Below, one piece after another: positions 1 to 64,000 of a stretch of DNA of 64,000 bases (its first letter is position 1; each line of letters starts with the position of its first letter). The position numbers and the translations under genes were made by a program. The notes under the pieces were generated by a model. That model was not told the DNA's origin. It saw nothing but the letters and a program-made list of their open reading frames with translations, and did no database searches. This DNA is from Octopus vulgaris (lineage: Eukaryota), in the NCBI GenBank assembly GCA_951406725.2, contig OX597833.1:23436001-23500000 (forward strand), given 5' to 3'.

Positions 1-1549
1 ACTTCCAGATACATAAATATCAGGTGTCCAAGATCAGTAGAGTTAGTTACATTCATTGCATGATTCTTATTTAAGCTACATGTGTATCATCTTAATATTT
101 CATATTTATGTGTATACAGACACAGCTGAGTGGTTAAGAAACTTGTTTCACAATCATGAGGTCCTAGACTCAATCCCACTGCTTGGTATCTTGGGCAAGT
201 ATCTTTACCATGACCTCAGATAATGAAATTGGGAAGCCAGAAACTGCATGTAAGCTCATGAGATAGATTGCATCTGCAGCTTAAAAGTCCAGCCTTGTCA
301 TATCACACTGACTTAGTTTGGGAATTGTCATATGTCTGTGGTATACTCATTCACTTATGTGTTGATTTAACAAATTCAACATTCAATTAAGCAAACAACT
401 GAATGCTCATCCTCAAAACCAATGGAGGAAATAATCTATCATCTTTATGATAGACTTGTTCTTACAGTCATTACTTTAAAGATAGTATAGGAGTCTATGT
501 AGAGATTTTTACTGCAACAACATACAGGTTGATTAACTACATAAACACTTACTCTCACTGGCTGCGGGTCTGAGAAAGCGAGGGTTAGGTATTTTTAAAG
601 TATTTGACCCTTTACAGATCCTCTGACACTAGTGAGGAGAAAGTTATCCTTAAACCAGAGACCTGGTCAGAAAGCTCGCAACAGAGTGAACTCTTCTAAA
701 AGCATCAAAGGTGCCAAGTGGTGGAGTTAAACTGGCCAATGGCAGCATTTGAACTCAAATGCAAAGTACTGGAACAAATACTGCAAGACATCCAGTCCAA
801 CATTCTTATTGTCCCATCAATCCAGCATCCTGGATTGATAACTTTGTTTTCTTCTTTTTTTTATCTCCTCTGAAAAGATGAAAGGTAGACCTTGATGTGA
901 TTTGAACACAGCATATAGTCAAAACAAATACCACAAGGCATCCTACTTGATCTAATAACTTCAATTCATTGCCCTAATTAACAGCTTTGTATTTTTACTC
1001 TAATTCAGGTAAGGTCTTAGAGCATTTTGCAGAATTGTATGAGAATTGTATGCATTTGGGGCAAGTCTGTCATCAGTAATCAATTGGCTGTACAGAAATT
1101 ATAATTGCTGATTCAATTTCTGACAATAAATAATCAAATCAAACATCTTTTGTATATATGACTATCATTTCCTCAAACAAACACAAACCCTATTCTTTTA
1201 CAACACAAACTCCAACAAGTCCACTTGTTGGTTCTGCTACGATCACTATCAAAAAAACCTTGAAATATATTAAAACAGGCTGGACAATAAACCAGATATA
1301 ACATACTCAGACTGATAGCACCAACAAGAAATGGGATGTGTGTGGCACGGTCCCAGCCTAGATAAAAGCATGACACATGTAATGTACTGGAACAAAGTTT
1401 ATGTGATTATATTTGTTCTCTTCACTTACTATTTATAAGACAACACACTCAACTTGACATTATATTTAGTATAATCCTTATTATCAATAAACTTTTTTGT
1501 AACACAATCTCTGAAAAATTTATCTTCACCATCCAAAATAGATACTTAC

Positions 1550-1590
1550 AAAGAAAGTATGCCTTCCTCTTTTTTTTATGGATTCAGCTT
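1550..1590 (-). CDS. Possible further small exon of the KNL1-like gene
   Basis: Strong tttgtag acceptor and gtaagt donor, open in phase 1. It is short and contains an A8 run. Confidence 0.35.
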
Positions 1591-1842
1591 CTACAAAAGT
1601 AAAAAAGCCATAAAATAAATTATTAATCAACTATATATCACAGAAATATCAGCAAATATGTGTGCACTATAAGTGTATTTTCTGCTATGTTTTCTTAATA
1701 CACTATTTTGAGAGCACAGACTTATTAGACATAATGTTCACGTGGAATGTAAACACATCAACATCATATATTGCTCAATTCCATGTAAGAAATAGAAACG
1801 ACAACTTTCACTCACACACGTGCATGCGTGTGTGTATATATA

Positions 1843-1884
<42 letters not shown>

Positions 1885-1888
<4 letters not shown>

Positions 1889-3760
1889 TGGGAGGAGGAG
1901 AGCCTGCCAAATGTTGACCCAGTAGAGGGACCAGCTATCCGAATAGACAGCTCCCTAGTAGATAAAACAATTAAGGATATGAAACCAGGTAAAGCCCCCG
2001 ACCCATCAGGAATCACTGCTGAGATGCTTAAAACAGCTGGTTATGCGGGCTATGGCCTAGTCACCCGTATTGTTAACCAGGTAGTTCATAATGGAGTCAT
2101 ACCCAATGACTGGCGTAGCAGCACCATAGTCAACTGCTACAAGGGTAAGGGTGATGCTCTAGATAGAAATAACTACAGGGGTATTAGAACTGTTGGATCA
2201 GGTGATGAAGACCACAGAGAGGGTCATAACCCATCTCATTAGGGAGAGAATTTGCTTAGATGAGATGCAGTTCGGTTTTGTGCCGGGTAGAAGCACCACT
2301 GATGCTATATTCCTGGTCCGACAACTGCAGGAGAAATACCTAGCTAAAGATAAACCCCTCTACATAGCTTTTGTGGACTTGGAGAAAGCCTTTGACAGGG
2401 TTCCCCGATCCCTTATCTGGTGGTCGATGCAGAAACTGTTGATTGACGAATGGCTAATAAGGGCTGTACAGGCTCTATACAGAGAGGCTGTCAGCAAGGT
2501 TAGGATTGGCAACGAATATAGTGAAGAATTCCGGGTAGAAGTAGGTGTACACCAGGGCTCAGCCCTCAGTCCCCTTTTATTCATCATAGTCCTCCAGGCA
2601 ATAACAGAGGAATTCAAAACAGGTTGCCCCTGGGAGCTCCTCTATGCTGATGACCTGGCCCTCATAGCAGAATCACTACCAGAACTAAAAAAGAAATTTC
2701 GGGTGTGGAAACAAGGGTTAGAATCTAAGGGCCTTAGAGTAAATGTAGCGAAGACCAAAGTTATAGTATGCAGAAAGGCGAACTCAGCACACACCCCATC
2801 GGGCAGGTGGCCCTGCTCGAGCTGTAGGAAAGGTGTAGGTAGAAACTCCATAAGATGCACCCAGTGTAAGCTATGGACGCATAAGAGGTGCAGCAACATC
2901 AAAGGGAAATTAACTGATAAGATAGCTTTCATGTGCGGCAGATGCACAGGGACAATAGACACCACAGACACTCAAAAATCAGATTCCATCACACTCCAGG
3001 GGGAGAAACTAGAAGTAGTTGATAGTTTCCGCTACCTGGGTGACCAAGTTAGTAGTGGGGGTGGATGCTCAGAGAGTGTCACCACTAGAATACGAATAGC
3101 CTGGGCAAAGTTTAGAAAGCTCCTACCCCTACTGGCGACAAAGGGTCTCTCACTCAGAGTGAAAGGTAGATTGTATGATGCACGTGTGCGAACTGCCATG
3201 CTTCACGGCAGTGAAACATGGGCCGTGACTGCAGAGGACATGTGTAGACTTGAAAGAAATGAAGCTAGCATGATCCGCTGGATGTGTAATGTCAGTGTGA
3301 ATGCACGACAGAGTGTAAGCACCCTGAGAGAAATGCTAGGCATAAGAAGCATCAGATGCGGTGTGCAAGCCTCCACTGGCTTCTGTGCCGGTGGCACATA
3401 AAAAGCACCATCCGAACGTGACCGATGCCAACCCTGCCTCGAATGGCTTCTGTGCCGGTGGCACATAAAAAGCACCATCCGAACGTGGCCGATGCCAGCA
3501 CCGCCTTGAGTGGCTTCTGTGCCGGTGGCACATAAAAAAAGCACCAACCGATCGTGGCCGATGCCAGACCCCTCTGGCACCTGTGCAGGTGGCACGTAAA
3601 AAGCACCCACTACACTCGCGGAATGGTTGGTGTTAGGAAGGGCATCCAGCTGTAGAAACACTGCCAGATCAGACTGGAGCCTGGGGCAGCCCCTGGCTCC
3701 CCAGAACCGTCCAACCCATGCTAGCGCGGAAAACGGACGTTAAACGATGATGATGATGAT
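1885..3760 (+). mobile_element. 5'-truncated RTE-clade LINE (RT, PHD-like finger, 3' UTR repeats, (GAT)n tail)
   Basis: ORFs 1820-2242 and 2193-3401 carry RT motifs (QFGF, AFVDLEKAFDRV, GVHQGSALSP, LLYADD, FRYLG) with a frameshift near 2190. The ORF breaks after 'CGVQ' and continues into ~62-bp 3' UTR repeats and a gatgatgat tail. Same family as the 36.9-40.4 kb element. Confidence 0.95.
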
Positions 3761-4080
3761 ATACACACACACATACATTGGCCTGCTCGCTTAGCCAGCG
3801 AGTTGGCGTCATTTGAAGGCTAAAAACAATGCGAAGCGCATTGTGACCAGTGATGTGTAGCAACATCTGATAGCCTGGTCGGTCTCAATAATCAGTGATA
3901 TACATACACACACACACATTAGGTATGGCTGTGTGTTTGAGGTTTACTTAGCAACCATATGGTTTTAAGTTCAATCCCACAGTAGAGCACCTTGGGCACC
4001 TTCCACAACAGCGAAGGACAACACAAAACCTATGTGGATTTGGAAGATGGAAGCTAAAAGAAGCCTGTTGTGCCCCCGTG

Positions 4081-4134
<54 letters not shown>

Positions 4135-5175
4135 CACGCTTGGTTATATTTGCATTTTAGCATGAAAAATGAACACTGCTTGTACATCAGTAATTTACAT
4201 AACAGAATTAACAACTGGAAATTGTGTCTGGTGCTGCACTGACAAATGAATCTTTACAATAAGCCAAAAAACTATTTTAATCCAACCCACTATGCTTATG
4301 TTCTTGTAATAACACCTTCCCAAATATTTGGGTAGTAGATGCGGTTGATGCCAGTGTTATGTCATCGGCACCTGTGCCAGTGGCATGTAAAAGACACCCA
4401 CTACACTCTCAAAGTGGTTGGTGTTAGGAAGGACTTCCAGCCATAGAAACCTTGCCAAATCAGATTGGAACCTGGTGCAGCTACCCCTCCCCCCACTTAT
4501 CAGTTTTCAGTCAAACTGTCCAAACCATGCCAGCATGGAAATCAGACATTAAATGATGATGATGTAACAACACATATTCTAATACAAACACCTAGCCATA
4601 TAAGTGCTAATAGAGTATTCTGTTACAGTAATTTAGGCAAGGTCTCTGTTCTGAGGAATAACTTATGTTTTAGCGGCCTTGAACACTGCTACCCTTCTTC
4701 CTCTGACTTATCATCATCCTCATTTTAACATGCTTTTCACAGTGGCAATAGGTTACCTGGGTCTCCATGGTTCTTTTTTATAGGGAGCCCGTGTCCTCAT
4801 ACATTGGCACCCATATACTTCATCTTGACATGGTTTCTATAACTAGATACCTTTCCTGTCTCCAACCTCTTTACAAAAGTGTATCAGGTGCACTTCATCA
4901 TGTTACTAGGACTAGAAAGGCAGTCATAATCTTGGCTTCACTAAGTCATGCAAAAGCAGTTAAAAAAATTGGAATGGTTTTGTAGAAAGTCTTCAATTAT
5001 TCAGGAACCGAACTATTTTCTGGTCCTGAAGAAGAGGCCCAATGTTTGAGATGTAAATTTGGCAATGATTATGCGATACCAGTGATTAAAGTTTTCAGAG
5101 AATTATACTGATTACACTCACACAATGTAACACACCCCACTTTGCAAAATAAATAATTTCTATTGCATTACTTAC

Positions 5176-5277
5176 CGTCCAGATATTTTCTACCTTCCTT
5201 GTAACATTTTATTTGAGCTTCAGAATATTCACTTGTAGAATTTAACAGTTCAATTTTTTCCTCAAAATCTTTCAATA
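5176..5277 (-). CDS. KNL1-like coiled-coil exon (LKDFEEKIELLNSTSEYSEAQIKCYKEGRKYLD)
   Basis: Phase-1 acceptor and g|gtaagt donor. Confidence 0.7.
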
Positions 5278-8200
5278 CTTTAAGAGAGCAAAAGCAGAAA
5301 AAGATCTTCAAAATATGATAATGTACCTAAATACAATTTTATTCAACTTTTAATTTTGACATCTTAATATCTAATAGCTGATGGCATATCAGAAGCACTT
5401 CTTTTTTCCCTAAAAAAATCTTGCAAAAATCTCTCCAAGTCTTATATGCAATGTTGAACCTATATTACATGCTTTAATGCACTAAAAAATATTCACCTGA
5501 ACATACGCTGCATTTAATATGCCATCAAATATAATAGCAATTTCCTTTTATACTATTTTCTTTAAATGTTAGATAACATTTACATGATTTACAATTGCTC
5601 ACAAAGCCATATTGGTTCTCGGTGTGTATAGAGCACATACCAAATGCAAATTGCCTTCCTCACTATGGCAAATTATCTTCCCCAATCTGTGTTACAACAA
5701 TAAACTGAGATAAAATGTAAACTCAAAGCCTTGTTTAACATGTTTTCCACTTTTTCTATAATTCTTTGTTTAGCATAAAGCAGCAAGCTAGCAGAATCAT
5801 TAGCAAATCAGATAAAATGCATAGCAGCATTTCTTCTAGTTCTTTACACTCTGAGTTCAAATCTTGCCAGGGTCAACTTAGCCTTTCATTCCTTCAGGAC
5901 TAATAAAATAAAGTACCAGTTAAATAGTGAGGTTGATGCCATTAACTTGCACCTTCTCTTCAAAATTACTGGCTTTGAACTCTGCAACAGACCAGTGTCC
6001 CATTCAGGGAAAATGTTGTGATCTCAATCACATGGAAACCCAAGTAACTGGTTTTATGAGGCTTGAGAGAAAAAAAGATATTATTTAGCATAGTGTAATT
6101 TTTAATGAAGGATTTCAATGAAAAAAATTCTTTTGAAAAATAAACGTTTATACCATTATCCAAACTATCTATTTGTTGGTCCAATTTTGAAGTAATGTCC
6201 ACTAATTGAGAATTGGCTTTTTCCATCAGTTTCAATTTATCCTAAGGGAAGAGAAAATAAGGAATAAATAATCAATAATCCTTTCTTAACTAGAGTTAAT
6301 CATTAAGATAATGATTCATTATTCACACTATGGATTTAATTTTAATTAAAATTCTTTGGTTCACAAGACTAAATCTATTAGTGCCCACTTTGTAAAAAAA
6401 TCCTAAATATTTCTCAAGTCAACTTAAATCTGCAGTAAGTCATACAATGCTTAGCCGATGAGATGTAACAAGATCGAAATACATCCAAAGTTATCACACC
6501 ATGAGTCAAAGATGAGACACTCTCTACTGCATTCTACCAAACATGTCTTTCCATCAGTTCATGGTACATTCTCCCCCACTTCATTATCATCACATATCTT
6601 CCTGTATTTAAGTGCCTTTAACAGTCTAGCACTTTCACATCAATTAAAATTTCACATACAACAGATTATATTCAGTTCATTCTTCTTCAATTGCTTGATC
6701 CCACTGCATGGTACTTTAAGTATGCATCTTCTATCATAATCTTGAGATGACCAAAGAATTATGAGTAAAACTTGGTTGACTGTATGAAAGCCAGTCAGAG
6801 GGACTGTTTCTGTTTTTGGATAGTAATAATGTTTACTATCATGATCCAGCCTCAGTTGCCTTTAGCAGAGTACACTTCATTGCGAGCATTCAAGATCTAC
6901 CTAGTATGAGGGTAACTTCCTTTCCTCCAAATACCAGTGTGGAAGGTTCTGTAAACATCATGGGCACTGCCCTTACTCGACTGACTAAATTTACCGTTCA
7001 CCTTTAACTTGTTTCAGTCATTGGTCTGCAGCCATGCTAGGGCACTGTCTGCAAGGGTTTTAGAGGAACTGCTGAGTTACAGGGATGTAAACAAGCCAAC
7101 ACCAGTTGTCGAGCAGGACATAGAAGGAACAAACAAAGACACAAAGAAACACACACACACACTTGTAGACATCATGCTTACACACAATTTCTCTCTACCA
7201 AAATTCACTCACAGAGCATTGGTTGGTCTGGGGTTAAAGTAGAACTTGTTCAAGGTGCTGCCTAGCAGGGCTGAGCCCAAATCCAAGTGGTTGCTAAGCA
7301 AGCTTGTTAACCTCACAGCCATATGTTCAAATCCCATTAAAACAGCATATTCTTAATAATGGTATTTTATTTACTTCAATGTATCAAAACTTGATAAGAG
7401 TTTATAACATGTCCAACTTACTGTGTAGGCTGAAGTCAAGTCATTAAAATATTCAATTTCTTTCTGCTTCATTTTCTTATCAGTTCTTTGCTTACACATT
7501 TTGAAATCTGCCAAAAGTTGCTTCTTTATATCTTCTTTCTGCAATTAAAAATAAAATATATTATATCATAAGAAAAAAAAACTGCAGGTAGAAGGTATGA
7601 AGATGAATATTAGGAAAATAAGGATGTTGATTGCAAGTTGTGAGGTGCAAAGAACAATGAAGCATGCATGTGCAGTGTATAAGAAATGTGCTGGAATGAA
7701 CTCCATTGAATGTACAGTTTGCATTGGGTGGGTACATAAAAATATAGTGGTGTGAAAGGTTAATAATAAATAAATACCGTTTGGGAAGATAAATGAAAAT
7801 GCATACTGAAAACTTCAAAACGTACTGAACTTGTCTTTTCCCTTTCTTCTAAAACATTTCTGAAACCATAGAGAAGCTCTGGATCTTTAAATTGTTTCAT
7901 AAATCTAAAAAATAATAAATATTCCTAAGATTAAACAGAATTGTACATGAAATTTTGTAAATATTTTTGAAGAAATATTTGGTTTTTCAATTTAAACATG
8001 TATGCTTCACTTTAAATGACAAAGAGTACGCAAACACTGCTACAAGAAGTGTTTGCTTTTCTATATGAATGAAGAATTACATCCCTAACCCTTTAGCAAT
8101 CAAACTAGCCATATCCAGCCTAAGTATTCTGTGTTATGTTCAAACCAGCCAGATGCAACCTCTCATACCTACCCTACATATGCTTCAAAAATAAGCAATC

Positions 8201-11200
8201 ACATCATGAAAATCTCGGAGCTGCAAGAAGATGTATGATTAATTCAAAACAATGTGAATAAATAAGTGCTGTTGACAGAATAATCTGAATGCTAAAGGGT
8301 TAATCAAAATGACTATGAATCTACTTTGGAAAACATTGTCAGAAAGGCTTTCTTAAACTTTGATATTGAAGTATTTGCTGATTAAAAGATTACACTGTTT
8401 TGCACACACAAATGCATATACACATATACAATTAGGTCCAAAGACACATTCACACTCAAGCACAAATATGCAGCCACACATGCACAGGCACATACACACA
8501 CTTGCTCAGAAGTACATACAGAAATCTGAACCATGAAATGATTTCATACTACAGACAAAAACAAACAATATTTAATATCCATCACCCATTTTTACTGCCC
8601 AGTTTTTTGGGAGGTCATGAAGGTAGAGTCCTTGGGCACCCTCTCCATATGATTCTATTAGAAGCAATTGTCATAAATTTCCTGCTGAATTCCCAAGCAT
8701 AACCAGCTAGGACTGTGAATGTTATCCAACCAACTCATTCTTAGTCAACTTTTTGATCTTCTGCTACTGGGTTTGCCTTGAAGAATCCATTTTGGGATTC
8801 TTTCCTGCAACATTTTAATCACGTGCCCATAGTGCCAAAATTGTGATCACTTAATGCAGAGAAATAGTAGCCCTATCTGGAAAGACTCCATAATCTCCAA
8901 GATATGCACTCTGTTGAATAACATCACTCTAGAAATTCTTCAGAGGAATCCCATTTCATTCTGTTGCATTCCTGATTCTACTTTATCAGTCATTATCCAA
9001 CATTCATGACAAATAGTAAGGATAAGCATAGAAACCAAATTGAAGATAGCAAATTTGTCTATTTGACCAATTTCATTGTTCTGATGAAGATAGAATGCTG
9101 AAGCTGGCATAATACTATAGTGTTGTGCCAGCTTCAGCATTCTATTTTCATCAATTTTTTTGATGAACATAAACATTTTATTTCTTTTTTAGTTTTTAAC
9201 ATTTTATTTTTGTGATAAGAAAATGCAGCTCTTTCATTTAAACATTTCATCTTAATCTTTCTTATTTAGGTTACTGAGCCTCATACCATTGAAGAAAAAA
9301 TGGAGTTAGCTTGCGTACTTCATCCTGAATATCAGTGTACTTTGAAAAGTCATGAACAGCTGAAATCTGATGGCGAAAGGTAATTTTTTTTCTTTAACTT
9401 TGTATTTAAAATTGCTAACTCCATTTTTTCTTCAATGGTATGAGGCTCAGTAACCTAAATAAGAAAGATTAAGATGAAATGTTTAAATGAAAGAGCTGCA
9501 TTTTCTTATCACCAAAATAAAATGTTAAAAACTAAAAAAGAAATAAAATGTTTATGTTCATCAAAAAAATTTTTCTTAAATGGCTTTTTAAAAATATTGT
9601 TAAAGTTCAAACAAAAAAATAATCCAGTAATTCTATAGAAAAAGTAAAAATATTTTCTTTAAAAACACAATATTAGCCACAGTCCATAAAATTTTTTAAC
9701 TCTTTTATTAAATAACTTTGCCCTTATTAAGCTGGTATTTGGAATATTTTGATGCAAGATTTAATATACATCCCTTTAAAAGAGGAAATTTATATCATAG
9801 AACCAGTGACAATCCTAAATGGGCAGGTTTTTTTTTCCATCTTTAATGTTTGTCAATGCTACCATGAGTAAGCTGGTTGTAAAAAGTTTCCATATTTGCA
9901 TGACATGCTGGAGCAGGTATTTTGCTCTGATCAAATGCCTTAAAAAACGCTAGTCTCTTTGGTACCTTTAACAAAATTTCCTCCAATTTGCAGGTAACTC
10001 AAATATATTGATGTGTAATGTATTACTGCAGCAACCCAGGATTTCTTTTCCTTCCATCCCACTCCACCTCAAACAAATGCCTTTTAGAAGTCCTTAACAT
10101 TTGTTTTGGGTTCTGATTAAGTCATAAAAAAAATTTTTAATCCTTACAAAAGAAACTTACTTTTTAAATGGATTCAATGTTCACTTTTCCATGTAAGCAT
10201 GGAAAAATGCACATTAAAACAATGATGGTTATGACAGCAAGAAATTAAAAGATGTCATTAATTTCCACTGTTTAAATATTTTAAGCTGTTATGTAAAATA
10301 ATATGCAAAGCCAGTAGTAAAAGTATGAAAATATACAAGTAACAAAAGTAGTTTACCACTGAAGTTTCATATATATTAGATTGCCGACACTCCAATGCGG
10401 CATTCCCTACTCGATCAATACCAACCAGAAACAGAAGATCTTCAATTGTTTCAACTTCCATCTACAATAAAACATGGGTTTGATTAAAACTTTTTTAAAA
10501 ACTAAATGATGAAAATTATCCTAAATTCTTAAATTTGAAATTTTTACACATCATTATAATCATCATATCTATTTTCCATGTCCGTGGGAGTTCAATAGAT
10601 TGTCCTAGCTCTAGTCAGTTCTTAGAGTTATAGCCTCTTTAACATGGTCAGGAGACCACACTTGCCTATTTCATTATATAGAGATGTTTAAGGTAGTGAG
10701 CTGGTTAAATTGTTAGCATACCAGACAAAATGCTTGGATGCATTTTTTCCAACTCTTTACAGTCTGTTCAAATCCTGTCATGATCAACTTTGCCTTTTCT
10801 CTTTTCAGAGTTGATAAAATAAAGTAGCAGTTAAGGACCGGAATTGAAGTAATTGACTGGACACTTCCTTAAAATTGTTGTCCTTGTACCAAAATTTGAA
10901 AGAAATGATGGGTGTTAGGAAGAGCATTTCCATCTGTATATAAATCTACAATGTCCCCAGAAATCAATAACTTATATATTTTAGTAAGTGCTTTATTCAC
11001 TATATGTAGCGAAAATATACTTTTCAAATTCACAATTTATCACTGTATTCAAAGTGGAATCTTCAATTATGATTTTAGTAAATTCTCATATGAAGTTGTA
11101 TATAATCAGGAACTTGTGTACATTATTAACACATGAAAAAGGCTGAATACAAGTAATTTGAGGAAGTAACAAGGTGTGTGTGTATTTGTCTCTTTGTCTT

Positions 11201-14200
11201 GACATCATGTGGTAGTTGTCAACAAGTACCTTTGTCATACAAAAGGTGCTCCTTGTTTCCAGTCTTCTGAGAAAACATATCAGGCCATGAGGGAAATATT
11301 ATGTTGCTCCAAAACAAGTGGGGTCAATGACAGGATGGGCATCAGGCTCTAGAAGATCTGCCTCATCAAATTCTGTCTGATTCATGCAAGTGAAAAAGTG
11401 GACATTATAACAAAGATGATATATGCACTGTATTTATAGCTGCAGTTTAAGTAAAACACATTTTTCTACAAACACTCTTAGATTACACCAAAATATTAAT
11501 TTCATGAATTAATATAGATAACAGTAGAGGAAAATTTTGTCTTTCTGGTAACATTTGTTTATCTTTGAGGTTCTACTGATGTAAATGTACATACATACAC
11601 AAACACACAAACACACACAATAACAGAAAAAGAATAAAACACAGAATACATTTATCATAAGTCTCAATTAAGAGAGGAAACAAGAACTGTTCACATCTAA
11701 TTTTCTGCATCTGCAGGAGAACTGGATTGATGGACCACACTTTCACGGTCTGTATTTATACTGAAAATCAAGATTGAGCAAGCATTTGCTCTACAACTGA
11801 AGTTCATAATGATTTGGTTAACTATTTTTCAACCCCACCATATCTTGGTTTAATGGAATTCATCCCAGTCAAAGGTGACAGTAATCATTGCGTCTGGCAA
11901 AAAATTTTATGCCTAGAAGGATTATCTCAACATAGTAGGCCAAAATATTTCTTAAGTATACATTGGTACTGCTGATTACAAAAACATTCTATCTACTCAC
12001 GATACCTTTTTACAGCTTAGTAAACTAAGAAAGAGTTAGGTATATTGGTCAACATATAGACCAAAGTACAAACCTTTCAGCTTGTAAGTAAAAAAACTGT
12101 CACTATAACCTGTTATGGCTCCTGATCTTGGCAATAATTTTGACATAAAATGTTCTGAATATTGATAAAGTCATTTTCATTATAAAGCATGTTCAAACCT
12201 GAAAATAATACTTACTAAAGACAAAGGCTTTTCCAAATGGGGAAAGTGCATGTTCATTAAAAGATGACTGCATAATGTAGAGTCTGAGATATTATTCAAT
12301 GTGGAAATGCTGTTTCTAATATCTGTTATACTTCTATCAGTCATCATGGAGCCAGATCTTGAAGGTACTTGTGAATATGGTTGTGGTTGTTTATTTTCCA
12401 GTGATAAATTCAAAACATCTTCATGAGAAATGTTTCCAATCAAAAAATCAGGTTTCTCATCCATAATATCAGACACATCTGAAATGATACAAAATATAGT
12501 TTATGAAATGATATAAAATATTAAGTTATATACTTTCTAGAGTATAGGACCATACATGTTAACATACCTTTCAAAATAAATAGCAGAAACAGAGAATGAG
12601 CCTATCTTCACAGGATACCAGAGAGAAGAGACTAAAATTTCTATGAAAGGAAAAAATAAGAAACTTTTCTCTTTGAACTGCTTTTCCCAATTTTATTAAA
12701 ACTTATACACATACGTAGTTTTCCATGTCAATTATGACGATCCTAATCATTTTATTGAGAAATTAATAATGAAACAGTTAAAAACCTTAAATCTTAAAGA
12801 CTGAAATTTTAGCCAATCAGATTTATCTATTCTCAACATCTCACCCACCAAACATATTTCCTGTATGTTTACATAGCAACCATTTTGGAGTTTAAGGTTT
12901 GTGTTTAATGTTTATGATTGGTTATAAGTTTGTAGAGCATCACAAAACTTCATTAATTTCCATCTTTAAAGGTTTTGTAACATCATCATTATTCATTTCT
13001 CAAAAAACAATAACAGTTTGTGATTTGTTGTAGTTGCAGGTCAAAAACAAAAAAAAACTGATACTCTCCATAATATCACCACAGCAAGAGAGAGGATGGA
13101 TCTGACTAATATATTATTAAAAAAATTAAGTACTTAAACATTTGTAATTGTTTATTGTTAATTTCTCTCTCTAAAAAGCAGTTGTGACTTTAGTACTTGG
13201 CATCAAAAACAAAATCTGTGTAGAAATTTTGAAATTAAAGTGGAAGCAATTCATACCAAAAAGATCTGATCATAAAATTAATGTAGTAATTTGTGGAATA
13301 TTATATTAAATCATTGACTTTAAAAGTATACATTAACATTCGATTAAAGCATAAAGAAAAATTATCTAAAAGGTATTGTATCTTAATATTATACACATTT
13401 ACAACAGTAAAATAACACAGTAGATAATAGAATTAGAAGGGGTGGGGTGGTTAAAGGTTGCGTGAGTGTGAGAGAGAAGGGATGAGTAAAACAGATGTAG
13501 AGGAGGGCTTTAGTAAATATGATGGTAAATATGTCAGACTCAGATTATGTCCAGCCAGGAAACACATTAACTACTTCAGTAACCATTTCTAATATTAATC
13601 TTATTTATCCGTCTCTAACTTTCTCACAGAACTCACCTTAATTAAAGCATTGATATTTTAATAATAAAATCAAACTCACCAGCATAGTCAAAATCAAAGC
13701 CAGTTTTCTCCGATACACTATTTGTATCATATTGAGTACCACTGATATCAGTTCTCAAACACTTCTCTGTAACAACTTTATCAGCCATCAAACTGCTCTT
13801 ATTAACAGTAACAGAATTACTGTTCAAAGAAGTTTCAATTAATTTTGAGCTAATTGTTTCAGAAGATGTTTGCCTTCGAGAAAATACATTTGAAGTATTG
13901 AAAGAAGAGTCATTTGATTTCTTAAAATTATGTTTTAATATGTTCTTTTTGATCCTTTAAAACACTTCCTTCTGTTCTGGTATTAGAAATATTGGAAATA
14001 GTGGCTTTAAAATCTGTCACTGAACCAAGATCATCTTTAGCAGTACTATTTGCTCTGAAACTAACAGACTGCATTCCATTTAATTCATATGGCATGTTTT
14101 CTTTGTCAATTATATTCTTTGGGGGAAGATTAGACCGATCAAAATTATTAGAAGATGGTAGAATACAGTTATCTGCTGGCAAATTTGAAGCACTAGTTTT

Positions 14201-17200
14201 AAGTTCTTTAGCTAATTTACTAAATTTACCATCATTAAACTGAGTAGAATCAAATAATTCTTGCGTGTTTAGAAATGATTTGGTGGATTTAGTTACAGTC
14301 AATTCTTTTGAAGTTGACTGCGATGTATCAACCAGAGTCTTTTTTGGACAGGACCTAGAAGATTCTACCATATAAGACTCTGTACTTTCTTTAAGAACTA
14401 ACTTCTCAGGAACTGATTCACTGGTAGTCACTGGCTGAACATGGTTCTTGAAATCAGATTTCTTTTCAGTTGGTTTGTTAATGGCTGGTTCAATTATATC
14501 ATATGTATTTGACTGTTTTGAAGGTATGTCAGAGGATTCAGAAACACAGGTCCTCTTTGATCCTGTCTTAATATGTTCTTTTTCATCCTTTAAAACATTT
14601 GCTCCTGTTTTACTATCAGTTACATTAGTAATACTTGGTCTACAATCACTCACTGAACCAAGACCATCTTTTGCATTACTATTTGATTTGAAATTATCAG
14701 ACGACATTCCATTCAATTCACATGGTATGTTTTTTTTTTTTTGTCAATTATATTCTTTGAAGCAAGACTAGGCAGCTGAACAATAGAATTATTAGAAGAG
14801 GGTGGCATATAATTATCTGCTGGTAATCTTAATGGGTTATTTAGGTCTTTAGTTGGTTTACAAAAACTTTCATCTTTATTAAACTGCTTGTTTTCACAAA
14901 AATTCTCAATATTTTCTACATCCTTCACATTGATAATCTCAACTGGTCTTTCACTTTCAGGAAAATCAGCAATTGTTATGGTGTTACAGTATGTCAAGTC
15001 CATATTACCAGCTGCATAATGAGTTTTATTGAAATAAATAGTTTTTTCATCATAGCTATTATTTTGATTGTAGTATCCAATTATATGACCATCAGGACTA
15101 CTGACAATATCATCCTTGCTTTCATTACATGCTGTGAGATATTTTCCCAAAGGTTTTGTTAAGTCCATTGAATCATTCCTATCAAAATAAACAGTATGGT
15201 TACCTTGATACAAAAATTTATCCAAATGAGGAGAGTCTGATAAAGAATCATTTTCTTTTGACTCATCAGGTGTTTGAATCTTGCCATCATCTTTTGTATG
15301 TGCATGAACATAATTATAAAGAAAAAGTTCAGTGCTCAATGAAGCGGGACAATTAAAATCATTTGTAAATAACAAGCTCTTTTCTGAAGAAGTAGCAGCA
15401 GCAGAAGATAGTGGAACATCTGCCTTGACTTTCTCTAGAAATGATATATCTTGTGCTTGTTTATCAGTATTGTTTGCCTCATACTTAGCTTGAGGTACTG
15501 AGTCTTTCACTTCAGGATCAACTCTGCAAACATTGATGTTTTCTTTATCCTCTATAGTTTGAGAAACAGTGGTTGATCTGGAGGTTATAGTAGAAACTCT
15601 AGTAATAGTTAAAAGAAAAAAGATTAAAAAATGTAATTTAGTCTTTAGAGTTATTCATTTAAGAATCTAGAGTATATTATGTTTTCAAAAACAAACATTT
15701 CATAAGTATTTTCATTTCTTTAATTAAAATATTAGTGAAGGCATGTAGCCAGGTGGTTAGGGTGTTGCACTCATGATTATAAGATCAAGGTTTTGATTCC
15801 TGGACCAGGCAGTGCAATGTTTTCTTGTGCAAAACACGTAATTTCAATTTGCTCCAATTCACCCACTTGTAAAAAAAAGTAGTTCCAGCAAGGCTGGGAA
15901 GTTATCCCTGCAACAAACAGCATCCTGTTGTTGTGGGGAGTGATGGGTTGTAATCTCAGTCAATCACCTATGTGCTAAGGAAACCAGCTTGGAACATGGA
16001 CTCATGAGAGATCTAAGCTAAGCTAATTAAAATATTAAATTGCTAAAATTAGGAATCCTGACAGCTGCGCATCATAAGCAAAAAAAAATAAAATAGGAAT
16101 AAAAAGAGCCATCACTTACAAGCAAATATGGGTAATTTACCATGTTTTGCTTAATGGTTTTAAGTGTATGTGTAATCATATAAAGACAGACACCTCAGTC
16201 TTCCCACACTTGACCCAGCAGAACAACTATGATGTAACAGTTTGAGGGAGAGTAAGGGCTGCACCAGCACATGAGTGGCACTAATTTCTGGAACAATAGG
16301 AAGTGCTTTACTCAAGAACACAATATGCCACCTAATCCAAGAATCAAACCCACGACCTTATAATTATGAGCCTAACACCCTAGTGCTAGGCCATGCATAA
16401 TGATGCATTTCTTTAACGCTTTGGAAACAGAGCCTTGTTTGAAGTTTCAGTACTCAGAAGACAGTGCCCTTAACACAAGCCCTACACAGAGCATGCACTC
16501 ATTTTTCAAAAAAAATTATAACCCTTAGGAGACAACTGGGCCAATCTATTGGCCAAAAAGTCAAATGAAGACGACGACAACTGGGCCGATCTGTTGTCTT
16601 TGTCAATCAACTTTTCAGCCGATAGACTGGCCCTGTCATCCCCTAGGGGTTAATACAGCACAATATATTTACATAACCAAACTAACTAGACAAAATTTTT
16701 AATGAACAGACACTTATAATGTTTGTAACTTAATAGGATCTTTAAAGACATTCTTAAATTTGTAACATCTAAGATATGAAAACACAATACAAGACAACAA
16801 TTTAAAATCTAACAAATAGAAAATTTGGCAAATTATCTAATTGAAAACGTTTGTGTTGTAAATTATCACAAAGAAACATGAAGGAAAGAAATTTAAGTCA
16901 AACATTTCCTGTGTTTCCATTAAAGCAAAAGTATATTTTGTAATAATTTTGACAAAATGATTTAATATATGCAGAAAAATACACATTATTTGATGGCATA
17001 AAAGACACACACACTGCAATTTCAACACTGCATATTGAGGAAAGAAGTTTCTAGAGTGTCAAATCATGTAATATTGATTTCAAATTCTGGTACAATGCCA
17101 TCAACTTTGGGAGGGGCTAAGTTGATTACATCGACCCCAGTGTTCAACTGGTACTTATTTTATTAACCCCAAAAGGATGAAAGGCAAAATCTACCCCAGT

Positions 17201-17945
17201 GGAATTTTAACTCAGGACATAAAGACAGACGAAATGCCAATAGGCATTTCACTCAGCATGCTACTGATTCTATTATCTCACCACCTGCTTAAAGCATGTA
17301 ATATTAGCTTATAGGAGACCCAAATTTGCATATAGGACCTGGGTTAATTTTTTAAACATTTCTTTGGGGTGTCTTACATGCTATCAAAAATGGTAAATTC
17401 AATTGCTTTGAAAAGTTTAAAATTCATACAAACTTTTCTGGAGACATCAAAATACTTTGGTTTAAAGGATTAACAGCAATGCGCCTTTCTTCATCACTTT
17501 CATCGTCTGAAATATTCTATAGAGAAAATATAAGAATGAATGCAAGTGATAAGAATAATAAAAAAGGAATGAGTAAGATTTAAATCTGGTGATTAGCACC
17601 AAAACGTTTATTATGAAGTGAATAAGGAATCGTTCTTTAGAAAAGGTATCATCATCATTTAGCATCCATTTTCCATGCTGGCATGGGTTAGAGGGCATGA
17701 TTGGAGAGCTGCACCAGGCTCAGTCTGTTTTGGCTTGGTTTCTTGGCTGGATGCCCTTGCTAACACCAACCACTCCAAAGAGTGTACCGGGTGCCTTTAA
17801 CGTGTCACCAATTTCATAAAAACGTTTTATTCCTAATAGCTAATTACATTGAACAAAATGGTCTTATTTAGAAACCACAAAGGGCATGATTCTATTCCTT
17901 ACATACTTGTGGGATTTGGTTCAGATCGCTAGTAACCAAAACCAT
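5176..17945 (-). CDS. KNL1: KNL1/CASC5/Spc105-like kinetochore scaffold, multi-exon; the 3' end probably continues left of 5176
   Basis: Predicted exons: 17945-17907, 17516-17434, 15598-13680, 12478-12216, 10461-10357, [9270-9379 on + strand], 7904-7826, 7538-7422, 6241-6154, 5277-5176. All have GT-AG boundaries with matching phases. Motifs HTVYF..SMDLT and KTIYF..NMDLTYCNT resemble TxxF-MELT-SHT units. TIEDLLFLVGID..RQSNI resembles the Spc7-domain start of KNL1 (recalled, not aligned), followed by a coiled coil. Confidence 0.75.
6154..6241 (-). CDS. KNL1-like coiled-coil exon (DKLKLMEKANSQLVDITSKLDQQIDSLDN)
   Basis: cttag acceptor, g|gtataa donor, heptad pattern. Confidence 0.7.
7422..7538 (-). 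CDS. KNL1-like exon (KEDIKKQLLADFKMCKQRTDKKMKQKEIEYFNDLTSAYT)
   Basis: tgcag acceptor, aca|gtaagt donor, 117 nt open. Confidence 0.75.
7826..7904 (-). CDS. KNL1-like exon (FMKQFKDPELLYGFRNVLEEREKTSS)
   Basis: ttttag acceptor (phase 2) and tca|gtacgt donor. Confidence 0.7.
9153..9571. repeat. Near-perfect inverted repeat: 158-bp arms (9153-9310, 9414-9571) with a 103-bp spacer
   Basis: The arms are reverse complements with about one mismatch. Confidence 0.95.
9270..9379 (+). CDS. KNL1-like exon in inverted orientation (VTEPHTIEEKMELACVLHPEYQCTLKSHEQLKSDGER)
   Basis: tttag acceptor and ag|gtaatt donor on the + strand. Its phases (0 in, 2 out) fit exactly between minus-strand exons 10357 and 7904. 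Confidence 0.7.
10357..10461 (-). CDS. KNL1-like exon (MEVETIEDLLFLVGIDRVGNAALECRQSNIYETSV)
   Basis: ttgtag acceptor, gtg|gtaaac donor, 105 nt, phase 0/0; Spc7-like sequence. Confidence 0.75.
12216..12478 (-). CDS. KNL1-like exon
   Basis: tttcag acceptor (phase 1) and tta|gtaagt donor (phase 0), within ORF 12180-12476. Confidence 0.7.
13680..15598 (-). CDS. KNL1-like large low-complexity exon with two MELT-like motifs and two apparent frameshifts
   Basis: ORFs 14713-15510, 13928-14716 and 13642-13827 join by single frame changes near 14735 and 13930. Donor g|gtgagt at 13679. Confidence 0.8.
17434..17516 (-). CDS. KNL1-like exon (NISDDESDEERRIAVNPLNQSILMSPE)
   Basis: Pyrimidine tract plus tag acceptor. 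The aa|gtttgt donor is phase 2, matching the acceptor at 15598. Confidence 0.55.
17907..17945 (-). CDS. Putative first coding exon of KNL1-like gene (MVLVTSDLNQIPQ)
   Basis: ATG at 17945, donor caa|gtatgt, phase 0 matching the next exon. Confidence 0.4.
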
Positions 17946-18819
17946 AGCCGTCACTTGCAAGCGAGCATGGTCTAGTAGTATGTATTCTGTTCTGGAGAAT
18001 TATTTTATGCATTTATGTACTAACGAGCAGATGTAGATACCTTTTCGGATATCCAACTCATTTTATTCACCAGAAAACCGAGAATATAACGGAACGTAAG
18101 AGAGAGAGAGGGAGGGAGATAAATAGATTGATAGATAGATACATACATACGTAGACAAACAGTTAGACAGACAGAGAGTGAGAGTGAATGAGAAAGACGT
18201 GGAGGCTACACCACCAACTGGACGGTATTTACAGCTGAGTAAAATGGGAATGAAATGTGAAATGAAGCGCCTTACTCAAGGACACAACGCACTACTCGGT
18301 CTGGAAATTGAAACCACGACTGTATGACCGTAAGCTGAACGCCCTAATCACCAGGTCACCTGAGTAAACAGATTAAGGCATTTTGCTCATTCTGCCATGT
18401 ATAATAATCCTGATTTAATATTAAAAAAAACACAAATGGTCAAATGGAAAATAGAAACAACGTTTGGATAATCTTTATTTGAATATTCCTCATATTAAGG
18501 GAATAGCAAAAAGATGGCAAACGGAGTCAATTCAGATAAAGTTTGAAGTGAAACTATGTCGCTAATTAATTATACGTATAATTAATAAAGACTGAAGCAG
18601 TAATAAGACCATTGGCATGATCAAGGAAGACCGAAATCACGTGACGTGGTAGTCCTAGCGGTGACGATGGCAGTTGTGTGTGCGTGTGTATGTTCGTGTG
18701 TCTGTGTTTGTGCCCTCATCATCACTTGACAACCGATGCTGGTGTGTTTACATCCCCGTCACTTGGTGATTCGGCAAAAGTGGCCGATAGAATAGTAACT
18801 AGGCTTACAAAGAAGGGCG

Positions 18820-18876
<57 letters not shown>

Positions 18877-19305
18877 CTGTTTTCTCTTTCTGTTTTTAAT
18901 TTAGTGTAAATTTTGACCGATCTCCATCTTGGTAGCAAGGTTGTGAAGAAAAGTATCAAGATTTAAATGTCATTTTTTAAATCTTAAGAAGATCTTGTAG
19001 ATTTCTATGCTTCCAGATATCGTGATCATTTGTAGCATTTGAAATAAAGATTTGCATTCTCTTCTCAAGATTCCAAGTTCAGCCATACTTTTCTTCCTCC
19101 GTCTTCCTGTCTTTGGATCTTTCCTTTTCCTATGTTTCTCACGAAGAGCTCCGCTCAAAACGTTAAACCCTCCTTCTTTCCTGAACGTCCAATAATACTA
19201 TACTTTTTCCACGTCCTCGCGTTGTGTTTTCTCTTTGTGTTTTCCTGTTTGGATTAACTATGTATGTATGTATGTATGTATGTATGCATGCATGCATGCA
19301 TGCAT

Positions 19306-19368
<63 letters not shown>

Positions 19369-19947
19369 CCAATAACAGTTAAGCTTCGTGCAATGGCCAT
19401 ACTCGATAACGAGGGGGCAGCCATTGTGTGTGTGTGTATGTATGTATGTATGTATGTATGTATGTATGTACGTGTGTGTGTGTGTGTGTATGTAAACTCT
19501 GACCAGAAAAATCTCATACTTGAGTTAGTTATTCTGTACACTCAGTTGATATCGAAAGAATGAATAGCGAAGCCATTGCCAGCTAGATTTTAAACTGGAA
19601 ACTCTAATGGTAACGACTCAGAAAATATAATAGATACAATAGATACAACGAAAAAGAAACGTCAATAACATAGAATACGTAAGAAAATTGTAATTATAGA
19701 AGCTATCATAAACAGCTGACTGATTTAGTTTGAGTGCTTGGCAAGAACATTTCAAATATATTGGGAGAAAAAGTCTTTACCTATATTTGTATTTGTTGAA
19801 AAACATTGCAATGCTAGACACAATATGTACGCGATTCTTGGCTGAAAAATAAAATCCTCTATTCCCACACCATCAGCAATTTCGAGTGGAAGAGTCCAAT
19901 TTTGCTACAAAACAGCCCAATCTTACTCCTTCACAAATCCACGTCTA

Positions 19948-19998
<51 letters not shown>

Positions 19999-20173
19999 CG
20001 TATGTCTGATTGTATGTATGGATGTATGTATGTAACCATCTATCAATCTTTCAATCAATCAATCTATCTAGCTATCTTTATATATATATATAGATAGATA
20101 GAGAGAGAGAGATAGAGCTATGTATTTGTATATGCATATATATATATATATATATATCTTTTTTTACATATCA

Positions 20174-20237
<64 letters not shown>

Positions 20238-21145
20238 GTATGTATATGTATATTGATGTAACTATTTATGCATGTCTTTATGTCTTTCTAAATCTACAGC
20301 AATGTATAATTTTATACACAACACACACACACATACACATGCATACACTCGCGTCTATAATGTTCATATGGTTGTATGTGTGAATGTTTTTTCCACATTT
20401 TTTTATTCTTCAGTAACACACAACCTAATACAATTTAATTATATAGGTTGAAAATAGGAAGCGTTATAAAGATATTCATTGTATTTCGGTTTTGCTCTTT
20501 TTTTTTTACCATTATTCTGCTTTCTATATTCCACAAAGTTCTCTCTATTTTCATCAACCACCCCAATTTTTTTTTTTTTTCACACTTTAAATTTTTCGCC
20601 TCATCGCTTTCTTTCCCATAAATAATTTTACTTCTCTTTCCTTTGCATCAAATAGCCAGTCTTTATTACACGGTTACTATTGTATTTTTATATACCCTTT
20701 ACTGTAAGTCTATATAAGACTTTCTCTATACTTGTGCACACTGGTTTTATATCAATCTGTCATCTGGCAAGTTTCTTAAAGTGAGAGTTGAACTCTTGTC
20801 TGACTCAGTACCGAGAGTCTTTTATCCATCCATGTTTATTATCATTTCATTCACGTCACACGATTCTCTTCAGAATAACCCGGCTAATTTCTGCATTCCA
20901 TTTCAGTCTCTTGACATTCGATTTCCAATAGAAGTTTTGTAAAGTCTAATCCTCTTTTTTTTTTCACTTCCAAACGTACATCCTACCTCCACGTTATTAG
21001 ATACTAAAATAAGTCAAATGTAATAGTAGTTGTGCGTAACAACATTGAGAGAAGGCTTGGTGTTGGACTGACAAGCATAAATCATGGGTTCAAATCCATG
21101 AGCGGGTAGCACGATGTTTCTTTGAGCATGACGCTTAATAATATC

Positions 21146-21378
21146 TGTTTCTTTATTACCCACAAGGGGCTAAACACAGAGGGAACAAACAAGGACATAC
21201 AAACGGATTAAGTCAAGTATATCGACCTAATTGTGTAACTGGTACTTAATTTATCGACCCCGAAAGGTTGAAAGGCAAAGTCGACGTCGGCGGAATTTGG
21301 ACTCAGAACGTTGCGGCAGACGAAATACGGCTACGCATTTCGCCCGGCGTGCAAACGTTTCTGCCATCCCGCCGCCTT
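21146..21378 (-). mobile_element. tRNA-derived SINE, family B (core gcctttcatcctttcggggtcgataaattaagtacc)
   Basis: A/B-box-like head (gagttcaaattcc). Further copies at about 5780-5965, 10690-10900, 17080-17285, 23708-23920, 23990-24205, 24232-24440, 26193-26428 and 47928-48147. Confidence 0.85.
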
Positions 21379-22082
21379 AATAATATCGTTGTTCCAGTGT
21401 AGCCATCTGAAAGTGAGTACTATCCATGAACTGGTGCAACCATCTCTCCCACCAGGGAGAGAGGGTTCTCATATGAGCCTTGGGGTCCACATAAGATTTT
21501 GTTGCTAAAATTTATCTGCAATAAATTTGTTATACTCTAACAAGGCTGCAGTCAAATAACAAACAAATAAAATAATAACAAAATATTCTAACAGTTTTTT
21601 TTAAATATAATTTCTTAATAATATTTAATAATAAAAATATAATAGGATCTTTTAAGCATTGAACATTTATGTGGGTTCGTCTGCATAAAATAGGGATCAA
21701 AGGGCAAAAAATGGTTGAGAACTACTGTCTTGGGTGTTTTGCAAAGTCAAAAAGACTGGAGACTAAGAGTTTGTCTCTCTGCTTCGCTAAAACAATTAGC
21801 GAAGGTATGTTACACGACACTTATTTATGGATGCTTGTGAGCAATAGCTGGGGATGATTTGTATAACAACCTTAATGTGTGAATATATGGTATATTCAGG
21901 GCTTTGAGTAAAAAGTAAATGGCACAAGTCAATCAGGACAAAATTAGAGATTTGTGTAGAAAAGTTTTTAGAGTCGTGAGTTGAAGAACTGGGAAAGTGT
22001 ACGACAAAACGGTTTCGTAAATGGAAGAATTTGTACAAAATGAGTATTTGGATGGTCGGTTTGCTACAATGTCACAGAAAAT

Positions 22083-22595
22083 GTAACTGGTACTTATTTA
22101 ATCGACCCCGGAAGGATGAAAGGCAAAGTCAACCTCGGCGGAATTTGAACTCAGAACGTAACGGCAGACGAAATACCTATTTCTTTACTACCCACAACGG
22201 GCTAAACACAGAGAGGACAAACATGGACAGACAAACGGATTAAGTCGATTATATCGACCCAGTGCGTAACTGGTAATTACTCTATGTTTAGCCCCTTGTG
22301 GGTAGTAAAGAAATATGTATTTCGTCTGCTGCTACGTTCTGAGTTCAAATTCCGCCAAGGTCGACTTTGCCTTTCCTTTTGGGGTCGATTAAATAAGTAC
22401 CAGTTACGCACTGGGGTCGATGTAATCGACTTAATCCGTTTGTCTGTCCTTGTTTGTCCCCTCTGTGTGTAGCCCCTTGTGGGTAGTAAAGAAATAGGTA
22501 TTTCGTCTGCCACTACGCTCTGAGTTCAAATTCCGCCGAGGTTGACGTTACCTGTCATTCTTTCGGGTTCGATAAATTAAAAACCAGTTGCGTAC
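22083..22595. mobile_element. Inverted pair of permuted/multimeric family-B SINEs
   Basis: 22083-22277 (minus) abuts 22283-22595 (plus). Both carry the tail-to-internal junction aaagaaataggtatttcgtctg. Confidence 0.8.
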
Positions 22596-23148
22596 AAAAA
22601 TTTCGGGCCTTTTGCCTAGAGTAGAAAAAGAGTATAATCGTAGAAGTTTAATAGTCGTCGTGGTGGTCGTGGTCATAGTCGTCGCCATCGTCATCATCAT
22701 CGTCATGCAGAGTGCAGTATGCTTACAAACCAGACTGTATACAGAAAACGTAACTTAATGATTAGGGTATTTGGTTCAAGAACGTAAGGTCGTGAGATCG
22801 ATTCACGTCGGAGCGTTGCATCCTTGAGCAAGATACTTAATTCCATGTTGCTCCAGTTCACTCAGCTGGCAAAAATGAGTAGTAGTACGTGTAATTCAAA
22901 TGGCCACCCTTGTTACGTTCTGTTTCATGCTGAATAAGGGCACACGTGTCTGTGGAGTACTCAGCCACTTGCACGTTAATTTCACGAGCATGGTGTTCCG
23001 TTGATCGGATCAATGAAACTCTCGTCGTCGAACCGACAGCGGTCTAGGTATACAGGGAATAATGTTTATAGAAAAGCATGTATGTAGAATAGTGTGGGTG
23101 TAGAAAACAATATACATATATGTGCGTGTGTATATATATATATATACA

Positions 23149-23184
<36 letters not shown>

Positions 23185-23191
<7 letters not shown>

Positions 23192-23480
23192 TGCGTTCTA
23201 CATCCTCACTATTCTACATGGAATCTTACATATATACCATTCTGCCAAAAAATTGGATCTACAACTTCAATATCCATACATATCTTGCATCTGTTTTCTT
23301 TCCTCCACCTTACTCTCTATTTTGTATCCTATCTAAACTAAGTATGACTTCATCATCCTCTCACACCGTCTCCGATGAAGGGATATAATTAATAAATATC
23401 CTGGAAACAGCTATAAGACCTTCTAGCTAAGTTCTAATATCGACACAGCCTTGGGGTTTTTTTTATCTCATAACGCAAAA
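23185..23480 (+). mobile_element. Dispersed repeat with a degenerate hammerhead-like motif (possible Penelope-like relic); second copy at ~57090-57370
   Basis: Two similar copies in the window; motif ccgatga-gggatat..atatcct-gaaacagct. Confidence 0.5.
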
Positions 23481-23515
23481 AAAATTGTTATATATATATA
23501 CAGAGAGGGAGATAA

Positions 23516-23547
<32 letters not shown>

Positions 23548-25087
23548 CAATATGAGAATATCAAAGTAAATAAGAAATCAGTACTAATGTTCACATCACT
23601 ACTGTTATCTGGGCTGTTTCTCGGTCAACTAGAAATAGCAACCAAATCTCCTTCAACCATCAAAAGCGCCTTACATAATGAACGATTACATTGAATAAAT
23701 TTAATTGAGTTTCAAATTTTGGCACAAGGCCAGCAATTGTTGGGAGGGGGCGGGGAGGTTTAAGTCGATAACATCAACCCCAGTATTCAACTTGTACTTA
23801 TTTTGTGTGAAGACCGAAAGGATGAAAGGAAAAGTCGACCTCGATGGACTTTGAACTCGGAAGATAAAACGCTAAGCATTTTGCCCGGCACGGTAACGAT
23901 TCTGCCAGTTCGCAGCCTTATTAATATTAATAGGACAGGGTCGTCGCAAATGGAATACATTTTGTCATAGATCTATCTACTGGATGAAGGTAACGTTAGC
24001 ACGCCGGGTGAAATGCGTAGCCGTATTTCGTCTGTCGTTACGTTCCGAATTCAAATTCCGCCGAGGTCGACTTTGCCTTTCATCCTTTAGGGGCCGATAA
24101 ATTAAGTACCAGTTACGCACTGGAGTCGATGTAATAGACTTAATCCCTTTGTCTGTTCTTGTTTGTCCCCTCTGTGTTTAGCCCCTTGTCGGTAGTAAAG
24201 AAATATATTATCTATTGCTCATTCTTATCGCAAGGCGGTAAGCTGGCAGAAACGTTAGCACGCTGGGCGAAATGCTTCGCGGTATTTCGTCTGCCGTTAC
24301 GGTCTGAGTTCAAATTCCGCCGAGGTCGACTTTGCCTTTCATCCTTTCGAGGTCGATTAAATAAGTACCAGTTATGCACTGGTGTGCGTCTACCCTTGTT
24401 TGTGCTCTCTGCGTTTAGCCCCTTGTGGGTAGTTAAAAAAAAGGGCTATCAAAGACTAAACAACAGCTGCAGCAACATTATGGATCTAATATATATATAA
24501 TAGCCTGTCACGCCCCTGCAATTAGCTCCATGTTACTTGATGGTAGATAAGTTGGCAATTACAACAACGATAATCTTTCAGTATTTGTCTGAGATCACAA
24601 CACAACACCATTTACACGATATGAGCAGGAGACTTTTTCAGCCTTGAGTTTGTGAGGTTTTTCTTATTTCACACACGGACTTCTTGAAACGGTTTTGTTG
24701 GGTTTAAGAAAATGCTGTGTCGGTGACGGTTTACCCTTATTTATAAATAGGCGTTCTACGTATTATAAATTGTCTTTAGACAGAAACCATTAAATCGTGT
24801 GGGCAACACCGGTGAAGTTTGCCATTATGAAGCAATACGAAGGACGTTTCCTGTCGCCTTTACAATTTATGGCCAACCGTACGTGCTAATGAAACGGTGT
24901 TGTGTACTTCTAAACGGCACCGTTTTGTAAATTGGTGCATTGAAAGATTGATGGCCCAAGTACCTTTGCTAAATAAGGAACTCGCTGAAAAAGAATATGC
25001 ATACATACATATATAGATATGTATGTCTGTGTGTGTGTGTATGTGTGCGTGCGTGTGTGTGTGTGTAGGCTACATATATTACATATG

Positions 25088-25180
25088 GCTTACGGCCATA
25101 TCACGTTGAAAGCACCGGTTCTCGTCCGATCACCGAAGTTAAGCAACGTCGAGCCTAATTAGTACTTAGATGGCGTGACT
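25088..25180 (+). rRNA. 3'-truncated 5S rRNA copy (pseudogene), fused to a SINE
   Basis: gcttacggccatatcacgttgaaagcaccggttctcgtccgatcaccgaagttaagcaacgtcgagcc..agtacttagatgg matches the metazoan 5S 5' ~90 nt. The last ~25 nt and the poly-T terminator are absent. Confidence 0.9.
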
Positions 25181-26010
25181 ATGTGGAAAGAAGCTTGCTT
25201 CCCAGCCACATGGTTCGGAGTTCAGTCCCACTGCATAGCACGGTGAACAAGTGTCTTCTACAATAGCTTCGGGCCGACCAAAGATTTGTGAGTGGATTTG
25301 GTAGACGGAAACTCAAAGAAGCCTATCTTATGTATATATCTATGTGTGTGCGTGTGTGTCTTTGTGTCTGTGTTTGTCCACTCCCCACCCCCACGCACCA
25401 CCGTTTGACAACCGGTGTTGGTGTGCTTACGTCTCCGTACCTTAGCGTTTCGTTCAAGAGACAGGTAGAATAAGTACAAGTCTCAAACAAAATAAGTCCT
25501 GGGATCGATTTGTTCGCTTTAAAATCATTTCAAGGCAGTGCTCCGGCATGGCCACAGTCAAACGACTGAAACAAGTAAAAGATAAAACATGTAGCAAACG
25601 TCTTCAGGCGCATGCGTGGCTGTATAGTAAGAAGCTCGCTTCCCAACCATGGTTCCAGGCACAGTTCTACAGTGTGTTACCTTGGGCAAGTGTCTTCTGC
25701 TGTGGCCTCAGGGTGACCAAAGCCTTCTGAGTGGATTTGGTTGATGGAAACTGAAAGCTCGTCATATATATATATGTGTGTGTGTGTGTGTGTAAGCATA
25801 TATTTGGGTGTGTGTCTTTGTGTCTGTTTCCAGCTTCCATCGCTTGACAACCGATGTCGGTGTGTTTACGTCTCTGTAGCATAGCATTTTGGCAAAAAAG
25901 ACCAATAAAGTAAGTACTAAGCTTACACAGAATAAGTTCTGGGATCGATTTCTTCAATTAAAAGGCGGTGCTCCAGCATGGCCACAGTCCAATGACTGAA
26001 ACAAGTAAAA
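25174..26010 (+). mobile_element. Two tandem family-A tRNA-derived SINEs (25174-25585, 25607-26010)
   Basis: Head gtggctgtgtggtaagaagcttgct..ggttcagtcccactgc, an internal (TA/TG)n tract, and tail ctgaaacaagtaaaag. Confidence 0.85.
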
Positions 26011-26747
26011 TTAAAACAATAAAGTCACGAAATTGAATTAAATTTTTAAAAAACTTTAAAATTAATTCCAGATATTCATGGCAACTTGTATTCTAAGACG
26101 TGTGTGAGGATTTCATAGAATGGACGGAAAGGACCTGCCGGAGCGTGTGGTTCCAGTACTGAATCCCAGAGTCTGGGGAGTAATGGTAGTTGAAGGCAGT
26201 GAGCTGGCAGAAACGTTAGCACGCCGGGCTAAATGCGCAGCCGTATTTCGTCTGCCGTTACGTTCTGAGTTCAAATTCTGCAGAGGTCGACTTTGCCTTT
26301 CATCCTTTCGGGGTTGATAAATTAAGTACCAGTTACGCACTGTGGTCAAGGTAATCGACTTAATCCATTTGTCTGTCCTTGTTTGTTCCCTCTGTGTTTA
26401 GCCCTTGTGGGTAGTAAAGAAATAGGTAGTTGTGTCTTACATCCCCAGGCTTCAGCCATGAGAACAGGCAAATCCATCCCAGTGGCTTCTAGTAGATCTC
26501 AACAGACCCTTGGAGGTTCATATAAGATTTTGTTTGATAAAAATTGATTATTTTATATTTGTTGCAAAAAAATTGATTTTATTTCTACAAGACACAAAAT
26601 ATTTTAACAATTTTTTTGAAAACAATTCCTAATAATATTTAATTATAAAAATATATTACGCTTTGTTTAAACATCGAATGGCTACGAAGGTACATCCAAG
26701 TAAATTAGGAATTGAAGGGGTCCATAGGGTCCGTTCGTTCGTTTGAT

Positions 26748-27170
26748 CGTTTCTTCCTTCCTTCATTTCCTCCCTTCCTTCATTTCCTTCCTTCCTTCTT
26801 TCCTTCCTTCCATACTTCCTTACCTAATTACTAAATTACTCCCTTATTTCCTTCCTTCCTTTCTTCATACCTTCCATACTTACTTACCCCCTTCTGTCTT
26901 TCCTTCGTTCCATACTTCCTTACCTACTTATTCCCTTCCTTCCTTCTTTCCTTCCTTCCCTCATTTATTTCTCCCTTCCTTCCTTCTTTCCTTCCCTCAT
27001 TTATTTCTCCCTTCCTTCCTTCCATACTTTCTTACCTACTTATTCCCTTCCTACCTACCTTCCTTCTTTCTTTCCATCCCTCATTCATTTCCTCCTCCCT
27101 TCCTTCCTTACTTACCTCCCTCATTCATTTCTTCCTTCCTTCCTTCCCTCCCTCCCTTACTTCCATCATT
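26748..27170. repeat. Degenerate (CCTT)n polypyrimidine tract
   Basis: About 420 bp almost entirely C/T on the + strand. Confidence 0.9.
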
Positions 27171-27987
27171 CATTAATATTTTACGAGTTAAACTAAACGA
27201 ATTAACAAATAACACTGAAATAAGTCTACCTTTGTCTTAACCACTCCATCAATAACCACAGTCATTCCACCGTTTCGTTCCATTTAAAATTAATATCAAT
27301 TTAATTTCACAATTACTTCCCTGTTTCCTTCTCTTTTAAGAAAGAAAATACAATGCATAATTAAGCTAATGATTTATTATCAATCACTACAGTTGTAATT
27401 ATAGTTGATTAATATTTCTCTATCTGCTGCAATTATCATCACGACAAACACTACGACTGCTGCCACCATTGTTATGGTCGCTGTTGTCATCGTCATCTAT
27501 TTCATCATCATCATCATCATAACTCATCACTCATCATCATCCATCATCATCATCATCATCATCATCCACAACAACAGCAGCAGTATTCAGTTTTGTATTT
27601 GGCCGAAACATTAGATCGTTGGAATATGTTTTGTGATATTTGTTCGGACCACTACCATTTTGAATTACGTCTGATGTCTTGCAAACAACTTGCACATGCA
27701 AGTGCTACCAGTCAAAAACTCTGCATACTGAAAGAAGCCAGCAAGTGTATGAGGTCATCAGGAGAGAATGCGCACCGTTTCGGGGCCTACCTCTCAACGG
27801 CATCAATGCGCAGCAGCTGCCTGCCCCCCCCCCCTCACTCATATGAGGCCCCGCTTGCTAGATCAGCTGTTTATCAAATAAAGCTCAATATTCTTCTAGC
27901 CATCGCTCATTTATGACTCCAAACTTACAGGGAAAAATTCAGTTTACTAATAAAAAATTAAATATAAATACATAATATATATAATAT

Positions 27988-28201
<214 letters not shown>

Positions 28202-28687
28202 CTTTTCATTAATTGAACCTATGCGTAACTTTTAGAGAATTTATTGTGAAATAAACATAAAATTAGCAGTCAAGGCATTCACTGGTTTTTATTTACGTAA
28301 AATCAGAAAGTCCAAAGAAGTAATATATTCACAATATATTTCATAACACTTTTTTAATGTGAATTACGATTGACATAATGCAATAGGCAATTATGTGTAA
28401 CAAGTGCACGTTTTGCATAAGCATTAGTTTTTTAAGTAAATTGAATATTCATAGAATAATGTTTAAAACATATATTAGCGACAGAGACAGCATTAATATC
28501 GAGTGGTGATATTTACACCAGCCCAAAAGTGGATGCCCTATTAGAACGAGTTTGTCTGACTTATATGTTGGAATAAATTGTATCTAAAAATACTCCCTTA
28601 TAAATTGCTTCGTGTTTTGCTAGATATAGAGTTATAACAAATTTTATTGAGAACCTAGACTTGCTAAACCTCCGGCTTATATTTCAG

Positions 28688-29862
28688 CTAGAAAATCTTT
28701 TTCAGATGATGAAGTTCCATCCAACCACCTCTCAAGCTTCTTTGATAACGTCCAGGTTTCTGAGCCATATAGTAGAATTGGTTCGACTGTGGCTTTGACG
28801 AATTCAAGTTTGAAGTCTCTACTAAGATTTGATGACCAGATTTTATGCATATCATTACAGGCTGACCAGGCCATACCCTTTATAGTTAGAAAATCTTTTT
28901 CAGATGATGAAGTTCCATCCAACCGCCTCTCAAGCTTCTTTGATAACGTCCAGGTTTCTGAGCCATATAGTAGAATTGGTTCGACTGTGGCTTTGACGAA
29001 TTCAAGTTTGAAGTCTCTACTAAGATTTGATGACCAGTTTTTATGCATATCATTACAGGCTGACCAGGCCATACCCTTTATAGTTAGAAAATCTTTTTCA
29101 GATGATGAAGTTCCATCCAACCGCCTCTCAAGCTTCTTTGGTAATATCCAGGTTTCTGAGCCATATAGTAGAATTGGTTCGACTGTGGCTTTGACGAATT
29201 CAAGTTTGAAGTCTCTACTAAGATTTGATGACCAGTTTTTATGCATATCATTACAGGCTGACCAGGCCATACCCTTTATAGTTAGAAAATCTTTTTCAGA
29301 TGATGAAGTTCCATCCAACCGCCTCTCAAGCTTCTTTGGTAATGTCCAGATTTCTGAGCCATATAGTAGAATTGGTTCGACTGTGGCTTTGAAATTTCAA
29401 GTTTGAAGTCTCTACTAAGATTTGATGACCAGTTTTTATGCATATCATTACAGGCTGACCAGGCCATACCCTTTATAGTTAGAAAATCTTTTTCAGATGA
29501 TGAAGTTCCATCCAACCGCCTCTCAAGCTTCTTTGGTAATGTCCAGGTTTCTGAGCCATATAGTAGAATTGGTTCGACTGTGGCTTTGAAGATTTCAAGT
29601 TTGAAGTCTCTACTAAGATTTGATGACCAGTTTTATGCATATCATTACAGGCTGACCAGCCATACCCTTTATAGTTAGAAAATCTTTTCAGATGATGAAG
29701 TTCCATCCAACGCCTCTCAAGCTTCTTTGGTAATGTCCAGGTTTCTGAGCCATATAGTAGAATTGGTTCGACTGTGGCTTTAAAGATTTCAAGTTTGAAG
29801 TCTCTATTTAGATTTGATGACCAGATCTTATGCATGTCATTACAGGCTGACCAGGCCATACC
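28688..29862 (-). repeat. Tandem array (~6 x 198 bp) derived from LINE RT C-terminal coding sequence
   Basis: gatgatgaagttccatcc recurs at 28705, 28903, 29101, 29299, 29496 and ~29690. The unit encodes ...PILLYGSETW... and matches the LINE at 45758-46628. Confidence 0.93.
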
Positions 29863-30551
29863 TGCATACATCCACAAGTAACTGTCATCACATTCATAAA
29901 GAACTACACTCACTGCACATATTTCACTGGTGTCTGTAGACTCCATATGATGTGAATCACTTTACAGAGTGTGTTGGATGCTTTTATGTGGCACCACACA
30001 GACACTTTTAAATGCTCTCACATGGGCATTTTTACGTGACACCACATGGATGCTTTTACATGAACCACGCTGGCATGTTTACACGTTGCTGCAGAAGTGC
30101 TACTACCCGTCTCCACACAGGGACTTTTACATGGTACCACCATGGGTACTTTACACAACCATATCTTCTTGAGTACATCCAGGTGCCAGGTGTGTCGGTC
30201 CTTTCTCATCTCACCTGAAAGGTTGAGATTCCTGAGGGTTGTTCTTCAGTATTTCATCCCATGGCTTCCTGGCTCTCCCATTTCCATCCACTAAGAGACC
30301 AGCACTTCTTTATGAAGCTGTCAGCATCCATCTGCATCACATGAACAAACCATTGCAGTCTCCTCTCTTGCACACAGCAACAAATTCCTCTCATGCCTAA
30401 CTTCTCTCTCAATACATTAACACTCTCTCAAATATGTACACTTACATAACACATCCAGTGGAGCATACTAACCGAAAGGTTATTTTAACATAACGATATA
30501 CTTGGTAAAATCATTAATTCATTGATTCATTAATATATATATACATATATA

Positions 30552-30732
30552 GGCGCAGGTGTGGCTGTGTGGTAAGTAGCTTGTTTACCAGCCACATGGT
30601 TCCGGGTTCAGTCCCACTGCGTGGCACCTTGGGCAAGTGTCTCCTACGATAGCCTCAGGCCGACCAATGCCTTGTGAGTGGATTTGGTAGACGGAAACTG
30701 AAAGAAGCCTGTTGTATATATGTATGTATATA

Positions 30733-30769
<37 letters not shown>

Positions 30770-30983
30770 GCATGTGTGTGTTTGTGTGTCTGTGTTTGTC
30801 CCCCTAGCATTGCTTGACAACCGATGCTGGTGTGTTTATGTCCCCGTTATTTAGCGGTTCGGCAAAAGAGACCGATAGAATAAGTACTGGGCTTACAAAA
30901 GAATAAGTCCTGGGGTCGAGTTGCTCGATTAAAGGCGGTGCTCCAGCATGGTCGCAGTCAAATGACTGAAACAAGTAAAAGAG
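30552..30983 (+). mobile_element. Full-length family-A SINE
   Basis: Runs from ggcgcaggtgtggctgtgtggtaag to aaacaagtaaaagag. Other copies at 33342-33741(-), 48296-48682(-), 61146-61437(-) and 6985-7322(-). Confidence 0.88.
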
Positions 30984-31016
30984 TATATATAATTTCAATA
31001 TGGAGCAAATAATTTA

Positions 31017-31595
31017 TCATCATCATCATCATCGTTTAACGTCCATTTTCCATGCTTGCATGGGTTGGATGGTTTGACCGGGGTCTGGGAAGCCAGGAGA
31101 CTGCACCAGGCTCCAGTCTGATCTGGTAGTGTTTCTACGGCTGGATGCCCTTCCTAACACCAACCGCTCTGTGAGTGTAGTGGGTGCTTTTTACGTGTCA
31201 CCGGCACAGGTGCCAGGGGAGTCTGGCATCGGCCACGATCGGTTGGTGCTTTTTACGTGCCACCAGCACAGAAGCCAGTCAAGACGGCGCTGGCATCGGC
31301 CACATTCGGATGGTGCTTTTAACTTGCCACCGGCATGGAAGCCAGTCAAGGCGGTGCTGGCATCGGCCACATTTGGATGGTGCTTTTAACGTGCCACCGG
31401 CACAGGTGCTAGGGGAGTCTGGCATCGGCCACGTTCAGATGGTGCTTTTTATATGCCACCGGCACAGAAGCCAGTCAAGGCGGCGCTGGCATCGGCCACG
31501 TTCGGATGGTACTTTTTACGTGCCACCAGCACAGGTACCAGGGGAGTCTTGCATTGGCCACGTTCGGATGGTGCTTTTTATATGCCACCGGCACA
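31017..31595 (-). mobile_element. Isolated RTE LINE 3' end with ~7 subrepeats
   Basis: Reverse complement of the 3' UTR and tail seen at 3375-3760 and 40100-40441. Similar pieces at 32690-33160(+) and 4350-4563(+). Confidence 0.85.
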
Positions 31596-32289
31596 TGAAA
31601 AAAATAATTTGCGAAGATATCAGGATTCATCTTAATCCTTCAGCCCGTTTGTCTTTGCATGGTTGATTTCTGTAGTTATTATCAGAGTATTTTGGTGATT
31701 TAAATAAGAGTTTTCACTGTTATTTCCAACAGGTAGACATACTTGGTATTTCCTTTGATAAATCCTTCACACACACACACACACACACATATATATTGGG
31801 CCATCCCATAAATAATGTGGTTTTTAATCTAAAATATTCTCTCCTTCATTTTCTACAATGCTCTTTCATCTACTTCATAGATTTGCAAGGCCCTTCTTTC
31901 AAAATTCACTTGTCTGTGAAGAAAAATAGTTAAACATCCATGTAGAGCTGTGGATACCCCACCTATGTACCCACAGCATACACTGACATATATGTACTTA
32001 CTAAATTATATACGGATTTGTCCTTTAAGTTATGCATACACCCACAAGTAAGTGTCATCACATTCATAAAGAACTACACTCACTGCATGTATTCCACTGT
32101 TGACTGTAGACTCCAGATGCAAATGAACCGAAAGAAAGTTCTGAGTAAGGTGAAGAGTAATTAATAACACGGATGGGCTGTGGTTCACTACAGCTGTTTC
32201 AAACACGTTCTTTACTGAAGAACAAAAGTGCTACATCCTGCAAGACAACCATTTCAATCAGGTGAATAAAGGTAAGAATTAGCAATTAG

Positions 32290-32492
32290 AACTTTTCTAC
32301 AATGCTTTTTATCTTCGTTAATTTGCAAGGCCCTTCTTCCAAAATTCACTTGTCTGTGAAGAAAAATTCTTCTCCCATACTGTTCTGACCTCGTCTACAA
32401 AATTCATATTTTTGTTGTCCAAATGATTTTGAAGAATTTGAAATAAATGATAAGCAGATGGGGAAATGTCTGATGAATATAGCGGCTAGGGC
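32290..32492 (-). mobile_element. Mariner transposase C-terminal relic
   Basis: Translates to LYSSDISPSAYHLFQILQNHL..SEFWKKG, resembling the mariner YSPDLAPSDYHLF motif. A related 3' end with a TIR-like sequence lies at 31795-31925. Confidence 0.8.
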
Positions 32493-34074
32493 TGAGTCGA
32501 TTACATCGATCTCGTGCAACATTGCAGAGCTTGGATGATTGAAGGTTTCATAAAAGTATTACTGGTGCACCAATCTTGAGGTGCAAGTTGTGAGATGGGA
32601 GGCCTGCTGGTGCCAGGCTATGACTAGTGTCGAGGACCTTTGGAAATATTCTGTGCTTGAGAAAACCTGACAAGACAAGTGAGACCATAGCTCATGGCCT
32701 ATGCCACTAGGTGTAACCAGCCCATTTATGAGTACCCCTCATTCATTGGACAATAAACTTTGCTTGTGAAGACATTGAGGCAAGTGAAATCAAAATCAAA
32801 ATTGCTGACGTGACCAAAGACAGAACCACCTGATTGGCACTCATGCCAGTGGAATGTTAAAAGCATATCTGAGTGTAATCGTTGCCAGGGCCATGGATTG
32901 GCTCCTGTGCTGGTGACACGTGAAAAGCACCATTCGAGTGTGGTCGTCACCAGTACTGCCGGACTGGCTTCCTTGCAGGTAGCTTGTAAAAGCACCCACT
33001 ACACTTTTGGAATGGTAGGCATTACGAAGGGCATCCAGCTGTAGAAACTTTGCCAGATCAGATTGAGCCTGGTGCACCCTCTGACTCACCACTCCTCAGT
33101 CAAGCTGTCCAACCTATACCAGTATGGAAAGCGGACGTAAAACGATAACGATGATGATGATATATATATATATATATATAAGACATATATGTATATATAT
33201 ATATATATATGTACATATGTATATTAGAGGCAAAAGGACAACAAAATTCAAGGCAGGGCAGGTATCTCAATTCATTTAGAATATTTAACTAGGGTAAGGT
33301 AAATTGGAACTCTTACAGCTGTTTCTGGGATAGCACATCCATACTCATTTACTTGTTTCAGTCATCTGACTGTGGTCATGCTGGAGCACCGCCTTTAGTC
33401 GAGGAAATCGACCCCAGGACTTATTCTTTGTAAGCCTAGTACTTATTCTATCGGTCTCTTTTGCCAAACCGCTAAGTTTCGGGGACGTAAACACACCAGC
33501 ATCGGTTGTCAAGCGATGTTGGGGGGACAAACACAACACACAAACATACACATATATATATATACATATACATATATACGATGGGCTTCTTTCAGTTTCC
33601 GTCTACCAAATCCACTCACAAAGCTTTGGTCGGCCCGAGGCTATAGTAGAAGACACTTGCCCAAGGTGCCACGCAGTGGGACTGAACCCGGAACCATGTG
33701 GTTCGTAAGCAAGCTACTTATCACACAGCCACTCCTACGCCTGGGTATTCCATCATCATAGACAAGGTGAGCATGTATGAAAGTTGTAGACAGGTAAAAA
33801 AGAGTACCCAGTGTATGGCCATGCTAGCCTATCACTTGGGATATCCCTAGCTCCAGTCTCAATTGTGAACTTGGACGCTAAAGGATGACCAATTATCGCA
33901 CTTACACACACGTCTCAAATCTACACCTTCAGCCGTTTGTGTCTCTCAAATATTTACCTCTCCCCTATTATTCCCCTATCATCATCTTCATATCACCCAT
34001 GCCCCTATTGCCATACCATATATACATATATATGTGTCTGATGATGATGATGATGATATATATATATATATATA

Positions 34075-34147
34075 TGGTGTTTTGTTCAAGCTGTATTTTC
34101 AGAGAATGATTTACCACAGATATCACAGTGATATGGCTTCTCTCCAT
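34075..34147 (-). pseudogene. Single C2H2 finger remnant
   Basis: [22 protein letters not shown], flanked by microsatellite. Confidence 0.8.
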
Positions 34148-34813
34148 TCTCACTGCTTTCTAGTGAGAATGTAGCCAGTCTGGCTGGTGTGTCACCAGAT
34201 TTTTAGTTGATCAAGAGTTTGGTGGGTTCCCCAAGTTATGAAGTTAGGTTTGATGAAAACAGTGTGGGGTTCATAATAAGAATCTCTTCCAAAATGTTCG
34301 TTCACAAGCTTATGAAAATAATTTTAATCTGGATCTTCGAAAACTTATCTCTAAAAAGTTTAATTTGAAGAAACCATTATTCAGATATTAACAAGGAATC
34401 CATCTAGTGTGGGGCACTAAACTATACGTATGCCTCATATTCTTCCTTTCTGGTCTCTTCTGCTTTTATAGCTCTGGAAACTTCCCTGATCAACCATTAT
34501 GTCACCCTTCACCTGGCTGGCATATTTAATGAGTGAAGCATTTAAAATACAATAAACAATGAATATACTGTAATTACAAGATGCAATATTCAAGAAAGAA
34601 TAATGTGTAGGGGTGTGAGGAGGAGGAGATTTGGTATAAGAGGTCCTTATATCATGGAAAGGAAACTGCATGAGTGGTCAAGGATGGAGTGGGAGGTGAA
34701 TATTGCAAAAACAAAAGAAACAACTGAAATTTTGGGAAATATTTTAATCATAATTTCCATTGCATAAAATACAGGAATATTAAACAAATATAGCAAACAG
34801 GAAACTATAGAGA

Positions 34814-35818
34814 CTACCCTTTTCCTTTCACCCCTGTATGAATACGTTTGTGTGCTGTTAAGGCACTATTGTCAGAGAATGATTTACCACAGATATCACA
34901 ATGATACGGCTTCCCTCCTGTATGAATACGTTTGTGTCTTAGTAAGGCACTATTTTCAGAGAATGATTTACCACAGATATCACACCGATATGGCTTCTCT
35001 CCTGTATGGATACGATTGTGTACTGTCAAGTGAATACTTTGAGAGAATGATTTACCACAGATATCACAACGATATGGCTTCTCTCCCGTATGAATACGAT
35101 TGTGTACAGTCAAGTGAATACTTTGAGAGAATGATTTACCACAGATATCACACCGATATGGCTTCTCTCCCGTATGAATACGATAGTGTACAGTCAAGTG
35201 AATACTTTGTGAGAATGATTTACCACAGATATCACAACGATATGGCTTCTCTCCTGTGTGAATATGTTTATGTGCAGTTAAGGCACTATTTTCAGAGAAT
35301 GATTTACCACAGATATCACACCGATATGGCTTCTCTCCTGTATGGATACGATTGTGTACAGTCAAGTGAATACTTTGAGAGAATGATTTACCACAGATAT
35401 CACACCGATATGGCTTCTCTCCCGTATGAATACGATTGTGTACAGTTAAGGCACTATATTCAGAGAATGATTTACCACAGTTATCACAACGATATGGCTT
35501 CTCTCCCGTATGAGTATGTTTGTGTGAAGATAAATTGAAACTTTCAGAAAATGATTTACCACAGATCTCACAGTAATTTGGCTTCTCTCCTGTATGAATA
35601 CGTTGGTGTCTCTTTAAAGCATAATTTTGAGAGAATGATTTAACACAAACATCACAATGATACGGTTTCTCTCCTGCATGAATACATTTGTGGGAAATTA
35701 GGTTACCTTTGAGAGAGAAAACCTTTTTACAGATGTCACAGTCATAAGACAAATTTTTCTTTTCTTTTATCATTTGTTCAGAGGTAATCAATTCTTGAAG
35801 TTTCTCACTCTTTTCCAT
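34814..35818 (-). CDS. C2H2 zinc-finger protein A (11 fingers, intact)
   Basis: CxxC-x12-HxxxH with TGEKPY linkers; first in-frame ATG at 35818; exon acceptor at 36173. Confidence 0.93.
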
Positions 35819-36340
35819 TATTTTTCTCTCAAATCCCAATTAAAATATTTTTCCTGTTTTATTCTTATACTTAATTCCTTACAAATACCCCTGCTCCTGT
35901 ATTTCTGTCCACTGTTACCTTTTTCTAGCAGCAATTACATAAATTTATCCAAGTTTCACCAGCACAGAAGCCCCTCTTCTTGATACTCCAGTCAGTGTTG
36001 TTCCAAGTCCTGTCTAATAGTATTATTTCAGAGCAAATGTTTCACAGGAATTCTACAACAGATTTGTACAAACAATGTTATACATCTTTTCTGCATAATA
36101 TCTTGCTTTAGTCTTCAAAAAATAGTAAATATTGAGGATGTTCCTTCTGTTACGTCAATGTCAGTTGATGTTCTGAAATTATAGAGAAACAACAGTGTAA
36201 GGTTTAGAGGCTATGTAAAAAATACAGATTCGTTTCTGTTGAGATGAATTATAGAAATAAACATTCAACAACTGAATATTTTGATTTATTAAAATGTACA
36301 TCAGAAAATCTTGTGTAAAGCTTACATATCCATACAGTTT

Positions 36341-36455
36341 ACATACACACACAAACATCTATATATACATCTGTTACATACACACACAAACATCTATATA
36401 TACATCTGTTACATACACACACAAACATCTATATATACATCTGTTACATACGCAC
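36341..36455. repeat. 35-bp minisatellite x3
   Basis: acatacacacacaaacatctatatatacatctgtt repeated. Confidence 0.85.
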
Positions 36456-36929
36456 ACAATCCTATAGCTCCCCCCCCTAATTACCGATCAACCTCACGTC
36501 TCGTTAAATACAGAATAAATATATTTATAATTTTATAGCTCCTTTTACTTATCGATGTCTAAGATAAATTTAGCTCATGTATCTCCCATAAATCTGCAAA
36601 ATATCTCTCTCTCAAATTTAGGTATTTTATACCTACTAATAAGTATTCCTTTTCCAAGAAATGAGAGACGCACCTGGCTGCTAGTTTTCGCGGTGCACAT
36701 ACCCTCCCACCCTCTCCACTGGTACAAGAAGTCCTAAATTTTCTCATCCATGTCTCCCATGTACACTTCAAAGTCTTACGCCACCCCCACCTCCTTCCAT
36801 AAAAGGTAGTGGTCATTCATTGCAAAATGTTAGTGTAGTGTACGCGGTTTGAACTTGAGTTTTATTGTTTGTCTATGAATCCTGCCAAACGCGAGTTTTC
36901 TTTTCAGGTTCATGAAGCTACTAGGGCCA

Positions 36930-39900
36930 ATACCTCCAAAACCCTCAGGGTTGGCACCCTCAACGTTGGCACACTGGCGCAATTGTTGAATTGCTTGAAC
37001 GGAGGTGTGTTGATATATGCTGCATTCAAGAAGTGAGGTGGAGAGGAGGTTCTGCTAGGCTCCTCACAGGCAAAGAACAGAGGTACAAGATTTTCTGGGC
37101 TGGGAATACTGACGGGGTCGGTGGGTGTGGGTATACTTATCGCCGAAAAATGGGTAGATAAGGTAATCGAGGTAGTCAGAGTATGCGACAGAATACTTAA
37201 GATTAGATTAGTGCTTCATCATAGTTTAGCAACCATTATATCGGCCTATGCCCCTCAGCCAGGACTACCTGATGGACAGAAAGACCGTTTCTATGACACC
37301 TTACTGCAGACCACCTCATTGACAAACGACAGGGACCTTCTCTTTGTGGCTGGTGACTTCAATGGGCATGTTGGATGACATGCTGGGAGCTTCCATGGCG
37401 TACATGGAGGCTATGGTTATGGTTCCCACAACGAGGAGGGAACCAGGCTGCTGGAGTTCTACTATGCGAATAGTCTTATGGTTTGCAACACTAACTTCAG
37501 GAAACCTACAAGCCACCTGGTCACCTACCGATCGGGCCGACATACTAGCCAAATCGACTACATCCTTGCCAGAAAAAGGGAAAGATGGCTGCTTATAAAT
37601 GCCAAAACCTTCCCAGGCGAAGAATGTACCCCACAACATAGACTGGTAGTTAGTGACTTTAAGATCAGGACTAAGAGGACGACCAACATGGAGAAGAAGG
37701 GTCTGGAAGCTTAAAGATCCTGCGAGATTTAGAGACATGTTACTTGAAGCCTTTGACGAAATAGAAGGTGGTATAGCTACAGTTAATGTGGAAGACAACT
37801 GGATGCTTCTAAGGGACAACCTGCTGAAAGCCACTGACCAGATCTGTGGCTGGTGCAAAGTCCCCTCAAGACCAAAAATAACGTGGTGGTGGAACAATAT
37901 TGTTGACAGAGCTATTAGACAAAAGAAACAGGCTTGGAAGGACTGGAAGAACGGTGGTAGCAGGGAAGTGTATCAGACTGCCAGAAGGGAAGCTAGGAGG
38001 CAGGTGTATTTAGCCAGAGGGGAAGCAGATAAGAAAATATTTGCCAATGTTCTGCGCTGTGAGGATGGAAGACTTGAGGTATTTCGTGTTGCAAGACAGT
38101 GTGTGAGAGAGAATCGTGACGTGGTAGGAGAGAAATGTGTTCGCAAGGATGATGGTTCACTTGCGCTAAATGAGGATGCAAAGAGAGAGGTTTGGAGACG
38201 CCACTATGAAAGGTTGCTGAATGAGGAAAATGAATGGGATAAAGAGAGTCTGCCGAATGTCGACCCAACAGAGGGACCAGCAATCCGAGTTGATAGTTCC
38301 TTAGTAGTTAAGGCAATTACAAGCATGAAAACAGAGAAAGCCCCAGGCCCATCAGGAATTACTGCAGAGATGCTCAAAATATCTGGTAGTGTAGGCTATA
38401 GCCTAGTCACCCGTATAGTTAACCAGGTGATACACGAAGGAGTCATTCCCAATGACTGGTGTAGCAGCATAATAGTCAACTGCTACAAAGGTAAAGGTGA
38501 CGCCCTAGATACAAATAACTACAGGGGTATCAAGTTGCTGGATCAGGTAATGAAGGTTACGGAGAGGGTTATAGCCCAACTAATTAGAGAGAGAGTTAGC
38601 TTAGATGAGATGCAGTTTGGGTTCGTGCCAGGGAAAAGTACTACTGATGCTATATTCCTGGTAAGACAGCTGCAGGAGAAATACCTAGCCAAAGATAAGC
38701 CCCTGTACCTGGCTTTTGTTGACATGGAGAAAGCCTTCGACAGGGTTCCTCGATCCTTTATCTGGTGGTCAATGAGGAAACTAGGGATAGATGAATGGTT
38801 AGTGAGAGCTGTGCGAGCCATGTACAGAGACGCTGCTAGTAAGGTGAGGGTTGGCAACGAGTACAGTGAAGAATTCCGGGTAGAGGTTGGGGTCCACCAA
38901 GGTTCAGTCCTCAGTCTCCTCCTATTTATCAGTCCTCCAGGCAATAACGGAGGAATTCAAGACAGGATGCCCCTGGGAGCTCCTCTATGCTGATGACCTT
39001 GCTCTAATTGCTGAGTCACTATCAGAACTGGAGGAGAAGTTTCAGGTGTGGAAGCAAGGATTAGATTCGAAGGGCCTTAGAATCAACCTAGCGAAAACCA
39101 AAATCCTAACAAGTAGGAAGGTAGACCAATCACAAACGCCTTCAGGTAGATGGCCCTGCTCGATCTGTAGAAAAGGTGTAGGTAGAAACTCTATAAGATG
39201 CACCAAGTGTAAGCTATGGACACATAAGAGGTGCAGCAATGTCCAAAGAAGGCTAACTAGGAAAATAGTTTTTGTTTGTGGCAGATGCTCAGGAGCAATA
39301 AACACTGAAAATGTGCAGAGACCAACTTCTACCACGTTCCAGGGAGAAAAACTAGAAGTAGTTGATAGCTTCCGTTATCTTGGTGACCAAGTCAGTAGTG
39401 GGGGTGGGTGTGCTGAAAGTGTAACTGCTAGAGTAAGAATAGCCTGGGCAAAGTTCAGAGAGCTCTTACCCCGACTGGTGACAAAAGGCTTCTCGCTCAG
39501 AGTAAAAGGCAGACTGTATGGTGCATGTGTACGAACAGCCATGCTACATGGTAGTGAAACATGGGCTGTGACTGCTAAGGATATGCGTAAGCTCGCGAGA
39601 AATGAAGCCAGTATTCTCCGATGGATGTGTAATGTCAGTGTTCATACTCAACAGAGTGTAAGTACCTTGAGAGAAAAGTTGGACCTAAGAAGCATCAGTT
39701 GTGGTGTGCAAGAGAGACGTTTGTGCTGGTATGGTCATGTGACGAGAATGGCTGAAGATAGTTGTGTGAAAAAGTGCCACACCCTAGCGGTTGAGGGAAC
39801 CTGTGGATGAGGTAGACCCAGGAAAACCTGGGACGAGGTGGTGAAGCACGACCTTCGAACTTTAGGTCTCACCAAGGAAATGACTAGAGACCGAGACCTA

Positions 39901-40441
39901 TGGCAGTATGCTGTGCGTGAGAAGACCCGGCAAGACTAGTGAGACCATAACTCGTGGCCTCTACCTGGTATGTAGCCAGGCGACTTATACATACCTTTCC
40001 TTCTTGGGACACAAAACTCCGCTTGTGAAGACCCGTTGAGGCAAGTGAAATCAAAATAAAATCAGTTATCAGAAAGCAGAACCAAAATCGAAGTCGATCA
40101 ACATCAATGGAAATTTCAGCTGTGATACCAGTGCCGGTGACAAGTAAGCGAACCATCCGATCATGGCCGTTGCCAGCCTCGCCTGGCCCCCGTGCCAGTG
40201 GCACGTAAAAAGCACCATCCGTCCATGGCCGTTTTCCAGCTCCGTCTGGCACCTGTGCAGGTGGCACGTAAAAAGCACCCACTACACTCACGGAGTGGTT
40301 GGCATTAGAAAGGGCATCCAGCCGTAGAAACACTGCCAGATCAGACTGGGCCGATGCAGCCTTCTGGCTTCACAGACCCCAGTTGAACCGTCCAACCCAT
40401 GCTAGCATGGAAAGCGGATGCTAAATGATGATGATGATGAT
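36930..40441 (+). mobile_element. Near-full-length RTE LINE (APE endonuclease, RT, PHD-like finger) with several frameshifts and stops, in the predicted intron of ZNF A
   Basis: APE motifs (GTLNV, IQE, SAYAP, GDFNGHVG, SQIDYIL, QHRLV), RT motifs (QFGF, YADD, FRYLG) and a (GAT)n tail. The 5' UTR may extend upstream toward ~36600. Confidence 0.95.
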
Positions 40442-40544
40442 CTGTGTATGTATTAGTTTATGTATGTGTATGAGTGTGAATCTGTGTGCTGTGCGCGCAG
40501 ATCTGTTTCTGCCTATGTCTCATGAATAATGCCTCTTTTACTTT

Positions 40545-40920
40545 TCAAAATTAAAATAAACAAATTTCTTTTTTAATCTAAAATATACTCTCCTTCATTT
40601 TCTACAATGCTCTTCCATCTATGCAGCAAACGTGCAGAGCACTCTTCCAAAATTCACTTGTCCGTGATGAAAACTACTCCTCCAGTATTGTTCTCTCAGA
40701 TGTCGATGAAAGGTTGAATGACCAAATCCAAGCATCTCTGACAGTTCTTCAACAGTCAGGATGGGATTTTGTTCCACCAGAATTTGTACATTGTCCTCAT
40801 TGAGCTCTACAGATCTTCCAGGACAAGGCTCGTCTTCTAGCCTGTAGTTTCTGGCTTGGAATTTCTGCAACCACTGCTCACACTGGCTTATGCTTAATGT
40901 CCAATCCCCATAGACTGTAT
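40545..40920 (-). mobile_element. Internally deleted mariner element
   Basis: N-terminal HTH region (W.QKF...LEDEPCPGR..LTVEELSEMLG..ST..RHL) joined directly to the same 3' end as at 31820-31925. Confidence 0.8.
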
Positions 40921-41742
40921 TAACCCTTTCGTTACTGTATTTATTTTGAGATGCTCTGTGTTTCTTTCAATTACTGCTTCCCATTTGCTTGGCAGACAGT
41001 CAGACCGCTGTTTAAAGATGTTTTGGTTAAATAATTATGCACCAACCCAATAATCATAATCTAAATGGTTTCAAAGGTATTCTCCTCAAAGTTATTAAGG
41101 GGCAGATGTCGGGTCGTGTGAATTTACCAAAACTCCTCTGCCAATCTCCTCGGGAGAATTTTCTCCAGCAAATCTTTAGGTACACCCAATCTACAAGATC
41201 CAAGAGATTATGTGTTGAAAGTTTTAGTAAAAAGTATCTATTTTCTGGAAGTTATGAAACAACAAATTCGGGCTGGGGGTACACAGCTATCCATGATTTT
41301 GGAACGTTGTTCCTCACCCCTTTAGAACACAGATCGCCATTGCAATTCTTTTCTCCACTTTGTCTTTTCAGTACAAAATGAAACATGTATTTCTTCCTTT
41401 TCCGAATTTGGCAACGATGGAAAGTGTAGAAGGTAGCTTCCACAGATAGAAACAGACACCAAACCCACACAAATCAAAGATATATCTCTTCTATAGCTAG
41501 AAATAGCAGCCAAATCTAATACAATTCAGTCATCGCTCTTCCATAGTTAGAAATAGCAGCCAAATCCCGCACAAATCAAGGACATCTCTCTCCCATAGCT
41601 AGAAATAGTAGCCATATCCCGACCAAATCAAGGACATCTCTCATTCATAAAACATAGAAAAGACACAAAGAATTGAGGTGCCAAAAACCGAAAGTCTCCA
41701 GAATTAAAAAAACATTGAATCTTTTCATTGTTTAATACTTAC

Positions 41743-41950
41743 GCAAATGTTTCATAAAGGACAGTGTTGTTTATATATGTGTGTATATGGTAGTTGAGAA
41801 ATGCATTATAAGTATTATAAACGTATTATTATTATTATCAGCTAATTAAAAGAAATTCATTCAAAAGACCTTTGACCCGGAAGTCAACATCAAGTAGGAA
41901 CCACGTTGTCTCATGAAATAAGACATCAAAGACTAATTATCTCCCTTTAA
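41743..41950 (-). promoter_or_regulatory. Predicted non-coding first exon and promoter of ZNF A
   Basis: Donor gc|gtaagt at 41742. The segment is homologous to 51870-52100, and an attatctccctt motif sits at 41936. Confidence 0.5.
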
Positions 41951-42521
41951 CAAACAGTATAATCCCGTCGGTTTGTAGGTTCGATCCACAGCAACAATTA
42001 ATCCATTCATCGTGGGCCCTGTTTTATTTTTCCCTTTAAGTGTTGTTAAGTTTTCTTAACGCCAGCCTCTTATAGCATAGAGTGACATGGTTTCCTGTCG
42101 AAATTCCTTCTATATATGATAGAAGGGGCACGGCACAGTGGTTGGAGCATTGAGCTTACGATCGTGAGGTTGTGAGCTCGAATCCTGGACCTGCGTTTTG
42201 CATTGCTCCAGTTCACTCAGCTGCAGAAATGAGTTGCGACATCACAGGTGCCCAGCTGTATCGGCCCCTTTGCCTTTCCCCTTGGATAACACAGGTATGC
42301 ATGGGTAATTGCTGGTCTTCCATAAACAACCTTGTCCAGACTTGTGCCTGGGAGAGTAACTTTCTAGGTGCAAGCCCATGGTCAGTCATGACCGATTGGA
42401 GTCTCAAAAATATAAATCTCAAATATGAAATAGAAAATCATCAGTCAATGACTTTATTCAAACATAAAAACAAATATAATAGATGTTGATAACAGCTTTC
42501 CAGCCATATATTTAACATCGC

Positions 42522-43125
42522 GGATCTTTTCGGTTTGAACGTCAGTTTTTTTTTAATAATTTCCACGTAACTAAACACTTTTAAACTTCGTATACTGGTA
42601 GAATGGGTTTATAAAACATCTTTTTCTCTTGGCTTTATTGAGAAAATTATATAGTTGTAAGATATTTGTTGTTTCTTTTCTTCAATTTCAACCAATCAAT
42701 GACGTCTATTGAAGTAAAAATCATTCTGTACGGTATGAATATGTCCCTCGTTTAAGAAACAGATTTGGTTTATTTGCATTTCTAAAGAAAAAAGCGATCG
42801 GAGAGAGATGTCCTTGATTTGTGTGGGATTTGGCTGCTATTTCTAGCAACGGAAAACAGATTCTATGATTTGTGCGATATTTGGTTGATATTTCTAGCTG
42901 TGAAAGAGAAATGTTTTTGATTTGTGCGGGATTTGACTGCTATTTCTAGCAACGGAAAAGGGATTCTATGATTTGTGCGGGATTTGACTGCTATTTCTAA
43001 CTATGGAAGAGAGATGACTATGAAAAAAGATTGAAATGCAATAGATCGATACTAGGGTCATAATTATGGGTGACGATTTCATATGACATCGCTAGAAAAA
43101 ACTGCCATTCAAACCGAAAAGATCC
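42522..43125. mobile_element. MITE with ~28-bp TIRs (ggatcttttcggtttgaac) and an 8-bp TSD (aacatcgc); Merlin-like
   Basis: TIRs at both ends; TSD at 42514-42521 and 43126-43133. Partial copies at 51066-51823, 52430-52478, 59260-59625 and 60615-60795. Confidence 0.85.
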
Positions 43126-44234
43126 AACATCGCTCTATCTATATTCTTCCATTTGTTTCAGTCACTTGACTGTTGCCATGCTGGAGCACCATCTTGAGAT
43201 AACTTATCTCCGTTATAGTTATAATACATATAATTTCTTTCGGATTTTGAATTTATTTTGTGTGTGTGGCATATATGGATGTTTGCCCATATTAGATTCT
43301 TTATAACACTTATGATATTAACACTATGCTGAGCTGAAACCCCCTTCGGTCATGACTGACCGTGGGACCACCTAGAAAGTTACTCTCCCAGGCAAAAGTC
43401 TGTGCAAGTTTTTTTATGGAAGACCAGCAGCCGCCCATGCATACCGGCCTCCCCTCTCTACGCCACCAGTGTTATCCAAGGGAAGGGCAAAGGGGCCGAT
43501 ATAGCTTGGCACCTGTGACACTGCAACTCACTTCTACAGATGAGTAAACAAGAGCAACGCAAAATAAATTTATATGATGCCTTCAAGAAACAAACATTTT
43601 ACACATTGTGTCACCAGATTTTTTAGTTGATCAAGAGTCTGGTAGGGTTCCCCAAGTTATGAAGTTAGGGTTCACAAAAACAGTGTGGGGTTCATAATAA
43701 GAATCTCTTCCAAAATGTTCATTGTCTAGGTTATGAAAATAATCTTAATCTGGACCTTTGAAAACTTGTTTCTGAAAAGTTTAGTTTGAAGAAACCATTA
43801 TTCAGATATTAACAAGGAATCCATCTAGTGTGGGGCACTAAACTATACGTATGCCTCATATTCTTCCTTTCTGGTCTCTTCTGCTTTTATAGCTCTGGAA
43901 ACTTCCCTGATCAACCATTATGTCACCCTTCACCTGGCTGGCATATTTAATGAGTGAAGCATTTAAAATACAATAAACAATGAATATACTGTAATTACAA
44001 GATGCAATATTCAAGAAGGAATAATGTGTAGGGGTGTGAGGAGGAGGAGATTTGGTATAAGAGGTCCTTACACCATGGAAAGGAAACTGCATGAGTGGTC
44101 AAGGATGGAGTGGGAGGTGAATATTGCAAAAACAAAAGAAACAACTGAAATTTTGGGAAATATTTTAATCATAATTTCCATTGCATAAAACACAGGAATA
44201 TTAAACAAATATAGCAAACAGGAAACTATAGAGA

Positions 44235-45487
<1,253 letters not shown>

Positions 45488-45757
45488 ATCCCAATTGATA
45501 TATTTTTCCTGCTTTCATTTTTTTACTTTATTGCTTACATAAATTTCTACTTTATCCAATGTTAATCTGCACACAAGCTCCTTTTCTTGTCATTCTAGTC
45601 AGCAATGTTCAGAAATTTGGCTAATAATATTATTTCAGAGCAAATGTTTCAAACGAATTCTTTCACAGATTTATAGAAACAATATTATATGTTTGTTTTG
45701 TATATTTTCCTTTTGTCTTTAAAACATTGTAGATACTGAGGTTGCTTCTTCTGTCAC

Positions 45758-46628
45758 AACAACAACGTGCCCTTAAATATGGTTTCTGATTACAAATATC
45801 TTGGGTCATACATATCATCATCTGGAAAAGATTTTCTAACTAGAAAGGGTCAGCCTGTAATGACATGCATAAGATCTGGTCATCAAATCTAAGTAGAGAC
45901 TTCAAACTTGAAATCTTCAAAGCCACAGTCGAACCAATTCTACTATATGGCTCTGAAACCTGGACGTTATCAAAGAAGCTTGAGAGGCGGTTGGATGGAA
46001 CTTACACTCGCATCCTTATGAGAGCTCAAAATCTCTCATGGAAGTGTCATCCAACCAAAGTACAAATATATAGGAAACTACCAACTGTATCATCTCTTGT
46101 GAAAGGTAGGAGAGTCCAGTTTGCTGGACATTGTTGTAGAGCTGAAAACGAGGTAATTTCTCCTCTTCTCCTCTGGAAGCCATCTGCTCGCGATACCAGA
46201 GGGCGCACACTCTCCTATCCTGATGTAATCTCCAGGGATACAGGCATCCAGCAACAGGACCTCCGTAATGCTATGATGGACCGTGAAGTCTGGTGTAGCA
46301 TGGTAAATTCCATTGTCTCGACCACGGTCGCGATACCAGAGGGGCACACTCTCCTACCCTGATGTAATCTCCAGGGATACAGGCATCCAGCAACAGGACC
46401 TCCATAATGCTATGATGGACCGTGAAGTCTGGCGTAGCATGGTAAATTCCATTGTCTCGACCACGGTCGCGATACCAGAGGGGGCACACTCTCCTACCCT
46501 GATGTAATCTCCAGGGATACAGGCATCCAGCAACAGGACCTCCATAATGCTATGATGGACCGTGAAGTCTGGCGTAGCATGGTAAATTCCATTGTCTCGA
46601 CCACGGACGAACAATGATGATGATGATG
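45758..46628 (+). mobile_element. 5'-truncated LINE (second family) with a triplicated 140-bp 3' end and 9-bp TSD
   Basis: YKYLGS..LLYGSETW..FAGH RT C-terminus, (TGA)n tail, TSD ttctgtcac at 45749-45757 and 46629-46637. Confidence 0.92.
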
Positions 46629-46959
46629 TTCTGTCACCTGACGTTCTTAAATTATAGAGAAACAACAGTGTAAAGTGTAGAAACTACTTAAAATATACAG
46701 ACTCACTTTTATTGAGATAAACATTTACCTTAACAACTCAGCTGGACAAAAACAGTTCCGTAAAGAAGTGCCGATCTTTCAAAGTAGATGGAAGAAGTGT
46801 GGATGAGCAAAGTCAGGACAGAGTACTTTTCTGGTGATATGATAAAGACCCATACTCCACAGCAGAAATGTTCAGACTCATCCCCCTGGTGGCCCAAAGC
46901 ACTTGTGATTGTTCTTCATCAAAGTGAAATTGCAAGTGCGTGGTATCACATAAAAGTAC

Positions 46960-47500
46960 CCTGTGAAGTGTCTACGCTGCATCCTTCGTGTCCAATGGCA
47001 TCACTTTGTCTCTAACAATTCGGTGCGACACCAGTGCAGAATCACCTCTCTCCGACAAGTCATCCTAACGAGACGTCTGCATTGGCTGGGTCATGCCCTC
47101 CGTCGTCAACCAGAATTCATCTACGAAGCAATTGCCCCAGCTCCCTTTCAGGGTTGGTGAATGCAATGTGGTAGACAACGAAAAACTTGGCTGATGACAG
47201 TCAAGGCTGATCTGGAACCCAACCTACGAAGCAATTGCCCCAGCTCCCCTTCAGTGTTGGCAAAAGTGATGTGGTGGACAAAGAAAACCCTGTCTGATGA
47301 CAGTCAAGGCTGATCTGGAACCCAATCTAGGCCCCCTTATCTACGGCGTTCGCCGCTGGAATAAGGAATGGTTGGAGATCAGGAGGTCGTTAGCCTCAAC
47401 TCACCAAGCCTGGTCAGCGTTTGTGAGAGATGCAGCATTGAGGATAAATGAAACCAGCTCAACCCACCCCGGTTGAATACTGTAAGAAGTAGATGAAGAA
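46960..47500 (+). mobile_element. RTE-like LINE 3' fragment (third family) with an internal ~105-bp duplication
   Basis: KCLRCIL..RRLHWLGHALRR; ctacgaagcaattgccccagctccc occurs twice. Confidence 0.75.
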
Positions 47501-49228
47501 GAAATCATAAATCAGACTGGAGTGTGCTGCAGCACTGAAGTTTGCCAGCCCTGCTCAAACCATCGAACCGTTCCAGCATGGACGTCAGACATGAAATGAT
47601 GAAAAGAGGAAGCTGAACCTTTCAGGTGATATGATAAGGACGAAGATGCCTGGCATCTCGCTTTACTCAAGAAGACCCATACTCCACAGCATAAGTATTT
47701 AGACTCATTCCTCTGGCGGCCAAAGGTATATGTATCCGTTCTTCATAAAAGCAGATTTGCAGCGTCATGTAAAAGTGCCACCATATTAAAGCAACAGTGT
47801 GGTGGCACATAAAAGCTCCCTGTGCACTATGAAGTGGTTGGCACTAGGAAGGGCATCCAGCTGTTGAAGTCATAAGAAATCAGACTGAAGTGTGCTGCAT
47901 CTCCCCACCTTATCACCTCTGCTCAAACCTATTTCTTTACTACCCACAAGGGGCTAAACACAGAGGGAACAAACAGATTAAGTCGATTACATTGACCCAA
48001 GTGTGCAACTGGTACTTATTTTATCGACCCCAAAAGGACGAAAGGCAAAGTCGACCTCGGCGGAATTTGAACTGAGAATGTAACGGCAGACGAAATACGG
48101 CTACGCATTTCGCCCGACGTGCTAACGATTCTGCCAGCTCACCGCCCTCAAACTATCGAACCATTCCAGCATGGACAACAGACATTAAAAGATGATGATG
48201 AACTTAACATTTTAATTTATTAAAATTGACATCATAGAATCTTGTGTGAATCTTCCATATTTGTAAACTACACTGACACCTTCACATTACTTTTTACTCT
48301 TTTACTTGTTTCAGTCATTTTGACTGTGGCCATGCTGGAGCACCGCCTTTAGTCGAGCAAATCAACCCCAGGACGTATTCCTTGTAAGCCCAGTACTTAT
48401 TCTATCAGTCTCTTTTACTGAACCGCTAAGTTTTGGGGACGTAAACACACCAGCATCGGTTGTTAAGCAATGCTAGAGGGACAAACACAGACACACAAAC
48501 ATATATATATATATATACATATATACGACAGGCTTCTTTCAGTTTCTGTCTATCAAATCCTCTCACAAGGCTTTGGTCGGCCCGAGGCTATAGCAGAAGA
48601 CACTTGCCCAAGGTGCCACGCAGTGGAACTGAACCCAGAACCATGTGGTTCGTAAGCAAGCTACTTACCACACAGCCACTCCTTAAGAGTCTTAAAATAA
48701 AACTACAGAATGGTGGATGCTAACATTAGTCTTTCTCCAGAAATATAACTTGACATTGTTGTTTAGATCCAGGTCACTTCTGACTGAGCAGACGTGTGAT
48801 TATAGACATTCCATCCATGAACATCCTGCCTATTTCTCTATCATTCTATACCTATAATTATGTCATTCAATACAGTCTTCAATATTTGTAACCCATAGGA
48901 GAAATTGAAGAGAAATGTGCTGTTATATCTTTGTTCTTCCTTTGTGATGTGTTTTGTATTTGGGCTCATTGTTTACGTAAATGTTTGACAAATTTACAAT
49001 ATTCTTGAGTAAAAAAAATAACAATGTAAGTTATTGTGTAATATTTTTAATGAGCGAAGCATTTAAAATGCAATAAACAGTAAATATGCTGTAATTACAG
49101 GATGATATTCAAGAAAGAATAATGTGTAGGGTTTTCAGGAGGAGGAGATTTGGTATAAGAGGTCCTTACATCATGAAAAGTAAATACAGGAATGGGAGGT
49201 GAATATTGAAAGAAACCAAAAATCTCAA

Positions 49229-50524
49229 CTACAGAAACTGCCCTTTTCCTTCCTCCCACGTATGAATGTGTTTGTGTTTTGTTAAGTTACAATTTTGATA
49301 GAATGATTTACCACAAATATCACAATGATATGGTTTCTCTCCTGTATGAACACGGTTGTGCCTAGTAAGGTGACTATGCCGAGAGAATGATTTACCACAG
49401 ATATCACAAGGATATGGCTTCTCTCCTGTATGAACACGTTTGTGAATAGTCAACTGACTATTATAAGAGAAAGATTTACCACAGATATCACAATGATATG
49501 GCTTCTCTCCTGTATGAATAAGTTTGTGTTTTGTTAACGAACTTCTTTCAGAGAATGATTTACCACAAATAACACAAAGATATGGTTTCTCTCCTGTATG
49601 AACGCGTATGTGAATAGTTAAGACACTATTTTGAATGAAGGTCTTTCCACAAATATCACAACGATATGGCTTCTCTCCTGTATGAAAACGTTTGTGTATA
49701 TTTAAGTCATAACTTTGAGAGAATGATTTACCACAGATGTCACAATCATATGGTTTCTCTCCTGTATGAATACGTATGTGTTTTGTCAAACTATTATTTC
49801 GAGAGAATGATTTACCACAGATATCACAACTATATGGTTTCTCTCCTGTATGAATATGTTTGTGTCTTGCTAAGGCACTACTTCGAGAAAATGATTTACC
49901 ACAGATATCACACTGATATGGCATCTCCCCTGTATGAATACGTTTGTGTTCTGTTAACAATTTACTTCCAGTAAATGATTTACCACAGATATCACAATGA
50001 TATGGTTTCTCACCTGTATGAAGGCATTTGTGCATAGTTAAGTAACTATTTTGAGAGAATGATTTACCACAAATATCACAGCGAAATGGTTTCTCTCCCG
50101 TATGAGAACGTTTGTGTTTAGATAAATAAGAACTATCAGAGAATGATCTACCACAGATATCACACTGATATGGCTTCTCTCCTGTATGAATACGTTGGTG
50201 TCTCTTTAGATCATTATTATAAGAAAATGATTTACCACAAATATCACAACAATATGGTATCCCTGTATGAATACTTTGGTGTGTACTTAATGTACCACTT
50301 CTGGTGAACGATTTACCACAGATTTCGCAATAATACAGATTCTCTCCTGTATGAATACGTTTGTGTGCAATGGAGTTATATTTACGAGAAAATGATTTAC
50401 CACAGATATCACACTGATGTGGTTTCTCACCTGTATGAATATATTTATGCACATTTAGATACTTTTTTTTTGAGAAGGACTTTGTACAGATATCACAGTC
50501 ATATGATGTCATCTCTTTTAACAT
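49229..50524 (-). CDS. C2H2 zinc-finger protein C (15 fingers, intact)
   Basis: 431-aa ORF of tandem C2H2 fingers; exon acceptor at 51027. Confidence 0.95.
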
Positions 50525-51065
50525 GTGTTCAGGGGAAAATCAATTCTATAATTTTCTCTCTCTTTCCTATTTCTTTTATTCTCAAATCCCAGTTGATATA
50601 TTTTTCTTGCTCTTGTTTTTATACTTTATTCCTTACACTTCTCCTCTATTTCCTTCTACTGTTGTCTTTATTTAGCAAAACATCCGTAAATTTATCTAAG
50701 TTCCAGTGGCACGTATGCTCCAGTTCTTGACACACTAGTCCGTGATGTTTAAAAATTTGACATAAACGTCTACTGCTGTATTTCTGTCCAGTGTTACCTT
50801 TGTTTAGCAACACTTCCATAAATTTATCCAACTTTAATCGGAACGCAAGCTCATCTTCTTGACACTTCAGTCAGGGATGTTCAGAAATTATTCCAGAGTA
50901 AATGCTTCACAGAAATTCTTCCACAGATCTGTAGAAACAATGTTATTCATCTGTTTTGTATAATATTTTCCTTTAATCTTTAAAACATGGTAGATATTGA
51001 GGATCCTTCTTCCATCATTTGATATTCTGAAATTATAGAAAAGCAAGTGTAAAATATAGAGGCTA

Positions 51066-51823
51066 TATCTTACAAACTATAGAATTTTCTCAATAAAGCC
51101 AAGAGAAAAAAATGTTTTATAAACATATTCTACCAGTATACGATGATTAAATGTGTTTAGTTACGTGGAAATTATTTTAAAAACTGCCGGTCAAACCGAA
51201 AAGATCTGTTAGGGTTAGGGTTAGGGGGAAGGGTATCTTTTTTTCTTCAGAAATGTAAATAAACCCAATCTGTTTCTTAAACGAGGGACATATTCATACA
51301 GCACAGAATGTTTTCACCTCAATAGACGTCATTGATTGGTTGAAATTGCAGAAATTGAAGAAAACAAAACAACAAATATCTTACAAACTGTAGAATTATC
51401 TCAATAAAGCCAAGAGAAAAAGATGTTTTATAAACACATTCTACCAGTATACGAAGTTTAAAAGTGTTTAGTTACGTGGAAATTATTTAAAAAAACTGCC
51501 GTTCAAACCGAAAAGATCCGTTAGGGTTAGGGTATCTTTATTTCTTCAGAAATGTAAATAAACCCAATCTGTTTCTTAAACGAGGGACATATTCATACGG
51601 CACAGAAGGTTTTTTTTTTACCTCAATAGACGTCAGTGATTGGTTGAAATTACAGAAATTGAAGGAAAAAAACAACAAATATCTTACAAACCGTAGAATT
51701 GTCTCAATGAAGCCAAGAGAAAAAAATGTTTTATAAACACATTTTACCAGTATACGAAGTATAAAAGTGTTTAGTTATGTGGAAATTATTTTAAAAAACT
51801 GCCGTTCAAACCGAAAAGAACCT
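51066..51823. repeat. Tandem ~300-bp amplification (2.5x) of a MITE arm, with (TTAGGG)n at the junctions
   Basis: tcttacaaact..aaaccgaaaaga repeated three times. Confidence 0.88.
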
Positions 51824-51979
51824 ATGTCTTTCGTAGCAAGAAATAGCAGCCAAATCCTGCACAATGAAGGACATCTCTCGTTCATAAAACACGGAAGAGG
51901 AACAACGAATTGATACGTCAAAAACCGAAAGTCTCCAGAATTAAAAAAACATTGAATCTTTTCATTGTTTAATACTTAC

Positions 51980-52420
51980 GCAAATGTTTCATAAAAGGTA
52001 AGTGTTGTTTATATATGTGTGTATATGGCAGTTGAGAAATGCATTAAAAGAATTATAAATGGATTATTATCAGCTGATAAAGAGGAATTCACGCACGGGA
52101 CATCGAAGCTGGTATCAAAGTCAAGTATTGAGTGCGTTTATTACGCATGCGTATTAAGATACCGGAAATATGTAAGGTATGTAACTCTGTTTAAATCCCT
52201 TTATATTTTGGTATACATTCCGATAAGGAGATTATCTCCCTTGGCAAGGCGACAACTCCATGCAGAGAATTCTACTTCCGAGGACTTCTCACGACGGTGA
52301 CGTTGAATGTCACGTGATCTAATGAATATTCAGCAGTTCGTGTTAAAGAATTATTTGTGATTCTATAGCCAGACTATTACTGGAAAAAAGGCGGATTCGG
52401 TTGAAAGGTTAGAAGCTGTT
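51980..52420 (-). promoter_or_regulatory. Predicted non-coding first exon and CpG-rich promoter of ZNF C
   Basis: Donor gc|gtaagt at 51979, palindrome acgcatgcgt at ~52143, attatctccctt at 52231, E-box tcacgtga at ~52310. Confidence 0.55.
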
Positions 52421-52521
52421 AAAATTCTTGGATCTTTTCGGTTTGACCAGCAGTTTTTAAAAATAATTTCCACGTAACTCTCTTTTACTCTTTTACTTGT
52501 TTCAGTCATTTGACTGCGGCC

Positions 52522-53710
52522 ACACTTTTACCACAAATATCACAGGGATGTGGTTTCTCTCCTGAATGAATGGATTTCTGAGTCGTAAGGTAACATTTTT
52601 GAGAGAATAATTTACCACAACTATCACAGGGATATGGTTTCTCTCCTGTATGAATGAATTTGTGTTTAGTAAGGCCACTCTTTCGAGAGAATGACACACC
52701 ACAAATATCACACTGATATGGCTTCTTCTTAGTAAATTCATGAGAAGTTAAATGATTTCTTAGGACAAATGATTTACCACAAGTATAGCAGTGATATGGT
52801 TTCTCTCCAGTATGAATGAATTTGTATTTAGTAAGGCCACTCTTTTGAGAGAATGATATACCACAAATATCACACTAATATGTTTTTTCTCCTGTATGAA
52901 TGGATTTGTGACTAGTAAGATTACATTTTGTAGAGAATGATTTACCACAAATATCACACTGATATGGCCTCTCATTATTATGAGTAAGTTTATGAGAGGT
53001 TAAATTACTTTTTACTGTAAAGGATTTACCACAGATATCACAAGAATATGGTTTCTCTCCAGTATGAATGTATTTGTGTCTGGTAAGGTGACTTTTCCGC
53101 AAAAAAGACTTTCCACAGATATCACAGTGATATTGCTTTCCTCCTGCATGAATACGTTTGTGAACAGTGAGATTTCCCTTTCATCGTCATCATCATCATC
53201 ATCGTCTAACGTCCGTTCTCCATGCTAGCATGGGTTGGACGGTTCGACCGGGGTTCTGGGAAGCCAGAAGGCTGCACCAGGCTCCAGTCTAATCTGGCAA
53301 TGTTTCTACAGCTGGATGCCCTTCCTAACGCCAACCACTCCGTGAGTGTAGTGGGTGCTTTTTACGTGCCACCTGCACAGGTGCCAGGCGAGGCTGGCAA
53401 CGGCCACGGTCGGATTGGTGTATTTTATGTGCCACCGGCACGGAAGCCAGTCGAGGCGGTGCTGGCATCGGCCACGAGTCGGATAGTGCTTTTTACGTAC
53501 CACCAGACCAGGGATCCTGGCTGGTTCAATTCGATTTCGATTTCGCTTGCCCCAACATGTCTTCACAAGCAAAGGGGGTTGGCATGGGTGCCTGTCGTAC
53601 AGGCGCATTGGAGTATTTTACGTGCCACCGGCACTCTAGATATAAACTTTTTACAGATATCACATTGGTATGATAATTCTTTTTCTTTTGTCATCTCTTG
53701 ACAATTCATT
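52522..53710 (-). pseudogene. C2H2 zinc-finger gene D, disrupted
   Basis: The first finger is split by a LINE-tail insertion (53182-53637). There is a TAG at 52877, a deletion near 52730, and the 3' end is replaced by a SINE tail. Acceptor at 54062, candidate donor at 55554. Confidence 0.85.
53182..53637 (-). mobile_element. RTE LINE 3' end inserted into ZNF D
   Basis: (CAT)n tail plus ggatgcccttcctaacgccaaccac, same family as the 40100-40441 region. Confidence 0.88.
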
Positions 53711-54496
53711 ATTGTTCTCCAGTACACAAGCACAAAATGTATTTTTTTCTTTCTTCTTTATATATTTCTCTGTTGATTCAAAAAGTTCTACAGCTATAAT
53801 TACACCTGATCTGATCTTTGTGAATATCTGAAGATAATACAGCACCTTTGCAGATTTTTTCAAGTATATATTCCTGGCAATGGAATAAAGCAAATGTTGC
53901 TATTAATTCAGAAGAAATATTTAAGTTATTTACCAGAAATTTGTTATAGAAACAGGGTTATATATATTATTTATAATATCTTCCATTAGTCTCCAAGTGA
54001 TGATCAATATTCATGATGTATCTGATGTAAAAATTCCTTTATAACACAAACATCTCATATTCTGAAATGACACAGAAACAGTAGAAGATATAGGAAAGAC
54101 TTAAAAAGCAGAGATTCAACAATAGAAAATATAACTACATTTTCATAATGATAAACTGTGGATATAAACTTTTACCCCAATAATTAGTCTTTAAAATTTA
54201 TTTTGTTATTAAAGTTATATTATACAACCTTGTGTAATGTCCACATATGCACAGCCTTCAGCTCGTCCACCTTCAAATATTATGTAAAATGCTAAACTAC
54301 AAAATACTGGACAATAACGTTGTACTGTCTTAGGAAACATGATAAGTCACTGTTGTTTAGCCCTAGGTCACCCCTTACTGAGTAGATCTATTTAAGAAAT
54401 TAGTGTTCACGAGTGTCATGACTTTTAGAACAGATCAAACATAAACATCACTATAATTTAGTCACTAACCACAATACAGACACACACATATATATA

Positions 54497-54850
54497 TACT
54501 GGGCTGCCCCAGTGAGATCCTCTATGCTGATCATCTTACAGCTGAATCAATACCAGCAAGAGAAAAGAAATTTCAGGTGTGTAAGCAGGGTCTGCAATTA
54601 GTGGGCCTTAAATTTAATTTAACAGAGACCAAAGTCTTAGTAAGTTAGTAAGCAGACAAATCTTACAGGGAAATGGCCCTGCTTGAAATATGGAAAGGGA
54701 ATATGCAGAAACTCCATAAGGTGTAGCCAGTGCAAGTTATGGATACATAAGATGTGCAGCAATATTAGAGGAACGTCAACACGAAAAATAGTAGATATAC
54801 ATGTGCAATAAATACAAGGAAATAGATACTGTCAAATGTGGAGTAGAGAG
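54497..54850 (+). mobile_element. Degraded RTE RT fragment
   Basis: Homologous to the LLYADD to PHD-like region of the main LINE family. Confidence 0.75.
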
Positions 54851-56705
54851 CGAGTGCTAACTTATAAATAATTGGTAGAATGTAACAAGGGAGCAAAAGA
54901 CTTGCCTCAGTGGGGTTTTGTCTCTGAAGACCTTCTGCTGTTCAGTTCTGTTGAGAATTTCCAACAATTGTTACATTTTAACATTTTCTCAGTGACTAGG
55001 AAATATATTTTCCATACATTCACTCTCACATGGTTACCATCTACGAAATGGCTCCACCACATATTCACTAGATAACCACCATCATTAGCATTTAAGGAAC
55101 AAACTTATCCATTTGTTTATCTCTCATCACTGCACCTTAGCATATTAAAAATGTCATCAAATTATATAACTTGGAAACAAACATTTATTGTAGATTAGTT
55201 TGGAGAAATGTGTAACTTTTATCATACATTGATCAAGTGTGAATTCTATGCTGTATCATCAATTGTATAGGCTCATAAGGGACATGTTTGGATAGGGTTG
55301 CCAGATTAGAAAACTATATATACAGGACACTTTTAAAATCTCTTTCTATATATAAATTTATACATACCTACACACGCAATATATCATATAAAAGCAGAGA
55401 GATAAGTTAAAAACATAATGCAATTATTCTAATGGGTTATGAGGTCAAAATTATTTAATACAAGCTAAAAAAATTCGTGCAGCAATATTTAAAACTTTCA
55501 CTGTCAAGTAGCCAGGTTCATTGGCTTTTATTAAAGAAATGTGTTATATCTTACCTCGTATCATAAATAAATCCAGTTTAATGTTGATTAACGTTAATCA
55601 CCCGAAGGAGTGGATTTCGCAGGAAATATAAGTTAAGGACACTTCAGAAAAGCGACACGGAATCTCAACGAAACGAACTAAATATTCGACCGTTGTAAAA
55701 CCTATATTATTCCACAATTGTCTGATGCTAAAACTCAAGTGGTAAGTTTTATGATTTTTATTGCTATAATTACTTTCTGAAAATGTGAATTGTAATAAAA
55801 AAAACCAATCCGAATGATGACAAAAGATAGAAAACAAGAAACTGACTGCTTCTTTTCATGTCTGTTGCTTCTTTAACGCTATCCTGTTACCGAACCCCCA
55901 AAGCATCAGGTATGGAAAGAAACCAACAAAACTTGTCAGACAGTGATGATGGAGCGAGGTGGGATGGAGACGCGTGTGTGTTTCTCCCATAAATGTTCGA
56001 AAACCATTGTTAGTTTGTTTACATTCCTGCACCGAAAGACTCCAACATTATAACTACCAAATGAAAAATAAGTTCTGGTGTTCCATTCCTGAACGGAACC
56101 TACGAGCTGATACTTCGGCGTGGTTGCAGTTTAATTAGAAGTGATACGAACATGTTTGTCTGTACTTTAGAATGTGCGTGTACATTTATCTATGTACATG
56201 CACGTCCAACCATCCATCCATTCATCTTTCCTTCCTGCTTTCTCCTTCCCTCCCTCATATTCCTCATCAATACATGTCAACTTTGCTATTGTTTCCACAG
56301 CTGGATGCCCTTCCTAGCGCTAACAACTTCGCAGTGTGCACTGGGTGCTTGTTTCTTACTACCAGCATTAGTGAGGGGTTGACAAGTAACTTGTAAGATA
56401 TGAAAAAAAAGACAAAAAAAGCAGTTCACTTCGCTAAGTGGGAGGAAAGAGTTTAATAAAAGGCCTGGGATGTGATTTTGCACCAAGGAAGAAATGTTTT
56501 GCTATAGGGAAGATACACAGTTAACATACTTTTACCTAAGAGTGGGTGGGAGTATCTGGGATGAAAATAAGATGTTGGTGACAAGATGCAAGGAAAAATC
56601 CCACACAAAGTAAGAGATTATGTATGGAAGGTGTCAAGAGGTTGGGGATGGAGTTATATGTGTGTGTGGGTGTCATCAGAAGTATGTCTCACTTCTAGCT
56701 ATTGA

Positions 56706-56744
<39 letters not shown>

Positions 56745-57513
56745 TTGTGTGTGTGTGTAAACATTGGGCACTAATTTATTAAAGTTATTAAGTTGATGTC
56801 CAGTCATAGGGTGACCAAATGTTTTGCATCTACAAATGCTTTGTGAATGCAGAGCCATTGATCACTCTATATTCTGACATTAAATTGATTACTTTTATAT
56901 GTATGTATATGTATATATATATAAGAATTTTTTGCGTAATGAGATAAAAAAAAACCATAGTGTATAAATTCTGTACTTGGAATGACCACTTTTAAATACT
57001 GTTGAATCTTACTCATAAGGTATTGGAATCTTACATTGTGTATAAACTTTATACTTGGAATAAACAATTTTAAATACTGCTGGATTTTTCTCAGAAAGTA
57101 TTGGAATCTTACATATCTACCATTCTGCCTAAAAAATGGATCTACAAATTCAATGCCCCTACATATCTCACATCTATTTTCTTTCCTCCACCTCACTCTC
57201 TATTTTGTATCCTATCCAAATTAACTATTAATTAACAATCCTCCCACATCATCTCCAATGAAGGGATATAATTAATAAATATTCTGAAAACAGGTGTAAG
57301 ACCTTCTATCTATAAATGTTCTAATATCTACACAGCCTTCGTTTTTTATCTCATTACGCAAAAAATTCTTATTTACATACACTGACAGATGACCAACGTT
57401 GAACCCCTTATTCCCAAAATCACCGAACCTGGAATTAACTATGGTCAGTCTATGGCACTTATTCAGCATTACCTGACAACTTTGGGTCTCAATGACACCA
57501 TTACCTCTTAGAA

Positions 57514-57556
<43 letters not shown>

Positions 57557-57788
57557 TAGAAGTATTGGGGGTGATGTACCGATTTAATACATATGAAAGA
57601 AAAAAGATGTTCAGAATGCTGGATGGTTGTAAAAATATATATTCATATATATCAACGTGATCACCGTGACCGACCAGGCTATCAGATGTTGCTACACATC
57701 GTTGGTCACAATGCGTTTCGCATTGTTTTAGCCTTCAAATGACGCCACCCCACTGGCTAAGTGAGCAGGCCAACAGAAGAAAGAGTGA

Positions 57789-58505
<717 letters not shown>

Positions 58506-61500
58506 GTAACCGCATCAGTATTAAAATTTATTACAACAGGACAACAATTATGAATATTTTGTCTGCTAAAAGACAGGGTTTATTCCTCTTCAAGCTTGAC
58601 ATTATCAACTTCAGTTTCTTGGATGTCAACATGAAATTCATGAATCACAACTTCAATATCATTTATATATCTAAATATATCAACACAGAGATGACTTTGG
58701 TTTCTGAAGATGATTGTGCTGGATTTTTGAGGAATTTGTTATGAGAGAATAAAGGAATGGGAATAAGGAATAAAAGTTTTAAGTGACATTGATTTTGTCT
58801 TTGTTGTGTTTTCATCATCATCATCATCATCATCCTTTAACATCCATTTTCTTTGCAGGCTTGGGTGGGAAAGTGTGACAGGTGCTGGCAAGCCAGAGTG
58901 CTTCTCCTGGTTCCACTCAGATTTGGCTTGGTTTCTTTGGTTGTATGCCCTTAAGATACGAGGCATATTCTATTAATATTCCTGTTCAAGTATCATAATA
59001 GCATGAAAGTAGTAGTAGCCCTTTCAATTGTGTATTTAATTTGATATATGTATGTATGTGCGTGAACATGATGTCAGTCTGATAACTAAAATAATTGTAT
59101 ACAAATCTTGTATTTTGAGCATATCTTTGTATAGGGCAGAAGCATGGACTCCCTTTTGCAGACAAAAAAACTTGAAACTTTTCACATATGCAGCAAAATG
59201 GCAAGATAAGAACTTGTCAACAAGACCTTCCGGCGGTGTAGCTGTCACTTGTAAACCCATGTGGGTTTATTTACATTTCTGAAGAAAAAAGAAACCCTCC
59301 CCTCACACCAAACCCTAACCCCACAATCTTTTATTCATACGAACGTGACTGATATGAAATGACAAACTAAATGGAGACCGCAGGAAGTTGTTGTTGGCAA
59401 ACAACAGCAGAATTTGTATTCACCTCAATAGACGTCATTGATTGGTTGAAATTGCCAAAATGCAAGAAATTTAACAACAAATAGCTTACAAACTACAGAA
59501 TTTTCTCAAGAAAGCCAAGAGAAAAAGATGTTTTATGTAACACATTCTACCAGTATACGAGGTTTAAAAGTGTTTATTTACAAAGAAATTATTTTTTACA
59601 TCTGCCGGTCAAAGTGAAAAGGTCCCAGGCTTGTTTTTGAGGCTACAGCTCCCTATAAAAACTCAGCTTTTCTGGTGAAAATTTGAAAACTCTTCAAGAT
59701 GAAGATGTTCCCAGAATGGGACAGTAGAGAATAATGGGACTGTTGGAATATAAAAGAAATACAACCAGATAAAGGGAAATAACTTTTACAACACTCCAAA
59801 CCACTTGGTCCCTGTAAATTATTAATTAAGGTGCTTAATTACTGATCACTGACTCGTTGTTTGTATCTGAATACAGTAAGTTGACAAAGATTTACTTTAA
59901 TGCTGCAAAGGTGATAATACTACTACTACTAATAATAATGTAATAATAGAATTATGTGAACCTCTTGATCGTAAAGTAATTATTTCGAATCGGAAACTTA
60001 ACAAAATTAGGAAAATATATTTGCTCGTCTTAATTAATAATTTCCAAACTGAAATGTTAATCTGTTGTTTCTGAAAACCTATGATCGACTTTTACATGTG
60101 ATATAAAGGAAATTAACGGGTAAAATGTAAGTAATATGGCATATTTAATTAGTAAAATTAGAGGAAGAATTCCACATTAATTAATGCTGTCCTGTTGTTT
60201 ATGAGGCCTTGATAATAAGATTTACTTTAATGTTGTATTAATAATAGTGATGATGATGATGGTTTCAAATTTTGGCCCAAGGCCAGCAATCTTTGATGCG
60301 AGTGAGGGGAGTAGAATATATGGAACTTAGTATTACCCGAAAGGGATGAAGGCAAAGTCGACCTTGGCTGTATTTAAACTCAGGACTTTCCGCCAAAGTC
60401 GACATTTCACTTCAATTCGTTTCTGAGTCCATAAATAATAATGAAGATAATGATAGGGGCCTGTAATTTGGAGGGGAGACGTAATTCTATTGCTTGAACC
60501 CTAGTTCTTTTTATTGCTTTTTATTTCATTGACCTCGAAAGGATGACAGGCAAAGCGAACCTCAGTGGAATTTGAACTTTCAGAGTAAAGACGGACAAGT
60601 GTTACATGTAATATGGGATCATTTCGGTTTAAACAGCAGTTTTTTTCTCGCTGTGTCATATGAAATTGTCACCTATAATTATGACCCTAGTATCAATCTA
60701 TTGCATTTCAGTCTGTTTGGGGGTTAGGGTTAGTTAGGGGTGGTGGAAGGATATCGTTTTTTCTTCACAAATGTAAATAAACCCAATCTGTTTATATACT
60801 GATAGAATAATAGCAAGCTTAAAAAATAAAAACAGTAAGGCCTGGGATTGATTCATTTGATCAAAAATTGAAGGCGGTGCCCTGGCATGGCTGCAGTCTA
60901 ATAACTGAAAGGAGTAAAAAAAAAGGTAAAAGATCTATGTGTTGTGTTCTTGAGCAAAACATGTCATTTCCCATGCTCCTGTCCATTCAGCTGTAAATAG
61001 TGACAGACGGGTGTTTCATTCAGGGAAAATGCTAAGGGTGGCATCATTGAAAACCTATAACAATGTGAGGAAGCACATTGTGACAACATCTGATAGTCTC
61101 TGGTTGATACACTAGTAGGGATACACACATGCATGTGTATGTACACAGTCATTATCTGTGGCCATGCTGGAGCACTGCCTTTAGTTGAGCAAATCGACCC
61201 CAAGACTTATTCTATCGGTGTCTTTTGCCAAACTGCTGAGTTATGGGGGACGTAAACACACCAGCATCGGTTGTCAAGCGATATTGGGGGGACAAACACA
61301 GACACACAAACACTCACAAGGTTTTGGTCAACTCAAGGCTATAGTAGAAGACATTTGCCCAAGGTGCCACCCAGTGGGACTGAACCTGGAACCATGTGGT
61401 TCGTAAGCAAGCTACTTACCATACAGCCACTCCTACCCCTATATATATATATATGTGTGTGTAAGTATTTTTTAATCTTTTACTTGTTTCAGTCATTTAG

Positions 61501-61897
61501 ACTATTCCCATGCTGGGGTACTGCCTTGAAGAGTTTTTAGTCAAATGATTCAACCCCAGTACGTTTTTTACAGGGATGCAAACAAACCAACAGTGGTTGT
61601 TAAGCTATGTTGGGGGACAAACACAAAGACACAAATATATTCTTCTATTCTTTTACATGTTTTAGCCCTAAGACTGTGGCCATGCTGTGGCATGGCTAAT
61701 GAAAAATATGGAAATCTTTATGAATTTGCATGTCATTCTTGTGCAGGGGCTATGTTGTATCATTCCAAGACAGGCTTTTTTCAGTTTCCATTTACCAAAT
61801 CCACTCACAAGGCTTTGACTGGCCCAAGGCTATTGTAGGAGACACACAGTAGGACTGAAAGTAAGCTTCTTACTACACACCCATGTCTGCACCTAAA

Positions 61898-62810
61898 GTT
61901 ACTGAAAGGGTCATAGCTCAATTAATTAGGGAGAGAGTTAGTGTAGATAGATGAGATGCAGTTCAGAGTTGTGTCAGGCCGAGGCACAATTGACGTCATA
62001 TTCCTGGTTAGGTAACTGCAGGAGAAATATCAAACCAAAAATAAATCCCTGTACCTGGCTTTTGTCAACATGGAGAAAGCCTTTGATAGAGTCCCCTGAT
62101 CCCTTATTTGGTGGTCAATGCGAAAGCTAGGGATAGATGAGTGGTTGGTGAGGGCTGTACAAGCCATGTACAGGGATGTTGTCAGTAAGGTGAAGGTTAG
62201 CAACAAGTATAGCAAGGAATTCAGGGTGCAAGTAGGGGTTCATGAAGGATCAGTCCTCAGCCCCCTCTTATCATAGTTCTCCAGGCAATAACAGAGAAAT
62301 TTAAGACAGGCTGCCCCTGGGAACTCCTCTATGCTGATGACCTTGTTCTATAGCCAAATCAGTTCCAGAACTAGAGAAGCAATTTCAGGTATGGAAGCAA
62401 GGTCTAGAATCAAAGGGCCTTAGAGTTAATCTAGCAAAAAACAAAGTCTTAGTAAGTAGGTGAGCAGATAAGTCACAAATCTCTTAGGTTGATGACCCTG
62501 CTCGACTTATAGAAAAGGTGTAGGTAGTAACTCCATAAGATGTACCCAATGGACACATAAGAAGTGCAGCAATATCAGAGGAAAGTTAACAGGGGAAATA
62601 GTTTTTGTGTATAGAATGTACACAAGTACAATTAACACTAAAAATGTACAGAAAATAGACTCCAGGCTCCATCAAATTCCAGCAGGAAAAAATAATGGTT
62701 GATAGCTTCCATTACCTAGGTGACCAAGTCAGTAGTGGAAGTGGATGCTCTAAGAGCATTGCTGCTAGAATAAGAATAGGCTGGGCAAAGTTCAGTGAGA
62801 TCCTCCTTGA
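61898..62810 (+). mobile_element. Degraded RTE LINE RT fragment
   Basis: Colinear with 38555-39470, with many stops and indels. Confidence 0.9.
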
Positions 62811-64000
62811 CTGTTAGCGTTTCAGAGTATATATTTCTCGCTATGGTGTTTATGTAGCTGGAGTCAGGATTTATGTATAATGATAACACTTATAAGTAAG
62901 CTATAAGTGACGTATTTATCAATATATATTCCTACTTCAAAAATAAAATATATTTATCTATTTCCAAATAGGAAACATATAAAAGTAGTGTTACACAAAC
63001 AGTAACAAAACGCCACTATAAAAAGTGGTGACCTCCTGATGTGATCTCATAGATAAACCACCACATCATAAAAGTAGAGACACTTGTGAAAAATATATAA
63101 AATTTTCAATAGAAAATAGATGACAGTTTCATTACACAAAATTTGATTAACAGAAATATTTGATATTAAAAGTTGAAGGAAAAAGTACATGAAGAAAGAG
63201 AAAATAATTACTACATTACTTTATTTATGTACATTTAACATTTATAGTACAGTTGGAAAGTAAAGTCATTTTGTTGTAGAGAATTACAACTTAAAAGTCA
63301 CACTAGCTAATCCTTCATACTAACTACTAGAGTTCACAACAATTCAGATAAGTCTTGTTGGATTTTTATCATAGACATGGCATAAAAAATAGCCAATATC
63401 TCAATGAGTGAGTGTCGTGGAGTTTAGTAACATCCTATGAACACTGATTAATTTCCCCCAAATCAGTTTTTTTATAACTGCTCATACCTGAATTCTAAGA
63501 ACCATATTTTGTGAAAGAATTCTCTTTGACGAAAGTTTAGAATTCAAACATGGACAATAATTTTAACCAATGGGATTACCAACAATTATGCTTGTTCGGG
63601 CAAACGACCATTAAGTCATATTGCCACATTTTATGACTTGCTACAAAGTAAAATATTAGAAAGTAAAAAAGGTATACATACATACACATACACACATGCA
63701 TGTGCACACACACACATACATGCACACACACACATATGTATATTGCCTTCCCAGAAGGCAACCAGGCCCCATTTTCCTGCATGACAAGTGGGGGGGGGGC
63801 ACTCCCCACTATACGCACATATGTATATATAGATATATAAGTGTGTATACATACATATAACAACCTGGGAAGAACTGGAACCAGACTCCACCTGCTGAAA
63901 GAGCATTTTGTTTACAAAAATTACACAACAGATCAAGATATGAACTTAACAACAGACAACTTGGTTAGACTGACATGTTACCAAAGCTTCTCTTAACTTT

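Follow-up and report, generated by a model that had tools for sequence, protein, structure and literature searches.

The inverted repeat that leaves a complete KNL1 exon on the wrong strand in Octopus vulgaris lies in a 5′-truncated, multiply broken duplicate of KNL1, and the parent gene on another chromosome carries a single arm. Template switching is the likely origin of the repeat, which has likely persisted because this copy no longer makes KNL1; we put the probability of this overall reading at roughly 0.85. Judged from sequence comparison, the repeat is likely an ordinary neutral scar in a pseudogene.

The inverted repeat and the wrong-strand exon

All coordinates are positions in the window (the whole stretch of DNA analysed, 64,000 nucleotides), the gene lies on the - strand, and genome searches used the same genome's assembly. 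A repeat finder placed inverted arms at 9153-9310 and 9414-9571 with a spacer of 103 bp, confirming the 158-bp arms that the original prediction had described (157/158 positions complementary); the whole structure occupies 419 bp of sequence without gaps. The longest exact inverted match between 8000 and 10500 is 99 nt; 200 shuffles averaged 12.9 and never exceeded 22. On the + strand, 9270-9379 forms a 110-nt exon bounded by AG and GT that encodes VTEPHTIEEKMELACVLHPEYQCTLKSHEQLKSDGE; the gene strand at the rearranged exon holds the acceptor and 41 nt (9454-9414), and thereafter reads through to a stop, just as had been claimed of an exon whole solely on the + strand. The phase argument behind that claim also stood, with the upstream exon (10461-10357) ending in phase 0 and the + strand supplying the AG/GT-bounded 110 nt. 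Joining 10357 straight to 7904, as if the exon were skipped, shifts the frame and brings a stop after 4 codons. Adjoining the left arm is a spacerless palindrome of 36 nt per arm (9082-9117/9118-9153, 33/36). The features of the region are listed below, where C2 denotes the chromosome carrying the parent locus.

9414..9571, - strand: original arm (A), comprising 117 nt of intron, the AG acceptor and the exon's first 41 nt (9454-9414); collinear with C2:76017445-76017604, the 41 nt being identical to C2
9311..9413, + strand: spacer (S), comprising the exon's last 69 nt, the GT donor and 34 nt of intron; inverted relative to the gene as assembled, matching the opposite strand of C2
9153..9310, + strand: inverted duplicate of arm A and the derived arm of the pair, matching the original at 157/158; absent from C2
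9270..9379, + strand: the full 110-nt KNL1 exon, lying on the wrong strand and made of arm copy and spacer; located by tblastn of the homologues P0002 and P0009
9118..9153, + strand: inverted duplicate of segment B, derived, forming one half of the palindrome that has no spacer, 33/36 to 9082-9117; C2 and the repeat copies L008-L010 differ here
9082..9117, - strand: original segment B, part of a dispersed intronic repeat, aligning with L008-L010
10357..10461, - strand: 105-nt exon preceding the rearranged exon, ending in phase 0 with a GT donor
7826..7904, - strand: exon downstream of the rearranged exon

The 110-nt exon at 9270-9379 differs from C2 at 9340 and 9360, where the window has C/C and C2 has T/T, and the spacer as a whole differs by 3 substitutions and a 2-nt indel; the C2 counterpart of segment B carries a 20-nt deletion.

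An older inverted repeat of similar shape was observed at 22085-22279/22394-22589 (arms of 196 nt, 90%, spacer of 114 nt), and the spacer there seems to belong to the same repeated element. C2 itself holds a palindromic stretch of ~800 nt with 91% identity at 75981122-75981915 (L011:1122-1915).

The parent KNL1 gene and its broken duplicate

A search of the genome with window 9000-9700 revealed a 97%-identical locus on C2, with one arm only and with the exon complete and in the orientation of the gene. Matches to the arm and spacer fell at two loci only, the window and C2 (best 40 of 68 candidates scored), as did those to the neighbouring exon (9/9 candidates scored); no third copy of the locus appeared among these scored matches. 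The two loci share a duplicated segment of about 30 kb, which runs 12.3 kb past the window start and ends at a 5′ breakpoint at 17859. Window and C2 copies diverge by 2.63% (683 substitutions in 25,964 aligned sites); their flanks differ, the breakpoints are sharp, and N is absent in 84 kb and 70 kb. The following features of the duplicate fall in the window.

1..17859, - strand: portion of the ~30-kb KNL1 duplication that falls inside the window, in 9 collinear blocks against C2:76005518-76037438
17431..17516, - strand: first KNL1 exon kept, residues 111-138 of P0002
13682..15598, - strand: remnant of the large exon

The KNL1 label given to the gene from sequence alone was borne out by homologues. 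Protein searches returned O. bimaculoides P0002 (1,916 aa), O. sinensis KNL1 isoforms (2,041 and 2,162 aa) and one Argonauta protein, with source names including 'Kinetochore scaffold 1' and 'Knl1 C-terminal RWD domain' (UniRef, P0002). A Pfam scan of P0002, by contrast, gave 0 families; Pfam MELT reached 17.8 bits on P0003, under the cut-off of 30, and was not found on P0002. We did not treat P0003, P0006 and P0007 as independent of the assembly. Both P0002 and O. sinensis P0009 can be followed on C2 from N-terminal exons through to the last exon, and the N-terminal (RVSF) exon matches C2 only (best 40 of 1,581 candidates). The parent protein carries SILK at 18 and RVSF at 47 (P0009, P0002), which we take to be KNL1 N-terminal motifs, together with two MDLT motifs. 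The premise that KNL1 needs the exon at the window locus did not survive this comparison: the copy with all exons is that on C2, and the one in the window has lost its 5′ end and meets a stop ahead of this exon.

The C2 large exon is itself frameshifted in the assembly, lacking residues 860-977 of P0009 and containing a 56-nt tandem copy (C2:76010280-76010660, L014:280-660). Collapse of the assembly at ~363-nt repeats is the likely cause, with a broken allele as a possible alternative; with the C2 copy frameshifted, either the assembly or the allele appears to be imperfect at repeats. The C2 large exon (L013:8900-10000, L014:1-300) consists of tandem units of ~121 codons, the number of which appears to vary by species and isoform (1,916, 2,041 and 2,162 aa).

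The window copy has lost residues 1-110, including SILK/RVSF. The N-terminal exon was not found in 84 kb around this copy, and comparison of window 17860-23000 with the region upstream on C2 gave six short matches only (43-145 nt). The large exon remnant is frameshifted near 14733 by a run of 13 A and, at 13931, has lost 2,578 nt out of frame; TAA stands directly at this join, some 4.5 kb ahead of the rearranged exon. Towards the C-terminus, the exon for residues 1841-1881 is lost, and a TGA stands at C20:23426691 where O. sinensis P0008 has Cys; the 13-A run and this TGA could be sequence errors. The copy fails as a working gene, having no complete frame from SILK/RVSF to the C-terminus, and it shows features of an unprocessed pseudogene: an intron-bearing duplicate, a parent elsewhere and disabling lesions. 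Across 1,100 codons, pN/pS between window and C2 is 0.77, and that of the C-terminal exons is 0.47, values that do not amount to proof of neutrality. Amino-acid changes number 23 on the window branch and 18 on the C2 branch (p = 0.53), and 12 and 6 in the C-terminal exons (p = 0.24), neither difference being significant.

Neither spacer orientation would yield KNL1 from this copy, because of the upstream stop, the missing N-terminus and the exon loss. The statement that flipping the spacer rebuilds the exon was exactly right at the level of the exon, but the flip yields no protein, since the frame is stopped upstream and the N-terminus is missing. That exact restoration is what speaks for a working KNL1 that carries an invertible exon with a function, or a splice switch under ADAR control. 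We consider such a switch extremely unlikely: in either orientation the frame is stopped at 13931 and the N-terminus absent, the copy with all exons has one arm and no repeat, and the junctions resemble microhomology joins rather than conserved recombinase sites. The proposal of a functional invertible exon in KNL1 is accordingly set aside.

In O. sinensis, an intact 2,162-aa KNL1 lies on a 208-Mb contig, and fragment models P0001 and P0008 lie on a 55-Mb contig. On this evidence the duplication is common to O. vulgaris and O. sinensis, because the fragments bear residues of the window type and P0008 breaks off at the exon missing from the window copy; by inference, the loss of exon 1841-1881 is probably common to both species as well. 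As to spacer orientation in O. sinensis, neither P0001 nor P0008 spans the rearranged exon. P0001 (XP_036366877.1) fuses a C2H2 zinc-finger ORF, corresponding to window 35818-34931 (-), to the KNL1 duplicate at 17504-14117 (-). The join uses an acceptor other than KNL1's, and the expected donor was absent from the window ORF by the motif tried; it may be a prediction artefact or real read-through. Window 34817-58375 holds a cluster of C2H2 zinc-finger ORFs, several of them frame-split (e.g. 45514-44238, 53180-52509).

The repeat in sequenced DNA and the orientation of its spacer

We searched DNA contigs from 4 runs (X1, X3, X6 and X9), covering 4 studies and three organism codes, of 24 runs listed. 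A contig crossing the spacer-arm join (9310 or 9281 to 9443) with 0 mismatches was present in 4/4 runs, the left join was crossed in X3 (8800-9182) and X9 (9124-9192), and a single collapsed 158-nt arm contig was found in X1, X3 and X6. Junction contigs have 29-30 letters on the short side, just below the 31-letter bridging rule, as is to be expected of contigs that stop at a collapsed repeat.

Abutting inverted repeats resemble fold-back chimeras. The locus has two inverted repeats that abut, one with nearly identical arms, as would a fold-back or chimeric-read artefact of assembly. A fold-back artefact is nonetheless unlikely because the spacer-arm junction occurs in all 4 runs, each from a different study and together spanning three organism codes. 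The B palindrome, moreover, has 3 mismatches, one of which varies among runs (position 9146: T in the assembly, the palindrome-pairing C in X3, X6 and X9, and both letters in X1). Taken together, we give an artefact of either kind negligible weight. Fold-back had been named as the outcome that would undo the original prediction, and the junction in these DNA contigs instead establishes the arms as real DNA.

The single-arm joint (9120-9415) with C2 letters (9340, 9360, 9382) was found in X1, X6 and X9, and other variant letters in the runs were those of C2 at 10 of 13 checked. X3 contained window-type letters only; neither C2-type letters nor the single-arm joint appeared in it (some 80% of the run was read, and contigs drop variants); X1 may be the assembly's own sample. 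X3 is the one observation that would suit a reading of the C2 and window copies as alleles of one locus, misplaced on separate chromosomes. This we judge highly improbable, given the different, gap-free flanks and sharp breakpoints, the presence of both copies on two large contigs in O. sinensis, and the occurrence of both types in 3/4 runs.

At 8800-9059, window-type contigs were approximately 2-3 times deeper than C2-type contigs in X1 and X6 (e.g. 129.9 vs 49.9, 31.3 vs 11.1), and the depths were about equal in X9. Extra collapsed copies are a possible source of the excess in X1 and X6, depth not being copy number.

The assembled and flipped spacers share every k-mer up to 99, with 0 distinguishing k-mers at k = 31, 63 and 99, and contigs cannot separate the two orientations because these k-mers are all common. 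The arms could therefore be real and the spacer either placed backwards by the assembler or polymorphic, the exon then being intact on some or all chromosomes with an inverted copy in the intron; even so, the copy would still be a pseudogene. Besides the shared k-mers, the C2 copy in this assembly shows breaks linked to repeats. The arms show 1 difference against 4.2 expected at the age of the duplication (P = 0.08), which would fit exchange between arms, and 4/5 differences from C2 are common to both (P = 0.045 if the arms are as old as the duplication). Reversible spacer inversions are described in yeast (PMC8604942), but the spacers in that account are just 2-5 bp, and the recurrent human inversions treated in PMC3961182 involve large repeats. 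Any long read should span the gap-free 419-bp structure, and a younger origin of the repeat would account for arm identity equally well. On balance, a backwards or polymorphic spacer seems unlikely, though it is the alternative we take most seriously.

Origin of the repeat and its predicted hairpin

C2 has the order A, S, short linker, B; the window has A, reverse S, reverse A, reverse B, B. At the A/S join there is a microhomology of GC, and at the others TT, TGATGAA and CTATAG. Reverse A finishes in TTCATCAA-AAAAA-TTGATGAA, whose TGATGAA is shared with the start of reverse B. The B palindrome was considered as a feature of the repeat family and rejected, as 0/3 copies are palindromic; it is derived, because L008-L010 continue like C2 at the palindrome site. 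The A arms differ at 1/158 and the B arms at 3/36 (Fisher p = 0.02; p = 0.09 without 9146), and on these small counts the A repeat would be either younger than B or homogenised. Arm homogenisation is described in yeast (PMC8604942).

A template-switch path, inferred from these junctions, would run as follows. Synthesis on the gene strand would have proceeded forward to the end of A (..GTTAGC); there, through the GC microhomology, it would have jumped 103 nt ahead onto the other strand and copied S and A in reverse over 261 nt. A short fold-back at TTCATCAA-AAAAA-TTGATGAA would then have given TGATGAA, priming on the reverse strand of B, from which 36 nt would have been copied back before synthesis resumed on the forward strand at CTATAG, which is itself palindromic. 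Possibly the B palindrome formed earlier, in an event of its own. Should the spacer in fact lie the other way round, the first switch would become an intra-strand fold-back, with the same junctions and an unchanged verdict.

In line with template switching, the ancestral state, kept on C2, is single-arm without an inverted repeat, and there is little or no prior homology at the switch points; against it, microhomologies of 2 nt are weak evidence. The spacer is inverted relative to C2 in the assembly. In the four-point model as presented in PMC5453318, such an inverted repeat with inverted spacer is type 3-1-2-4 (23% of human-chimp events), and an inverted repeat without spacer inversion, which a flipped spacer would make here, is type 3-2-1-4 (31%); the model covers short single rounds, not several. 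A narrow literature search found no published account of an octopus KNL1 repeat.

Folded in silico, a transcript of the locus gives a long duplex of -294 kcal/mol (z -32), in which 41 of the 158 stem nt are exonic and match the parent exon exactly. Coleoids show extensive A-to-I editing. The original expectation of a long duplex between the arms stands as a predicted fold of real DNA; the splicing control or recoding of KNL1 attached to it is unsupported, the copy being truncated and stopped. Seven runs guessed as RNA contained 0.09-0.32 of query words, which has no bearing on expression.

The duplicate might nevertheless be transcribed, perhaps by zinc-finger read-through, and its hairpin edited by ADAR or diced to siRNAs acting on the parent KNL1 mRNA. 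It would then be a newly born trans-regulator, whose edited dsRNA or siRNAs match 41 nt of the parent and whose spacer may toggle among individuals. The very stable predicted hairpin, the identity of 41 stem nt to the parent exon, the zinc-finger join in P0001, and the precedent of mouse oocytes, in which pseudogene endo-siRNAs regulate the parent gene (Au76/Rangap1, PMC6223193), are each consistent with such a role. Conversely, the copy lacks the 5′ end of KNL1, the P0001 join is possibly a prediction artefact (other acceptor, donor not found), only 41/158 nt are exonic, and there are more long inverted repeats nearby (e.g. 22085-22589, 90%). We regard a regulatory hairpin as a long shot.

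Read as a scar in a pseudogene, the locus is a clear example of template switching with the ancestral state kept in the paralogue, and of little importance as it stands; it would gain importance if the hairpin were transcribed and regulated KNL1. It also flags that KNL1 was duplicated recently, as seen in this genome and O. sinensis, and that the assembly carries the KNL1 large exon in broken form, and it counsels that a 'wrong-strand exon' be compared first with its parent copy.

Among known systems, the C2 parent resembles the KNL1/Spc105 kinetochore scaffold in its SILK at 18, RVSF at 47, two MDLT motifs and source names, unlike the window copy, which has neither SILK/RVSF nor an open path to the C-terminus. 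The window copy is like an unprocessed pseudogene in an interchromosomal segmental duplication, with introns kept, 5′ truncation, an out-of-frame deletion, exon loss and a parent elsewhere; the neutral evolution of that kind compares here with a pN/pS of 0.77 and non-significant branch counts. Au76/Rangap1, as described in PMC6223193, is likewise a pseudogene with potential long dsRNA matching its parent, but only 41 nt match the parent mRNA here, and the KNL1 hairpin is known from DNA and a predicted fold. The repeat is of the same kind as the template-switch events 3-1-2-4/1-3-4-2 (PMC5453318) and FoSTeS/MMBIR, being as assembled an inverted repeat with inverted spacer; the events in that account are shorter, and the one in the window has 261 nt copied back and a second fold-back. 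Both parts of the locus, the duplicated pseudogene and the template-switch inverted repeat, are of known kinds.
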